Shown one piece after another: positions 1-64,000 of a stretch of DNA of 64,000 nt (positions within the stretch are counted from its first letter, which is position 1; the number at the start of each line of letters is the position of its first letter). Location: the NCBI GenBank assembly GCA_963797685.1, contig CAWCQK010000017.1, positions 129,652-193,651 of the forward strand, read 5' to 3'. Source of the DNA: an uncultured Chloroflexia bacterium. GTDB taxonomy: Bacteria > Chloroflexota > Limnocylindria > Limnocylindrales > CSP1-4. The notes beneath the pieces are model-generated. The model saw nothing but the letters and a program-made list of their open reading frames with translations. It searched no databases and was not told the DNA's origin. The position numbers and the translations under genes were made by a program.

Positions 1-138
1 TTCCACCAGATCCGGGTGCCGTTCACCCGCATCGCCCTCGGCCGGGCACGACACGAGCCGGCAGGAGCCGAGCAGCTGGCGGCAACCGCGGAAGAGGCCG
101 TCGATGAGCGCGCGGCGGCGGAGGCGGCGCACAGCTGA
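1..138 (+). CDS. 3' end of an unidentified CDS entering from upstream (partial)
   Basis: Frame +1 is open from base 1 to TGA at 136-138 (FHQIRVPFTRIALG...AAEAAHS*). Codon position 3 is strongly G/C, as in the confident genes. No start in window and no family recognised. Confidence 0.3.
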   Translation, partial: FHQIRVPFTRIALGRARHEPAGAEQLAATAEEAVDERAAAEAAHS

Positions 139-230
139 CGGCCCGCACTTGACCTTCCCGGACCTCGGCCGCCCCTACCATGGCGACGATGTCCGTTCGA
201 CCGCGTGTCAGCAAGTAGCGCGCCGCCACG

Positions 231-1826
231 ATGAGGATCAGCCGGGGCGGGATGGCCGCTACCTTGACCGATGGCCCAAGCGGCTACGGATCCGATGAGG
301 CCGACCCGACCCGGGAGATGAGTCGGGTCGGTCTGCGGAACAAGATCCGGGGCCGGTCCGCCAGCCCCTTGTCGGTGGTGAGCGTCATCTGTGCGGTCGT
401 TGCGACCGTCGCCATCGTCGATCGGGCGCTCGCCTCGGCACTGGTTCTGAACATCAGATGGGACGCGTTCTACTACCACCTGCCCTTTGCCGCGATCTGG
501 GGAGGGCTGTCCATCCCGTACGACATGAACGACGCGGTTCGACCCCTGTTCGAGGGATACCCGCCGCTGCCGGAGATGGTCCAAGGCCTTTTGTGGAGGT
601 TGACCGGCTCCGTGAACGCCACGGGTGTCGCCAACTTCCTCGCCTTCGGCCTGTTCCTCATCTACTGCCACAAGGTCCTGCGAGCGCCGTTCTGGCTGGT
701 GGCGCTGATCTCGCTCAGCGCCCCGCTCGTGTTGATCCACACGGCCGTCAGCTACATCGACCTGTTCGGGAATGCCTTCCTGGCGATCGGCGTCTGCTCG
801 TGCCTGTCCCTATATCTCTTTCCGGAAAGGCGGTCGCGTACCGTCATCGTCGGCGGGTTCGCCGCGCTTGCCATCGCCGCGTGGTCCAAGTCCCTGCTGG
901 TCCCGGTCATCGGCGTCATGTTCATCCTGTTCGCCATCGTCGTCCTCCGGTCCACCGCGGCGGACAGGTTCAATCGGCGCCAATTCGCCGTCGTCTTCCT
1001 GGTCTTTGCCACTCTGGCGGCGACGCCGTACGCCAAGAACCTGGCCATCTACGGGAATCCCTTCTGGCCGACGCGTGTCCCGGTCGTGGGTGCGCTCTTC
1101 CCGTCGATCGACGATACGGCCTACTTCGCCACGCAGAGACCCGCTGATCTCTACGATGCTCCGCAGGCCGAGGTCTTCTTCCAGTCCCTGTTCGAGATCA
1201 ACGTGCCCACCTCCTACCCGAACCGCCTTCGATGGATCGTGGATCAGGGCTCCACACCGACGCAGGCCGGCTTCCGGATGGGCGGCTTCTGGAATATCGG
1301 CGTCGTCGTCTATCTGCTCATCTCGTTCGGGATGCTCATTGCCTTGCGACGGAGGGCGGGGCTCATCGCAAGCATCGCCGCGGTAGGCGTGCTGTGTCTG
1401 ATCGCGGTCATCCCCGCGTCGAACAATCTCCGCTACTGGCTGTTCATCCCTCTGACCTGGGCTGCCACGATCGGCATGCTGTATCCGGAGCTGCGCCACA
1501 AATTCCCGCGCGCCGCTCTCGGGATGCTGGCGACCGTCCTGGTGCTCTTCGGCTACATGGTCAGCCAGAACTCTGCCTACCTCCCGATCCAGCCGTTCGG
1601 TTACCGAGATGCGGCCGTCGCGTGGGGCGCCGCGGACTGGTGGCCCAAGCTCCAACAGGGAAAGACCTATTGCGTCGTGGATTTGAGTCCGATCGGGATG
1701 ATGATGACGGGACCTACGATGCACGAGTTTTCGATCGTGGATCGAACCAAGGCCACGCTGTGTCCGGCCGGCACCCTCGTCGTCAGCGCGGCTGGCATCG
1801 AGCGGCCAAGCGCGACGCCGCCGTAG
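231..1826 (+). CDS. polytopic integral membrane protein, possibly a GT-C/ArnT-like glycosyltransferase
   Basis: 531-aa ORF with many hydrophobic helices (VVSVICAVVATVAIV, FLAFGLFLIYC, FWLVALISLSAPLVLIH, LLVPVIGVMFILFAIVVL) and a soluble C-terminal part. The family call rests on topology only. The start is uncertain (alternative Met at 252 and 318). Confidence 0.6.
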   Translation: MRISRGGMAATLTDGPSGYGSDEADPTREMSRVGLRNKIRGRSASPLSVVSVICAVVATVAIVDRALASALVLNIRWDAFYYHLPFAAIWGGLSIPYDMNDAVRPLFEGYPPLPEMVQGLLWRLTGSVNATGVANFLAFGLFLIYCHKVLRAPFWLVALISLSAPLVLIHTAVSYIDLFGNAFLAIGVCSCLSLYLFPERRSRTVIVGGFAALAIAAWSKSLLVPVIGVMFILFAIVVLRSTAADRFNRRQFAVVFLVFATLAATPYAKNLAIYGNPFWPTRVPVVGALFPSIDDTAYFATQRPADLYDAPQAEVFFQSLFEINVPTSYPNRLRWIVDQGSTPTQAGFRMGGFWNIGVVVYLLISFGMLIALRRRAGLIASIAAVGVLCLIAVIPASNNLRYWLFIPLTWAATIGMLYPELRHKFPRAALGMLATVLVLFGYMVSQNSAYLPIQPFGYRDAAVAWGAADWWPKLQQGKTYCVVDLSPIGMMMTGPTMHEFSIVDRTKATLCPAGTLVVSAAGIERPSATPP

Positions 1827-1916
1827 CCCATCCCCTTCCAGCCGTCCCGGTCGACCCGGTGGCGTCGCTGCCGGGCCTGCCCGAGCGCCGACGTTCCGGC
1901 CCTCCACCGACCTACC

Positions 1917-2945
1917 ATGGCGGCGATGTCCGCCAGCGCCGCCAGCCGAGCCTCCGACTCCTCCGCGACCGCCGCCGTGGCCGGCCCGCCCGTCGCCGGC
2001 TTCCTGATCGTCATCGTCGCCGCATCCCTGTTCGGGATGCTCGGTCCGCTGTCGCGCTTCGCCTACGACGCCGGGATGACGCCGCTCGCGTTCGTCGCCT
2101 GGCGCGCCGCGATCGGACTCATCGCGACCGCGGCGTTCGTCGCCTGGCGGATCCGGCGGGGCTCGGAGCGGATGATGCGGCTGCGCGAGCTGGACCGCGG
2201 CGCGCGGGCCAGCCTCGCGGTCGCGGCCGTGATGGGCTTCACTCTGAACCTCGCGATGTTCATCTCGTTCGACCTCGTGACGGTCGCCCTGGCCCTGCTC
2301 GGGTTCTACACCTACCCGGTGATGGTGGCGCTGGTCAACGTGGCGTCGGGACGCGAAACGCTCGACCGGCCGCGGATGGTCGCCCTCGGGCTGGCGGTGG
2401 CCGGGATGATCGCCGTGGTCGCCTCGCAGCTCGACCCGGCGGCCGGGATCCGGTTCGATGCCCTCGGCTTCGGGCTGGCGCTCGGGGCGGCGCTCAGCCA
2501 GACCGTGTTCATCGTGGTGAGCCGCGCCGGCTACCCGCAGGTCCCGGCCGACCAGGCGATGGCCGTGGTGCTCGCGACGACCGTCGGCTGCAGCCTCGTC
2601 GTCGGGTTGCTGACCGGCAACGGCGCCGCTCTTGGCTACCCCGTCAGCGACCCGTCCGTGGTGCCGCTGCTGGTGTTCACCGGGCTGTTCGCAGCCGCCA
2701 TCCCCTCGACCATGTTCCTGACCGGCATCCGGCTCGTGGGCGGGACGCGGGCAGGGATCCTGATGCTGTTCGAGCCGGTCGTCGGCGTGGTGCTGGCGGC
2801 AATCCTGCTCGGCGAGTCGCTGGCTCCGATCCAGGCGCTCGGCGGCATCGCGATCCTGGCCGCGGCCGTGATCCTGCAGCGGACCGCGGCGCCCGGCGAG
2901 CGGGCCGTGGCAGCACCGGCCATCGAAGCCGACGCGGTCGCCTGA
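1917..2945 (+). CDS. EamA/DMT-family transporter
   Basis: 342 aa with about 10 TM segments in the two-repeat pattern typical of EamA (FLIVIVAASLFGMLGPLSRFAY..., PLLVFTGLFAAAIPSTMFLTGIRLVGGTRAGILMLFEPVVGVVLAAILLGE). Confidence 0.85.
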   Translation: MAAMSASAASRASDSSATAAVAGPPVAGFLIVIVAASLFGMLGPLSRFAYDAGMTPLAFVAWRAAIGLIATAAFVAWRIRRGSERMMRLRELDRGARASLAVAAVMGFTLNLAMFISFDLVTVALALLGFYTYPVMVALVNVASGRETLDRPRMVALGLAVAGMIAVVASQLDPAAGIRFDALGFGLALGAALSQTVFIVVSRAGYPQVPADQAMAVVLATTVGCSLVVGLLTGNGAALGYPVSDPSVVPLLVFTGLFAAAIPSTMFLTGIRLVGGTRAGILMLFEPVVGVVLAAILLGESLAPIQALGGIAILAAAVILQRTAAPGERAVAAPAIEADAVA

Positions 2946-2946
2946 C

Positions 2947-3618
2947 ATGGCCGGCCGGATCCGGGTGCTCATCGTCGACGACCACGCCATGGTCCGCCGC
3001 GGGATGCGCGACTTCCTCGACCTGCACGACGACCTCGAGGTGGTCGGCGAGGCGGCCGACGGGGCGGCGGCACTCGACGCGACGGCCGAGCTGACACCCG
3101 ACGTCGTCGTGATGGACCTGATGATGCCCGGCATGGACGGCGTCACCGCGACGTCAGTGATCAAGGCGCGCCACCCGGCGGTCGAAGTGGTCGCCATCAC
3201 CAGCTTCATCGAGGCGGACCGGATCGCCGCCGCGATCGAGGCCGGCGCCAGCGGCGTCCTGCTCAAGGACGCCGAGGCCGATGACCTGGCCCGCGCGATC
3301 CGGGCCGCGCGCAACGGCGACGTCTACTTCGATCCGGCGGTGGCCGGGATCGTCGCCCGGCGGATGCGGACCGGCGGGAGCCGTGCGTCGGCGGAGGCAC
3401 GGGCCGAGGCCGCGCTCGGACAGCTCACCGCACGGGAGCGTGACGTCCTGGGCTGCCTGGCGCGCGGGCTGTCGAACCGCGCCATCGCCGAGGATCTCGG
3501 GATGGCCGAGCGAACGGCCCGCACGCACGTCTCGAACATCCTGTCCAAGCTCGGCCTGACCAGCCGGACGCAGGCGGCCCTGTTCGCGGTCGAGCACCGG
3601 CTCGATCCGGATCGGTGA
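2947..3618 (+). CDS. NarL/LuxR-family response regulator
   Basis: Receiver domain (RVLIVDDHAMVRRGMRDFL...VVVMDLMMPGMDG) followed by a LuxR HTH (LTARERDVLGCLARGLSNRAIAEDLGMAERTARTHVSNILSKLG). Confidence 0.9.
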   Translation: MAGRIRVLIVDDHAMVRRGMRDFLDLHDDLEVVGEAADGAAALDATAELTPDVVVMDLMMPGMDGVTATSVIKARHPAVEVVAITSFIEADRIAAAIEAGASGVLLKDAEADDLARAIRAARNGDVYFDPAVAGIVARRMRTGGSRASAEARAEAALGQLTARERDVLGCLARGLSNRAIAEDLGMAERTARTHVSNILSKLGLTSRTQAALFAVEHRLDPDR

Positions 3619-4356
3619 CCCTGGTCGCCGGACCGCCCGACGCCCCGGCCATCGTCTTCGTCCACGCCACCCGGCTCACCGCCTCCATGTGGGTCCCGCA
3701 GGTCGCCGCGCTGAGCGATGAATTCCTGACGATCGCGGTCGACCTGCCCGCGCACGGGTCGCGCGCCGACGAGCCATTCACCATGGAGTCGGCAGCCGAC
3801 GCCCTGGCGGCGGACATCCGCGAGCACGCCGGCGGGCGCGCGGTGGTGGTCGGGCTGTCGCTCGGCGGGTACGTGGCGATGACGCTGGCCGCTCGCGATC
3901 CCGCGCTCGTGCGCGCGTTGGTCCTGTCCGGAGCGACCGCCGAGCCCGTCGGCATCCGGATGCTGCCGTACCGCGCGCTCGCCTCGGTCCTGGGCAGGGC
4001 CAGCGATGAGCGCCTCCAGCGCGTCAACGAACGCTATTTCCGGCGGCGCTATGCGCCGACCATCGCCGATCCCATCGTCGAGGCCGGCTTCTGGTCGCGT
4101 GGCGGGGCAGACGCGTTGCGGGCCATCAGCGGCGAGCGTTTCGTGCCGCGGCTCAAGGCCTACCCAGGACCGACGCTGATCATCAACGGCGAGCGCGACC
4201 TGCCATTCCGCCTCTTCGCGCCGACCTTCGCGGCGGCCGGCACGAACGTCCGCAGGGTTCGCCTGGCCGCGCGCCAGGCACCTCACGAACCTCGACCAGC
4301 CGGCCGCCTTCAACGAGGCGATCCGGCGGTTCGTCCGGTCGCTCGAGACCGAATAG
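3615..4356 (+). CDS. alpha/beta hydrolase with an apparent +1 frameshift near 4266-4281
   Basis: The start is a GTGA overlap with the regulator stop. Nucleophile elbow GLSLGG. The listed ORF runs on to 4619 in an Arg/Pro-rich read-through, whereas the +1 frame gives the expected C-terminus HLTNLDQPAAFNEAIRRFVRSLETE* ending at 4354-4356. Confidence 0.75.
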
Positions 4357-4453
4357 CAGGTGCGGCCCCGGCACGGCGGCCGCCTGCCGGCCACCCAAAC
4401 GCCCCCGGCTATACTGGCCCGACCCGCCGACAGCCCGTCATCCAGAGGTTCGA

Positions 4454-5332
4454 TTGCGCGTTCGAAAGGCCGTCTTCCCCGCCGCCGGTTGGGGCACCCG
4501 CTTCCTCCCGGCGACGAAGGCCCAGCCCAAGGAGATGCTGCCGCTCGTCGACAAGCCGATCATCCAGTACGCGGTCGAGGAGGCCGTGGCGGCCGGGATC
4601 GAGCAGGTCATCATCGTGACCTCCAGCCAGAAACGGGCGATCGAGGACCACTTCGACCTCTCCTACGAGCTCGAGCACCTGCTCGAGGAGAAGGGCGACA
4701 TCGAGATGCTGCGGCAGGTCCGCGCGATCAGCGATCTCGCCCAGGTCGCCTACGTCCGGCAGAAGGAGCAGCTCGGGCTCGGCCACGCGGTGCTGATGGC
4801 CAAGGACCTCATCGGCCACGAGCCGTTCGCGGTGATCCTGCCCGATGACGTGGTCGTCGGCGACCGGCCGTGCATCGGCCAGCTGATCCACGCCTACCAC
4901 CAGACGCACGGCTCGGTCATCGCCCTGATGGAGGTCCCGCCCGAGGAGGCCGGCCGCTACGGCGTCATCGATTCGGAGGCGACCGAGGACCCGCTCGACC
5001 ATGGGCGGCTGCGCCTCATCACCAAGCTGGTCGAGAAGCCGCCCGCCGGCGAGGCGCCGTCGAACCTGGCCATCATCGGCCGCTACGTGCTGACGCCCAA
5101 GATCTTCGACAAGCTCGAGCAGACCCAGCGCGGCGCCGGCGGCGAGATCCAGCTGACCGATGCGATCTCGGCGCTGATGGAGGAGCAGCAGGTCTTCGGC
5201 TACGAGTTCGAGGGCACTCGCTACGACGCCGGGACGACCATGGGCTGGCTCAAGGCGTCGGTCGAGATCGCCCTTGCGCGCGACGATCTGGGCACCGAAT
5301 TCCGCGCCTACCTCCACGGCCTGAAGCTCTGA
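4454..5332 (+). CDS. galU: UTP-glucose-1-phosphate uridylyltransferase
   Basis: KAVFPAAGWGTRFLPATKAQPKEMLPLVDKPIIQYAVEEA is the canonical GalU N-terminus. 292 aa, TTG start. Confidence 0.9.
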   Translation: MRVRKAVFPAAGWGTRFLPATKAQPKEMLPLVDKPIIQYAVEEAVAAGIEQVIIVTSSQKRAIEDHFDLSYELEHLLEEKGDIEMLRQVRAISDLAQVAYVRQKEQLGLGHAVLMAKDLIGHEPFAVILPDDVVVGDRPCIGQLIHAYHQTHGSVIALMEVPPEEAGRYGVIDSEATEDPLDHGRLRLITKLVEKPPAGEAPSNLAIIGRYVLTPKIFDKLEQTQRGAGGEIQLTDAISALMEEQQVFGYEFEGTRYDAGTTMGWLKASVEIALARDDLGTEFRAYLHGLKL

Positions 5333-5409
5333 CCGTCCGGCTCGTGGGGTACGATGCCGCCGCACGAGTGGGCGGGCGGAACGCGCGCGACAGGGTGTGA
5401 GGGGACGAT

Positions 5410-7201
5410 TTGGCAGAGATCGGGCAGGTCCTCGGTGGCCGGTATCGACTGGTCGAGCTGCTCGGCAGCGGCGGGATGGCGACCATCTATCGGGCCACCG
5501 ACACCGGCCTCGGTCGCGACGTCGCGCTGAAGCTCCTCCGTCCGGAGTACCTGCGCGACCCTGACTTCTCGTCCCGCTTCCGGCTGGAGGCCCAGGCCGC
5601 CGCCTCGCTCAGCCACCCGAACATCGTCCACGTCTACGACTACGGGGAGGACCCGAGCGGGCCGTACATCGTCATGGAGCTGATCGACGGCGAGGACCTC
5701 GCCACGATCCTTCGACGGAGCGGCGCGCTCCCGCCCCGCCAGGTGGCACGCATCGGAGTCGGCGTCGCCCGGGCACTCGCGGCCGCTCACGCCCGCGGCC
5801 TGGTCCATCGCGATATCAAGCCGGGCAACGTGCTGATCGGCTCCGACGGTGCGGTCAAGGTCGCCGACTTCGGGATCGCTCGGGCCGTCGCCGAGGCGCA
5901 GGTCACCCTGCCCGGAACGACCCTCGGATCGGTCCACTACTTCAGCCCCGAGCAGGCCCGCGGCGAGCCGGCCACGACCTCGTCGGACATCTACAGCCTC
6001 GGCATCGTCCTGTACGAGATGCTGACCGGCTCTCGCCCGTTCGAAGGGGACAGCGCCGCCTCGGTGGCTCTCGCCAGGCTGACCGGGCCGATCCCCGACC
6101 CGGCCGCCGTCCGACCATCCGTCCCGGCGGACCTCGCATCGATCACCCGGCGCGCGCTGGCGCTCGATCCGAAGGACCGCTGGCCGTCGGCCGCCGTCAT
6201 GGCCGATGCGCTCGATGCCACGCTGGCCCCGGGTGGCGGCGCTGCCGCGGGAGCGGCTGGGGTTGCCGCGGCCGGAGCGGCGGGAGCGGCGGCAGCCGCG
6301 CCGGGAGAGGCCGGCGATACGGGCGGTTCGAAGGCTGGCGCCGCTGCAGCCGGCGCGCTGGTCGGCGCGACGGTCGTCTCCGCGACCGCGCGCCCGAACC
6401 CGGCGGCGATCCCGTACTCCCCCGATGCGTACGTCGGCGCCGACGGAGAGACGACGACCGGCACCCCACCCCCACCGGCCGGCACGACCGGCGGCACGAC
6501 CGGGGGCCCGGACGACGACGGCAAGACGAGTCCGCTCGTGTGGGTCGCCGGCATCGTCGCGATCCTGCTGCTCGCTGCCATCGCATTCCTGGTCTTCCAG
6601 CTGACCTCGGGCGGCTCGGGAAGAGCCGCGCAGGTGACGGTCCCGAACCTCGTCGGCCAGACCTCGGCCGCGGCGACCGCGCAGGTCTCGGCCCTCGGGC
6701 TGACCCTCACTCCGACCGGGGTGGCCTCCTCGGATCAGCCCGAGGGCACGGTCCTGTCGCAGGACCCGCCCGCCGGAACGAAGGTGGACGCCGGCAGTGA
6801 GGTCAAGGTCAACGTCGCGACCGGGCCGGGGACGGTCCCGGTCCCGAGCATCACGAACCTCGACGAATTCGAGCGCCCTCCAGGCGCTGTCCGACGCCGG
6901 GTTGCGCATCGGCGTGCGCACCGAGGCCTTCGATCCCACGATCGCTGTCGGTCTCGTCTCGGCCCAGAACCCGTCGGGCGGCATCGTCGTCGCGAAGGGG
7001 ACGCCGATCGACTACACGATCTCGAAGGGTCCCGAGCCGACGCCGTCGCCCACTCCGACTCCGACGCCCACGCCGACTCCGACGCCCACTCCCAAGCCGA
7101 CGCCCACGCCGACACCGACTCCGACGCCCACGCCGACACCGACTCCGACGCCCACGCCGACACCGACTCCGACGCCGACCGACACGCCCGCGCCGTCCTG
7201 A
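5410..7201 (+). CDS. PknB-like Ser/Thr protein kinase with TM helix, two PASTA domains and a Pro-Thr tail; apparent +1 frameshift at about 6865-6880
   Basis: Kinase motifs ([33 protein letters not shown]), a TM helix ([20 protein letters not shown]), and PASTA 1 ([23 protein letters not shown]...). PASTA 2 continues only in the next frame ([19 protein letters not shown]...TISKG, ORF 6797-7201). Confidence 0.85.
7036..7185 (+). repeat. tandem in-frame (Thr-Pro)n repeat, about 24-nt DNA unit ccgactccgacgcccacgccgaca
   Basis: Translates to [49 protein letters not shown] at the kinase C-terminus. The DNA unit recurs at least three times nearly identically. Confidence 0.85.
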
Positions 7202-7213
7202 TAGGTCTCGGGC

Positions 7214-7594
7214 TCAACCTCGGCGGTCGCCGTCCGCGCGCTGGCGATGGATCTCGACGCCGGCGTGATCGAGCGGGCCATCGAGCCTGACCTCGGGCTT
7301 GCGGACCCGCACGACGACTTCGGTCACGTCGAATCCCGAAAGCAGCTCGTGGCTGATCGCCTCGGCCAACGCCTCGAGCAGCCGGAACGACGTCGACTCG
7401 ACGATCTGTCGGACGGCGTCGTAGACCCGGCCATAGTCCACCGTCAGGTCGAGGTCGTCATCGATCCCGGCGCGCTGGAGGTCGAGCCCCAGCTCGACGT
7501 CGACCTCGAACGGCTGCGGCGTCAGCTGCTCCCACTCGTGGACGCCGTGGCGGGCCTGGAAGCGCATGTTGGCGAGCACGATCCGGTCGCTCAC
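7214..7594 (-). CDS. folB: dihydroneopterin aldolase
   Basis: 126 aa: VSDRIVLANMRFQARHGVHEWEQLTPQPFEVDVELGLDL...DYGRVYDAVRQIVES, which matches the FolB pattern. The GTG start overlaps the folP stop (GTGA at 7591-7594). Confidence 0.85.
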   Translation of the reverse strand: MSDRIVLANMRFQARHGVHEWEQLTPQPFEVDVELGLDLQRAGIDDDLDLTVDYGRVYDAVRQIVESTSFRLLEALAEAISHELLSGFDVTEVVVRVRKPEVRLDGPLDHAGVEIHRQRADGDRRG

Positions 7595-8485
7595 CGCTGA
7601 CCTCCCTCGGCGACGACGGCTCGCTGTGAGGTGCGGACGACGGCATCGGTCATCCGCGCGGCGCGGACGTTGGCCTCGACATCGTGGACCCGGACGATGT
7701 CGGTCCCGGACGCGATCCCGAGCGCCGTCGTGGCGAGCGTCGCCTCGAGCCGGTCCTCGGCGGGCAGGCCGAGGACGCGGCCAAGGGTCGACTTGCGGCT
7801 CGTCCCGAGGAGGATGGGCCGCCCGAGCATGCGCAGCGTGTCGAGCTCGCGCAGCAGCTCCAGGTTGTGGTCGGGCGTCTTGCCGAAGCCGAACCCCGGA
7901 TCGACGATCAGGTCGTCCCATGGCGACGCCGAGGCTCGCGGCTCGGTCGAGCGCGCGCTGGAGGTCGGCGATCAGCTCCGGCATGAAGGTCCGATAGACG
8001 GGCTCTGCGCGGTTGTGCATGACGATGAGCGGGACGCCGTGGTCGGCGGCGAGCCGGGCGAGCGTGTCGTCGTCACCGACCGCCCAGACGTCGTTGATGA
8101 GGTCGGCGCCGGAGGCGAGCGCGGCCTCGGCGACCGCAGACTTGGTGGTGTCGATGCTCAGGGGCGTGTCCGGGAGGGCGGCCCGGACGGACGCGATGAC
8201 AGGCACGACCCGGGCGCGCTCCTCGTCCGCGTCGACGGGCTCGTGACCGGGCCGCGTCGATTCGCCACCGATGTCGAGGATGTCGGCGCCCTCGGCGACC
8301 ATCCGGCGCGCCTGCGCCACGGCCGCCTCGACCGCGTCCCCCGGTCCGCGATCAGTGATGAGTCCGTCGCCCGAGAACGAGTCGGGCGTGATGTTGAGGA
8401 TCCCCATCACGTATGTCCGCTCGCCCCAGCGGAACGTCGCCGGGCCGATCCGGGTGCTGCCGAGGTCGCGGGCGGTGACCGTCAT
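7591..8485 (-). CDS. folP: dihydropteroate synthase with an apparent +1 frameshift at about 7927-7940
   Basis: N-terminal part YVMGILNITPDSFSGDG...ILDIGGESTRPG...LSIDTTK...LINDV. The C-terminal part (W)DDLIVDPGFGFGKT...MLGRPILLGTSRKS is in another frame. The span is 895 nt, which is 3n+1. Confidence 0.85.
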
Positions 8486-8490
8486 GTCGG

Positions 8491-9828
8491 TCAGGGTACG
8501 GGGTCGTCGGCAGGTCCGGGGTCGCGCAGGGCCGGATCGTCGACGAGATGGCTGCGCGCTGCACCGACCAGATACAGCGACCCGGCGATCAGGACGGTGC
8601 CGGACGGTTCGGCGACGAGGGCGGCCGCGACGGCGTTCGTCGGGTCGTCCTCGACGAGGACCGTGCGCGGGACGGCGGTCGCCCGCCAGAGCACCGCGAG
8701 GTCACGCGCGGGCAGGGCCCGAGGGACGGGGAGGCTCGTGCAGATGACGACCGAGGCCGCCAGCGCGTCCGAAGTGGCAAGCGCCGCGACCACGCCCGGG
8801 ACGTCCTTGTCGGCCATCGAAGCCGTCACCAGCGTGACCGGGCCTGGATCGAGGTAGGGCCGCAGGTCGTCGAGGGATGCGGCGAGGGCTGCGGCCCCGG
8901 CCGGGTTGTGGGCACCGTCCAGCAGCACATCCCGACCGCCGACGCGGATGAGCTCCAGCCGACCCGGCCAGACCGCGGTCGCATAGCCGTGGCGGCGGGC
9001 GTCGTCGGGGACCGTGGCGATGCCGGCCGCCTCGAGCGCGTCGAGTGTCGCGTCGGCGATGGTCGCATTGGCGGCCTGGTGGCGGCCACGCAGGCCGATC
9101 CGCGTCCGCCCGAGCCGTGGGAGGTCGATCTCGATCCCGTCGCGATCCCAGCCCAGGAGTTGCGCGGGCTCGACCTCGGTCAGCGGCACGGCCATCCGCC
9201 GCGCGCGTCGCCGGACGACCGCCAGACCGTCACCGCGCGCGCCCGTCACAGCCAGGTCCCCGCGCTCGATGATCGCGGCCTTCTCCCGGGCGATCTTCGC
9301 GATCGTGTCGCCGAGCCGGTCCATGTGATCGAGGTCCACGTTGGTCACGACCGCGACGCCGCCATCCCAGGCGTGGGTCGCGTCCAGGCGCCCGCCGAGA
9401 CCGACCTCGACGATGGCGAGGTCCGGGCGCACCTCGGCGAAGCGGGCGAACACGACCGCGGTCAGCAGCTCGAACTCGGTGGGGTCGCCGTAGCGGCGCG
9501 CGATCCGGTCGGCGATGGGCAGCACCAGCTCGACGAGCCGGGCGAAGTCGGCGGCGGCGATCGGCCGGCCGTCGACCTGGACCCGCTCCCGATACGTGAC
9601 CAGGTGCGGCTTGGGGGTCGTGCCCACGTGGTAGCCGGCGGCGCGCAGCGCCGAATCGGTGAGCGCCAGGACGCTGCCCTTGCCGTTTGTCCCGGCGATG
9701 AGGGCGCCGCGGACCGTGCGCTCGGGGTTGCCCAGCTCGCGCAGGAGGGCTCGCGTCCGCCCGAGGCCCAACCGGATGCCGAAGCGGCCGCGTTCCGAGA
9801 GCGCCCGGAGCGCCTCTTCGTACGTCAC
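8491..9828 (-). CDS. folC: dihydrofolate synthase / folylpolyglutamate synthase
   Basis: GALIAGTNGKGSV P-loop and overall Mur-ligase/FolC pattern. A GTG start at 9828 forms a GTGA overlap with the upstream small ORF. The longer ORF reaching 9885 is probably an over-extension. Confidence 0.85.
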   Translation of the reverse strand: MTYEEALRALSERGRFGIRLGLGRTRALLRELGNPERTVRGALIAGTNGKGSVLALTDSALRAAGYHVGTTPKPHLVTYRERVQVDGRPIAAADFARLVELVLPIADRIARRYGDPTEFELLTAVVFARFAEVRPDLAIVEVGLGGRLDATHAWDGGVAVVTNVDLDHMDRLGDTIAKIAREKAAIIERGDLAVTGARGDGLAVVRRRARRMAVPLTEVEPAQLLGWDRDGIEIDLPRLGRTRIGLRGRHQAANATIADATLDALEAAGIATVPDDARRHGYATAVWPGRLELIRVGGRDVLLDGAHNPAGAAALAASLDDLRPYLDPGPVTLVTASMADKDVPGVVAALATSDALAASVVICTSLPVPRALPARDLAVLWRATAVPRTVLVEDDPTNAVAAALVAEPSGTVLIAGSLYLVGAARSHLVDDPALRDPGPADDPVP

Positions 9829-10088
9829 TCCCGGGTCAGCTCGTCCTCGTAGAAGACGCACTGGTTGAAGCGAGGCGTCAGGCACACGTCGTTCACGTAG
9901 CCCTGCTCCATGTGGACCCCGCCGCGCAGCTGGCAGCGCGAGGTGTTCGTGTCCTGGCGGATGAGCGCCTTGAGCAGGTGCGGCGCCTGGATCGGGATCG
10001 CGCCACGGCTGCCGGTCATGTAGAAGTGGGGACAGACGTTGCGCCGCAGGTTCGGCAGGCCGAAGTTCGGGCGGAGCATCGACGGCAT
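9825..10088 (-). CDS. small conserved-looking hypothetical protein with 4 Cys, first gene of the fol operon
   Basis: MPSMLRPNFGLPNLRRNVCPHFYMTGSRGAIPIQAPHLLKALIRQDTNTSRCQLRGGVHMEQGYVNDVCLTPRFNQCVFYEDELTRE. The composition is non-repetitive and unlike high-GC noise, and the stop overlaps the folC start. The start is uncertain (10088 or 10136). Family not recognised. Confidence 0.5.
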   Translation of the reverse strand: MPSMLRPNFGLPNLRRNVCPHFYMTGSRGAIPIQAPHLLKALIRQDTNTSRCQLRGGVHMEQGYVNDVCLTPRFNQCVFYEDELTRE

Positions 10089-10388
10089 CCCGGGCGCCGG
10101 CCCAGGAGCGGCCGCTGGGGCTTCCTGGGAGCGCATCGACGGGGTCACGCGAGCGATGGGTCCGACCCCGAACTCCGGTCGCCCGGTCGGGTTCGATCCT
10201 CGCTTCCCGGATCGCGGATCGCGCGCCTGCACCAGCCAGTGTCCCTCGGATCGTGGGCGCCCGCGACGAGGGTCGTCACGCGCGCAACCCGGCCAGAGTA
10301 CAACGCACCGCACCCGTGGGTGCAGCGCTCACCGACCCCGGTGGGGGCCGGTCACCGGTTCGCGAGCGGCCGTGCGACAATCCCGCGG

Positions 10389-11591
10389 ATGACCACACGG
10401 CGCGACCACCGGCCGAACCACGTCCGGCCCCGTCAACCGTCGACCGGCCGGCCCACCCCGGTCAAGGTCAAGCCGCGGGCCCCCGCCACCACCCGCCTCG
10501 CCGGCCACCGCCCGATCCAACGCGGCGGCGGGATGCCCTGGATCATCCGCCTGGGACTCATCGCAGCGGTCCTCGCGCTCAGCGCGGGGATCCTCTATGT
10601 CGGGGCCCGAGGGTTCGGAGTCGTTGTGGGTGGCGTCGGTTCGTCGCTCAGCGGCTTCGTCAAGGGCGTGACCGCGACGCCGTCGCCCTCACCGGTCGTC
10701 AACGCCATGGCGGCCGCCCCGACGCTCGACCAGCCATCCGAGCCGTACACGAGCGAGGCGACCGTCGATCTCGTGGTCACGGTGCCGGCCAGCCTCATCG
10801 GCGACACGCATCACCGGATCCGGTTGTACCTGACGCTGCCCGGGCAACAGGCCGCGGCCATCAAGGAGGTGCCCATCGCCGACACGGTCAAGACGGTGAT
10901 CCCCGCCGTCCAGCTGACCGATGGGGTCAACGATTTCTACGTGACGATCACGGGGCCGGGCCCCGAGTCCGATCCGTCGGCGGTCGTTCGCTACATCTTC
11001 GACGACACCCCACCCAAGATCACCATCACGTCGCCCAAGAACAACGCGGTGGTCAACGGCCAGGCGGTCACCATCAAGGGCAAGACCCAGGCACGGAGCA
11101 CCATGCTCGCGCGCAACGACGCGAACGGGTCGTCGGTCGCGGGCACGGCCGAATCGGATGGCACCTTCACGCTGAGCGTGGCGCTTGCCACGGGCGTGAA
11201 CAAGATCACCATCACGGGCACCGATCCTGCGGGCAACGCCGCGCAGGCGAGCGTCACCGTCAAGCGGGGAACGGGCAAGCTGGCGGTCTCGCTGAGCTCC
11301 TCGACCTACAACATCAAGCGCTCGAGACTGCCCGAACCGGTGACACTCACTGGGACCGTCACCGACCCCGACGGACACGCGCTGGCCGGCGCGGACGTGA
11401 CATTCACCCTGAGCATGCCTGGCATCCCGACCGTCACGATCGACACCACGACCGGGAACGACGGCACGGCGACGTTCAAGACCACGGTGCCAAGGGGGGC
11501 CGACATCGGTCAGGGGAGCGCCACGGCCCTGGTCACGACCCAGGCTTACGGCTCGGCCCAGGACTACACGGTCATCACCATCACCAAGTAG
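10389..11591 (+). CDS. membrane-anchored protein with tandem Ig-like (Big-type) beta-sandwich repeats
   Basis: Basic N-terminus, TM helix (WIIRLGLIAAVLALSAGILYV), then repeats such as PPKITITSPKNNAVVNGQAVTIKGKT...GTFTLSVALATGVNKITITGTDPAGN and VTLTGTVTDPDGHALAGADVTFTL. An alternative start lies at 10533. Confidence 0.7.
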   Translation: MTTRRDHRPNHVRPRQPSTGRPTPVKVKPRAPATTRLAGHRPIQRGGGMPWIIRLGLIAAVLALSAGILYVGARGFGVVVGGVGSSLSGFVKGVTATPSPSPVVNAMAAAPTLDQPSEPYTSEATVDLVVTVPASLIGDTHHRIRLYLTLPGQQAAAIKEVPIADTVKTVIPAVQLTDGVNDFYVTITGPGPESDPSAVVRYIFDDTPPKITITSPKNNAVVNGQAVTIKGKTQARSTMLARNDANGSSVAGTAESDGTFTLSVALATGVNKITITGTDPAGNAAQASVTVKRGTGKLAVSLSSSTYNIKRSRLPEPVTLTGTVTDPDGHALAGADVTFTLSMPGIPTVTIDTTTGNDGTATFKTTVPRGADIGQGSATALVTTQAYGSAQDYTVITITK

Positions 11592-11670
11592 CTGGTCAGC
11601 GCCGCCTGGGGCGCGGTCCGCGGCGTCGGGTCGGCTCGACAACATCTTCGGTCGCAGCTACCATCCGGGC

Positions 11671-12156
11671 ATGGCGATGTGGCGCTGTCCGCACTGCGGG
11701 ACACCCCAGGCCGAGACGGCCAGGTGCTGGGTCTGCCGTCGTTCCAGCACCGCCTGCGCCAGCTGCCGGAACTTCCGCCGTTCGGTCGCGGCCCAGCTCG
11801 GCTACTGCGGTCTCGATCGTGAACGACGGCCGCTCCGCGGCGACGAGATCCGGGCCTGCTGGGAGGCGTCGGTCGTCCCGGTCATGTCGGACGACCCCCC
11901 GGTCGCGCCGGCCCGCCCACCGTCGTCGCAGTCGCTCGACGTCGTCCTGGATCGAACGCCTGTTCGGAAGCTTGAGTTCGTGGACATCGACCCGACGCCG
12001 ATCCGGCCGCAACGTCGACGGCGGACGGCCGGCGAGGGCGCCGCGCCTGCGACCAGCTCGGATGGATCCGACAACGAGCTCGCGGAGCTGGCGGCTGCCT
12101 CCTCGATCGACTCCGGCGAGCCTCGCTGGAGCCTGTGGGGCGACGCCGAGGTCTGA
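11671..12156 (+). CDS. zinc-ribbon hypothetical protein
   Basis: N-terminal WRCPHCGTPQAETARCWVCRRSSTACASCRNF (CxxC pairs) followed by a disordered acidic/Pro-rich tail. Confidence 0.55.
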   Translation: MAMWRCPHCGTPQAETARCWVCRRSSTACASCRNFRRSVAAQLGYCGLDRERRPLRGDEIRACWEASVVPVMSDDPPVAPARPPSSQSLDVVLDRTPVRKLEFVDIDPTPIRPQRRRRTAGEGAAPATSSDGSDNELAELAAASSIDSGEPRWSLWGDAEV

Positions 12157-12170
12157 CCGCCCGGCCTTGG

Positions 12171-13712
12171 CTACAGCCCCGGGGGACGGGTCGCCAGCGT
12201 GACCTTGAGCGTCATGTCCTTGCCGTCACGCAGGACCACTACCGTGACCACGTCGCCGGGCGAGAACTGGGCGAGGGTCGCGTCGAGCGGATGCTCCTCG
12301 TCGATGACCTTGCCGTTGATGCTGACGATGATGTCGCCGTCCTTGATGCCGGCGTCGGCAGCCGGCGAGCCGGCCTTCACGGCAGCGCTGGGATCCGGGT
12401 TGCCATTGGAGTCAAATCCGTGGACGAGCGCTCCGACGTAGACGGGGAGCTTTTCCTGATCGGCCAGCTGCCGGGTGATCGACTCGAAACTGATGCCCAT
12501 GTACGGGCGCGTCAGTGGCTTGCCGGCGATGGCCTGGGCCATGATCGGCCGGGCGATGTCGATCGGGATCGCGAAGCCGATGCCGTTGCTGTTCTGGGCG
12601 ATGGCGGTATTGATGCCGATGACGTTGCCACCCGAGTCGAGCAGCGGTCCGCCCGAGTTGCCCGGATTGATCGCGGCGTCGGTCTGGATGAGGTTCGTCA
12701 GCGACTCGTTGTTGTCGGTGGTGATCGAGCGGCCCTTGGCCGACACGATGCCGCTGGTGACCGAGTTCGAGAAGGTCCCGAGCGGGCTCCCGATGGCGAC
12801 GACCAGCTGGCCGACCTTGAGCGCGTCCGACTCACCGATCGCGGCGGTCGGCAGGTCGGTGGCGTTGACCTTGACGATCGCGAGGTCGGTCAGGGTGTCG
12901 ATGCCGTAGACGGTGCCCGGCAGGACGCGACCGTCCTTGAGCAGGACGTCGAACTTCTCGCCGCCCTCGACGACGTGATGGTTGGTGAGGATCCAGCCGT
13001 TGCTGTCGAAGATGACCCCGGACCCGACGCCGGTCGCCGGGATCACGCCGGTGTTGCCCGAATCGGATGCACCCGTGACCGTGATGCGGACGACCGCCGG
13101 GCTGACCTTGGCGGCCACCGCGATCGTCGCCGACGACTCGTCGACGGTGACCGGCTGTGTGACCCCGGTGTTGGTCGCCGTCTGGCTCGAGGCCGGCGTC
13201 GGTGTCCCCGCGCGGTCGAGAGCGCCGGCCGCCCCGAGCGCCAGGACGGTGCCACCGGCAGCGAGCACCGCCGACAGCACGGCCACCGCGAGGATCGAGC
13301 CGCCACGGCCACCCCGGCCGCCACCGCTCGTCGCGGTCGCGGCGACCGGGGCCTGCGTGGAGGCCGGCTCATACCAGCGTTCGGGGGTGACAGGTGGTGG
13401 CTCCTCCCACGAACGCGCCCAACCGGCGCGGGGCTCGGGGGCGGGCGTGTAGCGGTCGGTGGTGGTGTACGGCTCGACCTGCGCGCCATACGGTTCGATC
13501 ACAGGGGCCGTCGGTCCGACCGGTCCCAGCGGCGCGGCCGGCGCCGCGGACGAGTCCGGTTCGCTCGGCGCGACAGGATCCGGCGTGGCGGGCGCGACCG
13601 ATCCCGTCTCTGTGGATTCGACCGGCGGGATCACGTGGCGCTCGGTCAGATCGCCGGGATCGGAGGCATCGGCGCGGGGATCGTCGTGCATGGTTTCGGG
13701 AGGGTCCTTCAT
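12171..13712 (-). CDS. HtrA/DegP (PepD-like) serine protease with PDZ domain
   Basis: ILTNHHVV (His), DLAIVKV (Asp), TDAAINPGNSGGPLL (Ser), a TM anchor, and a C-terminal PDZ-like region. It lies downstream of the RR-HK pair on the same strand. Confidence 0.9.
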   Translation of the reverse strand: MKDPPETMHDDPRADASDPGDLTERHVIPPVESTETGSVAPATPDPVAPSEPDSSAAPAAPLGPVGPTAPVIEPYGAQVEPYTTTDRYTPAPEPRAGWARSWEEPPPVTPERWYEPASTQAPVAATATSGGGRGGRGGSILAVAVLSAVLAAGGTVLALGAAGALDRAGTPTPASSQTATNTGVTQPVTVDESSATIAVAAKVSPAVVRITVTGASDSGNTGVIPATGVGSGVIFDSNGWILTNHHVVEGGEKFDVLLKDGRVLPGTVYGIDTLTDLAIVKVNATDLPTAAIGESDALKVGQLVVAIGSPLGTFSNSVTSGIVSAKGRSITTDNNESLTNLIQTDAAINPGNSGGPLLDSGGNVIGINTAIAQNSNGIGFAIPIDIARPIMAQAIAGKPLTRPYMGISFESITRQLADQEKLPVYVGALVHGFDSNGNPDPSAAVKAGSPAADAGIKDGDIIVSINGKVIDEEHPLDATLAQFSPGDVVTVVVLRDGKDMTLKVTLATRPPGL

Positions 13713-13753
13713 TCGGCGGCCGGTGAGCGGCCGCGAGAGGTCTGATCAGGTGT

Positions 13754-15475
13754 TCAGGGTGCTGGTTCCGGGTTCACCTGCGGGCGTTCGGAAGGTGAAG
13801 TTTCCTGCATGTTCGCGATCGTACCTGCGGGCTCGAACGTGGTGCCGTCATCGAGGCGTGCCTGCCGCTCGGAGGCGGAGGCCACGGCCGCCCGCTGTGC
13901 CGCCGGCGTCCCCTCGATCAGGCGCGGATCCCGGGGCAGGGTGACCACGAAACGAGAGCCTGCCCCGACCCGACTCTCGACCGCGACGGTCCCGCCGTGC
14001 ATGTCCACGATCGAATGGACGATCGCCAGCCCGAGGCCGCTGCCGCTGCCGCGCGCCTCGTTCGCCCGCGACCCCCGGTAGAACCGCTCGAAGATGTGCG
14101 GCAGCTCGGTCGGATCGATCCCGACGCCCGTGTCCGCGACCTCGATCCGCCCGCCGTCGGGCGTCGGCTCGACGTCGACCGTCACCGACCCGCCGCGCGG
14201 CGTGAACTTGACCGCGTTGGCGACCAGGTTGGCGACGACCTGGCCGATCCGCTGCGGGTCGTGCCGGATCCGGATCGGGACAGGCGAGTGGTGGAGCGTC
14301 ACGTGGACGCCGCGTCGCCGGGCTGCGCCGCTCGTCTGCTCGACCGCCGATTCGACCGCCGCCCGGAGGTCGTCCGGTCGCAGGTCCAGGAGGACCAGTC
14401 CCGAATCGAGCTTGGACAGCTCGAGCAGGTTCTGGGCAAGCCAGTCGAGCCGCTCGATCTGCTGGCCACTGGACTCGAGGAACTCGTCCCGTGCCTCGGG
14501 GTCGTCACCGGCCCCCTCGCGCAGCAGCTCGTTGAACGTCCGTAGCGCGGCGAGCGGCGTCCGCAGCTCGTGTGAGACGTCGGCCAGGAAGTCGCGACTC
14601 CGGTCGCGGTCGCGACGGATGATCTCGACGCTCTCCTGGAGCCGGTCGGCCATGGCATTGAACTGGACGGCCAGCTCGGCCATCTCGGACGAGCCGGCGC
14701 GAACCTCGCTCTCGGACACCCGCCGTGTCAGGTCACCCTCCGCGAGGCCCCGCGACGCATCGGTCAGACGGCGCAATGGGGTCGTGAAGCGGCGCGCCAT
14801 GGCCGCCGACACGAGCACGCTCAGCCCGAGCGCGAAGAGGGCCACCGCGGCGAGCAAGCCCGTCACATTGGCGAGCGCGGTCGCCCGGAACGTGTACGGG
14901 TTCGACAGCGTGACCCGGACGGCATACGGCGCGTACAGCGGGCCGGCGCCGTAGTCCTGGGCCCAGGCGAAGTTCCTCTCCTGGGTCTGACCGGGTTCCG
15001 GCGAGGCATCGAGCGGTATCTGGATCGGGTCGCTCTTGGCCGGGACGAAGCGTTGCGACTCGCCGTCGGCGACTTCCTGGCCGAACGTGATCTGCACATC
15101 GGCCTGGCCGAGCCGATCGGCGATCAACCGCTGGATCTGAGGGTTGGCCATCGTCTCGAGGACGACCGGGTCAACTGCGCCGTCGGTGCCGACCACCGGC
15201 CTGCCGGCCGCGGCCCCCTCGGCCAGGTACTCGACGTAGGAGTCGACCGTCTTCGAGCGCTGGTCGAGGTCGGCCTGCTGCTGCTTGGTGAAGTAGTCGT
15301 CGAGGCGGTTGACCACGAGGACACCGACGAACAGCAGGGTCAGCGCGACGACGGCGAGGAACGCGACCGTCAGCCGACCCTGGAAGGTCCGCGGGAAGAG
15401 CCGGCGCAAGCGATGCGGGAGGCGGCTGCGCCTCTCCGCGGGATGCTCAGCGCTCGGCGAAGGCGTAACCGACAC
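13754..15475 (-). CDS. sensor histidine kinase (MprB-like: 2 TM, HAMP, HisKA, HATPase)
   Basis: H-box FLADVSHELRTPLAAL, N/G boxes (VANLVANAVKFTP, DTGVGI, GSGLGLAIV), and TM segments flanking a periplasmic loop. Confidence 0.9.
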   Translation of the reverse strand: MSVTPSPSAEHPAERRSRLPHRLRRLFPRTFQGRLTVAFLAVVALTLLFVGVLVVNRLDDYFTKQQQADLDQRSKTVDSYVEYLAEGAAAGRPVVGTDGAVDPVVLETMANPQIQRLIADRLGQADVQITFGQEVADGESQRFVPAKSDPIQIPLDASPEPGQTQERNFAWAQDYGAGPLYAPYAVRVTLSNPYTFRATALANVTGLLAAVALFALGLSVLVSAAMARRFTTPLRRLTDASRGLAEGDLTRRVSESEVRAGSSEMAELAVQFNAMADRLQESVEIIRRDRDRSRDFLADVSHELRTPLAALRTFNELLREGAGDDPEARDEFLESSGQQIERLDWLAQNLLELSKLDSGLVLLDLRPDDLRAAVESAVEQTSGAARRRGVHVTLHHSPVPIRIRHDPQRIGQVVANLVANAVKFTPRGGSVTVDVEPTPDGGRIEVADTGVGIDPTELPHIFERFYRGSRANEARGSGSGLGLAIVHSIVDMHGGTVAVESRVGAGSRFVVTLPRDPRLIEGTPAAQRAAVASASERQARLDDGTTFEPAGTIANMQETSPSERPQVNPEPAP

Positions 15476-16145
15476 CTCGCACCGTCAGGACGAACGCCGG
15501 CGCCGCCGGGTCGTCCTCGATCTTGTCGCGCAGATGGCTGACGTGGACATTGATGGTCTTCTCGTCCTGGTCGAGCGCCTCGTAGTCGCGCAGCAGCTCG
15601 AGCAGCTCCGAGCGCGTGTAGACGCGGCCGGGGCGCGAGGCAAGGTGGCGGAGGATCTCGAACTCGGTCGGGGTCAGGCTGACCCGCCGCGTGCCGCGCT
15701 GGACGCGCCGCCGCTCGAGGTCGATGAGCAGGTCGCCGTGGCGGATGACCCGGCCGCCGACGGCATCGGACAGGTCGCCGTACGAGCGCCGCAGGAGCGC
15801 CTTGATCCGGCTCATCAGCTCGCGCAGCCCGAACGGCTTGGTCAGGTAGTCGTCGGCGCCGAGCTCGAGGCCGATGACCTTGTCGACCTCGTCGTCACGC
15901 GCCGTCAGCACGAGGACCGGCATCTTGGCCCCGGCCGCACGGAGGCGGCGGAGGACCTCGAAGCCGTCGATCCCGGGCAGCCGGACGTCGAGCACGACCA
16001 GGTCGGGCGCCTGGTGGGTGGCGATGTCCAGCCCTTCCTCGCCCGAACGGGCGACGGCGACCTCGTAGCCCTCCTGCTGGAGGGCGTACTGGATGCCACG
16101 CGCGACGGCGTGCTCGTCTTCGACGATGAGGATGGTGGCTGCCAC
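15447..16145 (-). CDS. OmpR-family response regulator (MprA-like)
   Basis: ILIVEDEHAVARG...LVVLDVRLPGIDG receiver domain plus a winged-helix output (LTPTEFEILRHLASRPGRVYTRSELL...VRGVGYAF). Confidence 0.9.
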   Translation of the reverse strand: MAATILIVEDEHAVARGIQYALQQEGYEVAVARSGEEGLDIATHQAPDLVVLDVRLPGIDGFEVLRRLRAAGAKMPVLVLTARDDEVDKVIGLELGADDYLTKPFGLRELMSRIKALLRRSYGDLSDAVGGRVIRHGDLLIDLERRRVQRGTRRVSLTPTEFEILRHLASRPGRVYTRSELLELLRDYEALDQDEKTINVHVSHLRDKIEDDPAAPAFVLTVRGVGYAFAER

Positions 16146-16183
16146 GCGGGGATGCTACACCGCGGCGCCCGAAACACCGTGGC

Positions 16184-16211
16184 TTGGCCCAGGCGCGACC
16201 CGTGGTACCCT
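16184..16211 (+). promoter_or_regulatory. candidate promoter for rplY (TTGGCC-N16-TACCCT)
   Basis: Pattern match only: a -35-like TTGGCC at 16184-16189 and a TAnnnT -10 at 16206-16211, about 95 nt upstream of the L25 start. Confidence 0.25.
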
Positions 16212-16304
16212 ATCGGCCGCTACCCGGGCGCCTCGCCATTCCGGCCCCGCCGGCGAGCCGCAGCCCAGACCCGATCCGACACCAGAGCCTGAGGTTCCAA
16301 CCAG

Positions 16305-16988
16305 ATGCCTACCGCCCGCGCGACGCTTGCTGCTGAACACCGCGACGTGACCGGCAAGAAGGTCGCCACCCTCCGCCGCGCCGGCCGCCTGCCGGCCGTG
16401 GTCTACGGTCACGGTGTCGACTCGAACAGCGTCTCGATCGATGCGCACGAGTTCGAGCAGCTCCGCCGCCATGTCGGGCCAAACTCGCTGGTCGACCTGT
16501 CGGTCGATGGCAAGAAGGCACTCCCCGTGCTCGTCTCGGCGGTGCAGCTCCACCCGGTCAAGCGCCACACGCTCCACGTCGACCTGTTCCTGGTCCGGAT
16601 GACCGAGGAGCTGACGGTCGACGTCCCGCTCGTCGCGACCGGGGAGTCGCCCGCGGTCGCCAACCAGGGAGGCACGCTGCTCCACCCGATCGAGTCGGTC
16701 CGCATCCGCGCCCTGCCAGATCACCTTCCGCAGTCGATCGAGTACTCGGTCGACGCGCTGGTCGACTTCGACACCACCATCCACGTCCGCGATCTCGCGA
16801 TCCCCGAGGGCGCGACCCTGTTGACGGATGGCGACGACATCATCGCCAAGGTCCAGGCGCCACGCGTCGAGGAGGTCGTCGAGGCCCCGGCCGAGATCGG
16901 CGAGGGCGCGCCCGAGGAAGGCGCCGCCGGCGAGACGGAAGGCTCGGGCTCGTCCGACAGCGGATCCGGCGGCGACTCCGAGGGCTGA
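16305..16988 (+). CDS. rplY: 50S ribosomal protein L25 / general stress protein Ctc
   Basis: TGKKVATLRRAGRLPAVVYGHG...VQLHPVKRHTLHVDLFLV matches L25/Ctc, with an acidic Gly/Ser-rich tail. A GAGG SD sits upstream. Confidence 0.9.
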   Translation: MPTARATLAAEHRDVTGKKVATLRRAGRLPAVVYGHGVDSNSVSIDAHEFEQLRRHVGPNSLVDLSVDGKKALPVLVSAVQLHPVKRHTLHVDLFLVRMTEELTVDVPLVATGESPAVANQGGTLLHPIESVRIRALPDHLPQSIEYSVDALVDFDTTIHVRDLAIPEGATLLTDGDDIIAKVQAPRVEEVVEAPAEIGEGAPEEGAAGETEGSGSSDSGSGGDSEG

Positions 16989-17012
16989 CGCCGGTCGCCC
17001 GGCTGCCCTCGG

Positions 17013-17837
17013 TCAGCTCGAGCGGCGCCCGGAAGCGAACACGATCGGAAAGCGCATCGTCATCTGCTCCGGCGTGAGCGCCGTGAGCCGGTCGCGGAGC
17101 GTGCCGAGGAACACCGCCCTGACCTCCGGATCGAGACCGGCGATCAGGGATTCCTCGTGGAACTCCGCCATGAAGCCGATGTAGCCGTCGACCGTGAACG
17201 GGTTGATCAGTTCGCCCTCCCGCGCGGTGACGGCCGCGAAGCCGGCGTTCCGCAGCTCCCCGGCAGCGCGCGCGACGCTCGGCAGATCGCCCGGACGGCC
17301 GGGGTCGTCGTCGCCCGCGTCGATGTCCAGCTGATCGAGCAGGTCGTCGAAGATGTCGTCGGGCGGGAAGATGCGCTCGTCCTGCAGCCACGAGACGTAG
17401 GCGAAGGTCGCGCCCGGCCGCAGCACGCGGCGCACCTCGCGCAGGGCGCGCGCGCGGTTCGGCACGAGCTGGACGACGAAGGACGACAGCGCGAGGTCGA
17501 ACGCACACTCGGGAAACGGCAGCTCCTCCGCGAACGCGACCGTGGTCTCGAACCGATCTCGGACCTGCGGGTCGAGCCGGCGGGCGGCTTCGCGGTCGGC
17601 CATCGCGCGCATCTCACCGGACGCATCGATGCCGACGATCGAGAGCGTCGGCCAGCGGGTCAGCGCCTCGATGGCGAGCTGGCCGGTGCCTGTGCCGACA
17701 TCCAGGACCCGACCGCCGGCCGCCAGCAGCGGCGCCGCGCCGTCGAGCAGCTCGAGGACCGCCGGGGTTAGGACCGGCGCCCACCAGCGCGCGTAGCCGA
17801 GGGCGATCCGGTCGTAGCGTTCGGCCTGCTCGGTCAT
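17013..17837 (-). CDS. class I SAM-dependent methyltransferase
   Basis: Motif I VLDVGTGTGQLAI and post-I IVGIDASGEM, followed by FDLALSSFVVQLVPN and LRPGATF. Confidence 0.85.
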   Translation of the reverse strand: MTEQAERYDRIALGYARWWAPVLTPAVLELLDGAAPLLAAGGRVLDVGTGTGQLAIEALTRWPTLSIVGIDASGEMRAMADREAARRLDPQVRDRFETTVAFAEELPFPECAFDLALSSFVVQLVPNRARALREVRRVLRPGATFAYVSWLQDERIFPPDDIFDDLLDQLDIDAGDDDPGRPGDLPSVARAAGELRNAGFAAVTAREGELINPFTVDGYIGFMAEFHEESLIAGLDPEVRAVFLGTLRDRLTALTPEQMTMRFPIVFASGRRSS

Positions 17838-17931
17838 CGGCGCATCGTGCCACGCCGGGATAGGCCCGGCGTGGACGAGGCGCAGGCGAGACTCGTGCGA
17901 GGCGTGTAGGGTCGCGCCAAGGCCGAGGCGA

Positions 17932-18900
17932 CTATCCCTCCGCGATCGGCGCGGGCGGTGGCGGGGTCAACGGCGTATCGCGCCGCGACCCGAGCCGGCG
18001 GGCGATCCAGATCACGACCAGGGCGATCGCGCCGACCACCAGGATGATCGGCAGCCACACGATCAGGAACCAGATCCCGACCGTGCCGAGACCCTGGAGC
18101 ACCGACACCATCGTCGCGGCGGCCTCGTCGACGACCGTGGCCGGATCCCAGCCCTTGCTGGCCACCTCGACCGCGACGACCGGCACGTTGTAGTCGACCG
18201 TCATCGCCGCGTAGGAGGACCGGTCGTTGAGATCCTTGAGCTGCGCCTCCAGCGTCTGGATCTGGCCCCGGGTCGTCGTCAGTTGAGCCTCGACCTCGAG
18301 GACGTCGGAGATCTTGGTGGCTTTCTCGGCGATCCCCTGGAGCGCGACCTCGCTGGCCTGCAGGTTCGCGATGGTGGCCTCGAGATCGACGACCTGACCG
18401 GTGACCTCGACCGCCTCGGTGTGCTCGGTGACCACCTTGGTCGTCAGCCCGCCGAGTCCGTGGAGCAGATCGATCGCGGACTCCCACTTGGCGGACGGGA
18501 TGCGGTAGGTGATGGTGGCCGACGGCTGGTCCTGCTGGTTGCTGGTCGTCGAGGCGCCGACGTAACCGCCGAGACCGACGATCCCGTCGCGGGCCGTTCG
18601 CAGGGCAGCGTTCAGGTCGCTGACCTCGAGGGACATCGTGCCGGTCCGGATGATCTTGGCGTCATCCACGGCTGCGACCGGACCGGCATCCTGGCCACCC
18701 TGGCCGGCACCGGGCTGGGGAGCGCCGTTGGCCGGCGGCTGGGCCTCAGAGACGCCGCCAGCTGCCTTGTCGGGCAATACGGCGGGAGCCGCGATCGGGT
18801 TGCCCACCGTGCTCAGCACGGCGCTCGAGCCCGAGCCCGAGCAGGCGGCCAGGATGAGCGCGATCGCCATGAGTGGCAGGAAGGAACGGATGGTGCGCAT
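17932..18900 (-). CDS. DUF4349-like lipoprotein
   Basis: Start at 18900 with GGAGG 6 nt upstream. Lipobox LILAAC-SGSG, a central coiled-coil-like region and two C-terminal TM helices (WFLIVWLPIILVVGAIALVVIWI), as in DUF4349. Confidence 0.75.
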   Translation of the reverse strand: MRTIRSFLPLMAIALILAACSGSGSSAVLSTVGNPIAAPAVLPDKAAGGVSEAQPPANGAPQPGAGQGGQDAGPVAAVDDAKIIRTGTMSLEVSDLNAALRTARDGIVGLGGYVGASTTSNQQDQPSATITYRIPSAKWESAIDLLHGLGGLTTKVVTEHTEAVEVTGQVVDLEATIANLQASEVALQGIAEKATKISDVLEVEAQLTTTRGQIQTLEAQLKDLNDRSSYAAMTVDYNVPVVAVEVASKGWDPATVVDEAAATMVSVLQGLGTVGIWFLIVWLPIILVVGAIALVVIWIARRLGSRRDTPLTPPPPAPIAEG

Positions 18901-19142
18901 GAGTGACCTCCGTATGCCGCCCCGGCCGATCTGGTCGCGGCGGCAACCGCGTGACGCCTCGGTCAGGTGGCCGGTTCCGCACCACCACGTTTCTGTCAGA
19001 TGCACGCCACCCGGGCGTTCGTCAGGAGATCCCGGTCAGATGCACACCACATGACACATCTGTCAGGTCCTCCGCCCGCACCCAAGCGTGGACCTTCGAC
19101 GGATCGCGGCTAGCAGCTGACCGATGCTCGTCTGGCGTGCAT

Positions 19143-19189
19143 CTGGCAGGATCCGCGCGAGCTGGCAGGATCCGCGCGGGCTGGAAGGA
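19143..19189. repeat. 2.5 tandem copies of a 19-nt unit CTGGCAGGATCCGCGCG(ag) upstream of the ligase gene
   Basis: Identical 17-mers at 19143-19159 and 19162-19178, then a partial third copy CTGGAAGGA. The array ends about 47 nt before the ATG at 19236. Confidence 0.8.
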
Positions 19190-19235
19190 ACCACCGGGCT
19201 GACCCGGGTCGAGGTCGCGGCGGTATCGTTGGGCG

Positions 19236-20321
19236 ATGGCACTCCCCTTCGATCCGCCGATCGAACCGATGCTGGCCAAGGCGTCCGACTCACTGCCGAG
19301 CGACGACGGCTGGCTGTTCGAGCCCAAGTGGGACGGCTTTCGCGCCCTCGTCTTCCGTGACGGTGACAGCGTCTACACGCAGTCGCGCGACCTCAAGCCG
19401 CTCGACCGCTATTTCCCCGAGCTGGCCGAACCCTTGAAGGCCAATCTCCCGGACAGATGCGTCCTCGACGGGGAGGTCGTGATCGCTCGCGACGGCGCGC
19501 TCGATTTCGAAGCTCTGCTGCTTCGGATCCACCCGGCGGCATCACGCGTGAAGATGCTCGCCGAGCAGTCGCCGGCGAGCTTCGTCGCCTGGGACCTGCT
19601 GGCGCTCGGCGACGAGGACCTCCGAACCGTTCCACAGGGCGAGCGCCGCCAGCGTCTGGAAGCCGTCCTCGGCAACGCGGAGCCGCCGGTCCACCTGACT
19701 CCGGCCACCCATGACCGCGCCACCGCCCACGACTGGTTCGAACGGTTCGAGGGCGCCGGCCTCGACGGTGTGGTCGCCAAGCGGCTCGATGCCGCCTACC
19801 AGCCGGGCAAGCGGGCGATGCTCAAGATCAAGCACCAGCGAACCGCGGACTGCGTCGTGGCCGGGTTCCGGTGGCACAAGAACGGGCCGGGCACGCATAT
19901 CGGCTCGCTGCTGCTCGGGTTGTATGACGACGAGGGCACGCTCCACCACGTCGGGATCACCTCGTCGTTCACGTGGGACCGGCGCGCCGAGCTGGTCGGT
20001 GAGCTCGCGCCTCTTCGCGAGAACGCGAGCGAAGGCCACCCGTGGGGCAGCTGGGCCGAATGGGCCGCAGAGTTGGAGGCCTCCGGCCAACGGGTACCGG
20101 GCGCGACGTCACGCTGGAACCGCGGCAAGGACCTGTCGTGGGAGCCGCTCCGTGCGGAGCGCGTCGCCGAAGTCGCCTACGACCACCTCCAGGGCGACCG
20201 CTTCCGCCACGCGACGACGTTCAAGCGCTGGCGCCCTGACAAGCCCGCCTCAGCCTGCCGCTATGACCAGCTCGAGGAGACCGCGCCGTTCCTGCTAGCC
20301 GGCATCTTCGGCACCGACTGA
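19236..20321 (+). CDS. ATP-dependent DNA ligase (LigC / LigD-ligase-domain type)
   Basis: Adenylation motif I EPKWDGFR, then GLDGVVAKR and MLKIKHQRT. 361 aa, with no Pol or PE domain fused. Confidence 0.9.
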   Translation: MALPFDPPIEPMLAKASDSLPSDDGWLFEPKWDGFRALVFRDGDSVYTQSRDLKPLDRYFPELAEPLKANLPDRCVLDGEVVIARDGALDFEALLLRIHPAASRVKMLAEQSPASFVAWDLLALGDEDLRTVPQGERRQRLEAVLGNAEPPVHLTPATHDRATAHDWFERFEGAGLDGVVAKRLDAAYQPGKRAMLKIKHQRTADCVVAGFRWHKNGPGTHIGSLLLGLYDDEGTLHHVGITSSFTWDRRAELVGELAPLRENASEGHPWGSWAEWAAELEASGQRVPGATSRWNRGKDLSWEPLRAERVAEVAYDHLQGDRFRHATTFKRWRPDKPASACRYDQLEETAPFLLAGIFGTD

Positions 20322-21815
20322 CGGCGGCTTCGACTCCGCATTCGCCTTCGCCTTCGGTTTCGGCGTCCGCGCCCGCGACCCCGACGTCGCCGCCTTCCAC
20401 GCCTCGATATCCTGGCCGGCCCACGGGTCGAAGTCGCTCTCGAGTGGCTCCTGGGTCGGCCGGTCCGCTGCGGGGACGTGGATCAGATTGACCCGGACGC
20501 GGTACCAGACCGCCGATCGGCCGCGCATGCCGTCGACCAGGACGTCCGGCGGCTCGAGGTACGGCACCACCTCCGGGTGCCGCGCCTTCCAGCGCTCGAG
20601 GCCGGCCAGCGCCTCGTCCTTGAACTCGGCCCGCGAGATCTCGACCACGGGGATCGACGTCTTGCGGCGGCCGGTGGGTGTCGGGCGCGACCCGGCCCAC
20701 TCGGTCGGCAGCCCTGCGTTCGGATCGCCCGCGGCGACGGCCGCCGCCCGTTCCGCGGCGACGTCGGGCGGCGGTCCGCCGGCTTCGCCACGGCCCGGCT
20801 CGTACTCGGACTTCGGGCGCCGTGCCTTCGACGGCTGGACGCGTGGCGGCTCGCCGGCTTGCTTCGCGTAGTTCGGCGGCCACGGCGCGTCGCCCAGCCC
20901 CTCGGCCTCGTCGCGCGCCGACAGCTCCAGCAATCCCTCGAGCGAGCCGACCGCCTCGTCGATGCCGGCCCCCGGGTCGCCGATCGCAGCGAAGCGGGCC
21001 GGGACGGTGTCGATCGTGAACGCCTCGGCCTCGACCGTCGGCACCTCGTCCCAGGTCAGCGGCGTCGACACCCGGGCATCCGGCAACGGCCGCACGGAGT
21101 ACGCGGAGGCGACCGTCCGGTCCTTGGCGTTCTGGTTGTAGTCGAGGAAGACGCCGTGACGCTCCTCCTTCCACCACTTCGAGGTGGCCAGCTCAGGCAC
21201 CCGCCGCTCGACGTCGCGGGCCAGGGCCAGCGCCGCACGGCGGACCTCCGGGAACGTCCAGCGCGGCTCGATCCGGACGTTGACGTGGATGCCGCGCGAG
21301 CCGGACGTCTTGGGCCAGCCGACCAGCCCGACCGCCTCGAGCGCCTCGCGAGCCGCCAGCGCGACGAGCCGGATATGGTCCCACGGCACGCCCGGCACCG
21401 GGTCGAGGTCGACGCGAAGCTCGTCGGGATGGTCGAGGTCCTCGGCCCGGACCGGGTGCGGGTTGAGGTCGATGCAGCCGAGGTTGTTGACCCAGGCGAG
21501 GCCCGCGGCGTCGTCGATGACGATCTCGTCGGCGGTCCGACCCGACGGGAAGGTCAGCGTCGCGGTCCGGACGAACTCGGGGATGTTCTCGGGCGCGCGC
21601 TTCTGGAAGAACGGCTGGCCCGCGGCACCGTCCACGAAGCGCTTGAGCGCCTGCGGCCGGCCGCCGGCGCCACGCAACGCGCCATCCGCGACCGCCTGGT
21701 AGTAACGGACCAGGTCGAGCTTGGTGCGGCCGGTCTCCGGGAAGTAGACCTTGTTCGGGTTCGAGACCGTGACCTCGCGCCCGTTGATCCGGAGGACCTC
21801 CTTCTCCGTCGGCAT
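20295..21815 (-). CDS. primase-polymerase (LigD Pol-domain / Prim-PolC-like) with about 200-aa C-terminal extension
   Basis: VSNPNKVYFPETGRTKLDLVRYY, LNPHPVRAEDLDHPDELRVDLDP, KTSGSRGIHVNV and FLDYNQNAKDRTVASAYSVRP are AEP/LigD-Pol signatures. Start at 21815. The 3' end overlaps the ligase 3' end by 27 nt. Confidence 0.85.
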   Translation of the reverse strand: MPTEKEVLRINGREVTVSNPNKVYFPETGRTKLDLVRYYQAVADGALRGAGGRPQALKRFVDGAAGQPFFQKRAPENIPEFVRTATLTFPSGRTADEIVIDDAAGLAWVNNLGCIDLNPHPVRAEDLDHPDELRVDLDPVPGVPWDHIRLVALAAREALEAVGLVGWPKTSGSRGIHVNVRIEPRWTFPEVRRAALALARDVERRVPELATSKWWKEERHGVFLDYNQNAKDRTVASAYSVRPLPDARVSTPLTWDEVPTVEAEAFTIDTVPARFAAIGDPGAGIDEAVGSLEGLLELSARDEAEGLGDAPWPPNYAKQAGEPPRVQPSKARRPKSEYEPGRGEAGGPPPDVAAERAAAVAAGDPNAGLPTEWAGSRPTPTGRRKTSIPVVEISRAEFKDEALAGLERWKARHPEVVPYLEPPDVLVDGMRGRSAVWYRVRVNLIHVPAADRPTQEPLESDFDPWAGQDIEAWKAATSGSRARTPKPKAKANAESKPPSVGAEDAG

Positions 21816-21960
21816 GGCCGACACGATACCGCTCGACGGCGGGCTGCGGTCCACCGATGCCGGGACAGACCGGCCCTCGACGCTCCTGTCGATTCGGTGG
21901 CAGCGCGTTCGTCGTAAGGTAGACGGCCGCGGTGGCGGCCCACCCGATCGGAGGCAGGAC

Positions 21961-22353
21961 ATGCAGTACGCGTTGCTCATCTACACGCCCGAACCGACGG
22001 AGGACGTCCCGCCGGACGCGATCGCCGCCCAGATGGCCGCCTACGATGCCGTCACGGAACATCTCCGCGACCGTGGCGCGATGAAGGCCGGCGAGGCACT
22101 CGATTCGGTCGCGACGGCGACCACGGTCCGGGTCGTCGACGGCAAGACCATCACCACCGACGGGCCATTCGCCGAGACGAAGGAGACGCTCGGCGGCTTC
22201 TACCTGGTCGAGGCGGCCGACCTCGACGAGGCGATCGCCTATGCGGCGATGATCCCGGGCGCCCGGATCGGGTGCATCGAGGTCCGGCCGGTCTGGGATC
22301 GCCAGATGGCCCCGGGTCGGGACGCCCCCGTCGCGGCGTCGACCGCCGGCTGA
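21961..22353 (+). CDS. YCII-related (DGPF-domain) protein
   Basis: MQYALLIY...TTDGPFAETKETLGGFYLVEAADLDEAI is the DGPF/YCII signature. Confidence 0.8.
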   Translation: MQYALLIYTPEPTEDVPPDAIAAQMAAYDAVTEHLRDRGAMKAGEALDSVATATTVRVVDGKTITTDGPFAETKETLGGFYLVEAADLDEAIAYAAMIPGARIGCIEVRPVWDRQMAPGRDAPVAASTAG

Positions 22354-22384
22354 GATCCGCCGCGGCCCCGCCTTTCCATCGCCC

Positions 22385-23668
22385 TTGGCCGGATCGAGCG
22401 CCGCCCACGACATCGTCGATCGCGTCTTCCGCGAGGAACAAGGTCGCGCCGTCGCGACGCTGATCCGGGTCACCGGCGATTTCGACCTCGCCGAGGAGGC
22501 CGTCCAGGACGCATTCATCAGCGCCCTGGAGGTATGGCCGCTGCGCGGTATCCCAGCCAACCCGGGCGCCTGGATCACGACCACCGCCCGCAATCGAGCC
22601 ATCGACCGTCTACGCAGGCGCAAGCGCCTGGTCGAGAAGACCGAGATGCTCGGGCGCGAGGCCACGATCGAGTCGGAGCTCGAGGCCATCGATCCGGGGC
22701 CGTCGGAGGACGCCATGCAGATCGCCGACGACCGGCTCCGGCTCATCTTCACCTGCTGCCATCCGGCGCTGGCGATGGATGCCCGGGTCGCGCTGACGCT
22801 GCGCACGCTCGGCGGCCTGACGACGCCCGAGATCGCCCGCGCCTTCCTCGTCCCCGAGCCGACCCTCGCCCAGCGCCTGGTCCGGGCCAAGCGCAAGATC
22901 CGTGACGCCGGCATCCCCTACCGCGTCCCGCCCGCGGAGCTGCTCCCGGAGCGGCTGGACGGCGTCCTGCGCGTCCTGTACCTGGTCTTCAACGAGGGAT
23001 ACACGGCGTCATCGGGCGATTCGCTGATCCGGCGAGAGCTGTGTGCCGAGGCGATCCGACTGGCACGGGTCGTCGTGTCGCTGCTCCCCGACGAGCCCGA
23101 GGCACGCGGCCTGCTGGCACTGATGCTGCTCCACGACGCGCGCCGCGAGGCACGTGTCGGACCGGCCGGCGAGCTGATCCTGCTCGACGACCAGGACCGC
23201 GGCCGATGGGACTCCGTCCGGATCGCCGAGGGCCGAAGCCTCGTGGAAGCCGCCCTGGGAGAGGGCCGGGCGGGGCCGTACCAGCTCCAGGCGGCGATCG
23301 CCGCCCTCCATGACGAGGCCGCCGACCCGGCCGACACCGACTGGCCCCAGATCGCGACGCTGTACCGGGCGCTGCATGCCATGACACCGACGCCCGTGGT
23401 CGAGCTCAACCTCGCCGCGGCGGTCGCGATGGCCGATGGCCCGGCCGTCGGGCTGGCGATGATGGACGGGTTGGCGGCCGACGGAGAGCTCGACGACTAT
23501 CCGTATCTCCACGCGGCGCGGGCGGACCTGCTGCGTCGACTCGGTCGCTGGACAGAGGCCGAGACGGCCTACCGCCGGGCCTTGGCACTCACGACCAACG
23601 GCCCGGAGCGTGCGTTCATCGAGGGCCGGATCCGCGAGATCGAGGCGGGTCGCCGCGCGATCGACTAG
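22385..23668 (+). CDS. ECF sigma factor with long TPR-like C-terminal extension (ECF42/COG4941-like)
   Basis: Region 2 (AEEAVQDAFISALEVWP...GAWITTTARNRAIDRLRR), region 4 (LGGLTTPEIARAFLVPEPTLAQRLVRAKRKI) and an about 220-aa helical extension. It lies directly after a DGPF gene. Confidence 0.85.
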   Translation: MAGSSAAHDIVDRVFREEQGRAVATLIRVTGDFDLAEEAVQDAFISALEVWPLRGIPANPGAWITTTARNRAIDRLRRRKRLVEKTEMLGREATIESELEAIDPGPSEDAMQIADDRLRLIFTCCHPALAMDARVALTLRTLGGLTTPEIARAFLVPEPTLAQRLVRAKRKIRDAGIPYRVPPAELLPERLDGVLRVLYLVFNEGYTASSGDSLIRRELCAEAIRLARVVVSLLPDEPEARGLLALMLLHDARREARVGPAGELILLDDQDRGRWDSVRIAEGRSLVEAALGEGRAGPYQLQAAIAALHDEAADPADTDWPQIATLYRALHAMTPTPVVELNLAAAVAMADGPAVGLAMMDGLAADGELDDYPYLHAARADLLRRLGRWTEAETAYRRALALTTNGPERAFIEGRIREIEAGRRAID

Positions 23669-24159
23669 TGAGACCCGACGGGGGCGCCCTCGTACGCCTC
23701 GCGGAGCTCGGCGAGGTCGATCTTGCGCATCCGGAGCATGGCGTCACTCGCCCGCCGGGCACCATCGGGGTCGGAACCGCCGAGGAGCTCCTTGAGCTCG
23801 CGCGGGACGATCTGCCACCACAGCCCGAAGCGATCCCTCAGCCAGCCGCATTGACCGGCTTCTCCGCCGCCGAGGAGCAGCGAGGACCACAGCCGGTCGA
23901 GCTCGGCCTGGTCGTCGCACTCGACGGTCAGGGAGATCGCCTCGGTGAACGGGAACTCCGGTCCGCCGTTCAGGGCGATCAGGCGCTGCCCGGCGAGGGT
24001 GAACGCGACGGTCAGGACCTGCCCTTCCTTCATGCTCGGATTGTCGCCCGGGGCGCGCAGGACCTGGTCGATCCGGCTATCGGGCAGCAGCGAGGTGTAG
24101 AGATCGGCCGCAGCTTCGGCTTCGCCGTTGAACCATAGGCATGTCGCAAGAGAGGTCAT
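23665..24159 (-). CDS. VOC-superfamily protein (PhnB / 3-demethylubiquinone methyltransferase-like fold)
   Basis: TCLWFNGEAEAAADLYTSLLPDS...GQVLTVAFTLAGQRLIALNGGPEFPFTEAISL...CGWLRDRFGLWWQIVP. ATG at 24159 with GGAGGA upstream. Confidence 0.8.
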   Translation of the reverse strand: MTSLATCLWFNGEAEAAADLYTSLLPDSRIDQVLRAPGDNPSMKEGQVLTVAFTLAGQRLIALNGGPEFPFTEAISLTVECDDQAELDRLWSSLLLGGGEAGQCGWLRDRFGLWWQIVPRELKELLGGSDPDGARRASDAMLRMRKIDLAELREAYEGAPVGSH

Positions 24160-24463
24160 CGGGCGTTCCTCCAGTCGTCTGTTCCGCCAGGTTACCGGCC
24201 GCAAAGGCACCGGGGCGACCATCACGAGCCGATGCACCTGACAAGCACGTATCGGTTCGGTGAGCGGACGTGTCAGCCGCTCGTTGGTCTTCGAGGAGTG
24301 GCTGCACGGTTCCTGCCGGGCGCACATTTCGGTCTAAGCCGGCCGACTGTCATTCCTTACAGGATCTGGCGGATTCGGCTGCTGATCACGCTCGAATGTG
24401 GCGAACGTGCGCCTCACAGGAACAGGACGGCCCAGCCGCCCGGACTGGACGGCCGGCCCGCGG

Positions 24464-25075
24464 TCAATCCTCGATCAGGGGCACGTCCACGACATGCTGC
24501 GCGACGAACCAGACCTGCAGCTCGTGGCGGCGCAGGACGTCGCTCATGAGGATGTCGTTCGAGCCCCAGTCGGCGCTCTTCTCGGTCGCCTCGATCGCGT
24601 CGCGGACCTTCTCGATGACGGTCTCGTGCGCGTCGAGTGTCCGATGGATCATCGCCGCGACCTCCTCGGTGCCGTCCGGCGGCCGCGGGATCGTCGTCAG
24701 CTCGGCGGCATGACGCGGGTCCCCGACAGCGACCCCACCGAGGGTCTGGACCCGCTCGGCAAGCAGGTCGATGATCTCGATCTGCTCCTCGGCGTGCTTG
24801 TCGAACAGCAGGTGGAGCTGGTAGAAGGTCGGGCCGGCCACCAGCCAGTGGTGCTTCTTGTAGAGCGCGTAGAGAACCATCGAGTCGGCGAGGATCTCGT
24901 TGAGGAGGCGGCAGCTCTCTGAGCGCGCGTTCTTGGCAAGCGCGATGGGCAGGAGCCGGGTCGACCCGAAGCGCTGGATCTCGACTCCGAGCGGGGCGAG
25001 GTGCGGCTCGGTCGACGGGCGCTGCGATCGCGTCCGCGATGATCCGTTGTTGCGGGTGGTGGTGCGGGGCGGCAT
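24464..25075 (-). CDS. dps: Dps-family DNA-protection/ferroxidase protein
   Basis: LNEILADSMVLYALYKKHHWLVAGPTFYQLHLLFDKHAEEQIEIIDLLAERVQTLGG is the Dps ferroxidase region. ATG at 25075 with GGAGGA upstream. The listed 441-aa ORF is an over-extension. Confidence 0.9.
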   Translation of the reverse strand: MPPRTTTRNNGSSRTRSQRPSTEPHLAPLGVEIQRFGSTRLLPIALAKNARSESCRLLNEILADSMVLYALYKKHHWLVAGPTFYQLHLLFDKHAEEQIEIIDLLAERVQTLGGVAVGDPRHAAELTTIPRPPDGTEEVAAMIHRTLDAHETVIEKVRDAIEATEKSADWGSNDILMSDVLRRHELQVWFVAQHVVDVPLIED

Positions 25076-25197
25076 GGTCGGTCCTCCGGTGGTCTGGGAA
25101 CCGATCGTACGCTTGGCCCACCGCCGGATCGTCCGCCCATGGAGCGGTCCGCGTTTCGTCTCTGTTGCAATCGAGAGGCCGCCCTCACGGGGGCCTG

Positions 25198-26166
25198 CTA
25201 GCGAGCCTCGCGCACCGCGGTGATGATCGCCGGCAGGACCGTGTGGAGGTCGCCGATGACCGCGTACGTCGCGCGCGTCACCATCGGCGCGTCGCGGTCG
25301 GTGTTGATGGCCATGATCGCCTTGGCCGAGCGGGCGCCGACCATGTGCTGGATAGCGCCGCTGATGCCACACGCGATATAGAGGTCGGGTGCGATCCGGG
25401 TCCCGGTCTGACCGACCTGCTGGGCGTGCGGCCGCCAGCCGGCCGACGTCACGACGCGCGAGACCCCGACCGCGCCACCGAGCAGCGATGCGAGCTCGTC
25501 GAGCTGAGCGAAGCCCTCCGCGCTCCCGACGCCACGGCCGCCACCGACGACGACGCGAGCGTCGGCCAGCGAGATCTTGCCGACCTCGGCGGGGACGCGC
25601 GACGTGATGCGCACGCGGAGGTCCCGGTCGGTCAGGTCCGGCGTGAACGGCCGGACCTCGATCTGGCTCGGCGCCGACGCGACGGCCGGCTCGAGCGCGT
25701 GCGGGGCCACGGTCACGAGTCGGGTCGGGCCGTCGAGACGGGCCTCCTCGAGCAGGCTCCCGCCCCATCGCTGACGGGTGGCCTGCCACGGGTCGCCGGG
25801 GCGCGCCTCGGTGACGTTGGCCGTGAGCGGCAGCCCGGTCCGGGCCGCGGCATGCGCCATGACCTCGGCGCCGCGCTCGCTGCCCGGGCCGACGACGGCC
25901 GCAGGCGCCTCGCGCCCGATCAGCTGGCCGAGCGCCTTGCCGACCGCTTCGGGCGCGTACTCCGCGAGGCGCGGATCCTCGATCGCGTGGAGGGCTGTGA
26001 CTCCGTGCGCGCCCAGCCCGCCGGCGAGGGCGGCCACATCCGCGCCCCAGGCGACCGCGTGGAGGGGCTCGCCGGCCGCACCTGCCAGGCCGCGCCCGAA
26101 CGTCAATGCCTCGCTCGACAGGCGGTCGGGCGCACCAGCCTCGTGCTCGACGACGACCAGGATCAT
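25198..26166 (-). CDS. etfA: electron transfer flavoprotein alpha subunit
   Basis: C-terminal FAD-binding signature VGQTGTRIAPDLYIACGISGAIQHMVGARSAKAIMAINTD. Confidence 0.9.
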   Translation of the reverse strand: MILVVVEHEAGAPDRLSSEALTFGRGLAGAAGEPLHAVAWGADVAALAGGLGAHGVTALHAIEDPRLAEYAPEAVGKALGQLIGREAPAAVVGPGSERGAEVMAHAAARTGLPLTANVTEARPGDPWQATRQRWGGSLLEEARLDGPTRLVTVAPHALEPAVASAPSQIEVRPFTPDLTDRDLRVRITSRVPAEVGKISLADARVVVGGGRGVGSAEGFAQLDELASLLGGAVGVSRVVTSAGWRPHAQQVGQTGTRIAPDLYIACGISGAIQHMVGARSAKAIMAINTDRDAPMVTRATYAVIGDLHTVLPAIITAVREAR

Positions 26167-26933
26167 GCGATCAGCCCCAGACGCTTGAACACCTCGACGA
26201 CCCGGGGCGCCGCCTCCGGCCCTTCCCCCAGGATCTCGACGGCGCTCTCCTTCTCGACCGGCACGCGCAGCCGGAGCCTGGCCGACGCCGCCGCGGGCGC
26301 CCCGAGCGCAACGGTCTCGATCTCCTTCTTGCGCGCGCGCAGCCGACCCGGTACCGACGGATAGCGCGGCAGGTTGAGACCCTCCTTGACGGTGACGACC
26401 GCCGGTCGCGGGATGTCGTAGATCTCCCAGCCGCCACTGGGTGCCTCGCGTCGGACCGCCACGCCGTCGTCGCGGACCTCGAGTCCCTTGGCGCCCGTGA
26501 CCACCGGCCGGTCGAGCGCGACCGCGACCCGGACTCCGACCTGGTAGTCACCGGTGTCCGCGGCCTCGTTGCCGAGCAGGATCAGGTCGAATGGGCCGTC
26601 GGCCGCCTCGCGTGCCCGGATCGCCTCGGTGATGGCACCGGCCGTGGCGACCGCGTCCCACTCGCTGCCATCGGTCTGCAGGAGGATCGCCCGGTCGATG
26701 CCGATCGCCATCGCCTCACGCAGCTGGTCGGTCGCCTCGTCCGGACCGAGCGTCAGGACCGTGCTCGTCCCGCCGTTCGCCTCGATGAGCTGGACCGCCT
26801 CCTCGACAGCGCACTCCTCGTGCGGGCTGACGGTGAAGCCGAGATAACGGGTGTCGATGGCCTGTTCGTCGGCGGTCAGGGTGATCTTCCCGGCCGTCGC
26901 CGGCACCCGCTTGACACAGACGAGGATGTTCAC
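26163..26933 (-). CDS. etfB: electron transfer flavoprotein beta subunit
   Basis: NILVCVKRVPATAGKITL...SPHEECAVEEAVQL. GTG start, and a 4-nt overlap with etfA. Confidence 0.9.
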   Translation of the reverse strand: MNILVCVKRVPATAGKITLTADEQAIDTRYLGFTVSPHEECAVEEAVQLIEANGGTSTVLTLGPDEATDQLREAMAIGIDRAILLQTDGSEWDAVATAGAITEAIRAREAADGPFDLILLGNEAADTGDYQVGVRVAVALDRPVVTGAKGLEVRDDGVAVRREAPSGGWEIYDIPRPAVVTVKEGLNLPRYPSVPGRLRARKKEIETVALGAPAAASARLRLRVPVEKESAVEILGEGPEAAPRVVEVFKRLGLIA

Positions 26934-26943
26934 GTCGCCCTGC

Positions 26944-29461
26944 TCAAGCTCGGACGCGGCTGTTGTCGGGGTCGAACAGCGGCGCCGAGCCGACGACCGC
27001 GACGGTCACGGGGTAGCGCTCGCCGAAGTACTCGACCAGAAGCTTGGTCCCGAGCGACCGCCTGCTCCGGGGGCAGATACGACAGCAGGATGTGCTTGCC
27101 GACCGACGGCCCGGAGCCCGCACTGGTCACGAACGAGCGACGGCCCTTGGCGTCCGTGATCGGGCCGCCGTCCGCGGTCAGGATGGGCTCCTTGCCGAGC
27201 ATGTAGCGCTTGACCCCGCTGGCCGAGGTGTTGTCGTCGACCGTGAGGGTGCACAGGGTGACGACCGCCGGCCGTGACCGCTGTTCCAGGTAGGCCTCGC
27301 GTCCGATGAACGCGGCCTCCTTGACCTTGGGCCGGAGCATGTCGGCCTCGACCAGGTCCCATTCGAGCTCGAGCTCGGCGCCGTGTGCGCGATAACCCTT
27401 CTCGAGCCGCCCGGTCGTGCCGTACACGCCGATCCCGAAGGGGACGATGCCGTGCGGCGCCCCCGCTTCGGCCAGCGTGTCCCACAGACGGGCACCCTGC
27501 TCCATCGGGACGTAGAGCTCCCAGCCGAGCTCGCCGACGTACGAGATCCGCGAGGCGAGGACCGGGATGCCGCCGAGCTCGATGGTGCGCGCGGTCCCGA
27601 ACGGGAAGCCCTCGTTCGAGACGTCGTCCGAGGTCGCCGATGCGACCACGTCCCGGGCGCGCGGCCCCCAGATCCCGGCGGTGCACCAGGTCGAGGTCGC
27701 GTCGTACAGCTGCGCTGAGCCGTCGGCCGGCAGGTGGTCGCGGAACCACTTGCGGTCGCCCATCCCGTGCGCACCACCGGTCACGACCCGGAAGAGGTCA
27801 GCGCCGAGTCGCATGATCGTCAGGTCCGACTTGATGCCGCCGGCCTCGTTGAGAAGCGGCGTGTACACGACGCGCCCGACGGGCACGTCCATCTGGGCGA
27901 CCGCCATCTTCTGGACGTGGTCCAATGCTCCGGGCCCGCTGATGTCGAAGATGGCGAACGCCGACAGGTCGATCATCCCGACCCGGTCGCGCATGGCCAG
28001 GTGCTCGGCGTTGATGATCGGCGACCACCAGCGCGATTCCCACTCGGCCGCGCGGGGCATGACCCGGTCGCCGTATTCCTCGAGCAGCTCCTTGTTGGAG
28101 TCGTACCAGAACGGCCGTTCCCAGCCGGCGGTCTCGAAGAAGACGGCCCCGAGCTCTCGCTCGCGCGCGTTGAACGGGCTCAGCCGGACGTTGCGGTTGC
28201 TCGCCCACTGCTCGTTCGGATGGACGATGCCGTAGGTCTTGTTGAACCCTTCGGCCGAGCGCGCCTTGACGTGGTGGCGCGCCTTCTGGTGGTCGTGGAA
28301 GCGGGCGATGTCCGAGCCGTGCGGGTCGATCTCGGGCTTCCCGTCGGTCATCCACTCGGCGAGCATCCTGGCGATCCCGGGCGCCTCCTTGATCCAGATC
28401 GCGGCGGCCGCCCACAGGCCCTTGACCTCGGGCGTCTCGCCCAGGATCGGCATACCGTCGGGGGTCAGCGACAACAGGCCGTTGATCTGGTGCCGGATCC
28501 CGACTCGCTCGTCGCCGAGGATGTCCGGGATGAGCTCGAGGGCCTGCTCCATCTGGAGCTCGAAGTCCTCGGGCGTGAACGGCAGCTCCGTCGGCGACAG
28601 CTTCGATTCGGCGATCGACGGGATCTCGTCGGCGTCCATCAGGATCGCCCGATGAGCGTATGAGCCGACTTCCATGTCGCTGCCGTGCTGGCGCTCGTAG
28701 CAGTTGGTGTCCATGTCGCGCACGATCGGGTAGGTGATCTCGCCCACCGTGTCGGCAAGCATCGGGACAGGCCCGACGCTGATCATCTGGTGGACCGCCG
28801 GCGTGAGCGGGATCGCGGCACCGGCCATCTCGGCGAGCCGCGGGCTCCAGACGCCGGCGGCGATGACCACCACGTCCGCCTCGAAGTCGCCCTTGTCGGT
28901 CCGGACCCGGGTGACGTGCCCGTCCTCGACGTCGATAGCGGTGACCTCGGTCATCGGTGCCAGCCGCAAGGCGCCGAGCGCCTGTGCCTTCTCGCGCATG
29001 AGCGTGCCGGCGCGCAGCGAGTCGACCACGCCGATCCCCGGCGTCGAGAAGCCGCCGAGGATGATGTCGGTGTTGATGTACGGGACCATCGCCTTGATCT
29101 GCTCGGGCGTCACCAGCTCCGACTCGATCCCCCACGAACGCGACGACGCCATCCGGCGCTTGAGCTCCTCCATCCGCTCAGGCGTCCGGGCGACCTCGAT
29201 CCCGCCGCTCTGCGTGAACACGCCGAGCTCCTTGTACTGCTCGACGCTGTCGGCGGTCAGCGCGGTCATCTCGCGCGAGTGGTCGGTCAGGAAGATGAAG
29301 TTCGAGGCGTGCCCGGTCGAGCCGCCGGGGTTGGGCAGCGGGCCCTTCTCGATCTGGACGATGTCCTTCCAGCCCAGCCGCGAGAGGTGGTAGACGAGGC
29401 TGTTGCCGACGATGCCGGCGCCGATGACGACGACGCGCGCCTCGCCCGGTTGCGTGCTCAA
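26944..29461 (-). CDS. dimethylglycine/sarcosine-dehydrogenase-family enzyme (FAD oxidoreductase + GcvT domain) with an apparent +1 frameshift at about 27046-27064
   Basis: VVVIGAGIVGNSLVYHL dinucleotide fold and a GcvT-like C-terminal half. The listed ORF ends in Arg-rich read-through, whereas the +1 frame gives LGTKLLVEYFGERYPVTVAVVGSAPLFDPDNSRVRA* with its stop at 26944-26946, 10 nt before etfB. Confidence 0.85.
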
Positions 29462-29530
29462 TACGTTCCTCCTCGGGGCGTCCTGCGCGACGGTGCGTGA
29501 CGGCGGACGACGATGTCGTGGCCCGCCATT

Positions 29531-30379
29531 CTACTGTCCGGGCAGCCGCCAATGATCGCCCCAGGAGAGGTCGACTTCGACCGGCCGGATCCGGTCGTAA
29601 CCGGACCATGGATACGCCGCGTACTCGCCGAACCAGATCTCGCCGTCGACGAGGTACAGGTCGACCCGCACGTGATCGAACCCGCGGCCGAGGTCGGCGG
29701 CCACCTCGACCAGACGCTTCAAATTCGCCGGGGGAGGCTGACCCGGATCCGACGGCTGCATCGAGGCGACCGTGATCGGCTCCCACTCGCTGGTGAAGAA
29801 GGTCCGGAGGTGGACCGGTTCGTTGCGGCCGCGGCTGACGAGGAGGAACCGCACCACGCCATCGAACACGAAGATCTTGTAGTCCGTGGGCGGTTTCGGC
29901 CCGGCACCGATGAACGTTTCGACCAGGAACCCCGGCCGGGCTTTCGAGTACGCCCATTCGCGCAGCCGGACGAACTCGCGCCGATCGAGCCAATCGGCCG
30001 TCTTCGCCGCCAGGGCGGCGGCTGCGGCGGCATCGACCTGGCCCGTCCCGACGTGCGCCCGGCCACTGCTGTTGTTCGGCTTGAGGACCCAGCGCTCCGG
30101 CAACGCGACCTCGGCGAGATCGGCCAGGTCGGTGCCCACCCAGACGACGTCGGGGAACCGGATGTCCGGCCGGCGTCTTGCGGCCTCGGTCTTGCCCGCC
30201 AGCTTGTCGCAGGTCCAGACGAGGTCCTCGTTGCGGTCGTTGAGGATCCGCCAGTTGACCTTCTCGGTGTAACGCCGTGGGTCCGACAGGCTCGGCCAGA
30301 CCCCGTGCGACTGGCGGTACTTGAGCGATCGGTAGAGCCGATCGGGCAGGGCCCGTCCGAGGCGCTGCCGGGGCGTCAC
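29531..30379 (-). CDS. TupA-like ATP-grasp family protein
   Basis: LSDPRRYTEKVNWRIL, WVLKPNNSSGR, PTDYKIFVFDGVV and VRVDLYLVDGEIWFGE fit the TupA-like ATP-grasp pattern. The likely GTG start at 30379 is used rather than 30457. Confidence 0.7.
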   Translation of the reverse strand: MTPRQRLGRALPDRLYRSLKYRQSHGVWPSLSDPRRYTEKVNWRILNDRNEDLVWTCDKLAGKTEAARRRPDIRFPDVVWVGTDLADLAEVALPERWVLKPNNSSGRAHVGTGQVDAAAAAALAAKTADWLDRREFVRLREWAYSKARPGFLVETFIGAGPKPPTDYKIFVFDGVVRFLLVSRGRNEPVHLRTFFTSEWEPITVASMQPSDPGQPPPANLKRLVEVAADLGRGFDHVRVDLYLVDGEIWFGEYAAYPWSGYDRIRPVEVDLSWGDHWRLPGQ

Positions 30380-30423
30380 GGCTCCGCCTCGTCCACGTGG
30401 CCGAGTATCGCATCCGGGCACTG

Positions 30424-30500
30424 GTTGGACACCGTCCGCTTCCCGCAACGGGACCACCGAGCGACCGGAGGCGCGTCATGACCCAGCCGGCGTCCACCGG
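30424..30500. repeat. copy 1 of an about 77-nt direct repeat (5' leader, SD and first codons of the VOC gene at 32080)
   Basis: GTCCGCTTCCCGCAACGGGACCACCGAGCGACCGGAGGCGCGTCATGACCCAG is nearly identical to 32034-32088, with one extra G in copy 2. The flanks are also similar. Confidence 0.9.
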
Positions 30501-30636
30501 CGCCGGACAGCCATCAGGGCGCTCGAGGTGCCGGGTCGGCCCGTTGACGCGATGCACCGGGAAGCGCAAGGGACGGGTCGAGTCCCTTGTCCGCGTCCGA
30601 GGTGCCGTCTAGGCTGTCGGCCAGGAGGATGCCCCG

Positions 30637-31998
30637 ATGACGAACCGCTTCCGCGCGGCCGGCGCCGCGCTCCTTGCCCTCGCCGCCATCGTGGCGGGGT
30701 CCGGCGTAGCTGCGGCGGACACGCCGAAGGTCGCGTTCTCGGCACCGGTCCGCCTGGGCTTTCCGGGCGGCGACGACTGGGAGCCCTCGGTCGCAGCCGA
30801 CGCGTACGGACACCTGTATGCCTTCTGGACCCACTACGTCGGGTACGCCGGAGGGGCGACCGGCGATGTCGACCCGACCTGCCCCGCTTGCGGCAGCCCG
30901 CACATGGATCTCCAGGTCTCGGTCGACGGCGGCGTCACCTGGAGCCAGCCGAGGGCCCCGTTCCCGACCCTCACCCGGGAGGACGACCCGCAGATCGTCG
31001 TCGACCCGGCGGACGGCCGGACGCTCTACGCCTCGTACATGCAGAACAACAAGTCGAGCCAGTACGTGGCCCGCTCCGACGACTTCGGGGTCCATTGGCG
31101 GACGATGCTCGTGGAGCCGCTCCAGCGGGGTACCGACAAGGACATCCTGGCCGTGCGTGGGCCGAACGTGTACCTCGTCTACCACACGCTTCAGAAGATC
31201 TTCGTGTCACAGTCACACGACGGCGGGACGACGTGGGCGACGACCAACCTGCTGAACGGCACGACCAACTCGCAATTCGGCCAGTCCCTCCCGAGTGGCG
31301 GCGCGGTGGACGCGAGCGGGAACGTCTACTTCGCCTGGGATGGCGTCAACAACACCGGCCAGGCAAAGGGCACCATCAACCTGTATGTCACGAAGTCCAC
31401 GGACCGCGGCACCACCTGGACGACGTCGCTCGTCGACGTCTCGCAGGCGCCGCCCGACTGCGGCTGCAAGGGTTGGGACTACTGGGGCGGCCAGATGGCG
31501 CTGGGCGTCGACGCCCCGGGCCACGTCTACGTCCTGTGGCAGGCGACCCGGGTCAAGTTCGGACCACAGCGGATGTACTTCGCGCACTCCATGGACGGTG
31601 GGCAGACGTGGTCGGCGCCACGCGACGTGTCGGCCGCCCCGGTCGGCGCCAACCATGCGTTCCCGGGCGTGGTCGCGACCGGCAACGGCGACGTCCGGAT
31701 CGCGTGGATGGACGATCGCAACGGCTTCGACGCCGGCAGCAGCGACCCGAACGCCCGCTGGAATACGTACTACCGTGCGTCGAGCGACGGCGGTGCGTCG
31801 TGGTCGGCCGAGACGCAGCTGTCGGCCTACACGCCCGGCTACAGCTACGAGCTCGCGACGCCGAAGGACGGCTATCTCCAGCCATACGGCGACTACCTCG
31901 AGATGGACATCGACAGCCACGGCAAGACCGTCGTGGTGTGGGGCGAGGGCAACGGCTACGTCGGGCCGGGAAACGTGTGGTTTACGCGTCAGCAATGA
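30637..31998 (+). CDS. secreted BNR/Asp-box repeat protein (sialidase-like six-bladed propeller)
   Basis: Signal peptide (AAGAALLALAAIVAGSGVAAA) and six SxDxGxTW boxes: SVDGGVTW, SDDFGVHW, SHDGGTTW, STDRGTTW, SMDGGQTW, SSDGGASW. Confidence 0.85.
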   Translation: MTNRFRAAGAALLALAAIVAGSGVAAADTPKVAFSAPVRLGFPGGDDWEPSVAADAYGHLYAFWTHYVGYAGGATGDVDPTCPACGSPHMDLQVSVDGGVTWSQPRAPFPTLTREDDPQIVVDPADGRTLYASYMQNNKSSQYVARSDDFGVHWRTMLVEPLQRGTDKDILAVRGPNVYLVYHTLQKIFVSQSHDGGTTWATTNLLNGTTNSQFGQSLPSGGAVDASGNVYFAWDGVNNTGQAKGTINLYVTKSTDRGTTWTTSLVDVSQAPPDCGCKGWDYWGGQMALGVDAPGHVYVLWQATRVKFGPQRMYFAHSMDGGQTWSAPRDVSAAPVGANHAFPGVVATGNGDVRIAWMDDRNGFDAGSSDPNARWNTYYRASSDGGASWSAETQLSAYTPGYSYELATPKDGYLQPYGDYLEMDIDSHGKTVVVWGEGNGYVGPGNVWFTRQQ

Positions 31999-32024
31999 CG
32001 AGGTAACGCTCGCGACGGCAGCCG

Positions 32025-32102
32025 GTGGGATACTGTCCGCTTCCCGCAACGGGGACCACCGAGCGACCGGAGGCGCGTCATGACCCAGGCAACGTCCACC
32101 CT
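32025..32102. repeat. copy 2 of the about 77-nt direct repeat
   Basis: See copy 1. It includes the real SD (GGAGG) and the ATG of the VOC gene at 32080. Confidence 0.9.
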
Positions 32103-32859
32103 CGTCAACGAGCCGGCATGGGTCGATCTGTCCAGCTCCGACGCCCAGGCGTCACGCGCCTTCTACTCAGGCCTGTTCGGCTGGACGGCCGACGTCAACC
32201 CGGACCCGCAGTACGGCGGCTACGCGATGGCGAAGATCGGTGACCACGACGTGGCCGGGATCGGGCCGACGCAGAGCCCCGGTCAGCCGACGGCCTGGAA
32301 CGTCTACATCGGGACCGACGACGCCGAGGGGCTCGCGGCGCGGGTGCAGGCTGCCGGAGGGACGGTCGTGGCCGCCCCGTTCGACGTCGGCGACCAGGGC
32401 CGCATGGCGGTCTTCCAGGACCCGTCGGGCGCCTTCATCTCCGCATGGCAGGCGACCGAGATGGGCGGCTTCGCGACCGGGTCAGCGAATGCCTACGGCT
32501 GGGCCGAGCTGAGCGCCCGCGGGCTCGACCAGGACATCCCGTTCTACAGCCAGGTCTTCGGCTGGACCACGCGGACCAGCGACATGGGCGAGGACCAGCC
32601 GCCCTACACCGAGTTCCTGCTCGATGGCCGGAGCGTCGCCGGCGCGATGGAGATGAACCCGATGGTGCCGGCCCAGGCGCCGAGCTACTGGCTGGTCTAC
32701 TTCAGCGTCGATGACGTGGACGCGACGTACGGCAAGGCGATCGCCGGCGGCGCCCAGGAGACGCTGGCGCCGAGCGACTTCCCGGGCGGCCGGTTCGCGA
32801 TCCTGACGGACCCGCAGGGGGCGGCGTTCGGGCTGCTCAAGCTGAGCGGGCCGCGCTGA
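32080..32859 (+). CDS. two-domain VOC (glyoxalase/bleomycin-resistance fold) protein
   Basis: Two repeats of the pattern WVDLSSSDAQASRAFYSGLFGW...GRMAVFQDPSGAFISAWQ and WAELSARGLDQDIPFYSQVFGW...GRFAILTDPQGAAFGLLK. Confidence 0.85.
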   Translation: MTQATSTLVNEPAWVDLSSSDAQASRAFYSGLFGWTADVNPDPQYGGYAMAKIGDHDVAGIGPTQSPGQPTAWNVYIGTDDAEGLAARVQAAGGTVVAAPFDVGDQGRMAVFQDPSGAFISAWQATEMGGFATGSANAYGWAELSARGLDQDIPFYSQVFGWTTRTSDMGEDQPPYTEFLLDGRSVAGAMEMNPMVPAQAPSYWLVYFSVDDVDATYGKAIAGGAQETLAPSDFPGGRFAILTDPQGAAFGLLKLSGPR

Positions 32860-32867
32860 CAGTCTCG

Positions 32868-33299
32868 ATGGAGATACGACCGAAGCAGCCCACGACCAAG
32901 GCGCCATCCGAGACGTTCACCGGGGACGCCTGGATCGACGTGGTCGCACGAGGCGAGGAGCCATCGCGCGTCCGTGTCAACGTCGTCCGGTTCGCGCCGG
33001 GCGCGCGCAACGCCTGGCACGCCCACGCTGTCGGCCAGACCGTCCACGTGATCGACGGTGTCGGGCGGATCCAGGCTCGCGGTGGCGAGGTCCTCGAGAT
33101 CCAGCCCGGCGACACGATCCACACGCCACCCGGGGAGTGGCACTGGCACGGCGCCGCGCCTGACCGGTTCATGACCCATCTCGCGATCTGGGAGGCGCCG
33201 GCGTCAGGCCCGGAGTCCGAGTGGGGCGATCAGGTCACCGACGAGGAGTACGCCGGTCGTCCCGCCGCTAGCCGAGCCACTTCGGCTGGGTCAGACTGA
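32868..33299 (+). CDS. cupin-domain protein
   Basis: VVRFAPGARNAWHAHAVGQTVHVIDG...GDTIHTPPGEWHWHGA is a cupin metal-site pattern. Confidence 0.8.
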   Translation: MEIRPKQPTTKAPSETFTGDAWIDVVARGEEPSRVRVNVVRFAPGARNAWHAHAVGQTVHVIDGVGRIQARGGEVLEIQPGDTIHTPPGEWHWHGAAPDRFMTHLAIWEAPASGPESEWGDQVTDEEYAGRPAASRATSAGSD

Positions 33300-33681
33300 A
33301 CCAGTTCCCGGAGTCGTCCCGGAAGAGCGCTTCGATCCCGTAGGGCCGTTCGGCCGGCTCCTGGAGGAACGTGACGCCCTTCGCCGACAGCTCCTCGAAC
33401 GTCTTCTGGCAGTCGGGAGTCTCGAACACCCCGCCGCCGAGCGAGCCCTTCGCGACGAGCGCGCGCACGGCCTCGGCGTCCTCGGCGCTGAACATCGGCG
33501 GCGCCGGGTAGGCGAGGAGGATGTCGAGATCCTTCTGGTCCTTCGGGCCGACCGTGAGCCAGCGGAAGCCATCCAGCGTCGCGTCGTTGCGAAGCTCGAA
33601 GCCGAGGGTCTCGGTATAGAACGCCTTTGCCCGGTCCTGGTCGAGCACGAACACGTTGACGTGATTGAGGCGGCTGATCAT
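33268..33681 (-). CDS. VOC/glyoxalase-family protein
   Basis: ISRLNHVNVFVLDQDRAKAFYTETLGFEL...YGIEALFRDDSGNWFSLTQ. The ATG forms an ATGA overlap with the AraC stop. Confidence 0.8.
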   Translation of the reverse strand: MISRLNHVNVFVLDQDRAKAFYTETLGFELRNDATLDGFRWLTVGPKDQKDLDILLAYPAPPMFSAEDAEAVRALVAKGSLGGGVFETPDCQKTFEELSAKGVTFLQEPAERPYGIEALFRDDSGNWFSLTQPKWLG

Positions 33682-34163
33682 CAGTGCTCCTTCGCCTGTG
33701 GTTCGTCGCCCAACGTAGCCCGGTCGAGGTGGGCCGCGCTTCTTCCCGCTTGCTGACCTTCCGGGTGCGGCCGAGTCCACATCAGCACCATGCATCCGGG
33801 GATCGGCGGGACACCGGTCCGTGTGACCGCGTCGTCCCGATATCCACTGGGCGACGCTCCGACGAGCTCGCGGAAACGCGCGCTGAACGAACCGAGGCTC
33901 GAGAAGCCGACGAGGAAGCAGATCTCGGTGACCGACAGGTTCGCGGTTCGCAGCAGGGTCTTCGCACGCTCGATCCGGCGTCGGGTCAGGTAGGCCCGGG
34001 GCGTCTCGCCGTACGCCGCGGCGAACCCCCGGGCGAAATGGAAGCGCGAGTAGCCGGCTTCGCGAGCCATGGCGTCGAGGTCGAGCGGCTCCGCGTAGTC
34101 GCGATCGATCAGGTCACGGGCTCGCCGCAGCGCCGGGAGAAGGAACGATGCATTCTCGGTCAT
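33681..34163 (-). CDS. AraC-family transcriptional regulator
   Basis: LDLDAMAREAGYSRFHFARGFAAAYGETPRAYLTRRRIERAKTLLRTANLSVTEICFLVGFSSLGSFSARF is a double AraC HTH. Confidence 0.85.
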   Translation of the reverse strand: MTENASFLLPALRRARDLIDRDYAEPLDLDAMAREAGYSRFHFARGFAAAYGETPRAYLTRRRIERAKTLLRTANLSVTEICFLVGFSSLGSFSARFRELVGASPSGYRDDAVTRTGVPPIPGCMVLMWTRPHPEGQQAGRSAAHLDRATLGDEPQAKEH

Positions 34164-34246
34164 GAGCGTCCTGAACGATATCGCTCCGGGCGTTACGCCT
34201 GGGCGCGGGACCGGGAGCAGCTCATGTCGGTGCCCTCCAGCGTATC

Positions 34247-35764
34247 GTGACGCCGATGACTGCCTCGACCACCGCGCTGGCGCACGGATCGACAGACCAG
34301 ACGGGCCTCAACGCGCGGCAGCGGCTCCTGCTCGCCCTGATCCTGACCGGCCAGTTCATGGCCGTCCTCGACGCGTCGATCGTGAACGTGGCCATCCCGA
34401 CGATCCGGCGTGACCTTCATGCGACCGGTGCCGAGCTGCAGCTCATCGTGGCCAGCTACGTCATCGCCTATGCCGTGCTGCTCATCACGGGCGCACGGCT
34501 GGGCCAGCGGTTCGGGTTCCGGCCGACGTTCATCTGGGGCCTCGCGATCTTCACGGGGGCGTCGCTCGCATGCGGGCTCGCGCCCGATAGCCAGACGCTG
34601 ATCGTCGTCCGGGCGATCCAAGGCGCGGGAGCGGCGCTGATGGTGCCCCAGGTCTTCAGCCTCATCCAGCGCAACTTCGCGGGACCGACGAGGGCCCAGG
34701 CGCTGAGCTTGTGGGCAGCGACGCTCGCGCTCGGCGGCGTCGTCGGGCAGGTACTGGGCGGCCTCCTCGTCACCGCCGATCTGTTCGGAACCGGCTGGCG
34801 GCCGGTGTTCCTGGTGAACGTGCCGATCGGCCTGATCCTCCTGGCGGCCTCGATCCGCCTCCTGCCGGTGGACGTCCGGGCGCCTGCCCGGCCATTGGAT
34901 CTCGGTGGGCTGGTCTCACTCGCAGCTGCCGTATTGCTCCTCGTCGTACCGCTCGTCCTTGGGAACGAGGAAGGCTGGCCAGTGTGGGCCTTCGCCTCGC
35001 TCGCCCTGAGCGGTGTCGCGATCGTCCTCTTCGCCCTGATCGAGCGGTACGTCGAGCGCAGCGGGGGCGCACCGCTCATCGCGGCTCGCGTCGTGCGAGC
35101 AGCAGGAATGCCGGCCGCGCTCGTCGCGATCGTCCTGGCGATGGCCTCCTACGGCGGCTTTCTGTTCACGTTCACCCAGCACCTCCAGATCGGCCTGCGC
35201 GACACGCCGCTCCAGGCTGGATTGACGTTCGTGCCGATGGCACTGGGCTTCGCCTTGGCGAGCCTCAACTGGCGTCGCCTGCCCGTCGCCTGGCATCAGC
35301 TCGTGATCCCGGCTGGCTGCATCATCGCCGTGGTCGGCTATTCGCTGACGGCGATCGCTGCGTCCAGCGGTGGCGATGGGGGCTTCCTGCTACCCGTCGG
35401 CCTGTTCGTCGCGGGGTTCGGACAGGGCATGGCCGCGAGCCCGATCCTGACCGTCGCCCTGTCCAAGGTCGCACCACAGGACGCTTCCGACGCGAGCGGT
35501 GTGGTCACCACGGTCATCCAGCTCGGACTGGTCATCGGTGTCGCGACGTTCGGCAGCGTGTTCCTCAATCAGGCCGCGTTGCCTGGAGCCCAGCCGACGG
35601 TCGGCGCGATCACGCTCACCCTCGGGCTCATCGTCATCGCGCTCGTGGGGTGCGCCGTCGCATCGACCGCGATGGTCCGCGCCCAACGGTCGTCGTCTGT
35701 GGCATTCGGGGATGCCGTCCAGGACGCGGATGGCACTGCGCCGGCGATCACGACCGCCGAATGA
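34247..35764 (+). CDS. MFS transporter, DHA2 (EmrB/QacA, 14-TMS) type
   Basis: LILTGQFMAVLDASIVNVAIPTI and GARLGQRFGFR motifs, and about 14 hydrophobic segments. It is divergent from the AraC gene. Confidence 0.9.
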   Translation: MTPMTASTTALAHGSTDQTGLNARQRLLLALILTGQFMAVLDASIVNVAIPTIRRDLHATGAELQLIVASYVIAYAVLLITGARLGQRFGFRPTFIWGLAIFTGASLACGLAPDSQTLIVVRAIQGAGAALMVPQVFSLIQRNFAGPTRAQALSLWAATLALGGVVGQVLGGLLVTADLFGTGWRPVFLVNVPIGLILLAASIRLLPVDVRAPARPLDLGGLVSLAAAVLLLVVPLVLGNEEGWPVWAFASLALSGVAIVLFALIERYVERSGGAPLIAARVVRAAGMPAALVAIVLAMASYGGFLFTFTQHLQIGLRDTPLQAGLTFVPMALGFALASLNWRRLPVAWHQLVIPAGCIIAVVGYSLTAIAASSGGDGGFLLPVGLFVAGFGQGMAASPILTVALSKVAPQDASDASGVVTTVIQLGLVIGVATFGSVFLNQAALPGAQPTVGAITLTLGLIVIALVGCAVASTAMVRAQRSSSVAFGDAVQDADGTAPAITTAE

Positions 35765-36423
35765 GCCGGGGCGCCGTGACCATCGCGCGCCAGGAAGAGG
35801 GTCGGTCCGGTTCTGCGGCATCGTGGCGGCGATCGATCGCGATCGCCGTCGGCGGCGGCCTGGTCGTCGGTGCCCTGACGTCGATCGGCCAGGGGACGCT
35901 CCCCGACGAGGTTCGGTCGCTTGCGAACGGATCCGCGCCGTGGTCGGCGGCCGCATTCGTCCTGGCCGTAGTCGCCGGCCGGCGTGAGACGTTCCGTTCC
36001 TCAGTCCTCGCCGCCGCGGCGCTCCTGGCGATGCTGGCCGGTTACAGCCTGATGGCCACGCTCCGCGGCTTTCCTGTCGGCCCGTCGATGACCCTGTTCT
36101 GGGTCGCCGCGGCCGTCGTCGCGGGGCCCGTGTTGGGCGTCGGCGCCGCGTGGAGCCAGGGCACCGATCGGCCGAAAGCGGCGGCCGGGGTCGCGATCCT
36201 TGCGTCGATCCTCGTCGGCGAGGCTGTCTACGGGCTGAGCGTCATCGCCGGCTCGACGTCACCCGCCTACTGGACGGCGCAGCTCGTCGTCGGGCTGGGT
36301 CTCGTCGCGTTACTGGGCTATCACCTCAGGAGCTGGGCCGGTCTCGTCCTGTGCGCTGCCTTGTCGGCCGCGGGGGCGGCGGCATTCGCCTTCCTCTATT
36401 CGAACCTCACGGGCCTGGCCTGA
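35761..36423 (+). CDS. hypothetical integral membrane protein (about 6 TM)
   Basis: ATGA overlap with the MFS stop. Hydrophobic helices ([58 protein letters not shown] and others). Family not recognised with confidence. Confidence 0.6.
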
Positions 36424-36512
36424 CCTTCGCGTTTCTCGCCGCTTGCTCCGGTAGGGCCTCGGGTATCGTCACAGGGCGCTGGTCGCCTGCCAGCAGCTTT
36501 GGAGGAAGACCG

Positions 36513-37742
36513 TTGGCCAGCACGATCGAACGAGCCGACGTGATCGTCACGAGTCCAGGTCGCAACTTCGTGACGTTGCGCCTCACGACCTCGGACGGCG
36601 TCGAAGGGCTCGGCGACGCGACCCTCAACGGTCGTGAGCTCGCCGTCGCCTCATATCTCCGTGACCACGTCTGCCCGCTCCTCCTCGACCGCGATCCCGA
36701 CCGCATCGAGGACACCTGGCAGTACCTCTATCGCGGTGGTTACTGGCGACGAGGTCCGGTCACGATGGCGGCCATCGCAGCCGTCGATCAGGCCCTGTGG
36801 GACATCAAGGCGAAGGTCGCGAGGCAGCCGCTGTACCAGTTGCTTGGCGGAGCCAGTCGCAACGGTCTCCTGGCGTATGGCCACGCGAGTGGAGCCGACC
36901 TGCCAGCCTTGTTCGATTCGATCGACGAGCATCTCGCGGCCGGCTATCGGGCGATCAGGGTCCAGTCGGGCGTCCCCGGGCGCGGGGCGATCTACGGTGT
37001 CGCTCGAGCGTCGGACGGCGAGCGATACGACTACGAGCCGGCGCGTCGCCAAGGTCACCCGGTCGAAGAGACCTGGGACACGTCGGCTTACCTCCGACAC
37101 ATCCCCACGGTCTTCGAGGCCGTCCGTGCCAAGTTCGGCCCCGAGCTGCCGCTCTTGCATGACGCGCACCATCGACTGACGCCGATCCAGGCTGCGCGGC
37201 TGGGGAAGTCGCTCGAGCCGTTCGACCTTTTCTGGCTCGAAGACTGCACGCCCGCCGAGAACCAGGCAGGACTGCGGCTCGTCCGCGAACACACGACCAC
37301 GCCGCTCGCCATCGGCGAGGTCTTCAACACCGTGTGGGACTACCAGCAGCTGATCAGCGAGCAGCTCATCGACTACGTGCGCTCCTCGGTCACCCACGGC
37401 GGCGGCATCTCGCCGATGAAGCGGCTCATGGACTTTGCGGGTCTGTTCCAGATCAAGTCGGGGATGCACGGTCCGACCGATATCTCACCGGTCGGCATGG
37501 CCGCGGCACTTCACCTCGGTCTGGCGATCCACAACTTCGGGATCCAGGAGTACATGCGACATAGCGCCGCGACGATGGACGTCTTTCGGACGACATACAC
37601 CTTCGAAGGCGGTCTGCTTCATCCGGGCGATCAACCGGGCTTGGGCGTCAGCCTCGACGAGGGCGCCGCAGCGGCCTACCCATATGTGCCGGCGTATCTC
37701 CCCACAGCCCGTCTGGCGGATGGGACCGTCCACGACTGGTAG
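36513..37742 (+). CDS. enolase-superfamily D-mannonate dehydratase (ManD/RspA) family protein
   Basis: [40 protein letters not shown]...[10 protein letters not shown]...LHDAHHRL...FWLED...PLAIGE. TTG start at 36513 with GGAGGAAG 5 nt upstream. Confidence 0.9.
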
Positions 37743-37748
37743 CCCGGC

Positions 37749-39231
37749 TCACGGACCCGTCCCGCTCGTCATCTGACGCGACGCGATCACATGCTTCAAC
37801 CACAGCTCGTGGCGAGCTGAGGCAAGCGCCGAGCGGTCGGCCCGTGGATCGCTCACTCGCTGCGTCGATGGGGCAAGCTCGCCGAAGACGGCCGCTTCGT
37901 CGACGAGGCCCGCAGCGCAACCGCCGAGCAGGGCCGCCCCCCGGCCGGATGCCGCGGTCGCGTCGACGGCGTCCAGCGGCCGGCCCAGGACGTCGGCGAG
38001 GAGCTGGCGCCACGCCGGATCGGTCGTACCGCCCCCGGCGATGCGCACCGCTGACGGCGAGCCGGGACCGCTCGACCTCGTCCATGGCCGTCCGGACGGC
38101 GAACGCCACCCCTTCAAGGGCGCCTCGCAACAATGCTGTCCGATCGTGGGCAAGCGCGAGCCCGACCCAGGCACCACGCATGCTCGAGTCGAGCCAGGGT
38201 GTCCGCTCACCGGTCAGATGTGGCAGGAACAGCGGGTCGGTCTCGGCCGCGGGCGACGCGGCGGCTGCGTACAGCTCCTCCCACGATGCCGCCAGCAGCG
38301 TGCGCACCCAGTCCAACGCCAGGCCGGCATTCGTCGTCGCAGCCATCACGTACCAGCCGTGCCGGGCGGCCGTCCGGAACAAAGTCGTGCCCTGGCCGCC
38401 CCGCACTGCCTGGTCGACAGCGCTGACGATCTGTCCGCCGGAGCCCAGCGTCAGCTGAAGGCTCCCGTGCTCGCGCAGGCCGCTGCCGAACATGGCGGCC
38501 GCGGTGTCACCGGCGCCGACGGCGACCGGGATGCCGGATGCCAAACCGAGCTCGTCCGCCGCCCGAGACGACAACTCGCCGGCCGGATCCCCCGCCCATG
38601 AGGCGAGTGGGGCGAAGAGGGCCCGCTCCAGGCCCAACGCCTCGATCACCTCGGTGTCCCAGCGCTCGCCGGGCACGTCGTAGAGCAGCGTGGCCGAGGC
38701 ATCGCTCGGTTCGGTCAGGACCACCCCGGTCATGCGTGAGCGCAGCCAGTCCTTGGGCTGCAGCGCCCAGCGCGCCCGGGCCAAGGCCGGCCCCTCGAAC
38801 CGGCGCAGCCACAGGAGGATCGGCCCTGCCAGGCCTGGGATGATCGGGTTCGCCAGGCGCGCCATCGCCTCTTTGCCCAGGCGGTCGTAGGCGCCCATGA
38901 CGACCGACGCCCTGGTATCCGCCCACAGGATCGCGGGCCTGACCGGCTCCAGGGCGGCGTCGGCAAGCACCACGCCATGCATCTGGCCCGACAGGCCGAC
39001 CGCCGACGGAGACGCCGCTCCACCAGCGCGGGCCTGCTCCACCGCCTCCCGGACCGCCAGCACGGTCTCACGCCACCAGATCCGTGGATCGGACTCGGCC
39101 CAGCCGATGTTCGCCGACTCGACCTCGTACGCGCGACTGACCTGGGAAAGGAGATGGCCGTCGGCGTCGGTGACGACGACCTTGACGGAGCTCGTACCAA
39201 GATCCACGCCCAGGAGCGTCGGAGCCGTCAT
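37749..39231 (-). CDS. FGGY-family carbohydrate kinase (xylulokinase/gluconokinase-like) with an apparent +1 frameshift at about 38058-38072
   Basis: LLGVDLGTSSVKVVV, GLSGQMHGVVL and AVGAGDTAAAMFG. The C-terminus VRIAGGGTTDPAWRQLLADVLGRPL is in another frame (ORF 37749-38210). The span is 1483 nt, which is 3n+1. Confidence 0.85.
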
Positions 39232-39259
39232 CGCCGAGGGCTCGGGTCCACCGTCCGTC

Positions 39260-40282
39260 CTAGGTGTGGATGACGACCTTGTGTCCGCGGCGGCTGGAGA
39301 CGGCCTCGAGCGCCTCGGCATAGTCGTTCAGGTGGAACCGATGCGTGATGATGCCGTCGGTCTTCACCCGCCCACTGCGCAGCGCCGAGATCGCCGCGTC
39401 GAAGCTCGTCACCTCCGCGAAGGAGCCCTTGATGGTGATCTCGCGACGGAACACGTCGAACGGGTGGAACTGGACGAGGTCGGCTTCCTTGGTCACCCCG
39501 TAGATGAGCACCGTGCCCCCGTTGCGGGTCAGCGAGACGCAGGTGCTACCGACGTCGGGTGACCCGGTCGCCTCGACGACGATGTCGTATCCCTGACCGC
39601 CCGGCGAGGCTGCGCGCAGCGCCTCGATGTTGGCCGCCGGGTCCGCCCGATCGATCAGGACGACCCCGTCGACGCCGAGCCTGAGCGCCGCATCGAGCTT
39701 GAACTGGCGAGGCGCGGCGACGGTGACCGACGTCGCGCCGCCGGAAGCGATGAGCTGGGCGAGCAGCAGCCCGGTCGGTCCGGCACCGATGACAAGCGCG
39801 CTGGAGCCGGGCCGGATCTCGAGCCGCTCGAGCCCGTGCATCGCGCAGGCGGCAGGTTCGCTGAAGACGGCGACGTCGTGATCGAGTCCCTCGACCGAGA
39901 AGGTGAGGTTCTCCGGCGCGGTCGCGTACTCCGCGAAGAAGCCCGGGAAATTGCTGCCCATGCCCTTCATGTTGCGACACAGGATCAGCCGTCCCGAGAG
40001 GCAGTAGTCGCAATGTCCGCAATAGATGTTGGGGTTCACGGTGACTTGCTCGCCGAGGGCGAACCGCTCGACACCATCGCCAAGCGCGTCGATGACACCG
40101 ACGAGCTCGTGCCCCGGGATGAGCGGGAACCGGGCCTGGAACTCGCCTTCGTGGATGTGGAGGTCGGTGCCGCACACGCCGACCTGATCGACCTTGATGC
40201 GAACCTCACCGGCGGCCGGCTCGGGGGTCGGGACGTCACGAACGGCGAAGGTTCGCGGCGCCTCGTAGACAACGGCCTTCAA
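39260..40282 (-). CDS. zinc-dependent medium-chain alcohol/polyol dehydrogenase (RspB/threonine-dehydrogenase-like)
   Basis: GVCGTDLHIHEG, GHELVGV, structural-Zn CGHCDYCLSGRLILC, and Rossmann VIGAGPTGLL. TTG start at 40282 with GGGAGG upstream. Confidence 0.9.
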   Translation of the reverse strand: MKAVVYEAPRTFAVRDVPTPEPAAGEVRIKVDQVGVCGTDLHIHEGEFQARFPLIPGHELVGVIDALGDGVERFALGEQVTVNPNIYCGHCDYCLSGRLILCRNMKGMGSNFPGFFAEYATAPENLTFSVEGLDHDVAVFSEPAACAMHGLERLEIRPGSSALVIGAGPTGLLLAQLIASGGATSVTVAAPRQFKLDAALRLGVDGVVLIDRADPAANIEALRAASPGGQGYDIVVEATGSPDVGSTCVSLTRNGGTVLIYGVTKEADLVQFHPFDVFRREITIKGSFAEVTSFDAAISALRSGRVKTDGIITHRFHLNDYAEALEAVSSRRGHKVVIHT

Positions 40283-40411
40283 GGGAGCCTCCCGGGTTGC
40301 TCGTTGCTCGCTCCGTAGCGGCAGTCGGGGCTCGATGGGTCGCCGACTGGCGCGCATGTCGACGCTAGCACGACACGTTCCGGTCTGACGCTCAGAAGAT
40401 CGCGGCGAGTT

Positions 40412-40441
40412 TTCGGCATTCGGCCGTAAACGGCGTACGAT
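40412..40441 (+). promoter_or_regulatory. candidate tatA promoter (TTCGGC-N18-TACGAT)
   Basis: Pattern match only. The TAnnnT -10 is at 40436-40441, 45 nt upstream of the tatA start. Confidence 0.25.
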
Positions 40442-40485
40442 GCGGCCATCGTGGTCGCTATCGCCTAGTCATATCGAGACGACCC

Positions 40486-40686
40486 ATGCTGGATGGCATA
40501 ACCCCGGTCCACCTGATCATCGTGCTGGTCATCGCCTTGCTGATCCTGGGTCCGGGCAAGCTCCCCGAGACGGGCGCCGCTCTCGGCAAGGCCATGCGCG
40601 AGTTCCGCCACGGGATGACCGACGACGTGACGCCGACACCGCCAGGCCCGCCCGACAACCCGAACGGGGCAGATACCCGGATCTGA
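40486..40686 (+). CDS. tatA: twin-arginine translocase subunit TatA/E
   Basis: ITPVHLIIVLVIALLILGPGKLPETGAALGKAMREFRHG is the TatA TM plus amphipathic-helix signature. 66 aa. Confidence 0.85.
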   Translation: MLDGITPVHLIIVLVIALLILGPGKLPETGAALGKAMREFRHGMTDDVTPTPPGPPDNPNGADTRI

Positions 40687-40857
40687 TTCGAGGCCCGGCG
40701 CCTGACGCGCTTAGGCGGGATCGCGTCCGATCTGCCCGAATGCGGGCCTCGGAGGCGGTGCCACGCAGGACTTCTGGCCGCGCTGATGGCGTCGTGACCG
40801 AGGTGGGCTCGATCGGTGCCGCCCCAAGGCGGTCGGCACGGGGATCTCGTGGTGGAG

Positions 40858-40932
40858 TGGAGCCGACACTCGGACTTGAACCGAGGACCTGCTGTTTACG
40901 AAACAGCTGCTCTACCACTGAGCTATGTCGGC
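40858..40932 (-). tRNA. tRNA-Thr (anticodon CGU), CCA encoded
   Basis: Folded by hand: acceptor GCCGACA/TGTCGGC, D arm GCTC-AGTGGTA-GAGC, anticodon arm GCTGT-TTCGTAA-ACAGC (anticodon CGT), variable loop AGGTC, T arm CTCGG-TTCAAGT-CCGAG, discriminator T, then CCA. Confidence 0.9.
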
Positions 40933-40988
40933 GCGGATGGCAGTCTACCAGCCTCGTCGCGCTGGTCCCTCACCCATCCTCGATGTGA

Positions 40989-42407
40989 TCAGATCGCGAT
41001 CTCGATGGCCTCCCAGCCTTGGTTGCCGTGACCGCCGGCGTACCCATCGTTCAGGATCGTCCGGTCGTTGATCTCGATGTACACCAGGTAGCAGCACGGC
41101 ACGATGAGCGGGTCGCTCCACGGGTCCCACACGAACGAGGTGGGCACGGGATAGCCCTGTTCGGCGGTGTTGCCGCCGTAGGTCTTCGAGAGAGGGACGA
41201 CCGCCCCGCCCGGGTAGAGCGGCAACGGGACGCCACTCACCGGGACCGACAGGCCGGAGTTGCCCCGAGCCGTCACCGCGACCCCGCTCAGGTTCGGGTC
41301 GTAGGCATGGACGGTGACCCGGATCAGCCCGTCGCCACGCTTGACCTTCGCGCATTTCAGCAATTCGGTGGTCCCGTCGGGCTTCTGGAGCTCCAACGTG
41401 ATCGTCGGTCGCGGCAGCGGGAACGGACCCGAGTTGTCGACCCGAACAGGCTGCGGCCCGCTCACCCGCGTGATCGAGCCATCGCGCACACGGAGCCGGA
41501 CGTAATACAGGCCGTCTGCCGACGGCGTCGGCCAGTGGACGAGGACCTTCTCGCCGACCGTATTCGGACCGCCGTCCGAGTCGCAGATCTGCGAGACATC
41601 GAACCAGCCCGGGTCGACCCCGGTCGAGGTGCTCCGGCTGCATGGCGCGAGCCATGGGAAGGACGAGATCGTGTTGTAACCCGATGTCGAGCCGACGAAC
41701 GGGAGATACGTCCCGCTCGGTCCGGTCGACGAGACCTCGACCAGGTACTGGGTCGCCGACGGCATGTTGAAGATGCCGCGCAGCTCGGCGTAGTCACCGA
41801 AAGGGTGATCACCGATCCCTGCCGCCGGGTTCGGGGAGGGGGTGTGACCCGGTCCGACGCTGGGACCGTTGCCAAGTCCCAGGGCGTCGATCTGGCTGAT
41901 CGGGATGTCGCCGACCCGCGTGATGAGCGGTCGCGGCGGGCAGAGCTTGCGGCAGACCTTCCGACAGCGCGCCGAGCAGAAGAAGCGACACAGCTGATGA
42001 CAGAAGCGTTCGAGCTCGAGCTTCTTGATCGTCTGGTTCCAGGCCTTCGCGTCGCCAGCCGCCTGGATCTCGAGCAGGCGCTTGACCGTGTCGGGCTTCG
42101 CCACGAGCGCGGCCAGCGCGTGGGCGAAGTCGATCATCTCCTCGACGCCGACCGGTTCCTTCGGTGGCTCGGGGCAGAAGCTCAGGCAGACGCCGCCACA
42201 GCGCTTCTCACAGAAGTAGCCGCAGATCACCTCGCAGCGCTCGGACAGCCCCGCCTGATCAAGGGCGGCCTCGAACGCCGCCCCGTCCTCCGCCTCGTAG
42301 GCCTCGAAGGCCTTGCGGAACGTCGCCGGGTCCTTGGCGAGCTGCTCCGCGGCTTCCGCGATGCTCCTCAGTTCGTCGATCGGCTCGTCACCGGACAGGG
42401 TCGCCAT
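40989..42407 (-). CDS. hypothetical 472-aa protein with two (C-x3)5-C-P cysteine ladders and a large beta-rich C-terminal region
   Basis: AAGGAG SD 5 nt before the ATG at 42407. No signal peptide. CEVICGYFCEKRCGGVCLSFCP and CHQLCRFFCSARCRKVCRKLCP are each flanked by Ala/Glu/Lys-rich helical segments. The C-terminal 300 aa are Gly/Pro/Ser/Thr/Val-rich and non-repetitive. Confidence 0.75.
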   Translation of the reverse strand: MATLSGDEPIDELRSIAEAAEQLAKDPATFRKAFEAYEAEDGAAFEAALDQAGLSERCEVICGYFCEKRCGGVCLSFCPEPPKEPVGVEEMIDFAHALAALVAKPDTVKRLLEIQAAGDAKAWNQTIKKLELERFCHQLCRFFCSARCRKVCRKLCPPRPLITRVGDIPISQIDALGLGNGPSVGPGHTPSPNPAAGIGDHPFGDYAELRGIFNMPSATQYLVEVSSTGPSGTYLPFVGSTSGYNTISSFPWLAPCSRSTSTGVDPGWFDVSQICDSDGGPNTVGEKVLVHWPTPSADGLYYVRLRVRDGSITRVSGPQPVRVDNSGPFPLPRPTITLELQKPDGTTELLKCAKVKRGDGLIRVTVHAYDPNLSGVAVTARGNSGLSVPVSGVPLPLYPGGAVVPLSKTYGGNTAEQGYPVPTSFVWDPWSDPLIVPCCYLVYIEINDRTILNDGYAGGHGNQGWEAIEIAI

Positions 42408-42436
42408 CGCGTCTCCTTCGCCGAGCGGCTGGTCAC

Positions 42437-42509
42437 ATATCCACGCTCGACGGAACGGTAGGCACCCGCACTCACGGACCCGTCACCGGCCCGTCACGCA
42501 TCCATCACG
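42437..42509 (-). promoter_or_regulatory. array of 11-nt-phased GGTGACG-like heptamers (putative SARP boxes) upstream of the 472-aa gene
   Basis: Plus-strand heptamers ACTCACG (42470), CGTCACC (42481), CGTCACG (42492) and CATCACG (42503) are spaced exactly 11 nt apart. A promoter-proximal TGGATATGTGAC element lies at 42431-42443. The ATG is at 42407. Confidence 0.55.
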
Positions 42510-42518
42510 TCGTCGGGT

Positions 42519-44897
42519 TCAGGCGTCTCGGTCGTAGAAGGGCATCGCGGCATCGTCTGGCCGGTCGAGGTCGGCGATCAGCGCCGCGACGCCGATGTCG
42601 CCCTTGTACAGGCTGTCCCGGCGGAGGGCGTTCTCGCGCACGCTCGTGACCGCCTGGCCCGCCAGATCTCGTGCGCGCGCCAGCCAGAGCCGATCGCCGC
42701 CGGCACGATGGAGGTTGACCAGCGCGTAGGCACGACCGGCCAGGCCGCAGCACAGGTCGCCCGGGACGGGATGGCTCTCGTACGCCGTCCAGGCGGCCCG
42801 TTCCGCGAGAGCCGCGTAGCGATCGTCACCGAACGCACGGGCCGCCGCGGTCCACAGGAAGACCATCCCCGCGGCACCGTTGCACCATGTCGCCGCGAGC
42901 GACCCGTCGTCGGGTGGACCGACCTCGCGGGGCCAGACCAGACCGCGCCCGCGAGGGACCCCGAACCGGGCCAGCTCGTCGAGACGGGCGGCCATCGGCG
43001 GGACAGCGGACCCGCTCGACTCCGCCCAGCGCAGCTGCGCATGGAGGAAGCCCGACCAGCCGTGCGCCGCACCGAGGTAGGAGACGGCGTCATCAGGGCG
43101 ATCCCCCGCGGTCTGCGCCCCGAGCTCGTCCATGGCCGAGAGCTCGGTCCACAGGTTCGTCGCCAGCCGGTTGCCGAGCTCGATGAGCTCCGACCGCTCG
43201 GCCGCGTCCTCCGGCAGCGCGTCGAGGAGCATCGACAGCCCGAGCAGGATCCCGCTGCGTCCGAACGAGACGTCCCGCGCGGGACCGCCGTCGCCCAGCG
43301 CCGACACCATCCCGTGGATCGCCATCGACCGGTCGCTCGCATCGCCACGGGCGTTCCCGATCAACGCTTCGGTCAGGAAGACCCCGGTCGCGCTGTGGTG
43401 GATCCCGGTCGTGCCGAAGTCCTCCGGCGTGATCTCGAGCGCCACGTTGACGAATGCCTCGTCGGTGCCGAGCGACGACAACGCCTTCATCGACCACACA
43501 TCGGCGAGCGCCAGGAGCCGCTCGTCGTCGCGAGACATCGCGATGCGCATGATCCCGTGGGCGATCCCGGCCGCCCCGAGATTGACCGACGCCCGTGGCG
43601 CCTCCAACGGGGAGGCCAGCAGCGGGCCGGCCGGTGACAGCCGCTCGAGGACATCGGCGAGGAACAGGTCCGTCGCGGACGAACTCGCGTCGTGGCGTGG
43701 CCCCGGCGCCCGGTCCAGGTCGGAACGAGCCGCGGCGCGGTAAGCCTCGAGGAGATCGGCGGTCGCCGCGAACCGATCGGCTGGGTCCTTCGACAACGCC
43801 CGCCGCAACACCGCCTCGACCGCGGGCAGGTCGCCCGTGTCGTGGCTCGCGAACGGCAACGGCGCCTCTTCCAGCAGCTGCCGACGCATCTCGTCGGGCT
43901 CGAGCGAGAAGCTGTGGGTGTAGCCGCCGGTCAGCAGCCGGTAGAGCATCGCGCCCAATCCGTATTGCTCGCTTGCCGCGGTGAGCACCGACGCGCCGCG
44001 ACCCGCCTGCTGAGCGGCCGCCGATTCGGGCTCCATGAAGAAGTCCACCCCGCCGCGCGGGACCCCGTGCTCGTCACCCAGCGTCGCCAGCCCGAAATCG
44101 ATGACGGTCACCGATCCGTCGCCGGCAACGAGCACGTTGCTGGGGTGGACGTCGCCGTGTAGCACGCCGCGCCCGTGGAGGTCGGCGTACGCCTCGATGA
44201 TCCGCTCGCCGAGCTCGAGCAGCCGTTCTCGACCGTCCGCTTGCGACAGGCGTCGAAGCTCGGCCGCGGCTGACTCGGCGTCCGCTCCGGGATGCCAGCT
44301 GACGACCAGGTAGGTGCGGCCGTCCGCCTCCCCGATCTCGATCAGGCGAGGCGCGACGCGTCCATCGAGCGCACGCAGGATCCTGGCTTCATGCCCGAAA
44401 AGCGCGGAGCTGCCTGAGCCCGCGCGGCCGACCTTCAGGGCGACGTCGCGCCCCTCCTCGTCGTGCGCGAGGTAGAGCTGCGTGTCGATCATGACCTGGA
44501 CCGGATGGACGACTCGGAACGGGCCGACCGCCGCCCCCTCGGCGAGCACGGACGCCTCGATCGGCTCGGCGAACGGCAAATCGGCCGGGACGAGGAACCC
44601 GTCAGCGAGGAGGTCCTTGAGCACCGGGTACGAGCGCTCGAGGGTCTCGCGCGGATCGAGCTGGCGTTCGCTGGCGAACCCGAGGACCGCATCGACGATC
44701 CGGGTCGGCGTCCGGAACGAGCCGAGCAAGAGCGCCGTGTTGGCATCCACGATGCTCGAGGTCGAGCGGGCTCGCGGCCGGGTGACCGCGTGGTCGCCCT
44801 GGTGATAGGTGAACTGAGCGCGGATGTCCTCGGGGAGCTCCTCGACCGGTGTCAGCTCGACGTCGGGCGGCAGCAGCATCGGGCCGGCGATCGTCAT
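42519..44897 (-). CDS. Ser/Thr protein kinase fused to a LanC-like cyclase domain, with a PqqD/RRE-like N-terminal region
   Basis: Kinase motifs DVALKV, HGDVHPSNVLV and VIDFGLA. LanC motifs GAAHGWSG, TWCNGAAG and LCCGLAGR. N-terminal SIVDANTALLLGSFRTPTRIVDAVLGFASERQLDPRETLERSYPVLKDLLADGFLVP resembles PqqD-type RREs by eye. The ATG at 44897 is 7 nt after the upstream stop. Confidence 0.85.
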   Translation of the reverse strand: MTIAGPMLLPPDVELTPVEELPEDIRAQFTYHQGDHAVTRPRARSTSSIVDANTALLLGSFRTPTRIVDAVLGFASERQLDPRETLERSYPVLKDLLADGFLVPADLPFAEPIEASVLAEGAAVGPFRVVHPVQVMIDTQLYLAHDEEGRDVALKVGRAGSGSSALFGHEARILRALDGRVAPRLIEIGEADGRTYLVVSWHPGADAESAAAELRRLSQADGRERLLELGERIIEAYADLHGRGVLHGDVHPSNVLVAGDGSVTVIDFGLATLGDEHGVPRGGVDFFMEPESAAAQQAGRGASVLTAASEQYGLGAMLYRLLTGGYTHSFSLEPDEMRRQLLEEAPLPFASHDTGDLPAVEAVLRRALSKDPADRFAATADLLEAYRAAARSDLDRAPGPRHDASSSATDLFLADVLERLSPAGPLLASPLEAPRASVNLGAAGIAHGIMRIAMSRDDERLLALADVWSMKALSSLGTDEAFVNVALEITPEDFGTTGIHHSATGVFLTEALIGNARGDASDRSMAIHGMVSALGDGGPARDVSFGRSGILLGLSMLLDALPEDAAERSELIELGNRLATNLWTELSAMDELGAQTAGDRPDDAVSYLGAAHGWSGFLHAQLRWAESSGSAVPPMAARLDELARFGVPRGRGLVWPREVGPPDDGSLAATWCNGAAGMVFLWTAAARAFGDDRYAALAERAAWTAYESHPVPGDLCCGLAGRAYALVNLHRAGGDRLWLARARDLAGQAVTSVRENALRRDSLYKGDIGVAALIADLDRPDDAAMPFYDRDA

Positions 44898-44904
44898 GGC
44901 CGCC

Positions 44905-52125: not shown

Positions 52126-52834
52126 CCGACACCCGTCTCCGTATCCTCATCGCCGACGACCAGGCCCTGGTCCGGGCCGGGTTCCGGATGATCCTCGAGG
52201 CGCAACCGGACCTCGAAGTCGTCGCGGAGGCCGCGGACGGCGAGGCCGCGGTCCGCCTGACCCGGCGCCACAGGCCGGATGTCGTCCTGATGGACATCCG
52301 GATGCCCGGCCTCGACGGGCTGGAGGCGACGCGGCGGCTGCTCGGGCCGGACGCGACCGGCGCGCCGATCGAGCGGCTCCCCACCACGGATCGTGATCCT
52401 CACCACCTTCGACCTCGACGAGTACGTCTACGCGGCCCTCCAGGCCGGCGCCGCCGGTTTCCTGCTCAAGGACGTCTCGCCCGAGCATCTCGTCGGTGCC
52501 GTCCGGACCGTCGCGGTCGGCGACGCGCTGCTCGCCCCGTCGATCACGCGCCGTCTCGTCGAGCGATACGCGAGCCCGCCGGCCGCCCCGACCGTCGCAC
52601 CCGAGACGCTCGCGCGGCTGACCGCCCGCGAGACCGATGTCCTTCGGCTTCTCGCCCGCGGTATGAGCAACGCCGAGATCGCGGAACAGCTGGTGGTCAG
52701 CGAGGCGACCGTCAAGACGCACGTCGCCGGGATCCTGGCCAAGCTCGACTTGCGGAACCGGGCCCAGGCCGTCGTCATCGCCTACGAAATCAGGGCTGGT
52801 GCGAGCGAGCACGGAGACATCGGTCGGCGGCTGA
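52122..52834 (+). CDS. NarL/LuxR-family response regulator with two apparent +1 frameshifts (about 52365-52392 and 52786-52792)
   Basis: ATGA overlap with the kinase stop. [19 protein letters not shown]...[13 protein letters not shown] is in frame 0, [28 protein letters not shown]...[25 protein letters not shown] in frame 1, and the expected end YESGLVRAS...* in frame 2 (stop at 52832-52834). The span is 713 nt, which is 3n+2. Confidence 0.8.
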
Positions 52835-52921
52835 GCGGTCTCGGCGGCCTGGCGGCCCGCGCCACGGCGGCCCGCGCCACGGCGGCCTGGCGGCCCGCGG
52901 CCATCGACCCGCGGCCGGCGG

Positions 52922-54160
52922 TCAGGCGGCGGTCGGCACCGGCGTGGGATCGCCGCCCTGGAACTCCGCACGGGACGGCAGGAGCGACTTGCCGCGCCGC
53001 GAGATGCCGAGGAGGACCCACGCGAACGGGATCGGCAGCCCCCACTGGAACGCGCGGAAGAGGATGACGCCGGCGCTGATCGCGGATGAATCGGCGCCGC
53101 CGGTGTAGGCGGTGTAGAACGAGATGTAGAGCAGCTCAGGGACGCCGGCGCCGCCCGGCGAGATCGGCAGGACCGTGATCACGAACACGAACGCGACGCC
53201 GGCCATGATGATCGCGTCGGGGAGCGTCTTCGACGACACGCCGACGACGCGCATCGAGACGATCATCAGCACGACCCACGCGAACTTCGAAGCCATCGAT
53301 ACGATGAACGCACCAACGCCTCGTGCTCGGACGGTGTCCCCGAGCGTGACCCGGAAGCGGACGAGCGCGCCCTGCACGTCGGGCACCGCACGCCCCAGCC
53401 GATGCAGGATGGCCCCGATCACCCGCTCCGCCCACTGGCCGACCTTGCGCGCCAGCCGCTCCGAGCGCACGACGAGGATCAGCCCGCCGCCGAGCCCGAC
53501 GAACAGCAGCCCGCCGAGGACGATGTACGCGGTGATCAGCCCCGTCTGGACGGAGACCACGCGGTTGAGTCCCTCGGCCAGGATCAGGACCAGCCCGCTC
53601 ACGAACATCAGACCGAACCGGCTCAGCTGGTCGAAGATGCCGTACAGGAGGATCCCGCCGGTCGCCGCGTGGGTGTCCCGACCCCAGCCACGGATGACGA
53701 CCCAGACGACCGCCATGTTCCACGGCCCGAGCGGGATGCTCGCCCCGATGCCGGTCAGGATCAGGTAGGCCTCCAGGCCGCGGATCAGGCCGAGTCCCGC
53801 GATCAGCATCGTGAAGATCGCACCGGTCACGATCCACGTGATGACCCCGAAGACCGAGACCTCCAGGTAGTCCTGGAGGGTCAGCCCCTGGAGCGTGTTG
53901 ATGACCTGCTGATAGTCGATGAAGCGCGGCAGGATGAGCCCGAACACGACGACCAGGACGCCCACGACGATGCCGATCCGGATGAGCGCATCGCGGCGGC
54001 CGGGTGGCTTGGTGTCGGCGATCGCAGGCCCGGCCGCGGACGCTTCGACCTCGATGCCGGGGCCGTCCTCGAGCACGTCCTCGATCGGCGTCGGCGTGGC
54101 CGACCCGCCGTCGTCCGGTCGCTGCTCGTCCTGGATGCCGCTCACGCCCCCATCCTCCAT
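52922..54160 (-). CDS. LPG-synthase-TM / UPF0104 (flippase-like) family membrane protein
   Basis: Acidic N-terminus then about 8 [22 protein letters not shown]..., and a C-terminal [16 protein letters not shown] motif typical of this family. Confidence 0.7.
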
Positions 54161-54271
54161 GTCGCGGACTCGGCCGCCAACGGCGCTGCTCGTCGTGATG
54201 GTACGCGTTGCGATGACACGGCCGTCTCACCCACGCCCGTCCAAGCGGCCCGGTGCTAGAGTCAACGTCCC

Positions 54272-55765
54272 ATGACGACGACGCGACCGCCCCGATCCTC
54301 CGGCCCCACGAACCGCAAGCCAAAGATCGCGACCCCGGACGCACTCCAGAAGGCGTGGTCGCCCGGCCCGCCGCCGACGACCACCTGGACGCCGCGGCCA
54401 TGGGTGACCGCTGCCGATCGTGGCGCGGCAGGTCGAGCCGCGCGCCAGCGCTCCCCCCGGTCGAGCCACGCGGCCTTCACACCGGCCGCAGGACGGGATC
54501 CTGTGGGGATCATCCTGGCCCAGGAATCGGATCGACTCCCGGAGCTCCTTCCGCTCCGTCACGGTCGGATGGCCGCCAACTCGTTCGCGTTCTATCGCGG
54601 CGCAGCCGCGATCATGGCCTTCGACCTGTCGACCACGCCGCGGAGCGACATCGTCGTCCAGGCGTGCGGCGACGCCCACCTGTCGAACTTCGGGCTGTTC
54701 GCGTCTCCTGAGCGGACCTTGGTCTTCGACTCGAACGACTTCGACGAGACCCTTCCTGGGCCCTGGGAGTGGGACGTCAAGCGGCTGGCGGTCAGCGTCC
54801 TGATCGCGGCCCGCGCCAACGGATTCAGCCCGGCCGATGCACGGGCGACGGTTCTGACCACGGTCCGCGGCTATCGCGAGCAGATGGCGCGGTTCTCGAC
54901 GATGCGCCTGCTCGACATCTGGTACGCCCGGACGACCGCGGCGGACATCGAGTCGGCCGCGATCGAGAACAGTCGAGCCATCGGGATCAGCAGCAAGGAC
55001 GCGAAGACCAGGCTAGGCGCGATCTTCAGCAAGGCCCGCTCGAAAGACCAGATGAAGGCGATGGGCTCGCTGACCGCGATAGTCGACGGCCAATGGCGGA
55101 TCGTGGACGACCCACCGGTCGTGACCCACACCGAGACACCCGGCGGAGCGGAGGCCCTGGAGAAGACGTTCAGCGATTACCGCGCGACCTTGGCCGAGAA
55201 TCGCCGGGAGCTCGTCGAACGCTTCCGGTTCGTCGACTTCGCGCTGAAGGTCGTGGGTGTCGGCAGCGTCGGCACCCGTTGCTTCGTGGTGCTGCTCGAG
55301 GGACGCGACGAAGGCGACGCGCTCATCCTCCAGGCCAAGGAGGCGACCGCCTCCGTCCTGGATCCATACGTCGAATCGAGCCACCACAGCAACCACGGCG
55401 AGCGAGTCGTCGTCGGCCAGCGGCTGATGCAGGCCACACCCGACATCTTCCTCGGCTGGACCCGCGGACCCGGCGGTCGTGACTTCTACTTCCGCCAGCT
55501 GTGGGATATGAAGGGCTCCGTCGACGTCGCGACCCTGCGTCCGCCGGGTCTCGGGTTCTACGGCATGCTGTGCGCCCAATCACTGGCGCGAGCTCACGCA
55601 CGAAGCGGCGACTCGGTCGCGATCACCGCATACCTGGGCGCATCGGACACGTTCGACGCGGCCGTCGCCGACTTCTCCGAGGCGTACGCCGACCAGAACG
55701 AGAAGGACTACGCCGCGTTCAAGAAGGCCATCGCCGACGGGGCGATCACGACCGCCGAGGGCTGA
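54272..55765 (+). CDS. DUF2252-family protein
   Basis: LPELLPLRHGRMAANSFAFYRGAAAIMAFDL, CGDAHLSNFGLF, FDSNDFDETLPGPWEWDVKRLA and YFRQLWDMKGS match the DUF2252 pattern. Confidence 0.8.
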   Translation: MTTTRPPRSSGPTNRKPKIATPDALQKAWSPGPPPTTTWTPRPWVTAADRGAAGRAARQRSPRSSHAAFTPAAGRDPVGIILAQESDRLPELLPLRHGRMAANSFAFYRGAAAIMAFDLSTTPRSDIVVQACGDAHLSNFGLFASPERTLVFDSNDFDETLPGPWEWDVKRLAVSVLIAARANGFSPADARATVLTTVRGYREQMARFSTMRLLDIWYARTTAADIESAAIENSRAIGISSKDAKTRLGAIFSKARSKDQMKAMGSLTAIVDGQWRIVDDPPVVTHTETPGGAEALEKTFSDYRATLAENRRELVERFRFVDFALKVVGVGSVGTRCFVVLLEGRDEGDALILQAKEATASVLDPYVESSHHSNHGERVVVGQRLMQATPDIFLGWTRGPGGRDFYFRQLWDMKGSVDVATLRPPGLGFYGMLCAQSLARAHARSGDSVAITAYLGASDTFDAAVADFSEAYADQNEKDYAAFKKAIADGAITTAEG

Positions 55766-55783
55766 TACGGGATCGGGGTACGG

Positions 55784-56626
55784 TCAACCCTCGCTCGTGC
55801 CGAGTGAGGCTCGCAGGGCGGCGATCTCCGCTCGCTGGCCGGCCACTTCGGTGCGGAGGCCCGCCAGCTCATCGACGATCGCCGCGACCCCCGTCGCGTC
55901 CACAGCGGGCGTCACGCCGGCTGGCGTCTCGGCCGCCGGTTCGTCCGGCGACGGCGGCGAGACCAGAAGGCTGGCCAGGATGCTGGCCAGCGCGCCGATG
56001 ATCCCGATGCCGGCGAACATCACGAAGACTCCTGTGAGCCGGCCCAAGGTCGTCACAGGGTAGAAGTCGCCATAACCGACCGTCGTGATCGTCACGATGC
56101 CCCACCAGATCGCGTCGCCGCCAGTCTTGATGTTCGCGCCCGGCGACCGACTCTCGAACTCAAGCACCAGGAGACTTGCGATCGCGAGGGTCATCCCGCC
56201 GAGAAGGATCGTGATGAACGTCGCGTACTGGCTGCGGTTCCTGAGCACGTCGATGACCAGGTCCTTGCCGGCCTGGCCGCGGAGCAGACGTGTGATCCGG
56301 GCCAGCCGGCTGATGCGCGCGAGGCGGAACAGCGCCGTGAACCGAAAGATGCCCAGGGTCGGGATGGAACCGAGCAGGTCGAGCCAGCCGCGCCGTCCGA
56401 TGAAGTAGGCCCGCTTGGGCTTCGCGGCGGTGATGTTCATCGCGAAGTCGAACAGGAAGATGAAGCAGATGGCGTTGTCGTAGACGAGCAACAGTTCGCG
56501 CTCGGCATCCGAGACCGGCAGCAGCAGCAGCGCCATGATCGCCAACGAGAAGATCGTCAGGACCAGGATGAAGATGTTGTAGGCGTTGCCGTGCTCACGG
56601 AACGCCGGCGCCTGTGCCGCGGTCAT
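55784..56626 (-). CDS. voltage-gated-type potassium channel (6TM, TVGYGD filter)
   Basis: S4 with Arg every third residue (FRLARISRLARITRLLR), pore WWGIVTITTVGYGDFYP, and a C-terminal coiled-coil-like tail. ATG at 56626. Confidence 0.85.
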   Translation of the reverse strand: MTAAQAPAFREHGNAYNIFILVLTIFSLAIMALLLLPVSDAERELLLVYDNAICFIFLFDFAMNITAAKPKRAYFIGRRGWLDLLGSIPTLGIFRFTALFRLARISRLARITRLLRGQAGKDLVIDVLRNRSQYATFITILLGGMTLAIASLLVLEFESRSPGANIKTGGDAIWWGIVTITTVGYGDFYPVTTLGRLTGVFVMFAGIGIIGALASILASLLVSPPSPDEPAAETPAGVTPAVDATGVAAIVDELAGLRTEVAGQRAEIAALRASLGTSEG

Positions 56627-56740
56627 GCTCGCTGGACCTCCGGACTTGCCGATCGTGGGCGGATGAGGGCGACGATCCCTCGACACTCGTGCGGCCGAGC
56701 GTAACAAGTCCGACCGACGCCTGAGCCGTAGGATGCGGGC

Positions 56741-57562
56741 ATGCACCTCGAGGTCGCGCTCGTCCAGCTCGATGCCCGCGAGGACGTGGCGGCCAACATC
56801 GCCGCCGCGGTCGAGCTTGCCGATGCCGCCGCGGCCGGCGGCGCTCGCCTCGTCGCCCTGCCCGAATATCTCCAGTTCCGCGGCACGGACGACGGCTTCC
56901 GCGCCTCCGCCCGGCCGATCCCGGGGCCACACACCGAGCCGTTCGCGGAGGTCGCCCGGCGCCACGACGCGTGGATCCTGGTCGGCAGCACGGCCGAGAC
57001 CAGCGCCGACCCCGATCGCCCGTACAACACGTCCGCGCTGATCGCACCGGACGGCTCGCTCGCGGCGACCTACCGGAAGATCCACCTGTTCGACGTCGCG
57101 GTCGACCAGGGCCCGGCGGACACGGAGTCGGCGCGGGTCACGCCCGGCGATCGTCTCGTGTGTGCGGAAGTCGATGGGATCTCGGTCGGCCTGTCGATCT
57201 GCTACGACCTGCGCTTCCCCGAGCTGTACCGCTCACTCGCGCTGGCCGGTGCCTCGATCCTGACCGTCCCGGCCGCGTTCACGGAACGCACCGGGCGCGA
57301 TCACTGGGAGGTCCTCCTGCGAGCGCGGGCCATCGAGAACGCCGCGTACGTGCTGGCGCCATCGCAGATCGGCGGACCGCTCGGCCAGCCCGCCTACGGC
57401 CGGACGATGGTCGTCGACCCGTGGGGCACGATCGTCGCCCAGGCACCCGACGTGGTCGGCATCGTCAGGGCGAACCTGGACCTCGACCGAGTCGCCTCGA
57501 TCCGCCGCCAGATCCCCGTGCTGGCGAACCGCCGACCAGCCGCCTATCGAACCGGCGGCTGA
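56741..57562 (+). CDS. carbon-nitrogen hydrolase (nitrilase-superfamily, Nit/omega-amidase-like)
   Basis: Catalytic triad contexts LVALPEY (Glu), YRKIHLFD (Lys) and GLSICYDLRFPE (Cys). Confidence 0.85.
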   Translation: MHLEVALVQLDAREDVAANIAAAVELADAAAAGGARLVALPEYLQFRGTDDGFRASARPIPGPHTEPFAEVARRHDAWILVGSTAETSADPDRPYNTSALIAPDGSLAATYRKIHLFDVAVDQGPADTESARVTPGDRLVCAEVDGISVGLSICYDLRFPELYRSLALAGASILTVPAAFTERTGRDHWEVLLRARAIENAAYVLAPSQIGGPLGQPAYGRTMVVDPWGTIVAQAPDVVGIVRANLDLDRVASIRRQIPVLANRRPAAYRTGG

Positions 57563-57572
57563 CCGGCGTCGC

Positions 57573-58643
57573 CTACTGGGCGAGCCCCAGGTAGTAGAAG
57601 TTGCTCCCGGCACTCGGCGGCTGCGTGACCCCGCCCGGCACGTTCGTGTTGCCGTTGACCGAGTACGGGATCGTCCCGATGAACCGGCCGTTGATCTGGT
57701 CGACGGCCGGCTGGGTGTAGCCGGTGATGACGAACGCGGCGATGGCGATGACGCAATACGTGAAGTTGTTGCCGTTGCCGCCGGTGTCGCAGTTGTTGGT
57801 GTTGCCTGGGTCGTCGTTGGTCGCTTCGACGATCGGGATCAGCACGATCTGCTCGTTGTCGACCCACTGCTGGAGGCACGCTCGGACGGACGACGAGTTG
57901 GTGGTCCCCGGGTCGCCCGGGAACTGGAAGGGCAGCGTGAACGACGGGTTGTTCGGGGTGCACAGGCTCGTTGCGAGGGCACCTGCCGAGTTGCTGCCAT
58001 CCCACGAGATCCAGCCGAAGTTGCCAGGCCCGTTGGAACCACTGGTCAACGCGTAGATGGAGCCTTCGCTCATCGTCGTCGGGGCGACCATCGCGATCGG
58101 CAGCAATTGACCGGCTGGGGCTCCCGGCGGCTGGCCGCTGATCGCGGTCGCCGTCGTCTGGACGGTCCAGGTGGTCTTGCCCATGATGCCCAGCAGGTAG
58201 GTCTGAGGAGTCTTGGTGACGTCGACCTTGACCCCGAGGGCCTTCTGACCGCTGACCGCGCCGGGTGGGGCCGTATCGGTCGCGGCCACAGGACCGAGGT
58301 CCTGGAACGACGATCCGGTGCGCGGTCCGACGTAGCGCGCCGTCCATGAGCAGATCGACCCGACGGCCGCGGAACAATCGTTCTGGACCATCCGGGTGGC
58401 GATCGCCGTATAGACGTTGTCGGTGCCGGTGTAGGCCTGGTTCTTGACGTAGTAATCGGCAAGCCGCTTGGTGCCGGCCATCGATGCGAGGTCAGCGGAG
58501 TTCTGGCTGTCGCGGCGGGTCAGGAAGACGTTGCCGCCGTCGATGACGAGTCCGCTGACGAGGATCAGCAGGACGAGTGCTCCGGCGAAGATCGCCAGGA
58601 TCTGACCATCCTCACGCCGTTCATGGCTGCGACGGGGGCTCAT
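57573..58643 (-). CDS. TadG-like (Flp pilus assembly TadE/G-like domain) protein
   Basis: EDGQILAIFAGALVLLILVSGLVIDGGNVFLTRRDSQNSADLASMAG is the Tad N-terminal domain. The ATG at 58643 has GAGGAG 7 nt upstream. An alternative GTG lies at 58673. Confidence 0.8.
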   Translation of the reverse strand: MSPRRSHERREDGQILAIFAGALVLLILVSGLVIDGGNVFLTRRDSQNSADLASMAGTKRLADYYVKNQAYTGTDNVYTAIATRMVQNDCSAAVGSICSWTARYVGPRTGSSFQDLGPVAATDTAPPGAVSGQKALGVKVDVTKTPQTYLLGIMGKTTWTVQTTATAISGQPPGAPAGQLLPIAMVAPTTMSEGSIYALTSGSNGPGNFGWISWDGSNSAGALATSLCTPNNPSFTLPFQFPGDPGTTNSSSVRACLQQWVDNEQIVLIPIVEATNDDPGNTNNCDTGGNGNNFTYCVIAIAAFVITGYTQPAVDQINGRFIGTIPYSVNGNTNVPGGVTQPPSAGSNFYYLGLAQ

Positions 58644-58680
58644 CGAAGGACTCCTCGGGTTTGGCGATAGCACATGGATG

Positions 58681-59184
58681 TCATTGGACGACGACCGACG
58701 CCTGGCCGGAGATGACCGGCGTGCCGAGCAGCTGGCCGATGACCGGCGTCAGGAAATGGAACTGCTGGCTGGCCGGGGAGGTCGGCGTGGCGACGGTGAC
58801 CTGGAACATGTAGCCGGCACGACAGGACGCCGCCGAGACCGCCGACGTCGCATCGCCGCCCTTGCTGTAGCAGGTGACCGTCGGCGTCGAGACATACGCC
58901 GGCGCCCCGGCGATGCGCCCGAGGGCCACCGCGGCCGTGCAGGTGAAGCGCGTCTGCGAGGCGACCGGGACACTGGCCGGGCAGGAATAGGACCACTGCT
59001 CGACGGAGCCATACCGGGCGCCTTCACGCGCCGCCTCGTTGAACGCGTTGGTGAGATACACGTAGCGCCCGATGTCGATGATCCCGAAGACGATCAGCAG
59101 GAAGATCGGCAGCACGAGGGCGAACTCGACCAGCGCCTGGCCGCGACGCGCACGACGACCGGTGACTCGATGGCGCCGGATCAT
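58681..59184 (-). CDS. TadE-like pseudopilin-type protein (short)
   Basis: [31 protein letters not shown] is the TadE signature. ATGA overlap with the upstream gene. Confidence 0.8.
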
Positions 59185-60791
59185 TGGGCGCTCACGGTCA
59201 CTGTGGCGGTCGCGTTCTGACAGCTGTATGCCGTCAGCCCTTGCTGGACCACGCTGAGAGTGTTCGCCGCTCCGACCGGACTGGTCGTGAACGCGCCGGT
59301 GAAGTCCGTCTGCCATGCGGTTCGTGCCTGAAGCACGGTCTTGTTCGTCCCGTCAGCCGACGGGTTGAGGGTGTCGACGAGGTTCGGCACGACCTTCTTG
59401 CCGCCCGAACAGGTCGCCGTGGTCACATTGACCGCGGGCTGCTGGCCGCTGACTGTCACGGCATTCGTCGCCGTCGCCGTCGCCACCATCGCGTACGTCT
59501 GGTTCGCACTGAAGGTGCGGGGGAAGATGCAGGTGTAGCTATTGCCGCTCTGCCCGCTGGCGGCGAGCGTCGTCGGGATCGCCGGGCACGACGCAGGCAG
59601 GGTGATCGGCGACCCGGCCTGCGTGACCGAGACGTTGAAGTTGGCCGCCGCCCCGCCCGAATTGACGACCGTCAGCTGGAACCAGCCTGTCGGGTTGTTG
59701 ATCTCAGTGAGGGTCGAACCGTTGTCCCGGGCGAGCGTCATGGCGCCCGTCGCGTAGCTGGCGACGCCGTTGTTCCCGTAGCCGGTCCCGCCGAGCCGGT
59801 AAGGAGACGCCTTCAGGTTCGTCGCGAGATGGGGGGCCGGCGCGACCTTGATCGTCGCCCCGCCGTTCGTGGCCCCCGTCGGCAGACCGCTCGCGGACCC
59901 AGCGGCCGCGATCGAGACGGTGTCGTCGGCGATACCACTGGGGTCCGTCGACGTGGCTGACCGGCTGAACGAGCAGAAGGCAGGCGCCGTGGCCTTGGCA
60001 AGGCTCGTCGGGAGCGTCGAACAGGTCCCCGGCGCCCCGACCGTGACGCCGTTGATCGAGAATGCGTAGGTCAGCCCGGTCAGGTTGATGTTGCCCGTGT
60101 TCCGGATGCGGACCTTGTAGTTGACGGTCGTGTTCTCCTGGAACTGCAGGTAGTTGTCGACGTTGAGGCTGTCCTGGCACGGCTCGTAGTAGTAGCCGGC
60201 CGACGAAACCGAGTCGGCCTGGGTGCATGCCGTCGCGATCGCTGCGGCATTGGACGCCCCGGTCTTGTCGACCCACACGAGGGCCTCGAGCCCGGTCGGG
60301 TCGAAGGCATCGATGATGACGGTCGATTGCGACTCGGCCCTGAGCGTGATGGTCTGCCCGACGATCGACGACAGGATCGGCGTGATCAGCTGGAACGGCG
60401 AGGTCACCGTGACCTGGTACGTGTAGCCGTCCACGCAGTTGTTGATGGGCTGGACCAGGTTGCCTGCCGTGTCACGGCATGCCACGGTCGACGTCAGCAG
60501 GCTGTTGCCGCTCGAGTCCGTGAGGTTCGACGCCTCGTTCGTGACGTGCCAGGCGACGTTGTTGGGGTTCGCGCAGTTGACGTTCGTCGCGTCGTCGCAC
60601 AGAGGGCTGCGAGCGCCATACAGCGCGCCTTCCTTGGCGGCATTCTCGACCGCGACGTACGCGTAGAAGAGCCGCCCGAAGTCGACCGTCGCCGCCAGCA
60701 GGAGCAGCAGGATCGGCAACACGAGCGCGAACTCGACGACACTCTGGCCACGCGAGCGCTCGCGACCTCGGATCTTCGGAAGGTGGACCAT
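59181..60791 (-). CDS. TadE-like protein with long extension (two CARDB/DUF11-like beta-sandwich regions and a PASTA-like C-terminal module)
   Basis: [30 protein letters not shown] at the N-terminus. Internal [19 protein letters not shown] and [20 protein letters not shown]-terminal [12 protein letters not shown]...[13 protein letters not shown]...VVQQGL...[11 protein letters not shown] at 60791. Confidence 0.8.
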
Positions 60792-60824
60792 GGACCGGGG
60801 CTCTCCCTGACATCGCGGCGCATG

Positions 60825-60849
60825 AAAAGCGACGCAATCGCAGCGTCGC
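60825..60849 (-). terminator. terminator-like hairpin in the 5' leader of the intact tad-like operon
   Basis: On the minus strand GCGACGC-tgcgatt-GCGTCGC followed by TTTTC, ending about 34 nt upstream of the ATG at 60791. Confidence 0.45.
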
Positions 60850-60971
60850 CCGAACACCTTTCACGGTCCCTTGAAACGGTGTCAGGGTGCATAGCCCGAA
60901 GGTTCATCGGAACCCGGTAAAGGTCCCCGCCACGCCCACTCGCCACGTCCCGACTAGCGGCACTGGGCATG

Positions 60972-60998
60972 AAAAAGCCGCGACCGATGGTCGCGGCT
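60972..60998 (-). terminator. rho-independent terminator after the degenerate tad-like operon
   Basis: On the minus strand a perfect stem GCCGCGACC-atc-GGTCGCGGC followed by TTTTT, about 35 nt downstream of the TAG at 61031-61033. Such a T-tract is rare in this GC-rich DNA. Confidence 0.7.
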
Positions 60999-61030
60999 CT
61001 TGGCTGACTCTTCGGGTGGTTGGCGTCGAT

Positions 61031-62173
61031 CTAGTGGACCAGCTGGACTCCGAGTGCAGAGCGGAATCCTGCGTCGGATCGAAGGCTCCGACAGGACCTT
61101 GACTGACGTAGCGGACGAACCAGCCCTTCAGACATCCCGTCCCACCGTTGCCACCCGCGGGCGGTGACTGTATTCCTGGTGCGCTGTTACAAGCGGGCCC
61201 GTTGTTGCCCTGGATGTATGCGCGATCGAGCAAGAACCCGGCGAACTTCGGGATGTGGAAGTAGAGATTGTTGCCGTTGCCTGGGTTCGTGCAGTCTGGC
61301 AACAGACCGCTCGCTGGGATACTCCGACAGGTGCCATCGAACAGGGGGATGAGGATCACCTTGTTGATGTAGGTATTCACTTCGCTCTCGACATTGTTCG
61401 GATTACCCGGGTTCGTATGGATCCAGGTCGGGATGTCGAGACGAGACGTGCCGGGTTGGTGATCTGTTGCGACAGGTTGCCTGAAGGACAGATATCAAGC
61501 CAGCCCACTCCCCGGGCCCGACCTTGCACAGGGGGACGATCGCCTCATAGTTGCCGACGCCCTTGTCCGCCTGCGCAGTGGCGAGGTCCACCAGCGGCCA
61601 TGGGCCGGTGCCGATCACGATATTGCCGTTGCCGGCGCAATCGCTGATGTTGACCGAGAACGTCACGGAAGGACGCCGCAGCCCTGGTCCGCGGCACACG
61701 TGCCCTTCAGTGTCCCAGCGTCGGCGGTGGCATCCGCGCCGGTCGACAAGGAACCAAGTCCCGCGATACCGGCGAGATATGTCTGAAACGATCGGCTTCC
61801 GTGCACGGCCACGCCCGCGGCGTTCGATGGGATCGCGCTCGCCGTGTTAGTGACGGCTCGAATGATCGAGTTATCCCACCCGACGTAGTTCGCCGTGTTG
61901 AATGTCGCCGAATTCGCGGTGAACTTTCCATTGATCGCCGCGTAAACGTCCGAGTCCGCCTTCGTCGCTCCAGCCAGGTTTTGGACCATAACGAGTCGCG
62001 CCAGCAAGCGCGGCAGCGTCTGCGGCGTTCTGGGTGCCCCTCTGCTGGGCGAAGGCATTCCCGCCATGAAATCACCAGCGCCGTAACGCCGATCATCGCG
62101 ACGAGCGCCAAAGCCATCAACACTGGGCTTGGCCTTGCTCTCGCGGACGTTCGTGTCGACTGCGTGGTGCCAT
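61031..62173 (-). pseudogene. TadG-like gene disrupted by at least 7 frameshifts
   Basis: Homologous segments are spread over all three frames: MAPRSRHERPREQGQAQ / LMALALVAMIGVTALVI / GGNAFAQQRGTQNAADAAALAGAT / LVMVQNLAG...GTCAADQGCGV / VTFSVNISDCAGNGNIVIGTGPW...GPGEW / WLDICPSGNLSQQITNPARLV / LDIPTWIHTNPGNPNN...INKVILIPLFDG...GCLKGWFVRYV / ALGVQLVH*. Confidence 0.75.
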
Positions 62174-62211
62174 TGTGGAAGATCTCCTAAGTGTTTGGTG
62201 TGGGATACCCA

Positions 62212-62692
62212 TCAAGGGCACGTCAGGTGAGTAGCCGTGGGACAGACGTATTCGATCGGGCCGACGCTCGTTGAGCTGAGTTGTCGGACCCCGACCGATC
62301 GAGCTGAGGATCGGCGTGATCGGTTGATACGTCGTCGTCGTCGTGACGAATGCGAGACAGCCGATCTGGAGCGCTGACGAGCAATCGTCCGTCCCGGGGT
62401 TGGAACAGTCCGTCTGCAGGGTGTCCGACGTCTTGTAGCAAACGGTCACGTTCGCGGCGACGAGCGCCACTGCCGGCGCTGCCGCGATCGCTGCGTTCTT
62501 CACTGCCGATGGCGTCTGGTTCACGATCGCCGTTCGGTCGGCTTGACGAGACGACTCGGACATCGCGTTATAGGAATAGATAGCCCGTCCGAAGTCGATG
62601 GCTCCGAAGATGAGCAGGAGGATCAAAGACATGACAAGGGCGAATTCGACCAAGGCCTGGCCGCGCCCATGCCGGCGAGTCTTCCGCTTCAT
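62212..62692 (-). pseudogene. short TadE-like gene with one frameshift (about 62298-62306)
   Basis: [30 protein letters not shown]...[11 protein letters not shown] in one frame, then VGVRQLSSTSVGPIEYVCPTATHLTCP* in the next. The span is 481 nt, which is 3n+1. ATGA overlap with the upstream gene. Confidence 0.7.
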
Positions 62693-63792
62693 CAGGGACC
62701 GACCGTGATCGTCGCGCCCGAGCAGCCACCCGGCGGATTAAGTTGTCCGCTCGTCAAGAGATTGGAAGTTGATCGGTGTAATTCCCGTCCCCGGGGGGAT
62801 TCTGCTTCTGTCAGATTCGCCAGGGTGAAGCCTGCTCCGGTCCACGTCGTGTCGGGACTGTTGACGTAAGGACGCCATGGAAGTCCGGGACCTGACAGCC
62901 GACGAGCACATAGGCGGTTCGCGTCACGACCGAAGTCCCGTTGACCGTCAGGGTGACGTTGTACGTCCCTCGGGTTGCGTAACTGTGCGTCACGCCGCTG
63001 CCGCAGTTGTTCGCCGTTCCACCATCGCCGAACGTCCAGGCGCAGGATGTCAACGAGCCCGTCGATGTATTGGTGAACGCGATCGTCGAACCCGGGATTC
63101 CGGACGGTCTGGTTCTCGCCGATGGAACCGGGTGGGCCACCACCCTGTGAGTTCAGGCTCGTCGGCGTGCCATAGAAGGCCGCAGTCGCCGGTGGCGGCG
63201 TAGGAGTCGGTGGGCCCTGGGCGTCGCTGTCGGCGTCGGAGTGGGCGTCGGCGTCGGGCGTGGCGGTAGGGGTCGGGGTAGGCGTCGGGACTGCCACGCT
63301 AACAGGAAGTGCATCGACTGTCCCGCCACGGATGGCGAACTCAGCCGCCGCACCGACCGCGACGTCTCCGTTCAAATCGCCGACGAACCCATTGATGAAT
63401 GGTGTCAGGAGCCGAAACTTGCACCGCAAGGTGACCTGGACTCGGCTCCCAAGCGCGTATTCGTTCGGGCTCGCATCGGGGAATACTGGTCCCGGAGGTG
63501 TCGCGGGCACGGGGACGCAGTTGATCGCTTCCGCGTCCCGGGTGATCAAGGTCGGCGTAGGTCGCCTTGAGAGTGGCATTTCCTGTGCCCTCCCATGCCT
63601 CGGGGTTCAGGGCAGCAAAATTGGCGCCGATTCGCGCCACGTTATTCAGCTCCACCCCCAGGCCAGGAAGACTCGGCCGAAATCGAGCGCCATCAAGACG
63701 ATCAACAAGACGACCGGCAGGACCAGGGCGAACTCGACGAGGCTTTGACCGCGCGAGCGGCGGCGATTTCGAAGCCTTGGCAGGCGAGGCAT
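62692..63792 (-). pseudogene. long TadE-like gene (Pro-Thr / Asp-Ala linker, PKD domain, PASTA-like end) disrupted by at least 4 frameshifts
   Basis: [30 protein letters not shown] (ORF 63646-63978), ELNNVARIGANFAAL... (63341-63655), ...RCKFRLLTPFINGF...[26 protein letters not shown]... (62692-63579), PKD-like GSTIAFTNTSTGSLTSCAWTFGDGGTANNCGSGVTHSYATRGTYNVTLTVNG (62811-63143), and the end ...TTWTGAGFT...GATITVGP*. Confidence 0.7.
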
Positions 63793-64000
63793 GGTGACGG
63801 GACCCCCGTGAAGATGCGAATGTCCGACAAGTCTGCCGATGGGACCTTGCAGGTCACATTGAATATCGGTACCAATTGACTGTATCGGACCGCATCGGAC
63901 CCACTCAATAGGGTGGAATCGGTACGTGGAGACACCACGACGGGGAGGACCGAACCGGACTCTTGGCGATGGCCCCATGCCATGCCGCGCCCGGATGCAG

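What the first reader, a model, noticed from the sequence alone, without database searches (positions are those of the whole stretch)
40989..42407. A 472-aa cytoplasmic protein with two perfect (C-x3)5-C-P cysteine ladders
Residues about 57-78 (CEVICGYFCEKRCGGVCLSFCP) and about 135-156 (CHQLCRFFCSARCRKVCRKLCP) each place six Cys at exact i,i+4 spacing and end in C-P-(E/P)-(P/R)-P. Each ladder is embedded between Ala/Glu/Lys-rich helices. If helical, an i,i+4 spacing lines all thiols along one face. That is reminiscent of Cu(I)-storage helical bundles, but this exact repeat is not a motif I recognise. The remaining 300 aa look like beta-rich domains and end with a CC pair (IVPCCYLVYIEIND). There is no signal peptide. 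The gene has its own phased-heptamer promoter region and a strong SD.
Basis: seen in the sequence. Interest (0 to 1): 0.75.

Follow-up and report, generated by a model that had tools for sequence, protein, structure and literature searches.

The report
Paired six-cysteine ladder helices, uncharacterised protein family
This gene encodes a real, highly conserved protein of an unstudied family in which two helices, each with six cysteines spaced four residues apart, pair into a six-rung "cysteine zipper" of a kind not described before, most likely to hold metal ions or reversible disulfide bonds.

Summary
Window 40989..42407 on the minus strand encodes a 472-aa protein with two exact (C-x3)5-C-P ladders, at aa 58-79 and 136-157. 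It has no signal peptide and a strong SD. An array of four GTGAYGG heptamers at 11-nt spacing lies upstream.

The protein has at least 303 full-length homologues at 53-89% identity across many soil phyla, all named "hypothetical". Both ladders are kept in 108 of 120.

AlphaFold2 (pLDDT 92) gives an N-terminal domain made of two duplicated units, each three short helices plus a ladder helix, followed by beta-sandwiches. Nothing similar was found in Pfam, NCBIfam, PDB, PADLOC or PHROGs, and no Csp hit appeared.

The same ladder domain, in two or four copies, heads other uncharacterised proteins of 650-830 aa.

Across 431 ladder pairs, cysteines are lost together as rung i of ladder 1 and rung 7-i of ladder 2. 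So the helices pair antiparallel and the cysteines act as six cross-helix pairs.

Whether the rungs hold soft metal ions (slightly favoured, because the protein looks cytoplasmic) or form disulfides cannot be decided in silico.

The neighbouring kinase-LanC operon shares the SARP boxes here, but it is not a family-wide partner.

The parts
40989..42407 (-). Gene for the 472-aa ladder protein (stop codon included)
   Evidence: ORF list and translation. GC3 is 0.88. At least 303 full-length homologues. The exact protein is on record in NCBI/ENA on a 258-kb contig.
41928..42386 (-). N-terminal double-ladder domain, aa 8-160. It is two tandem units of about 78 aa, each with three short helices and one 23-residue ladder helix.
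   Evidence: AF2 helices H8-24, 27-38, 42-51, 55-77 and H88-102, 105-117, 120-129, 133-155, with pLDDT 92-93. Unit 1 against unit 2 by hhalign gives probability 99.2% and E 7.8e-20.
42171..42236 (-). Ladder 1, aa 58-79, CEVICGYFCEKRCGGVCLSFCP
   Evidence: C58, C62, C66 and C70 are invariant; C74 and C78 are conserved in at least 90%.
41937..42002 (-). Ladder 2, aa 136-157, CHQLCRFFCSARCRKVCRKLCP. It pairs antiparallel with ladder 1: 58-156, 62-152, 66-148, 70-144, 74-140, 78-136.
   Evidence: Paired loss of Cys in 431 ladder pairs: both Cys 2402, one Cys 54, neither 130. Every other register does far worse. DCA top pairs agree.
40992..41927 (-). C-terminal all-beta region, aa 161-472. This is the most conserved part. 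Invariant residues include H201 (GDHPFG), C352, C438-C439, D448-R449 and H460.
   Evidence: AF2 strands. Conservation. Foldseek finds only generic Ig-like tandem matches with TM no higher than 0.28.
41418..41555 (-). Adhesin-type bacterial Ig-like motif (DGLYYVRLRVRD...VRVDNSGP), about aa 285-330
   Evidence: Weak profile match to SiiE Ig domains 2yn3, E 0.0045. The same stretch matches 10-21 repeats in giant proteins of 1900-3500 aa.
41091..41096 (-). Invariant CC pair, aa 438-439
42413..42418 (-). Shine-Dalgarno AAGGAG, 5 nt before the ATG
   Evidence: Sequence read
42469..42508 (-). Array of four heptamers (three GTGAYGG plus one degenerate copy, GTGAGTG) at 11-nt spacing upstream of the ladder gene. 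These are SARP-type boxes.
   Evidence: the three exact dimer matches in the window all fall in this array or its twin. The array is conserved in L011-L015 and present upstream of the homologue in L054, next to a SARP gene.
46570..46609 (-). Second array of the same heptamers, upstream of the small Cys-rich ORF that heads the kinase-LanC operon
46632..47471 (-). SARP-family regulator gene (BTAD domain), the presumed reader of both heptamer arrays
   Evidence: Pfam BTAD 1.3e-18 and NCBIfam AfsR-like. SARP homologues lie next to the ladder gene in L048 and L054.
42519..46471 (-). Context, not a constant partner. This operon holds a 121-aa Cys-rich protein (46106..46471), a 392-aa unknown protein (44905..46083) and a kinase-LanC fusion (42519..44897, probable start).
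   Evidence: Pfam and NCBIfam. The block is conserved in L011-L015 and L048. In metagenomes 72 of 80 loci keep the 392-aa gene and the kinase-LanC together, but only 1 has a ladder gene.
40858..40932 (-). tRNA-Thr (CGT), 56 nt downstream of the ladder gene. It marks the end of the block.
   Evidence: ARAGORN

Best explanation
The gene encodes a stand-alone, probably cytoplasmic protein of an undescribed superfamily.

Its N-terminal domain is a tandem duplication of a 78-aa unit made of three short helices and one (C-x3)5-C helix. The two ladder helices lie antiparallel. Their 12 cysteines work as six cross-helix pairs: 58-156, 62-152, 66-148, 70-144, 74-140 and 78-136. This part is shown by covariation.

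I infer that in the reducing cytoplasm these pairs are thiolates that clamp soft metal ions. These would be two-coordinate Cu(I)-type sites across the rungs, possibly extended by intrahelical C-x3-C sites as seen in Csp3. That would make a linear metal-thiolate ribbon along the seam between the two repeats.

The ladder domain is a portable N-terminal module, present in two or four copies. It is fused to different, more conserved beta-sandwich domains that carry the main and still unknown activity. In relatives its place is taken by a signal peptide or a membrane hairpin.

In this genome the gene is switched on by a neighbouring SARP regulator through GTGAYGG repeats, together with a kinase-LanC operon.
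For: Shown:
- The family is large and under strong constraint: at least 303 homologues at 53-89% identity across Chloroflexota, Acidobacteriota, Bacteroidota, Actinomycetota, Pseudomonadota and Armatimonadota.
- The ladders are kept in 108 of 120 homologues.
- The helical model is confident, and the domain is an internal duplication.
- Cysteines are lost in pairs in the antiparallel register only, and all six rungs show it: 130 paired losses against 54 single, versus 5-63 against 119-296 for other registers.
- When one rung is lost, the neighbouring rungs stay Cys-Cys. So the pair is the working unit, not a four-Cys site.
- The ladder domain recurs two or four times at the N-terminus of other proteins.
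- No N-terminal hydrophobic segment occurs in 120 of 120 family members.
- The C-domain of the four-ladder proteins is 64% identical to proteins that carry a basic tail and two hydrophobic helices instead of ladders. That places this domain on the cytoplasmic side.
- An unpaired Cys is kept invariant in the C-domain, and about 29% of rung losses are single. Both fit a reducing compartment.
- SARP boxes are shared by two promoters here, and by L054 in another phylum.

By analogy: in Csp3, Cu(I) ions are held by intrahelical CXXXC pairs alternating with cross-helix Cys pairs, without disulfides (PMC5171941).
Against: - No metal has been measured.
- There is no homology or fold similarity to Csp or to any metalloprotein.
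- No copper or redox genes are conserved next to the gene in about 60 loci.
- Strictly paired loss is also the classic signature of disulfides.
- Relatives of this C-domain exist behind Sec signals (P0173, P0231).
- An exact 4-residue period forces a strongly right-handed wrap of the two helices. I could not inspect model coordinates to see whether the sulfurs sit at disulfide or at metal-bridging distance.
- The function of the conserved C-terminal domain is unknown.
Confidence: 0.38

Rival explanations
1. Disulfide zipper. The six rungs are cystines. Either they are permanent staples of a protein that ends up in an oxidising place (released or exported without a classical signal), or they are a reversible six-disulfide redox switch or buffer in the cytoplasm. 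This would be an extended version of the twin-CX3C helical hairpin of small Tim proteins and plant alpha-hairpinins.
For: - Loss is strictly pairwise and antiparallel, with complementary replacements such as R-Y, A-R and G-W.
- There is a known precedent: twin CX3C helices joined by two disulfides (PMC11591084 and PMC5725982, listed; the details are from my own knowledge).
- The C-domain has relatives with Sec signals and an adhesin-type Ig motif.
- A further Cys pair, 256/275, is present in only part of the family. C256 occurs only together with C275.
- The four-ladder relatives have many C-x5-7-C loops in their beta domains.
Against: - No member has a signal peptide.
- The four-ladder C-domain has membrane-hairpin relatives whose topology puts it in the cytoplasm.
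- 54 single Cys losses and an invariant odd Cys are tolerated.
- Six consecutive i+4 rungs would need very strongly bent helices (inference).
- No thiol-oxidoreductase genes are nearby.
Confidence: 0.32
2. Substrate of cysteine-modifying enzymes. The ladder cysteines are converted into thioether or other cross-links by the adjacent kinase-LanC and 392-aa protein here, and by other enzymes elsewhere, so that the protein is a giant RiPP-like product.
For: - The ladder gene and the kinase-LanC operon share SARP boxes.
- The four-gene block is kept at about 40-50% identity in a Gaiellaceae MAG (L048) and in L116.
- Other lineages have a radical SAM gene (Thermoleophilia), or a DUF692/MbnB-like gene near a four-ladder gene (L066).
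Against: - Only 7 of about 62 ladder loci have the kinase-LanC.
- Only 1 of 31 kinase-LanC loci with enough downstream DNA has a ladder gene.
- That module has its own small Cys-rich protein as the likelier substrate.
- The ladders contain almost no Ser or Thr to dehydrate.
- The radical SAM gene is separated by another ORF and is confined to closely related genomes.
Confidence: 0.05
3. The cysteines serve another purpose. They could be small-residue packing at a tight helix-helix seam, ligands for Fe-S or Zn(Cys)4 centres, or sites of lipidation that tether the protein (the ladder domain stands where relatives have membrane anchors).
For: - The ladder domain and signal or TM segments are mutually exclusive in front of homologous C-domains.
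- The ladder helices of the 472-aa family are very basic.
- Twin CX3C motifs can bind Zn when reduced (my own knowledge).
Against: - About 94% retention of Cys, rather than Ala, Ser or Gly, argues for sulfur chemistry.
- After a rung is lost the neighbouring rung is kept, which does not fit four-Cys sites.
- No Fe-S or zinc-finger family match was found.
- Bacterial cytoplasmic S-acylation is essentially unknown (my own knowledge).
Confidence: 0.15
4. Not a real gene: a chance ORF in GC-rich DNA.
For: Many long spurious ORFs overlap it in other frames.
Against: There are hundreds of full-length homologues in genomes of very different GC content. GC3 is 0.88, the gene has an SD, and the fold prediction is confident.
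Confidence: 0.01

Closest known systems
Csp1/Csp3 copper storage proteins (Cys-lined four-helix bundles)
   Same: Both are helical with many Cys. Both use CXXXC on helices. In Csp3, Cu(I) is held by intrahelical CXXXC pairs alternating with cross-helix pairs, there are no disulfides, and the protein is cytosolic without a signal (PMC5171941).
   Different: - No sequence or fold match.
- Cys sit on only 2 of 8 helices.
- The period is strictly i+4 with six in a row.
- The domain is a duplicated 4-helix unit with a Cys seam between the repeats, not a Cys-filled bundle core.
- It is fused to about 310 aa of beta-sandwich domains.
Twin-CX3C helical hairpins (small Tim proteins; plant alpha-hairpinin peptides; scorpion CS-alpha/alpha toxins) and twin-CX9C CHCH proteins
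   Same: Two antiparallel helices are joined through Cys at i,i+4 on each helix, paired outer-to-outer and inner-to-inner. This is the same register logic as found here (papers listed).
   Different: Those have two rungs, are a simple hairpin of 30-90 aa, and sit in oxidising compartments. Here there are six rungs, the helices are 57 residues apart with three helices in between, there is no export signal, and no Pfam zf-Tim10_DDP match.
Class III/IV lanthipeptide systems (LanKC/LanL and precursor)
   Same: A kinase-LanC fusion lies directly upstream on the same strand, under the same type of SARP boxes.
   Different: - The ladder protein is a folded 472-aa protein, not a leader-core peptide.
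- The association is confined to two lineages.
- The enzyme scores far below the LanL/LanKC cut-offs (180 against 650 bits) and matches only from model position 187, so it lacks the lyase part.
Bacterial Ig-like (BIg) domains of giant adhesins such as SiiE
   Same: The motif DG-YY-L-V-D...V-VDNT-P, at aa 298-328, matches SiiE Ig domains and the repeats of 2000-3500-aa proteins. Foldseek finds tandem Ig-like proteins.
   Different: The similarity is weak (E 0.0045, TM no higher than 0.28). There are no repeats, no signal peptide, and extra invariant His, Cys and Asp residues suggest a specific site.

Membership tests
Csp copper storage proteins | Sequence membership in the Csp family profile (Pfam DUF326 family, from memory) | tested here: not met
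   No Pfam or NCBIfam hit for the protein. No PDB sequence hit to 5ARM, 5FIG or the 5FJD chains.
Csp copper storage proteins | Four-helix-bundle monomer whose core is lined by Cys from all helices (PMC5171941) | tested here: not met
   Foldseek of the N-domain model against PDB gave best E 0.69, TM no higher than 0.24, and no Csp entry. Cys sit on only helices 4 and 8 of eight.
Csp copper storage proteins | Binds many Cu(I) ions through thiolates, without disulfides | not testable with these tools
   This needs ICP-MS, Cu(I) titration and thiol counting.
Twin-CX3C / alpha-hairpinin helical hairpins | Cys at i,i+4 on two antiparallel helices, paired in mirror order | tested here: met
   The antiparallel in-register mapping explains paired Cys loss: 130 paired against 54 single. 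Other registers give 5-63 against 119-296.
Twin-CX3C / alpha-hairpinin helical hairpins | Exactly two rungs in a short helix-loop-helix; Pfam zf-Tim10_DDP for Tims | tested here: not met
   There are six rungs, with three helices between the ladders, and no Pfam hit.
Twin-CX3C / alpha-hairpinin helical hairpins | Disulfide-bonded in an oxidising compartment | tested here: inconclusive
   No signal peptide in 120 of 120 members, but secreted relatives of the C-domain exist. The redox state cannot be tested here.
Lanthipeptide precursor or substrate of LanL/LanKC | Consistently encoded next to the synthetase | tested here: not met
   7 of about 62 ladder loci have it. Only 1 of 31 kinase-LanC loci with at least 1.5 kb downstream has a ladder gene.
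Lanthipeptide precursor or substrate of LanL/LanKC | Short leader-core peptide with Ser/Thr and Cys in the core | tested here: not met
   This is a 472-aa protein predicted to fold confidently. The ladders hold one and two Ser and no Thr.
SARP-controlled gene | Direct heptamer repeats at 11-nt periodicity just upstream of the promoter, with a SARP gene nearby (feature from my own knowledge of SARPs) | tested here: met
   Four heptamer boxes (GTGAYGG, some copies degenerate) at 11-nt spacing before the ladder gene, and four before the operon. A BTAD regulator lies at 46632..47471. The same boxes sit between the SARP gene and the ladder gene in L054. Binding itself was not tested.
Bacterial Ig-like adhesin domain | Profile match to BIg domains | tested here: inconclusive
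   E 0.0045 to SiiE 2yn3 over about 45 residues. There are repeat matches in giant proteins but no Pfam Big hit.
Known anti-phage defence or phage protein families | Match to PADLOC or PHROGs profiles; presence on viral contigs | tested here: not met
   No hits. No relative in 2.9 million viral contigs.

The most novel reading that the evidence does not exclude
The ladder proteins are protein-sized substrates for cysteine stapling. In different lineages, unrelated Cys-modifying enzymes encoded beside them convert the paired thiols into covalent cross-links. These enzymes are kinase-LanC in Limnocylindrales and Gaiellaceae, a radical SAM enzyme in Thermoleophilia, and a DUF692/MbnB-like enzyme near a four-ladder gene. 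The result would be a new class of enzymatically 'zipped' helical proteins. More broadly, the twin ladder may be a new cofactor-like device, such as a one-dimensional metal-sulfur chain or a six-disulfide capacitor, that replaces membrane anchors in front of conserved beta domains.
Probability: 0.08. Interest if true: 0.9.

Novelty: new variant of a known kind. Interest (0 to 1): 0.72.

Why it matters
Paired CX3C helices and Cys-lined helical bundles are the two known ways in which proteins use helical cysteine rows. This family takes the idea to six consecutive rungs, in a new duplicated fold. It repeats the module up to four times and attaches it to several very strongly conserved domains of unknown function, in hundreds of soil bacteria from many phyla. 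None has been studied.

If the rungs hold metal, this is a new architecture for cytosolic soft-metal handling: a linear thiolate ribbon rather than a filled bundle. If they are disulfides, it is the most heavily stapled helix pair known, and it raises the question of how a signal-less protein gets oxidised.

Either way it offers a compact, designable motif. It also gives a testable handle on a large "hypothetical" superfamily, because cultured strains carry it: Edaphobacter sp. 12200R-103 (WP_162401651.1), Acidobacteriaceae bacterium KBS 146 and Mucilaginibacter sp. McL0603.

Tried and rejected
**Annotation and fold libraries (nothing found)**
- Pfam, NCBIfam, PADLOC and PHROGs scans of the protein and of its four-ladder relatives gave nothing.
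- PF27846 is precomputed on 3 homologues. It is not in the local Pfam and not in the paper library.
- PDB sequence profiles found only a weak SiiE Ig match.
- Foldseek of the whole model against PDB and BFVD found only generic Ig tandems. Foldseek of the N-domain found nothing.
- Literature searches for "cysteine ladder" and CX3C repeats turned up nothing on this family.

**Viral origin: rejected**
- There was no relative on viral contigs.

**A conserved partner gene: rejected**
- All-against-all clustering of ORFs within 8 kb in 64 loci found no family-wide neighbour.
- Contexts from nine look-ups all differ.

**Kinase-LanC as a general partner: rejected**
- The reverse test shows this.

**Lineage-specific neighbours: not decisive**
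- The radical SAM neighbour is confined to closely related Thermoleophilia and separated by another ORF.
- Lysyl-oxidase-like neighbours occur in two lineages only.
- Copper-related neighbours (MbnP/MbnH in L004-6, MerR in L064) are anecdotal.

**Four-Cys (Zn or Fe-S) sites: disfavoured**
- Orphan rungs are retained after a neighbouring rung is lost.

**Limits**
- My first ladder-register script was biased by window choice. I replaced it with an alignment-based count.
- The DCA run is noisy at gapped ends, and only the Cys-Cys pairs are used from it.
- I could not obtain model coordinates, so sulfur-sulfur distances were not measured.
Full report
**1. Observation**

The ORF lies at window 40989..42407 on the minus strand. 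It starts with ATG and encodes 472 aa. It contains two exact (C-x3)5-C-P runs:
- CEVICGYFCEKRCGGVCLSFCP at aa 58-79
- CHQLCRFFCSARCRKVCRKLCP at aa 136-157

The runs are followed by EPP and PRP respectively. They are the only runs of four or more i,i+4 cysteines in any frame of the 64-kb window. None of 200,000 shuffles of the protein produced a six-Cys ladder.

Codon-position GC of 0.63, 0.51 and 0.88 is that of a real gene in 70% GC DNA. An AAGGAG sits 5 nt before the ATG. Four heptamers (three GTGAYGG plus a degenerate GTGAGTG) at 11-nt spacing lie at -101 to -62. The N-terminus is acidic and not hydrophobic.

The only corrections are the strand and a one-residue shift in numbering.

**2. 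The family**

A protein search returned at least 303 full-length relatives of 455-524 aa at 53-89% identity, every one called "hypothetical protein". A scan of one genome per species found 53 loci.

The window matches "uncultured Chloroflexia" / Limnocylindrales MAGs at 97%. Other carriers are:
- Anaerolinea
- Acidobacteriaceae and Pyrinomonadaceae
- Chitinophagaceae and Mucilaginibacter
- Thermoleophilia, Gaiellales and Acidimicrobiales
- Rhodanobacter
- Armatimonadota
- a frameshifted Bathyarchaeota copy

Cultured carriers include Edaphobacter sp. 12200R-103 (WP_162401651.1), strain KBS 146 and Mucilaginibacter sp. McL0603.

Both ladders are intact in 108 of 120 homologues. C58, C62, C66, C70, C148, C152 and C156 are invariant in the 66-sequence alignment. 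The C-terminal part is even more conserved. An example is LSKTYNGN-ADQGYPVPTEFLWDPWSDP-IVPCCYLVYVEINDRAILNN--GGH---GWEAIEIG.

Identity of about 55% between phyla, in genes whose GC content has adapted to hosts of very different GC, points to strong purifying selection on a sporadically distributed gene.

**3. Structure**

AlphaFold2 with this alignment gives pLDDT 92.2 and pTM 0.81. The N-domain alone gives pLDDT 93.2.

Residues 8-155 form eight helices in two sets. Each set is three short helices followed by a 23-residue ladder helix (H55-77, H133-155). The two sets are homologous: hhalign gives probability 99.2%, E 7.8e-20 and 30% identity. Residues 160-472 are all-beta.

Foldseek of the whole model finds only generic tandem Ig-like proteins (PorM, PrgB, antigen I/II, transglutaminase C-terminal barrels, phage tail and decoration proteins) with TM no higher than 0.28. 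Foldseek of the N-domain finds nothing. The best E was 0.69, and no copper storage protein appeared although their structures are in the PDB.

Profile searches of PDB sequences give only a weak match of aa ~298-328 to the Ig domains of the giant adhesin SiiE. Pfam, NCBIfam, PADLOC and PHROGs give nothing. No relative is on viral contigs.

**4. A modular superfamily**

An exhaustive profile search of 1.84 billion cluster representatives found 471 hits, 221 of them at E no higher than 1e-10. Because the 472-aa family collapses at 50% identity, most hits are other architectures.

Many proteins of 650-830 aa carry the double-ladder domain once or twice at the N-terminus, so up to four ladders. Their Cys-rich beta domains are unrelated to the one here, and total Cys reaches 27-47. 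None has a Pfam domain.

The C-terminal domain of the 472-aa family also occurs without ladders behind a Sec signal or signal anchor (P0173, P0231).

The C-domain of one four-ladder type (P0135) is 64% identical to proteins of about 540 aa that have a basic N-tail and two hydrophobic helices in place of the ladders (14 of 99 relatives). By the positive-inside rule that topology puts the domain on the cytoplasmic face.

So the ladder domain is a portable N-terminal module. It is mutually exclusive with signal or TM segments. No ladder-bearing protein has a signal peptide: 0 of 120 in the family, and none among the four-ladder proteins.

**5. The key result: the ladders pair rung by rung**

In the 150-sequence family alignment, the rare Cys losses come in pairs:
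- C78 with C136 (L044, L054, P0092, P0119)
- C74 with C140 (P0032, P0084, P0041)

Divergent members add more:
- C70 with C144 (P0127, P0131, P0224, P0186, and ladders 3/4 of P0167)
- C66 with C148 (ladders 1/2 of P0167)
- C58 with C156 (P0186)

I then aligned 431 unique double-ladder units and counted.

| Mapping | Both Cys | One Cys | Neither |
|---|---|---|---|
| Antiparallel, in register (rung i of ladder 1 with rung 7-i of ladder 2) | 2402 | 54 | 130 |
| Shifted or parallel mappings | 1890-2281 | 119-296 | 5-63 |

The replacements are complementary and of many kinds: R-Y in 28 sequences, A-R, G-W, S-S, Y-V, H-S and others. That indicates many independent events.

A mean-field DCA on the same alignment, though noisy, ranks C78-C136, C66-C148, C70-C144 and C58-C156 among its top pairs.

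When one rung is lost, its neighbours stay Cys-Cys over long divergence. The pair is therefore the functional unit, not a four-Cys site. This argues against Zn(Cys)4 or Fe-S centres.

The seam of six Cys pairs lies between the two duplicated units. This part of the explanation I regard as shown, at about 0.85.

**6. What the rungs are**

Two readings survive.

*(a) Metal-bridged thiolates.* The whole superfamily lacks export signals. Single Cys losses are tolerated: 54 of 184 affected rung positions. An odd Cys is invariant in the C-domain, where relatives have CC...CC and the family has KC...CC. In Csp3, Cu(I) ions are held exactly by intrahelical CXXXC pairs alternating with cross-helix pairs, with no disulfides in the apo form (PMC5171941). 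A twin ladder offers 6 cross-helix and 10 intrahelical sites of this kind.

*(b) Disulfides.* Strictly pairwise loss is their classic signature. Twin CX3C helices joined by two disulfides are known (small Tims, alpha-hairpinins). The C-domain has secreted relatives and adhesin-type Ig features. A further Cys pair, 256/275, occurs in only part of the family, and C256 is never found without C275.

Geometry adds a caution, and this is inference. A strict 4-residue period drifts about 40 degrees per rung. Six rungs therefore need a tight right-handed wrap of the two helices, unlike the mixed 3/4 spacing of Csp bundles. I could not read coordinates to test this.

I rank (a) at about 0.38 and (b) at about 0.32.

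**7. Surroundings and regulation**

Upstream on the same strand lie four genes:
- a SARP regulator (46632..47471)
- a 121-aa Cys-rich protein with a strong SD (46106..46471)
- a 392-aa protein without any family match (44905..46083)
- a kinase-LanC fusion (42519..44897, probable start), which matches LanL only from model position 187 and far below the cut-off

A tRNA-Thr follows the ladder gene, and tatA comes next.

The same four-heptamer array precedes both the small ORF and the ladder gene. All three exact dimer matches in the window are in these two arrays. With up to two mismatches there are 14 matches against 4.6 expected (alignment). The arrays are conserved in L011-L015.

In L054, an Actinomycetota MAG whose ladder protein is 46% identical, a SARP gene lies directly upstream of the ladder gene. 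The spacer between them carries three GTGACGG boxes at 11-nt spacing. SARPs are known to bind such repeats (my own knowledge). So the ladder gene is very probably SARP-activated here, together with the kinase-LanC operon.

The partnership is not general:
- ORF clustering over 64 loci finds no family-wide neighbour. The kinase-LanC block occurs only in the Limnocylindrales group and in one Gaiellaceae lineage (L048).
- The 392-aa family has 211 metagenomic relatives. 72 of 80 fetched loci keep the kinase-LanC next to it. Only 1 of the 31 with at least 1.5 kb downstream has a ladder gene.

Contexts of four-ladder genes also differ from one another. Other lineage-specific neighbours are a radical SAM gene, lysyl-oxidase-like genes, a WYL regulator and MbnP/MbnH. 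These are noted but not decisive.

**8. Comparison and verdict**

The protein is not a member of the Csp family, nor of the twin-CX3C or CHCH families, nor a lanthipeptide precursor. Defining features of each were tested and not met (see the membership table).

It works most like a greatly extended twin-CX3C pair, or like a linear version of the Csp thiolate sites.

I file it as a new variant of a known kind, namely paired helical cysteine rows, in a new fold and a new, sizeable, wholly uncharacterised superfamily. The function of the highly conserved C-terminal domain remains unknown. It carries invariant His201, Cys352, Cys438/439, Asp448-Arg449 and His460, which are conserved even in the secreted relatives.

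Interest is 0.72.

Noticed in passing
window 42519..46471 (minus); loci L067-L146: A conserved module holds a 121-aa Cys-rich protein (N-terminal FEAR-LRVQ-PCG, Cys-rich middle, C-terminal coiled helix), a 392-aa protein with motifs FKLYV and RPDK(M/L)VAYF but no family match, and a kinase-LanC fusion that lacks a lyase domain and has a CCG motif. The 392-aa family has 211 relatives in soil metagenomes, and 72 of 80 loci keep the kinase-LanC next to it. This looks like an undescribed lanthipeptide-like system.
   Followed up: partly
window 42469..42508 and 46570..46609 (minus); L054 about 7300..7345: Four GTGAYGG heptamers at 11-nt spacing occur at two promoters beside a SARP gene. The same boxes lie between a SARP gene and the ladder homologue in an Actinomycetota MAG. 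This is a SARP box conserved across phyla.
   Followed up: partly
window 44897 versus 45110 (minus): The longest ORF of the kinase-LanC gene (863 aa) starts with about 71 Arg/Ser-rich residues. The likely true start is Met72 (MTIAGPMLL) at 44897, 7 nt after the stop of the 392-aa gene. The 507-aa ORF 44905..46428 likewise really starts at 46083.
   Followed up: partly
window 40858..40932 (minus) and 40486..40686 (plus): A tRNA-Thr(CGT) lies 56 nt downstream of the ladder gene, followed by a tatA gene. The SARP-to-ladder block therefore abuts a tRNA gene, a common island border. I did not test for island boundaries.
   Followed up: no
P0272-P0283, P0289, P0291, P0298, P0339, P0363: These proteins of about 540 aa have the same C-terminal domain as the four-ladder protein P0135 (64% identity). 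In place of the ladders they carry a basic N-tail and two hydrophobic helices. So ladder domains and a membrane hairpin are interchangeable.
   Followed up: partly
L031, L038, L039, L043, L051, L055, L063 (about 9440..10890 in L031): In Thermoleophilia and Gaiellales the ladder gene is followed by an ORF of about 135 aa and a radical SAM gene (CNIACAHC motif). The radical SAM gene resembles the N-terminal half of SPASM peptide maturases. The genomes are closely related, so the synteny may be uninformative.
   Followed up: partly
L010 9555..10493, L016 10109..10972, L065 3339..4202: Lysyl-oxidase-like genes, which are rare in bacteria, lie near ladder genes in an Anaerolineae lineage and near a four-ladder gene.
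   Followed up: partly
L004-L006 5400..7600; L066 3750..5430; L064 4456..5547: Copper- or cysteine-related genes are scattered near some ladder genes: MbnP/MbnH-like, a DUF692 MbnB/TglH-like cluster, and MerR with OsmC. None is conserved across loci.
   Followed up: no
L055, L057, L058: The ladder genes in these long-read MAGs are broken by frameshifts or stops, including the only Bathyarchaeota copy. These are either sequencing errors or pseudogenes. The archaeal occurrences (L052, L056, L057) are partial or damaged, and binning could be wrong.
   Followed up: no
P0006, P0017, P0028 and similar (Anaerolineae-type homologues): Some family members carry an extra Lys/Pro/Glu-rich, probably disordered extension of 30-45 aa before the first helix. 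Its purpose is unknown.
   Followed up: no

What the first reader, a model, noticed from the sequence alone, without database searches (positions are those of the whole stretch)
42519..44897. Kinase-LanC fusion with a CCG zinc motif and an RRE-like domain in place of the lyase domain
The cyclase half keeps GAAHGWSG, WCNGAAG and LCCGLAG. The third motif is Cys-Cys-Gly rather than Cys-His-Gly. This is the three-cysteine zinc site known from ProcM-type LanM enzymes, which are associated with broad substrate tolerance. The kinase core is intact (VALK Lys, HGD...N, DFG). The first 125 aa or so do not look like the class III/IV lyase domain. Instead they resemble a PqqD-like RiPP recognition element (…DANTALLLGSFRTPTRIVDAVLGFASERQLDPRETLERSYPVLKDLLADGFLV…). 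I am not aware of an RRE-kinase-LanC order as a characterised synthetase class.
Basis: partly seen in the sequence, partly recalled or inferred. Interest (0 to 1): 0.75.

Follow-up and report, generated by a model that had tools for sequence, protein, structure and literature searches.

The report
Split lanthipeptide synthetase with recognition domains
The gene encodes a peptide-docking domain fused to a kinase and a zinc cyclase, and together with a separate lyase gene and a cysteine-rich peptide gene just upstream it forms a widespread three-gene set that probably makes thioether-ringed peptides by an arrangement matching none of the six described lanthipeptide classes.

Summary
A 792-aa protein is encoded at 42519-44897 on the minus strand. 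It has an intact Ser/Thr-kinase core and a LanC cyclase half. The cyclase zinc ligands are Cys672, Cys716 and Cys717 (a CCG motif), and all are invariant in 34 homologues.

The first ~105 residues are not a lyase. A confident model (pLDDT 90) has three strands followed by three helices. Its best PDB matches are almost all RiPP recognition elements (TigE, PqqD, MibB, TbiB1, ThcOx).

The lyase is not missing from the system. It is encoded by the gene immediately upstream (44905-46083, 392 aa, no Pfam family). Its model matches LxmY, HopA1, the CuvL/ThurKC lyase domains and SpvC/OspF. It also carries an N-terminal domain related to the kinase-cyclase's recognition domain.

Upstream of that lies a 121-aa precursor gene. 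It has a conserved N-terminal motif, a variable Cys/Ser/Thr-rich core and a conserved C-terminal helix.

The lyase gene directly precedes the kinase-cyclase gene in 79 of 80 loci from about ten phyla, and a precursor was detected in 54. In the cores, 52% of Cys have Ser/Thr at +4, against 17% background.

Best reading: a split, recognition-element-dependent lanthipeptide synthetase that is not among the six described classes. The chemistry is inferred, not shown.

The parts
42519..44897 (-). RRE-kinase-LanC protein, 792 aa (the finding)
   Evidence: ORF and translation. Pfam Pkinase and LANC_like. More than 600 full-length homologues. 352 genome loci.
44583..44897 (-). N-terminal RRE-like winged-helix domain (residues 1-105)
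   Evidence: AF2 model with pLDDT 90: strands 14-17, 36-39 and 48-50, helices 52-62, 67-77 and 82-98. Foldseek top hits are TigE, PqqD, MibB, TbiB1, ThcOx, lasso B1 and TbtB, with probability 0.75-1.0 (1.0 for the first five) and TM up to 0.71 on the target. Weak Pfam hits to DUF7782 (9 of 25 members) and ThcOx (4 of 25).
43698..44546 (-). Ser/Thr protein-kinase-like domain (residues ~118-400)
   Evidence: Pfam Pkinase 3.7e-14. PDB hits StkP and PknB at 1e-19 to 1e-15. K155, E170, D249, N254 and D267 are invariant.
42522..43685 (-). LanC-type cyclase domain (residues ~405-792)
   Evidence: Pfam LANC_like 4.3e-18. Alignment to LANCL1 at 3e-11 with the ligand motifs in register. H612, C672, C716 and C717 are invariant.
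42744..42752 (-). Cys716-Cys717-Gly718 zinc motif
   Evidence: Translation reads LCCGL. It aligns to LCHG of LANCL1. It is invariant in 34 homologues.
44905..46083 (-). Stand-alone phospho-Ser/Thr lyase, 392 aa, with no Pfam family
   Evidence: It lies directly upstream of the kinase-cyclase gene in 79 of 80 loci, with a median gap of 5 nt. AF2 model has pLDDT 85. Foldseek hits: LxmY 8.8e-6, HopA1 9e-6, CuvL 1.6e-4, SalKC, ThurKC, SpvC/OspF. The family has 1548 clusters at 50% identity.
44908..45498 (-). Lyase catalytic half (residues ~196-392)
   Evidence: Invariant K223, K254, R264 and Y271 in the motifs FKLYVSP, FK and RPDKxVxYF. Their spacing of 31, 10 and 7 residues compares with 32, 10 and 7 for CaoY R187/K219/R229/Y236 (PMC9486802).
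45784..46083 (-). N-terminal RRE-like domain of the lyase protein (residues 1-100)
   Evidence: hhalign against the kinase-cyclase N-terminal profile gives 84 aligned columns, E 8.9e-5 and probability 60%. The model has the same strand-then-helix order.
46106..46471 (-). Putative precursor peptide, 121 aa, 8 Cys
   Evidence: GC3 phase supports coding. GAGGAGG lies 7 nt before GTG 46471. Homologous ORFs sit in the same position in 54 of 80 loci. The core carries a C-x3-S/T motif.
46632..47471 (-). BTAD/SARP-type regulator, a possible local regulator and not a core part
   Evidence: Pfam BTAD 1.3e-18. Present in only 10 of 80 loci.

Best explanation
The protein is the kinase-cyclase subunit of a split lanthipeptide-type synthetase.

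Three co-oriented genes form the unit:
- a precursor (121 aa, 46106-46471);
- a stand-alone phospho-Ser/Thr lyase (392 aa, 44905-46083);
- the RRE-kinase-LanC protein (792 aa, 42519-44897).

Proposed steps:
1. The N-terminal winged-helix domains of both enzymes dock the precursor's conserved N-terminal motif (M-x-F-E-x-K-x-L-R-V-Q-L-P-C-G), probably as an added beta-strand.
2. The kinase phosphorylates Ser/Thr in the variable core.
3. The lyase eliminates phosphate to give dehydroalanine or dehydrobutyrine.
4. The three-cysteine zinc site of the LanC domain adds core cysteines to these residues to form thioether rings. Many rings would join Cys(i) to residue i+4.

What is shown: the domain folds, the conserved catalytic residues, the gene linkage and the precursor pattern. 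What is inferred: the binding mode, the order of steps, a complex between the two enzymes, and the product.
For: Domains:
- Kinase and LanC are found by Pfam, and all catalytic and zinc residues are invariant.
- The ligand motifs align to LANCL1.
- The N-terminal domain models confidently as an RRE fold, and its PDB matches are RiPP recognition elements.

Lyase partner:
- The upstream protein's model matches LxmY, HopA1, LanL/LanKC lyase domains and SpvC/OspF at probability 1.0.
- Its invariant Lys/Lys/Arg/Tyr residues have CaoY-like spacing.
- Its first 100 residues align to the kinase-cyclase RRE profile.

Linkage:
- Lyase and kinase-cyclase are adjacent and co-oriented in 79 of 80 loci across many phyla. 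The median gap is 5 nt and a stop codon always separates them.
- They and the precursor are the only genes conserved across the loci.

Substrate:
- 58 precursor-like ORFs were found in 54 loci, with medians of 127 aa, 7 Cys and 16 Ser+Thr. The two ends are conserved and the core is hypervariable and sometimes repetitive.
- 153 of 293 core Cys have Ser/Thr at +4, against 17% background; in a related count that kept the conserved N-terminal motif, the +4 excess had z = 15.8 against shuffles.
Against: - There is no biochemical evidence of any kind.
- No protease or exporter is conserved with the cassette, so a released small product is not assured.
- The precursors are long and end in a coiled-coil-like helix, which is unusual for lanthipeptides.
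- Sequence searches alone do not link the N-terminal domain to PqqD or the upstream protein to HopA1/LanL. There are only weak hits from 1 to 9 members.
- Foldseek E-values for the RRE are modest (8.5e-3 to 0.1).
- The position equivalent to the catalytic acid His106 of SpvC appears to be Tyr225.
- Some precursor subfamilies lack the C-x3-S/T pattern.
Confidence: 0.72

Rival explanations
1. It is an ordinary class IV (LanL) or class III (LanKC) synthetase whose lyase domain was overlooked, or was split off by a frameshift or a wrong start codon.
For: The best NCBIfam model is LanL, at 180 bits. A lyase is encoded immediately upstream.
Against: - The LanL match starts at profile position 186 and scores far below the 650-bit cutoff.
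- Residues 1-105 fold as an RRE, not a lyase.
- The two genes are separated by a stop codon in 79 loci and lie in different frames in 52 of them.
- The lyase sits at the C-terminal end of its own protein, behind an extra N-terminal domain.
- The zinc ligands are present, which excludes LanKC.
Confidence: 0.03
2. It is a signalling or protein-repair module, not a natural-product pathway. The kinase and lyase create dehydroamino acids in a protein, and the LanC-like domain adds an external thiol, as I recall for eukaryotic LanCL enzymes, or modifies a protein that stays intact inside the cell.
For: - The only PDB sequence matches of the cyclase half are LANCL1, LANCL2 and a plant LanC-like protein. 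NisC and CuvL do not match.
- No protease or transporter is conserved with the cassette.
- The precursors are 81-247 aa and carry a coiled-coil-like tail.
Against: - The conserved partner is a small ORF with a hypervariable, Cys-rich core flanked by conserved recognition-like ends. This is the typical RiPP layout.
- The fixed C-x3-S/T spacing fits intramolecular rings.
- The RRE fold is a hallmark of RiPP enzymes.
- Some loci carry 2-3 divergent precursor copies.
Confidence: 0.12
3. The cassette dehydrates the peptide but the cysteines serve another purpose, such as metal binding or disulfides. The LanC domain would then be structural or would only bind substrate.
For: - Some precursor subfamilies show no C-x3-S/T motif.
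- A neighbouring 472-aa protein also has cysteine ladders without nearby Ser/Thr.
Against: - His612, Cys672, Cys716 and Cys717 are invariant across phyla, which argues for a working zinc site.
- The neighbouring 472-aa family occurs elsewhere without the cassette.
Confidence: 0.08

Closest known systems
Class IV lanthipeptide synthetases (LanL: VenL, SgbL, CuvL)
   Same: A Hanks-type Ser/Thr kinase domain is followed by a LanC cyclase with zinc ligands. Dehydration would run by phosphorylation and then elimination. LanL is the best NCBIfam model.
   Different: - There is no lyase domain in this polypeptide. An RRE-like domain takes its place.
- The lyase is a separate protein that resembles LanY/HopA1 most closely.
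- The third zinc ligand is Cys, not His.
- The score is 180 bits against a 650-bit cutoff.
Class V lanthipeptide dehydratase (LanK/LanY: LxmKY, CaoKY)
   Same: - The lyase is stand-alone and HopA1-like. LxmY is its best structural match.
- The Lys/Arg/Tyr spacing matches CaoY.
- By analogy, kinase and lyase probably work as a complex.
   Different: - The kinase here is a Pkinase-type domain fused to a true LanC domain, not a stand-alone APH-like LanK. It does keep an HGDxxxxN catalytic loop and gives a Pfam APH hit.
- Class V pathways often lack a known LanC cyclase (PMC11186320 abstract).
- The lyase keeps Lys where CaoY has Arg187.
- Both enzymes carry RRE-like domains.
Class VI synthetases (LanKCb, Streptococcus)
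   Same: A kinase-containing synthetase without a full N-terminal lyase domain.
   Different: - Class VI has truncated lyase and cyclase domains in one protein, acts on short substrates and is reported only in Streptococcus (PMC10676316).
- Here the cyclase is full-length with zinc ligands, the N-terminus has an RRE fold, and the lyase is a complete separate protein.
PqqD-like RiPP recognition elements (PqqD, TbiB1, and the domains inside NisB/MibB, ThcOx, TigE)
   Same: The topology is three strands then three helices. The best structural neighbours are these domains.
   Different: - The Pfam PqqD model does not match.
- A short helix is inserted between strands 1 and 2.
- The domain is fused to a kinase-cyclase, a context stated to be absent from class II-V lanthipeptide enzymes (PMC10604976).
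ProcM-type LanM cyclase domains
   Same: A CCG motif replaces CHG at the third zinc ligand. Diverse and sometimes multiple precursors per locus fit broad substrate tolerance.
   Different: ProcM is a class II enzyme with a different dehydratase domain and no kinase, lyase or RRE. That statement is from my own knowledge.

Membership tests
Class IV lanthipeptide synthetase (LanL) | N-terminal OspF/SpvC-like lyase domain in the same polypeptide | tested here: not met
   The LanL profile matches only positions 186-807. Residues 1-132 model as an RRE fold.
Class IV lanthipeptide synthetase (LanL) | Central Ser/Thr kinase domain with catalytic residues | tested here: met
   Pfam Pkinase. K155, D249, N254 and D267 are invariant.
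Class IV lanthipeptide synthetase (LanL) | C-terminal LanC domain with zinc ligands | tested here: met
   C672, C716 and C717 are invariant and align to the LANCL1 ligand motifs. The third ligand is Cys instead of His.
Class IV lanthipeptide synthetase (LanL) | NCBIfam NF038150 score at or above its cutoff | tested here: not met
   180.4 bits against a cutoff of 650.
Class III lanthipeptide synthetase (LanKC) | Cyclase domain lacking the zinc ligands | tested here: not met
   The ligands are present and invariant. NF038151 scores 89 bits against a cutoff of 575.
Class V system (LanK/LanY/LanX) | Stand-alone HopA1-like lyase (LanY) | tested here: met
   The upstream protein's model matches LxmY (8.8e-6) and HopA1 (9.3e-6). 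The Pfam HopA1 model itself matches only 1 of 33 members, at E 0.23.
Class V system (LanK/LanY/LanX) | Stand-alone APH-like kinase, and a cyclase unrelated to LanC | tested here: not met
   The kinase is fused to a LANC_like domain in one 792-aa protein.
Class VI synthetase (LanKCb) | Truncated lyase and truncated cyclase domains flanking the kinase | tested here: not met
   The region C-terminal to the kinase is ~390 residues; Pfam LANC_like covers model positions 100-348 of 350, and all ligands are present. The N-terminus has an RRE fold. The definition is taken from PMC10676316.
RiPP recognition element (PqqD-like) | Winged-helix fold of three strands then three helices | tested here: met
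   Model with pLDDT 90. Foldseek neighbours are RREs, with TM 0.65-0.71 normalised on the target.
RiPP recognition element (PqqD-like) | Match to the Pfam PqqD sequence model | tested here: not met
   No PqqD hit at E up to 10. There are only weak DUF7782 and ThcOx hits.
RiPP recognition element (PqqD-like) | Binds the precursor's leader peptide | not testable with these tools
   This needs a binding assay or a co-structure.
OspF/SpvC/HopA1 phospho-Ser/Thr lyase superfamily (upstream protein) | Lyase fold | tested here: met
   25 top Foldseek hits at probability 1.0 are all members of this superfamily.
OspF/SpvC/HopA1 phospho-Ser/Thr lyase superfamily (upstream protein) | Catalytic Lys base, Lys/Arg enolate stabiliser, Arg and Tyr | tested here: inconclusive
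   K223, K254, R264 and Y271 are invariant, with spacing like CaoY. No residue-level structural alignment was available. The His106 equivalent appears to be Tyr225.
ProcM-type three-cysteine zinc site | Cys at the position of the His ligand (CCG) | tested here: met
   LCCG aligns to LCHG of LANCL1 and is invariant. Zinc binding itself was not tested.

The most novel reading that the evidence does not exclude
This is an undescribed seventh architectural class of lanthipeptide synthetase, spread across about ten bacterial phyla, many of them known mainly from soil and other environmental metagenomes. It would have four distinctive traits:
- It is the first kinase-type class to use RiPP recognition elements, one on the kinase-cyclase and one on a separate lyase.
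- Its precursors have a short N-terminal leader and a C-terminal helical follower.
- It builds tandem Cys(i)-to-dehydro(i+4) thioether rings in the reverse direction to most lanthionines.
- It uses a ProcM-like three-cysteine zinc site on hypervariable cores.
Probability: 0.5. Interest if true: 0.85.

Novelty: new variant of a known kind. Interest (0 to 1): 0.72.

Why it matters
Lanthipeptide classes are defined by synthetase architecture, and six are recognised in a 2026 paper (PMC13509491). This cassette combines parts of class IV (Hanks-type kinase plus zinc LanC) and class V (stand-alone HopA1-like lyase). It adds recognition elements that were stated to be absent from class II-V enzymes (PMC10604976).

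The family is large. The lyase partner alone has about 1,000-1,500 clusters at 50% identity, and there are 352 genome loci. It occurs in phyla that are little explored for peptide natural products, such as Acidobacteriota, Chloroflexota, Gemmatimonadota and Thermoleophilia. It also occurs in cultured Micromonospora, Nonomuraea, Kribbella, Conexibacter and Cupriavidus, so it can be tested directly.

Because the module is compact (three genes), has a defined docking motif and acts on very diverse cores, it could be useful for engineering thioether-stapled peptides. It would also give a function to a 392-aa family that has no Pfam domain.

Tried and rejected
- BLASTP between the two N-termini found nothing. 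Only the profile-profile comparison showed the relation.
- HMMER searches of the N-terminal profile and the upstream-protein profile against PDB sequences gave only chance-level hits.
- Pfam and NCBIfam gave nothing significant for the N-terminal domain, the 392-aa protein, the precursor or the 472-aa neighbour.
- The 863-aa reading from ATG 45110 was rejected on the frame plot and the overlap with the upstream gene.
- The 472-aa cysteine-ladder protein downstream (40989-42407) was considered as a second substrate or accessory. I rejected it as a core part. It accompanies the cassette in only 6 of 80 loci, and its otherwise widespread family stands alone in Edaphobacter and Mucilaginibacter.
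- Apparent 'long' kinase-cyclase matches in five loci are due to a neighbouring, unrelated kinase/beta-propeller protein.
- A search for other conserved neighbours such as a protease, transporter or methyltransferase found none beyond the three genes.
- Eight literature searches found no description of this architecture. The library holds only open-access papers and bioRxiv, so a paper in a subscription journal cannot be excluded.
Full report
**The observation**

The stated coordinates hold a minus-strand ORF, from ATG 44897 to the stop at 42519-42521, encoding 792 aa. A longer reading from ATG 45110 is excluded. The third-position GC signal changes phase at about 44900, where another minus-strand gene ends at 44905.

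Pfam finds Pkinase (3.7e-14) and LANC_like (4.3e-18).

In an alignment of 34 full-length homologues (44-88% identity), these residues are invariant:
- the kinase residues Lys155 (VALK), Glu170, His247-Gly-Asp249, Asn254 and Asp267 (DFG);
- the cyclase residues His612 (GAAHGW), Cys672 (WCNG) and Cys716-Cys717-Gly718.

A HMMER alignment to human LANCL1 puts these three cyclase motifs on GAAHG, WCHGA and LCHG. The third motif thus aligns to the LANCL1 motif that I recall holding the Cys-His zinc ligands, with His replaced by Cys. One paper calls this CCG motif the ProcM-like motif associated with promiscuity (PMC13509491).

**The N-terminal domain**

- The NCBIfam LanL model matches only from its position 186 onward and scores 180 bits against a cutoff of 650. 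The LanKC model scores 89 bits against 575.
- No sequence model recognises residues 1-125 above noise. There are only weak hits to DUF7782 (9 of 25 family members) and to the ThcOx model (4 of 25).
- An AlphaFold2 model of residues 1-132, built on 25 homologues, is confident (pLDDT 90). It shows strands 14-17, 36-39 and 48-50 followed by helices 52-62, 67-77 and 82-98.
- Foldseek against the PDB returns, as its leading hits, the recognition elements of RiPP enzymes: TigE, PqqD, MibB, TbiB1, ThcOx, lasso-peptide B1, TbtB, TglHI, McbB and MadB; three lysine methyltransferases also appear among them. For the leading hits the probability is about 1.0. The E-values are modest (8.5e-3 to 0.1), and TM-scores reach 0.65-0.71 when normalised on the small targets.

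**The surroundings**

The gene directly upstream (44905-46083, 392 aa) has no Pfam or NCBIfam family.

Its AlphaFold2 model (pLDDT 85) matches these structures, all at probability 1.0:
- LxmY of the class V lexapeptide dehydratase (8.8e-6);
- HopA1 (9.3e-6);
- the lyase domains of CuvL (class IV) and of SalKC, ThurKC and PneKC (class III);
- the phosphothreonine lyases SpvC, OspF and VirA.

Its invariant Lys223, Lys254, Arg264 and Tyr271 lie in the motifs FKLYVSP, FK and RPDKxVxYF. They are spaced 31, 10 and 7 residues apart. The experimentally important Arg187, Lys219, Arg229 and Tyr236 of CaoY are spaced 32, 10 and 7 residues apart (PMC9486802). This mapping is an inference from spacing. The position of SpvC's acid His106 appears to be Tyr225.

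The first 100 residues of this protein align, profile to profile, with the kinase-cyclase N-terminal domain (84 columns, E 8.9e-5, probability 60%). Both enzymes therefore seem to carry related recognition-like domains.

**The precursor**

Upstream again lies a 121-aa ORF (46106-46471). It has a coding GC3 signal, and a GAGGAGG Shine-Dalgarno sequence sits 7 nt before its GTG start.

Its layout is:
- a conserved N-terminal motif (MPDFEARKLRVQFPCG);
- a core with 8 Cys and many Ser/Thr;
- a C-terminal amphipathic helix (LGVLREQLEAQLKEV...).

**Conservation**

A scan of one genome per species found 352 loci. The best 80 come from Chloroflexota, Actinomycetota, Acidobacteriota, Gemmatimonadota, Nitrospira, Cyanobacteria, Betaproteobacteria, Planctomycetota, Verrucomicrobia and WPS-2. 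The closest is a Chloroflexia/Limnocylindrales-type MAG at 96% identity.

- The 392-aa gene is present in all 80 loci and directly precedes the kinase-cyclase gene on the same strand in 79.
- The median gap is 5 nt, there are 11 overlaps, a stop codon always intervenes, and the two genes are in different frames in 52 of 79. This rules out a frameshifted LanL.
- Precursor-like ORFs were detected in 54 loci, 58 of them with the N-terminal motif. Their medians are 127 aa, 7 Cys and 16 Ser+Thr.
- Several loci have two or three divergent copies.
- Some cores are built from repeats: CASHPxLTPC about eight times, CTPSPP four times, CTKCTATH three times.
- All-against-all clustering of flanking ORFs found no other gene shared by more than 14 loci.
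- The lyase family has 1548 clusters at 50% identity with E up to 1e-3, and 1059 with E up to 1e-30.

**A pattern in the cores**

In 41 non-redundant precursors, excluding the conserved N-terminal motif, 153 of 293 cysteines (52%) have Ser or Thr four residues downstream, against a 17% background. In the shuffle test, run with the N-terminal motif included, the +4 position stands at z = 15.8. Trp or Phe is enriched at +2.

In the window's own peptide, 6 of the 7 core cysteines follow this rule. This fits tandem thioether rings between Cys(i) and a dehydrated residue at i+4. It is only a prediction.

**Mechanism**

Shown:
- three conserved, tightly linked genes;
- an intact kinase;
- an intact lyase fold with conserved candidate catalytic residues;
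- an intact three-cysteine zinc motif;
- RRE-like domains;
- a Cys/Ser/Thr-patterned peptide.

Inferred:
- the RRE domains dock the N-terminal motif;
- the kinase phosphorylates core Ser/Thr;
- the lyase eliminates phosphate, probably in a complex with the kinase-cyclase, as in class V (PMC9486802);
- the LanC domain cyclises the peptide.

The C-terminal helix might be a second recognition element. This would be by analogy with the amphipathic leader helix that class III enzymes bind on their kinase and lyase domains (PMC10604976). That idea is speculation.

**Comparison with known classes**

- It is not class IV or class III. There is no lyase domain in the polypeptide, the family score cutoffs are failed, and for class III the zinc ligands are present where they should be absent.
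- It is not class V. The kinase is fused to a true LanC domain.
- It is not class VI. That class has truncated lyase and cyclase domains and is reported only in Streptococcus (PMC10676316).
- A 2020 review and a 2023 structural paper state that class III/IV leader recognition does not depend on an RRE, and that no class II-V enzyme has an identifiable RRE (PMC8341899, PMC10604976).
- No paper in the held library describes an RRE-kinase-LanC protein paired with a separate lyase. The library lacks most subscription journals, so prior description cannot be ruled out.

**Verdict**

I rate it a new variant of a known kind. Every domain is known, but the arrangement, the use of RREs in a kinase-type pathway, the split lyase and the precursor layout are not described in what I could search. 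By the field's convention it would count as a new lanthipeptide class.

The main uncertainty is the complete lack of biochemical evidence. The absence of a conserved protease or exporter also leaves the nature of the final product open.

Noticed in passing
window 40989-42407 (-): A 472-aa hypothetical protein lies 111 nt downstream of the kinase-cyclase. It has two Cx3Cx3Cx3Cx3Cx3C ladders (CEVICGYFCEKRCGGVCLSFC and CHQLCRFFCSARCRKVCRKLC) and no Pfam family. Its family is widespread and unusually conserved (53-63% identity across Acidobacteriota, Bacteroidota and Thermoleophilia). Elsewhere it stands alone, so it is probably not part of the cassette. Function unknown.
   Followed up: partly
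precursor ORFs in L001-L080 (e.g. window 46106-46471; L070 5966-6799; L029 6292-6705; L066 2022-2645): Precursor cores show a strong C-x3-[S/T] rule: 52% of Cys against a 17% background. Some cores are built from tandem repeats (CASHPxLTPC about eight times, CTPSPP four times, CTKCTATH three times, ATPVTC several times). A few subfamilies (L014, L016, L024, L029) lack the +4 rule entirely.
   Followed up: partly
L007, L009, L012, L031, L047, L051, L060, L065 (upstream of the lyase gene): Two or three divergent precursor genes sit in tandem before one lyase/kinase-cyclase pair. This fits a substrate-tolerant enzyme.
   Followed up: no
window 46632-47471 (-), 47631-50887 (-), 50902-52125 (+): A BTAD/SARP-type regulator, an FtsX-type ABC permease with its ATPase, and a HisKA_3 histidine kinase lie just upstream of the cassette. 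The regulator accompanies the cassette in only 10 of 80 loci and the transporter in 2-6. They are local additions at most.
   Followed up: partly
window 44100-44160 (-), kinase catalytic loop: The catalytic loop reads HGDVHPSN rather than the HRD...N that I recall as usual for Hanks kinases. The domain also gives Pfam APH (1.6e-11) and ABC1 hits. This recalls the APH-like kinases of class V, although the best overall matches are PknB and StkP.
   Followed up: no
L046 10207-13968 (+), and similar in L049, L054, L061, L063: In some Thermoanaerobaculia loci a 1253-aa protein with two kinase domains and PD40 beta-propeller repeats follows the cassette. It inflated the reported match lengths. It is unrelated to the LanC fusion.
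   Followed up: yes
L017 (Cupriavidus sp. amp6): This is the one locus of 80 where the lyase and precursor genes lie on the opposite strand from the kinase-cyclase, downstream of it.
   Followed up: no
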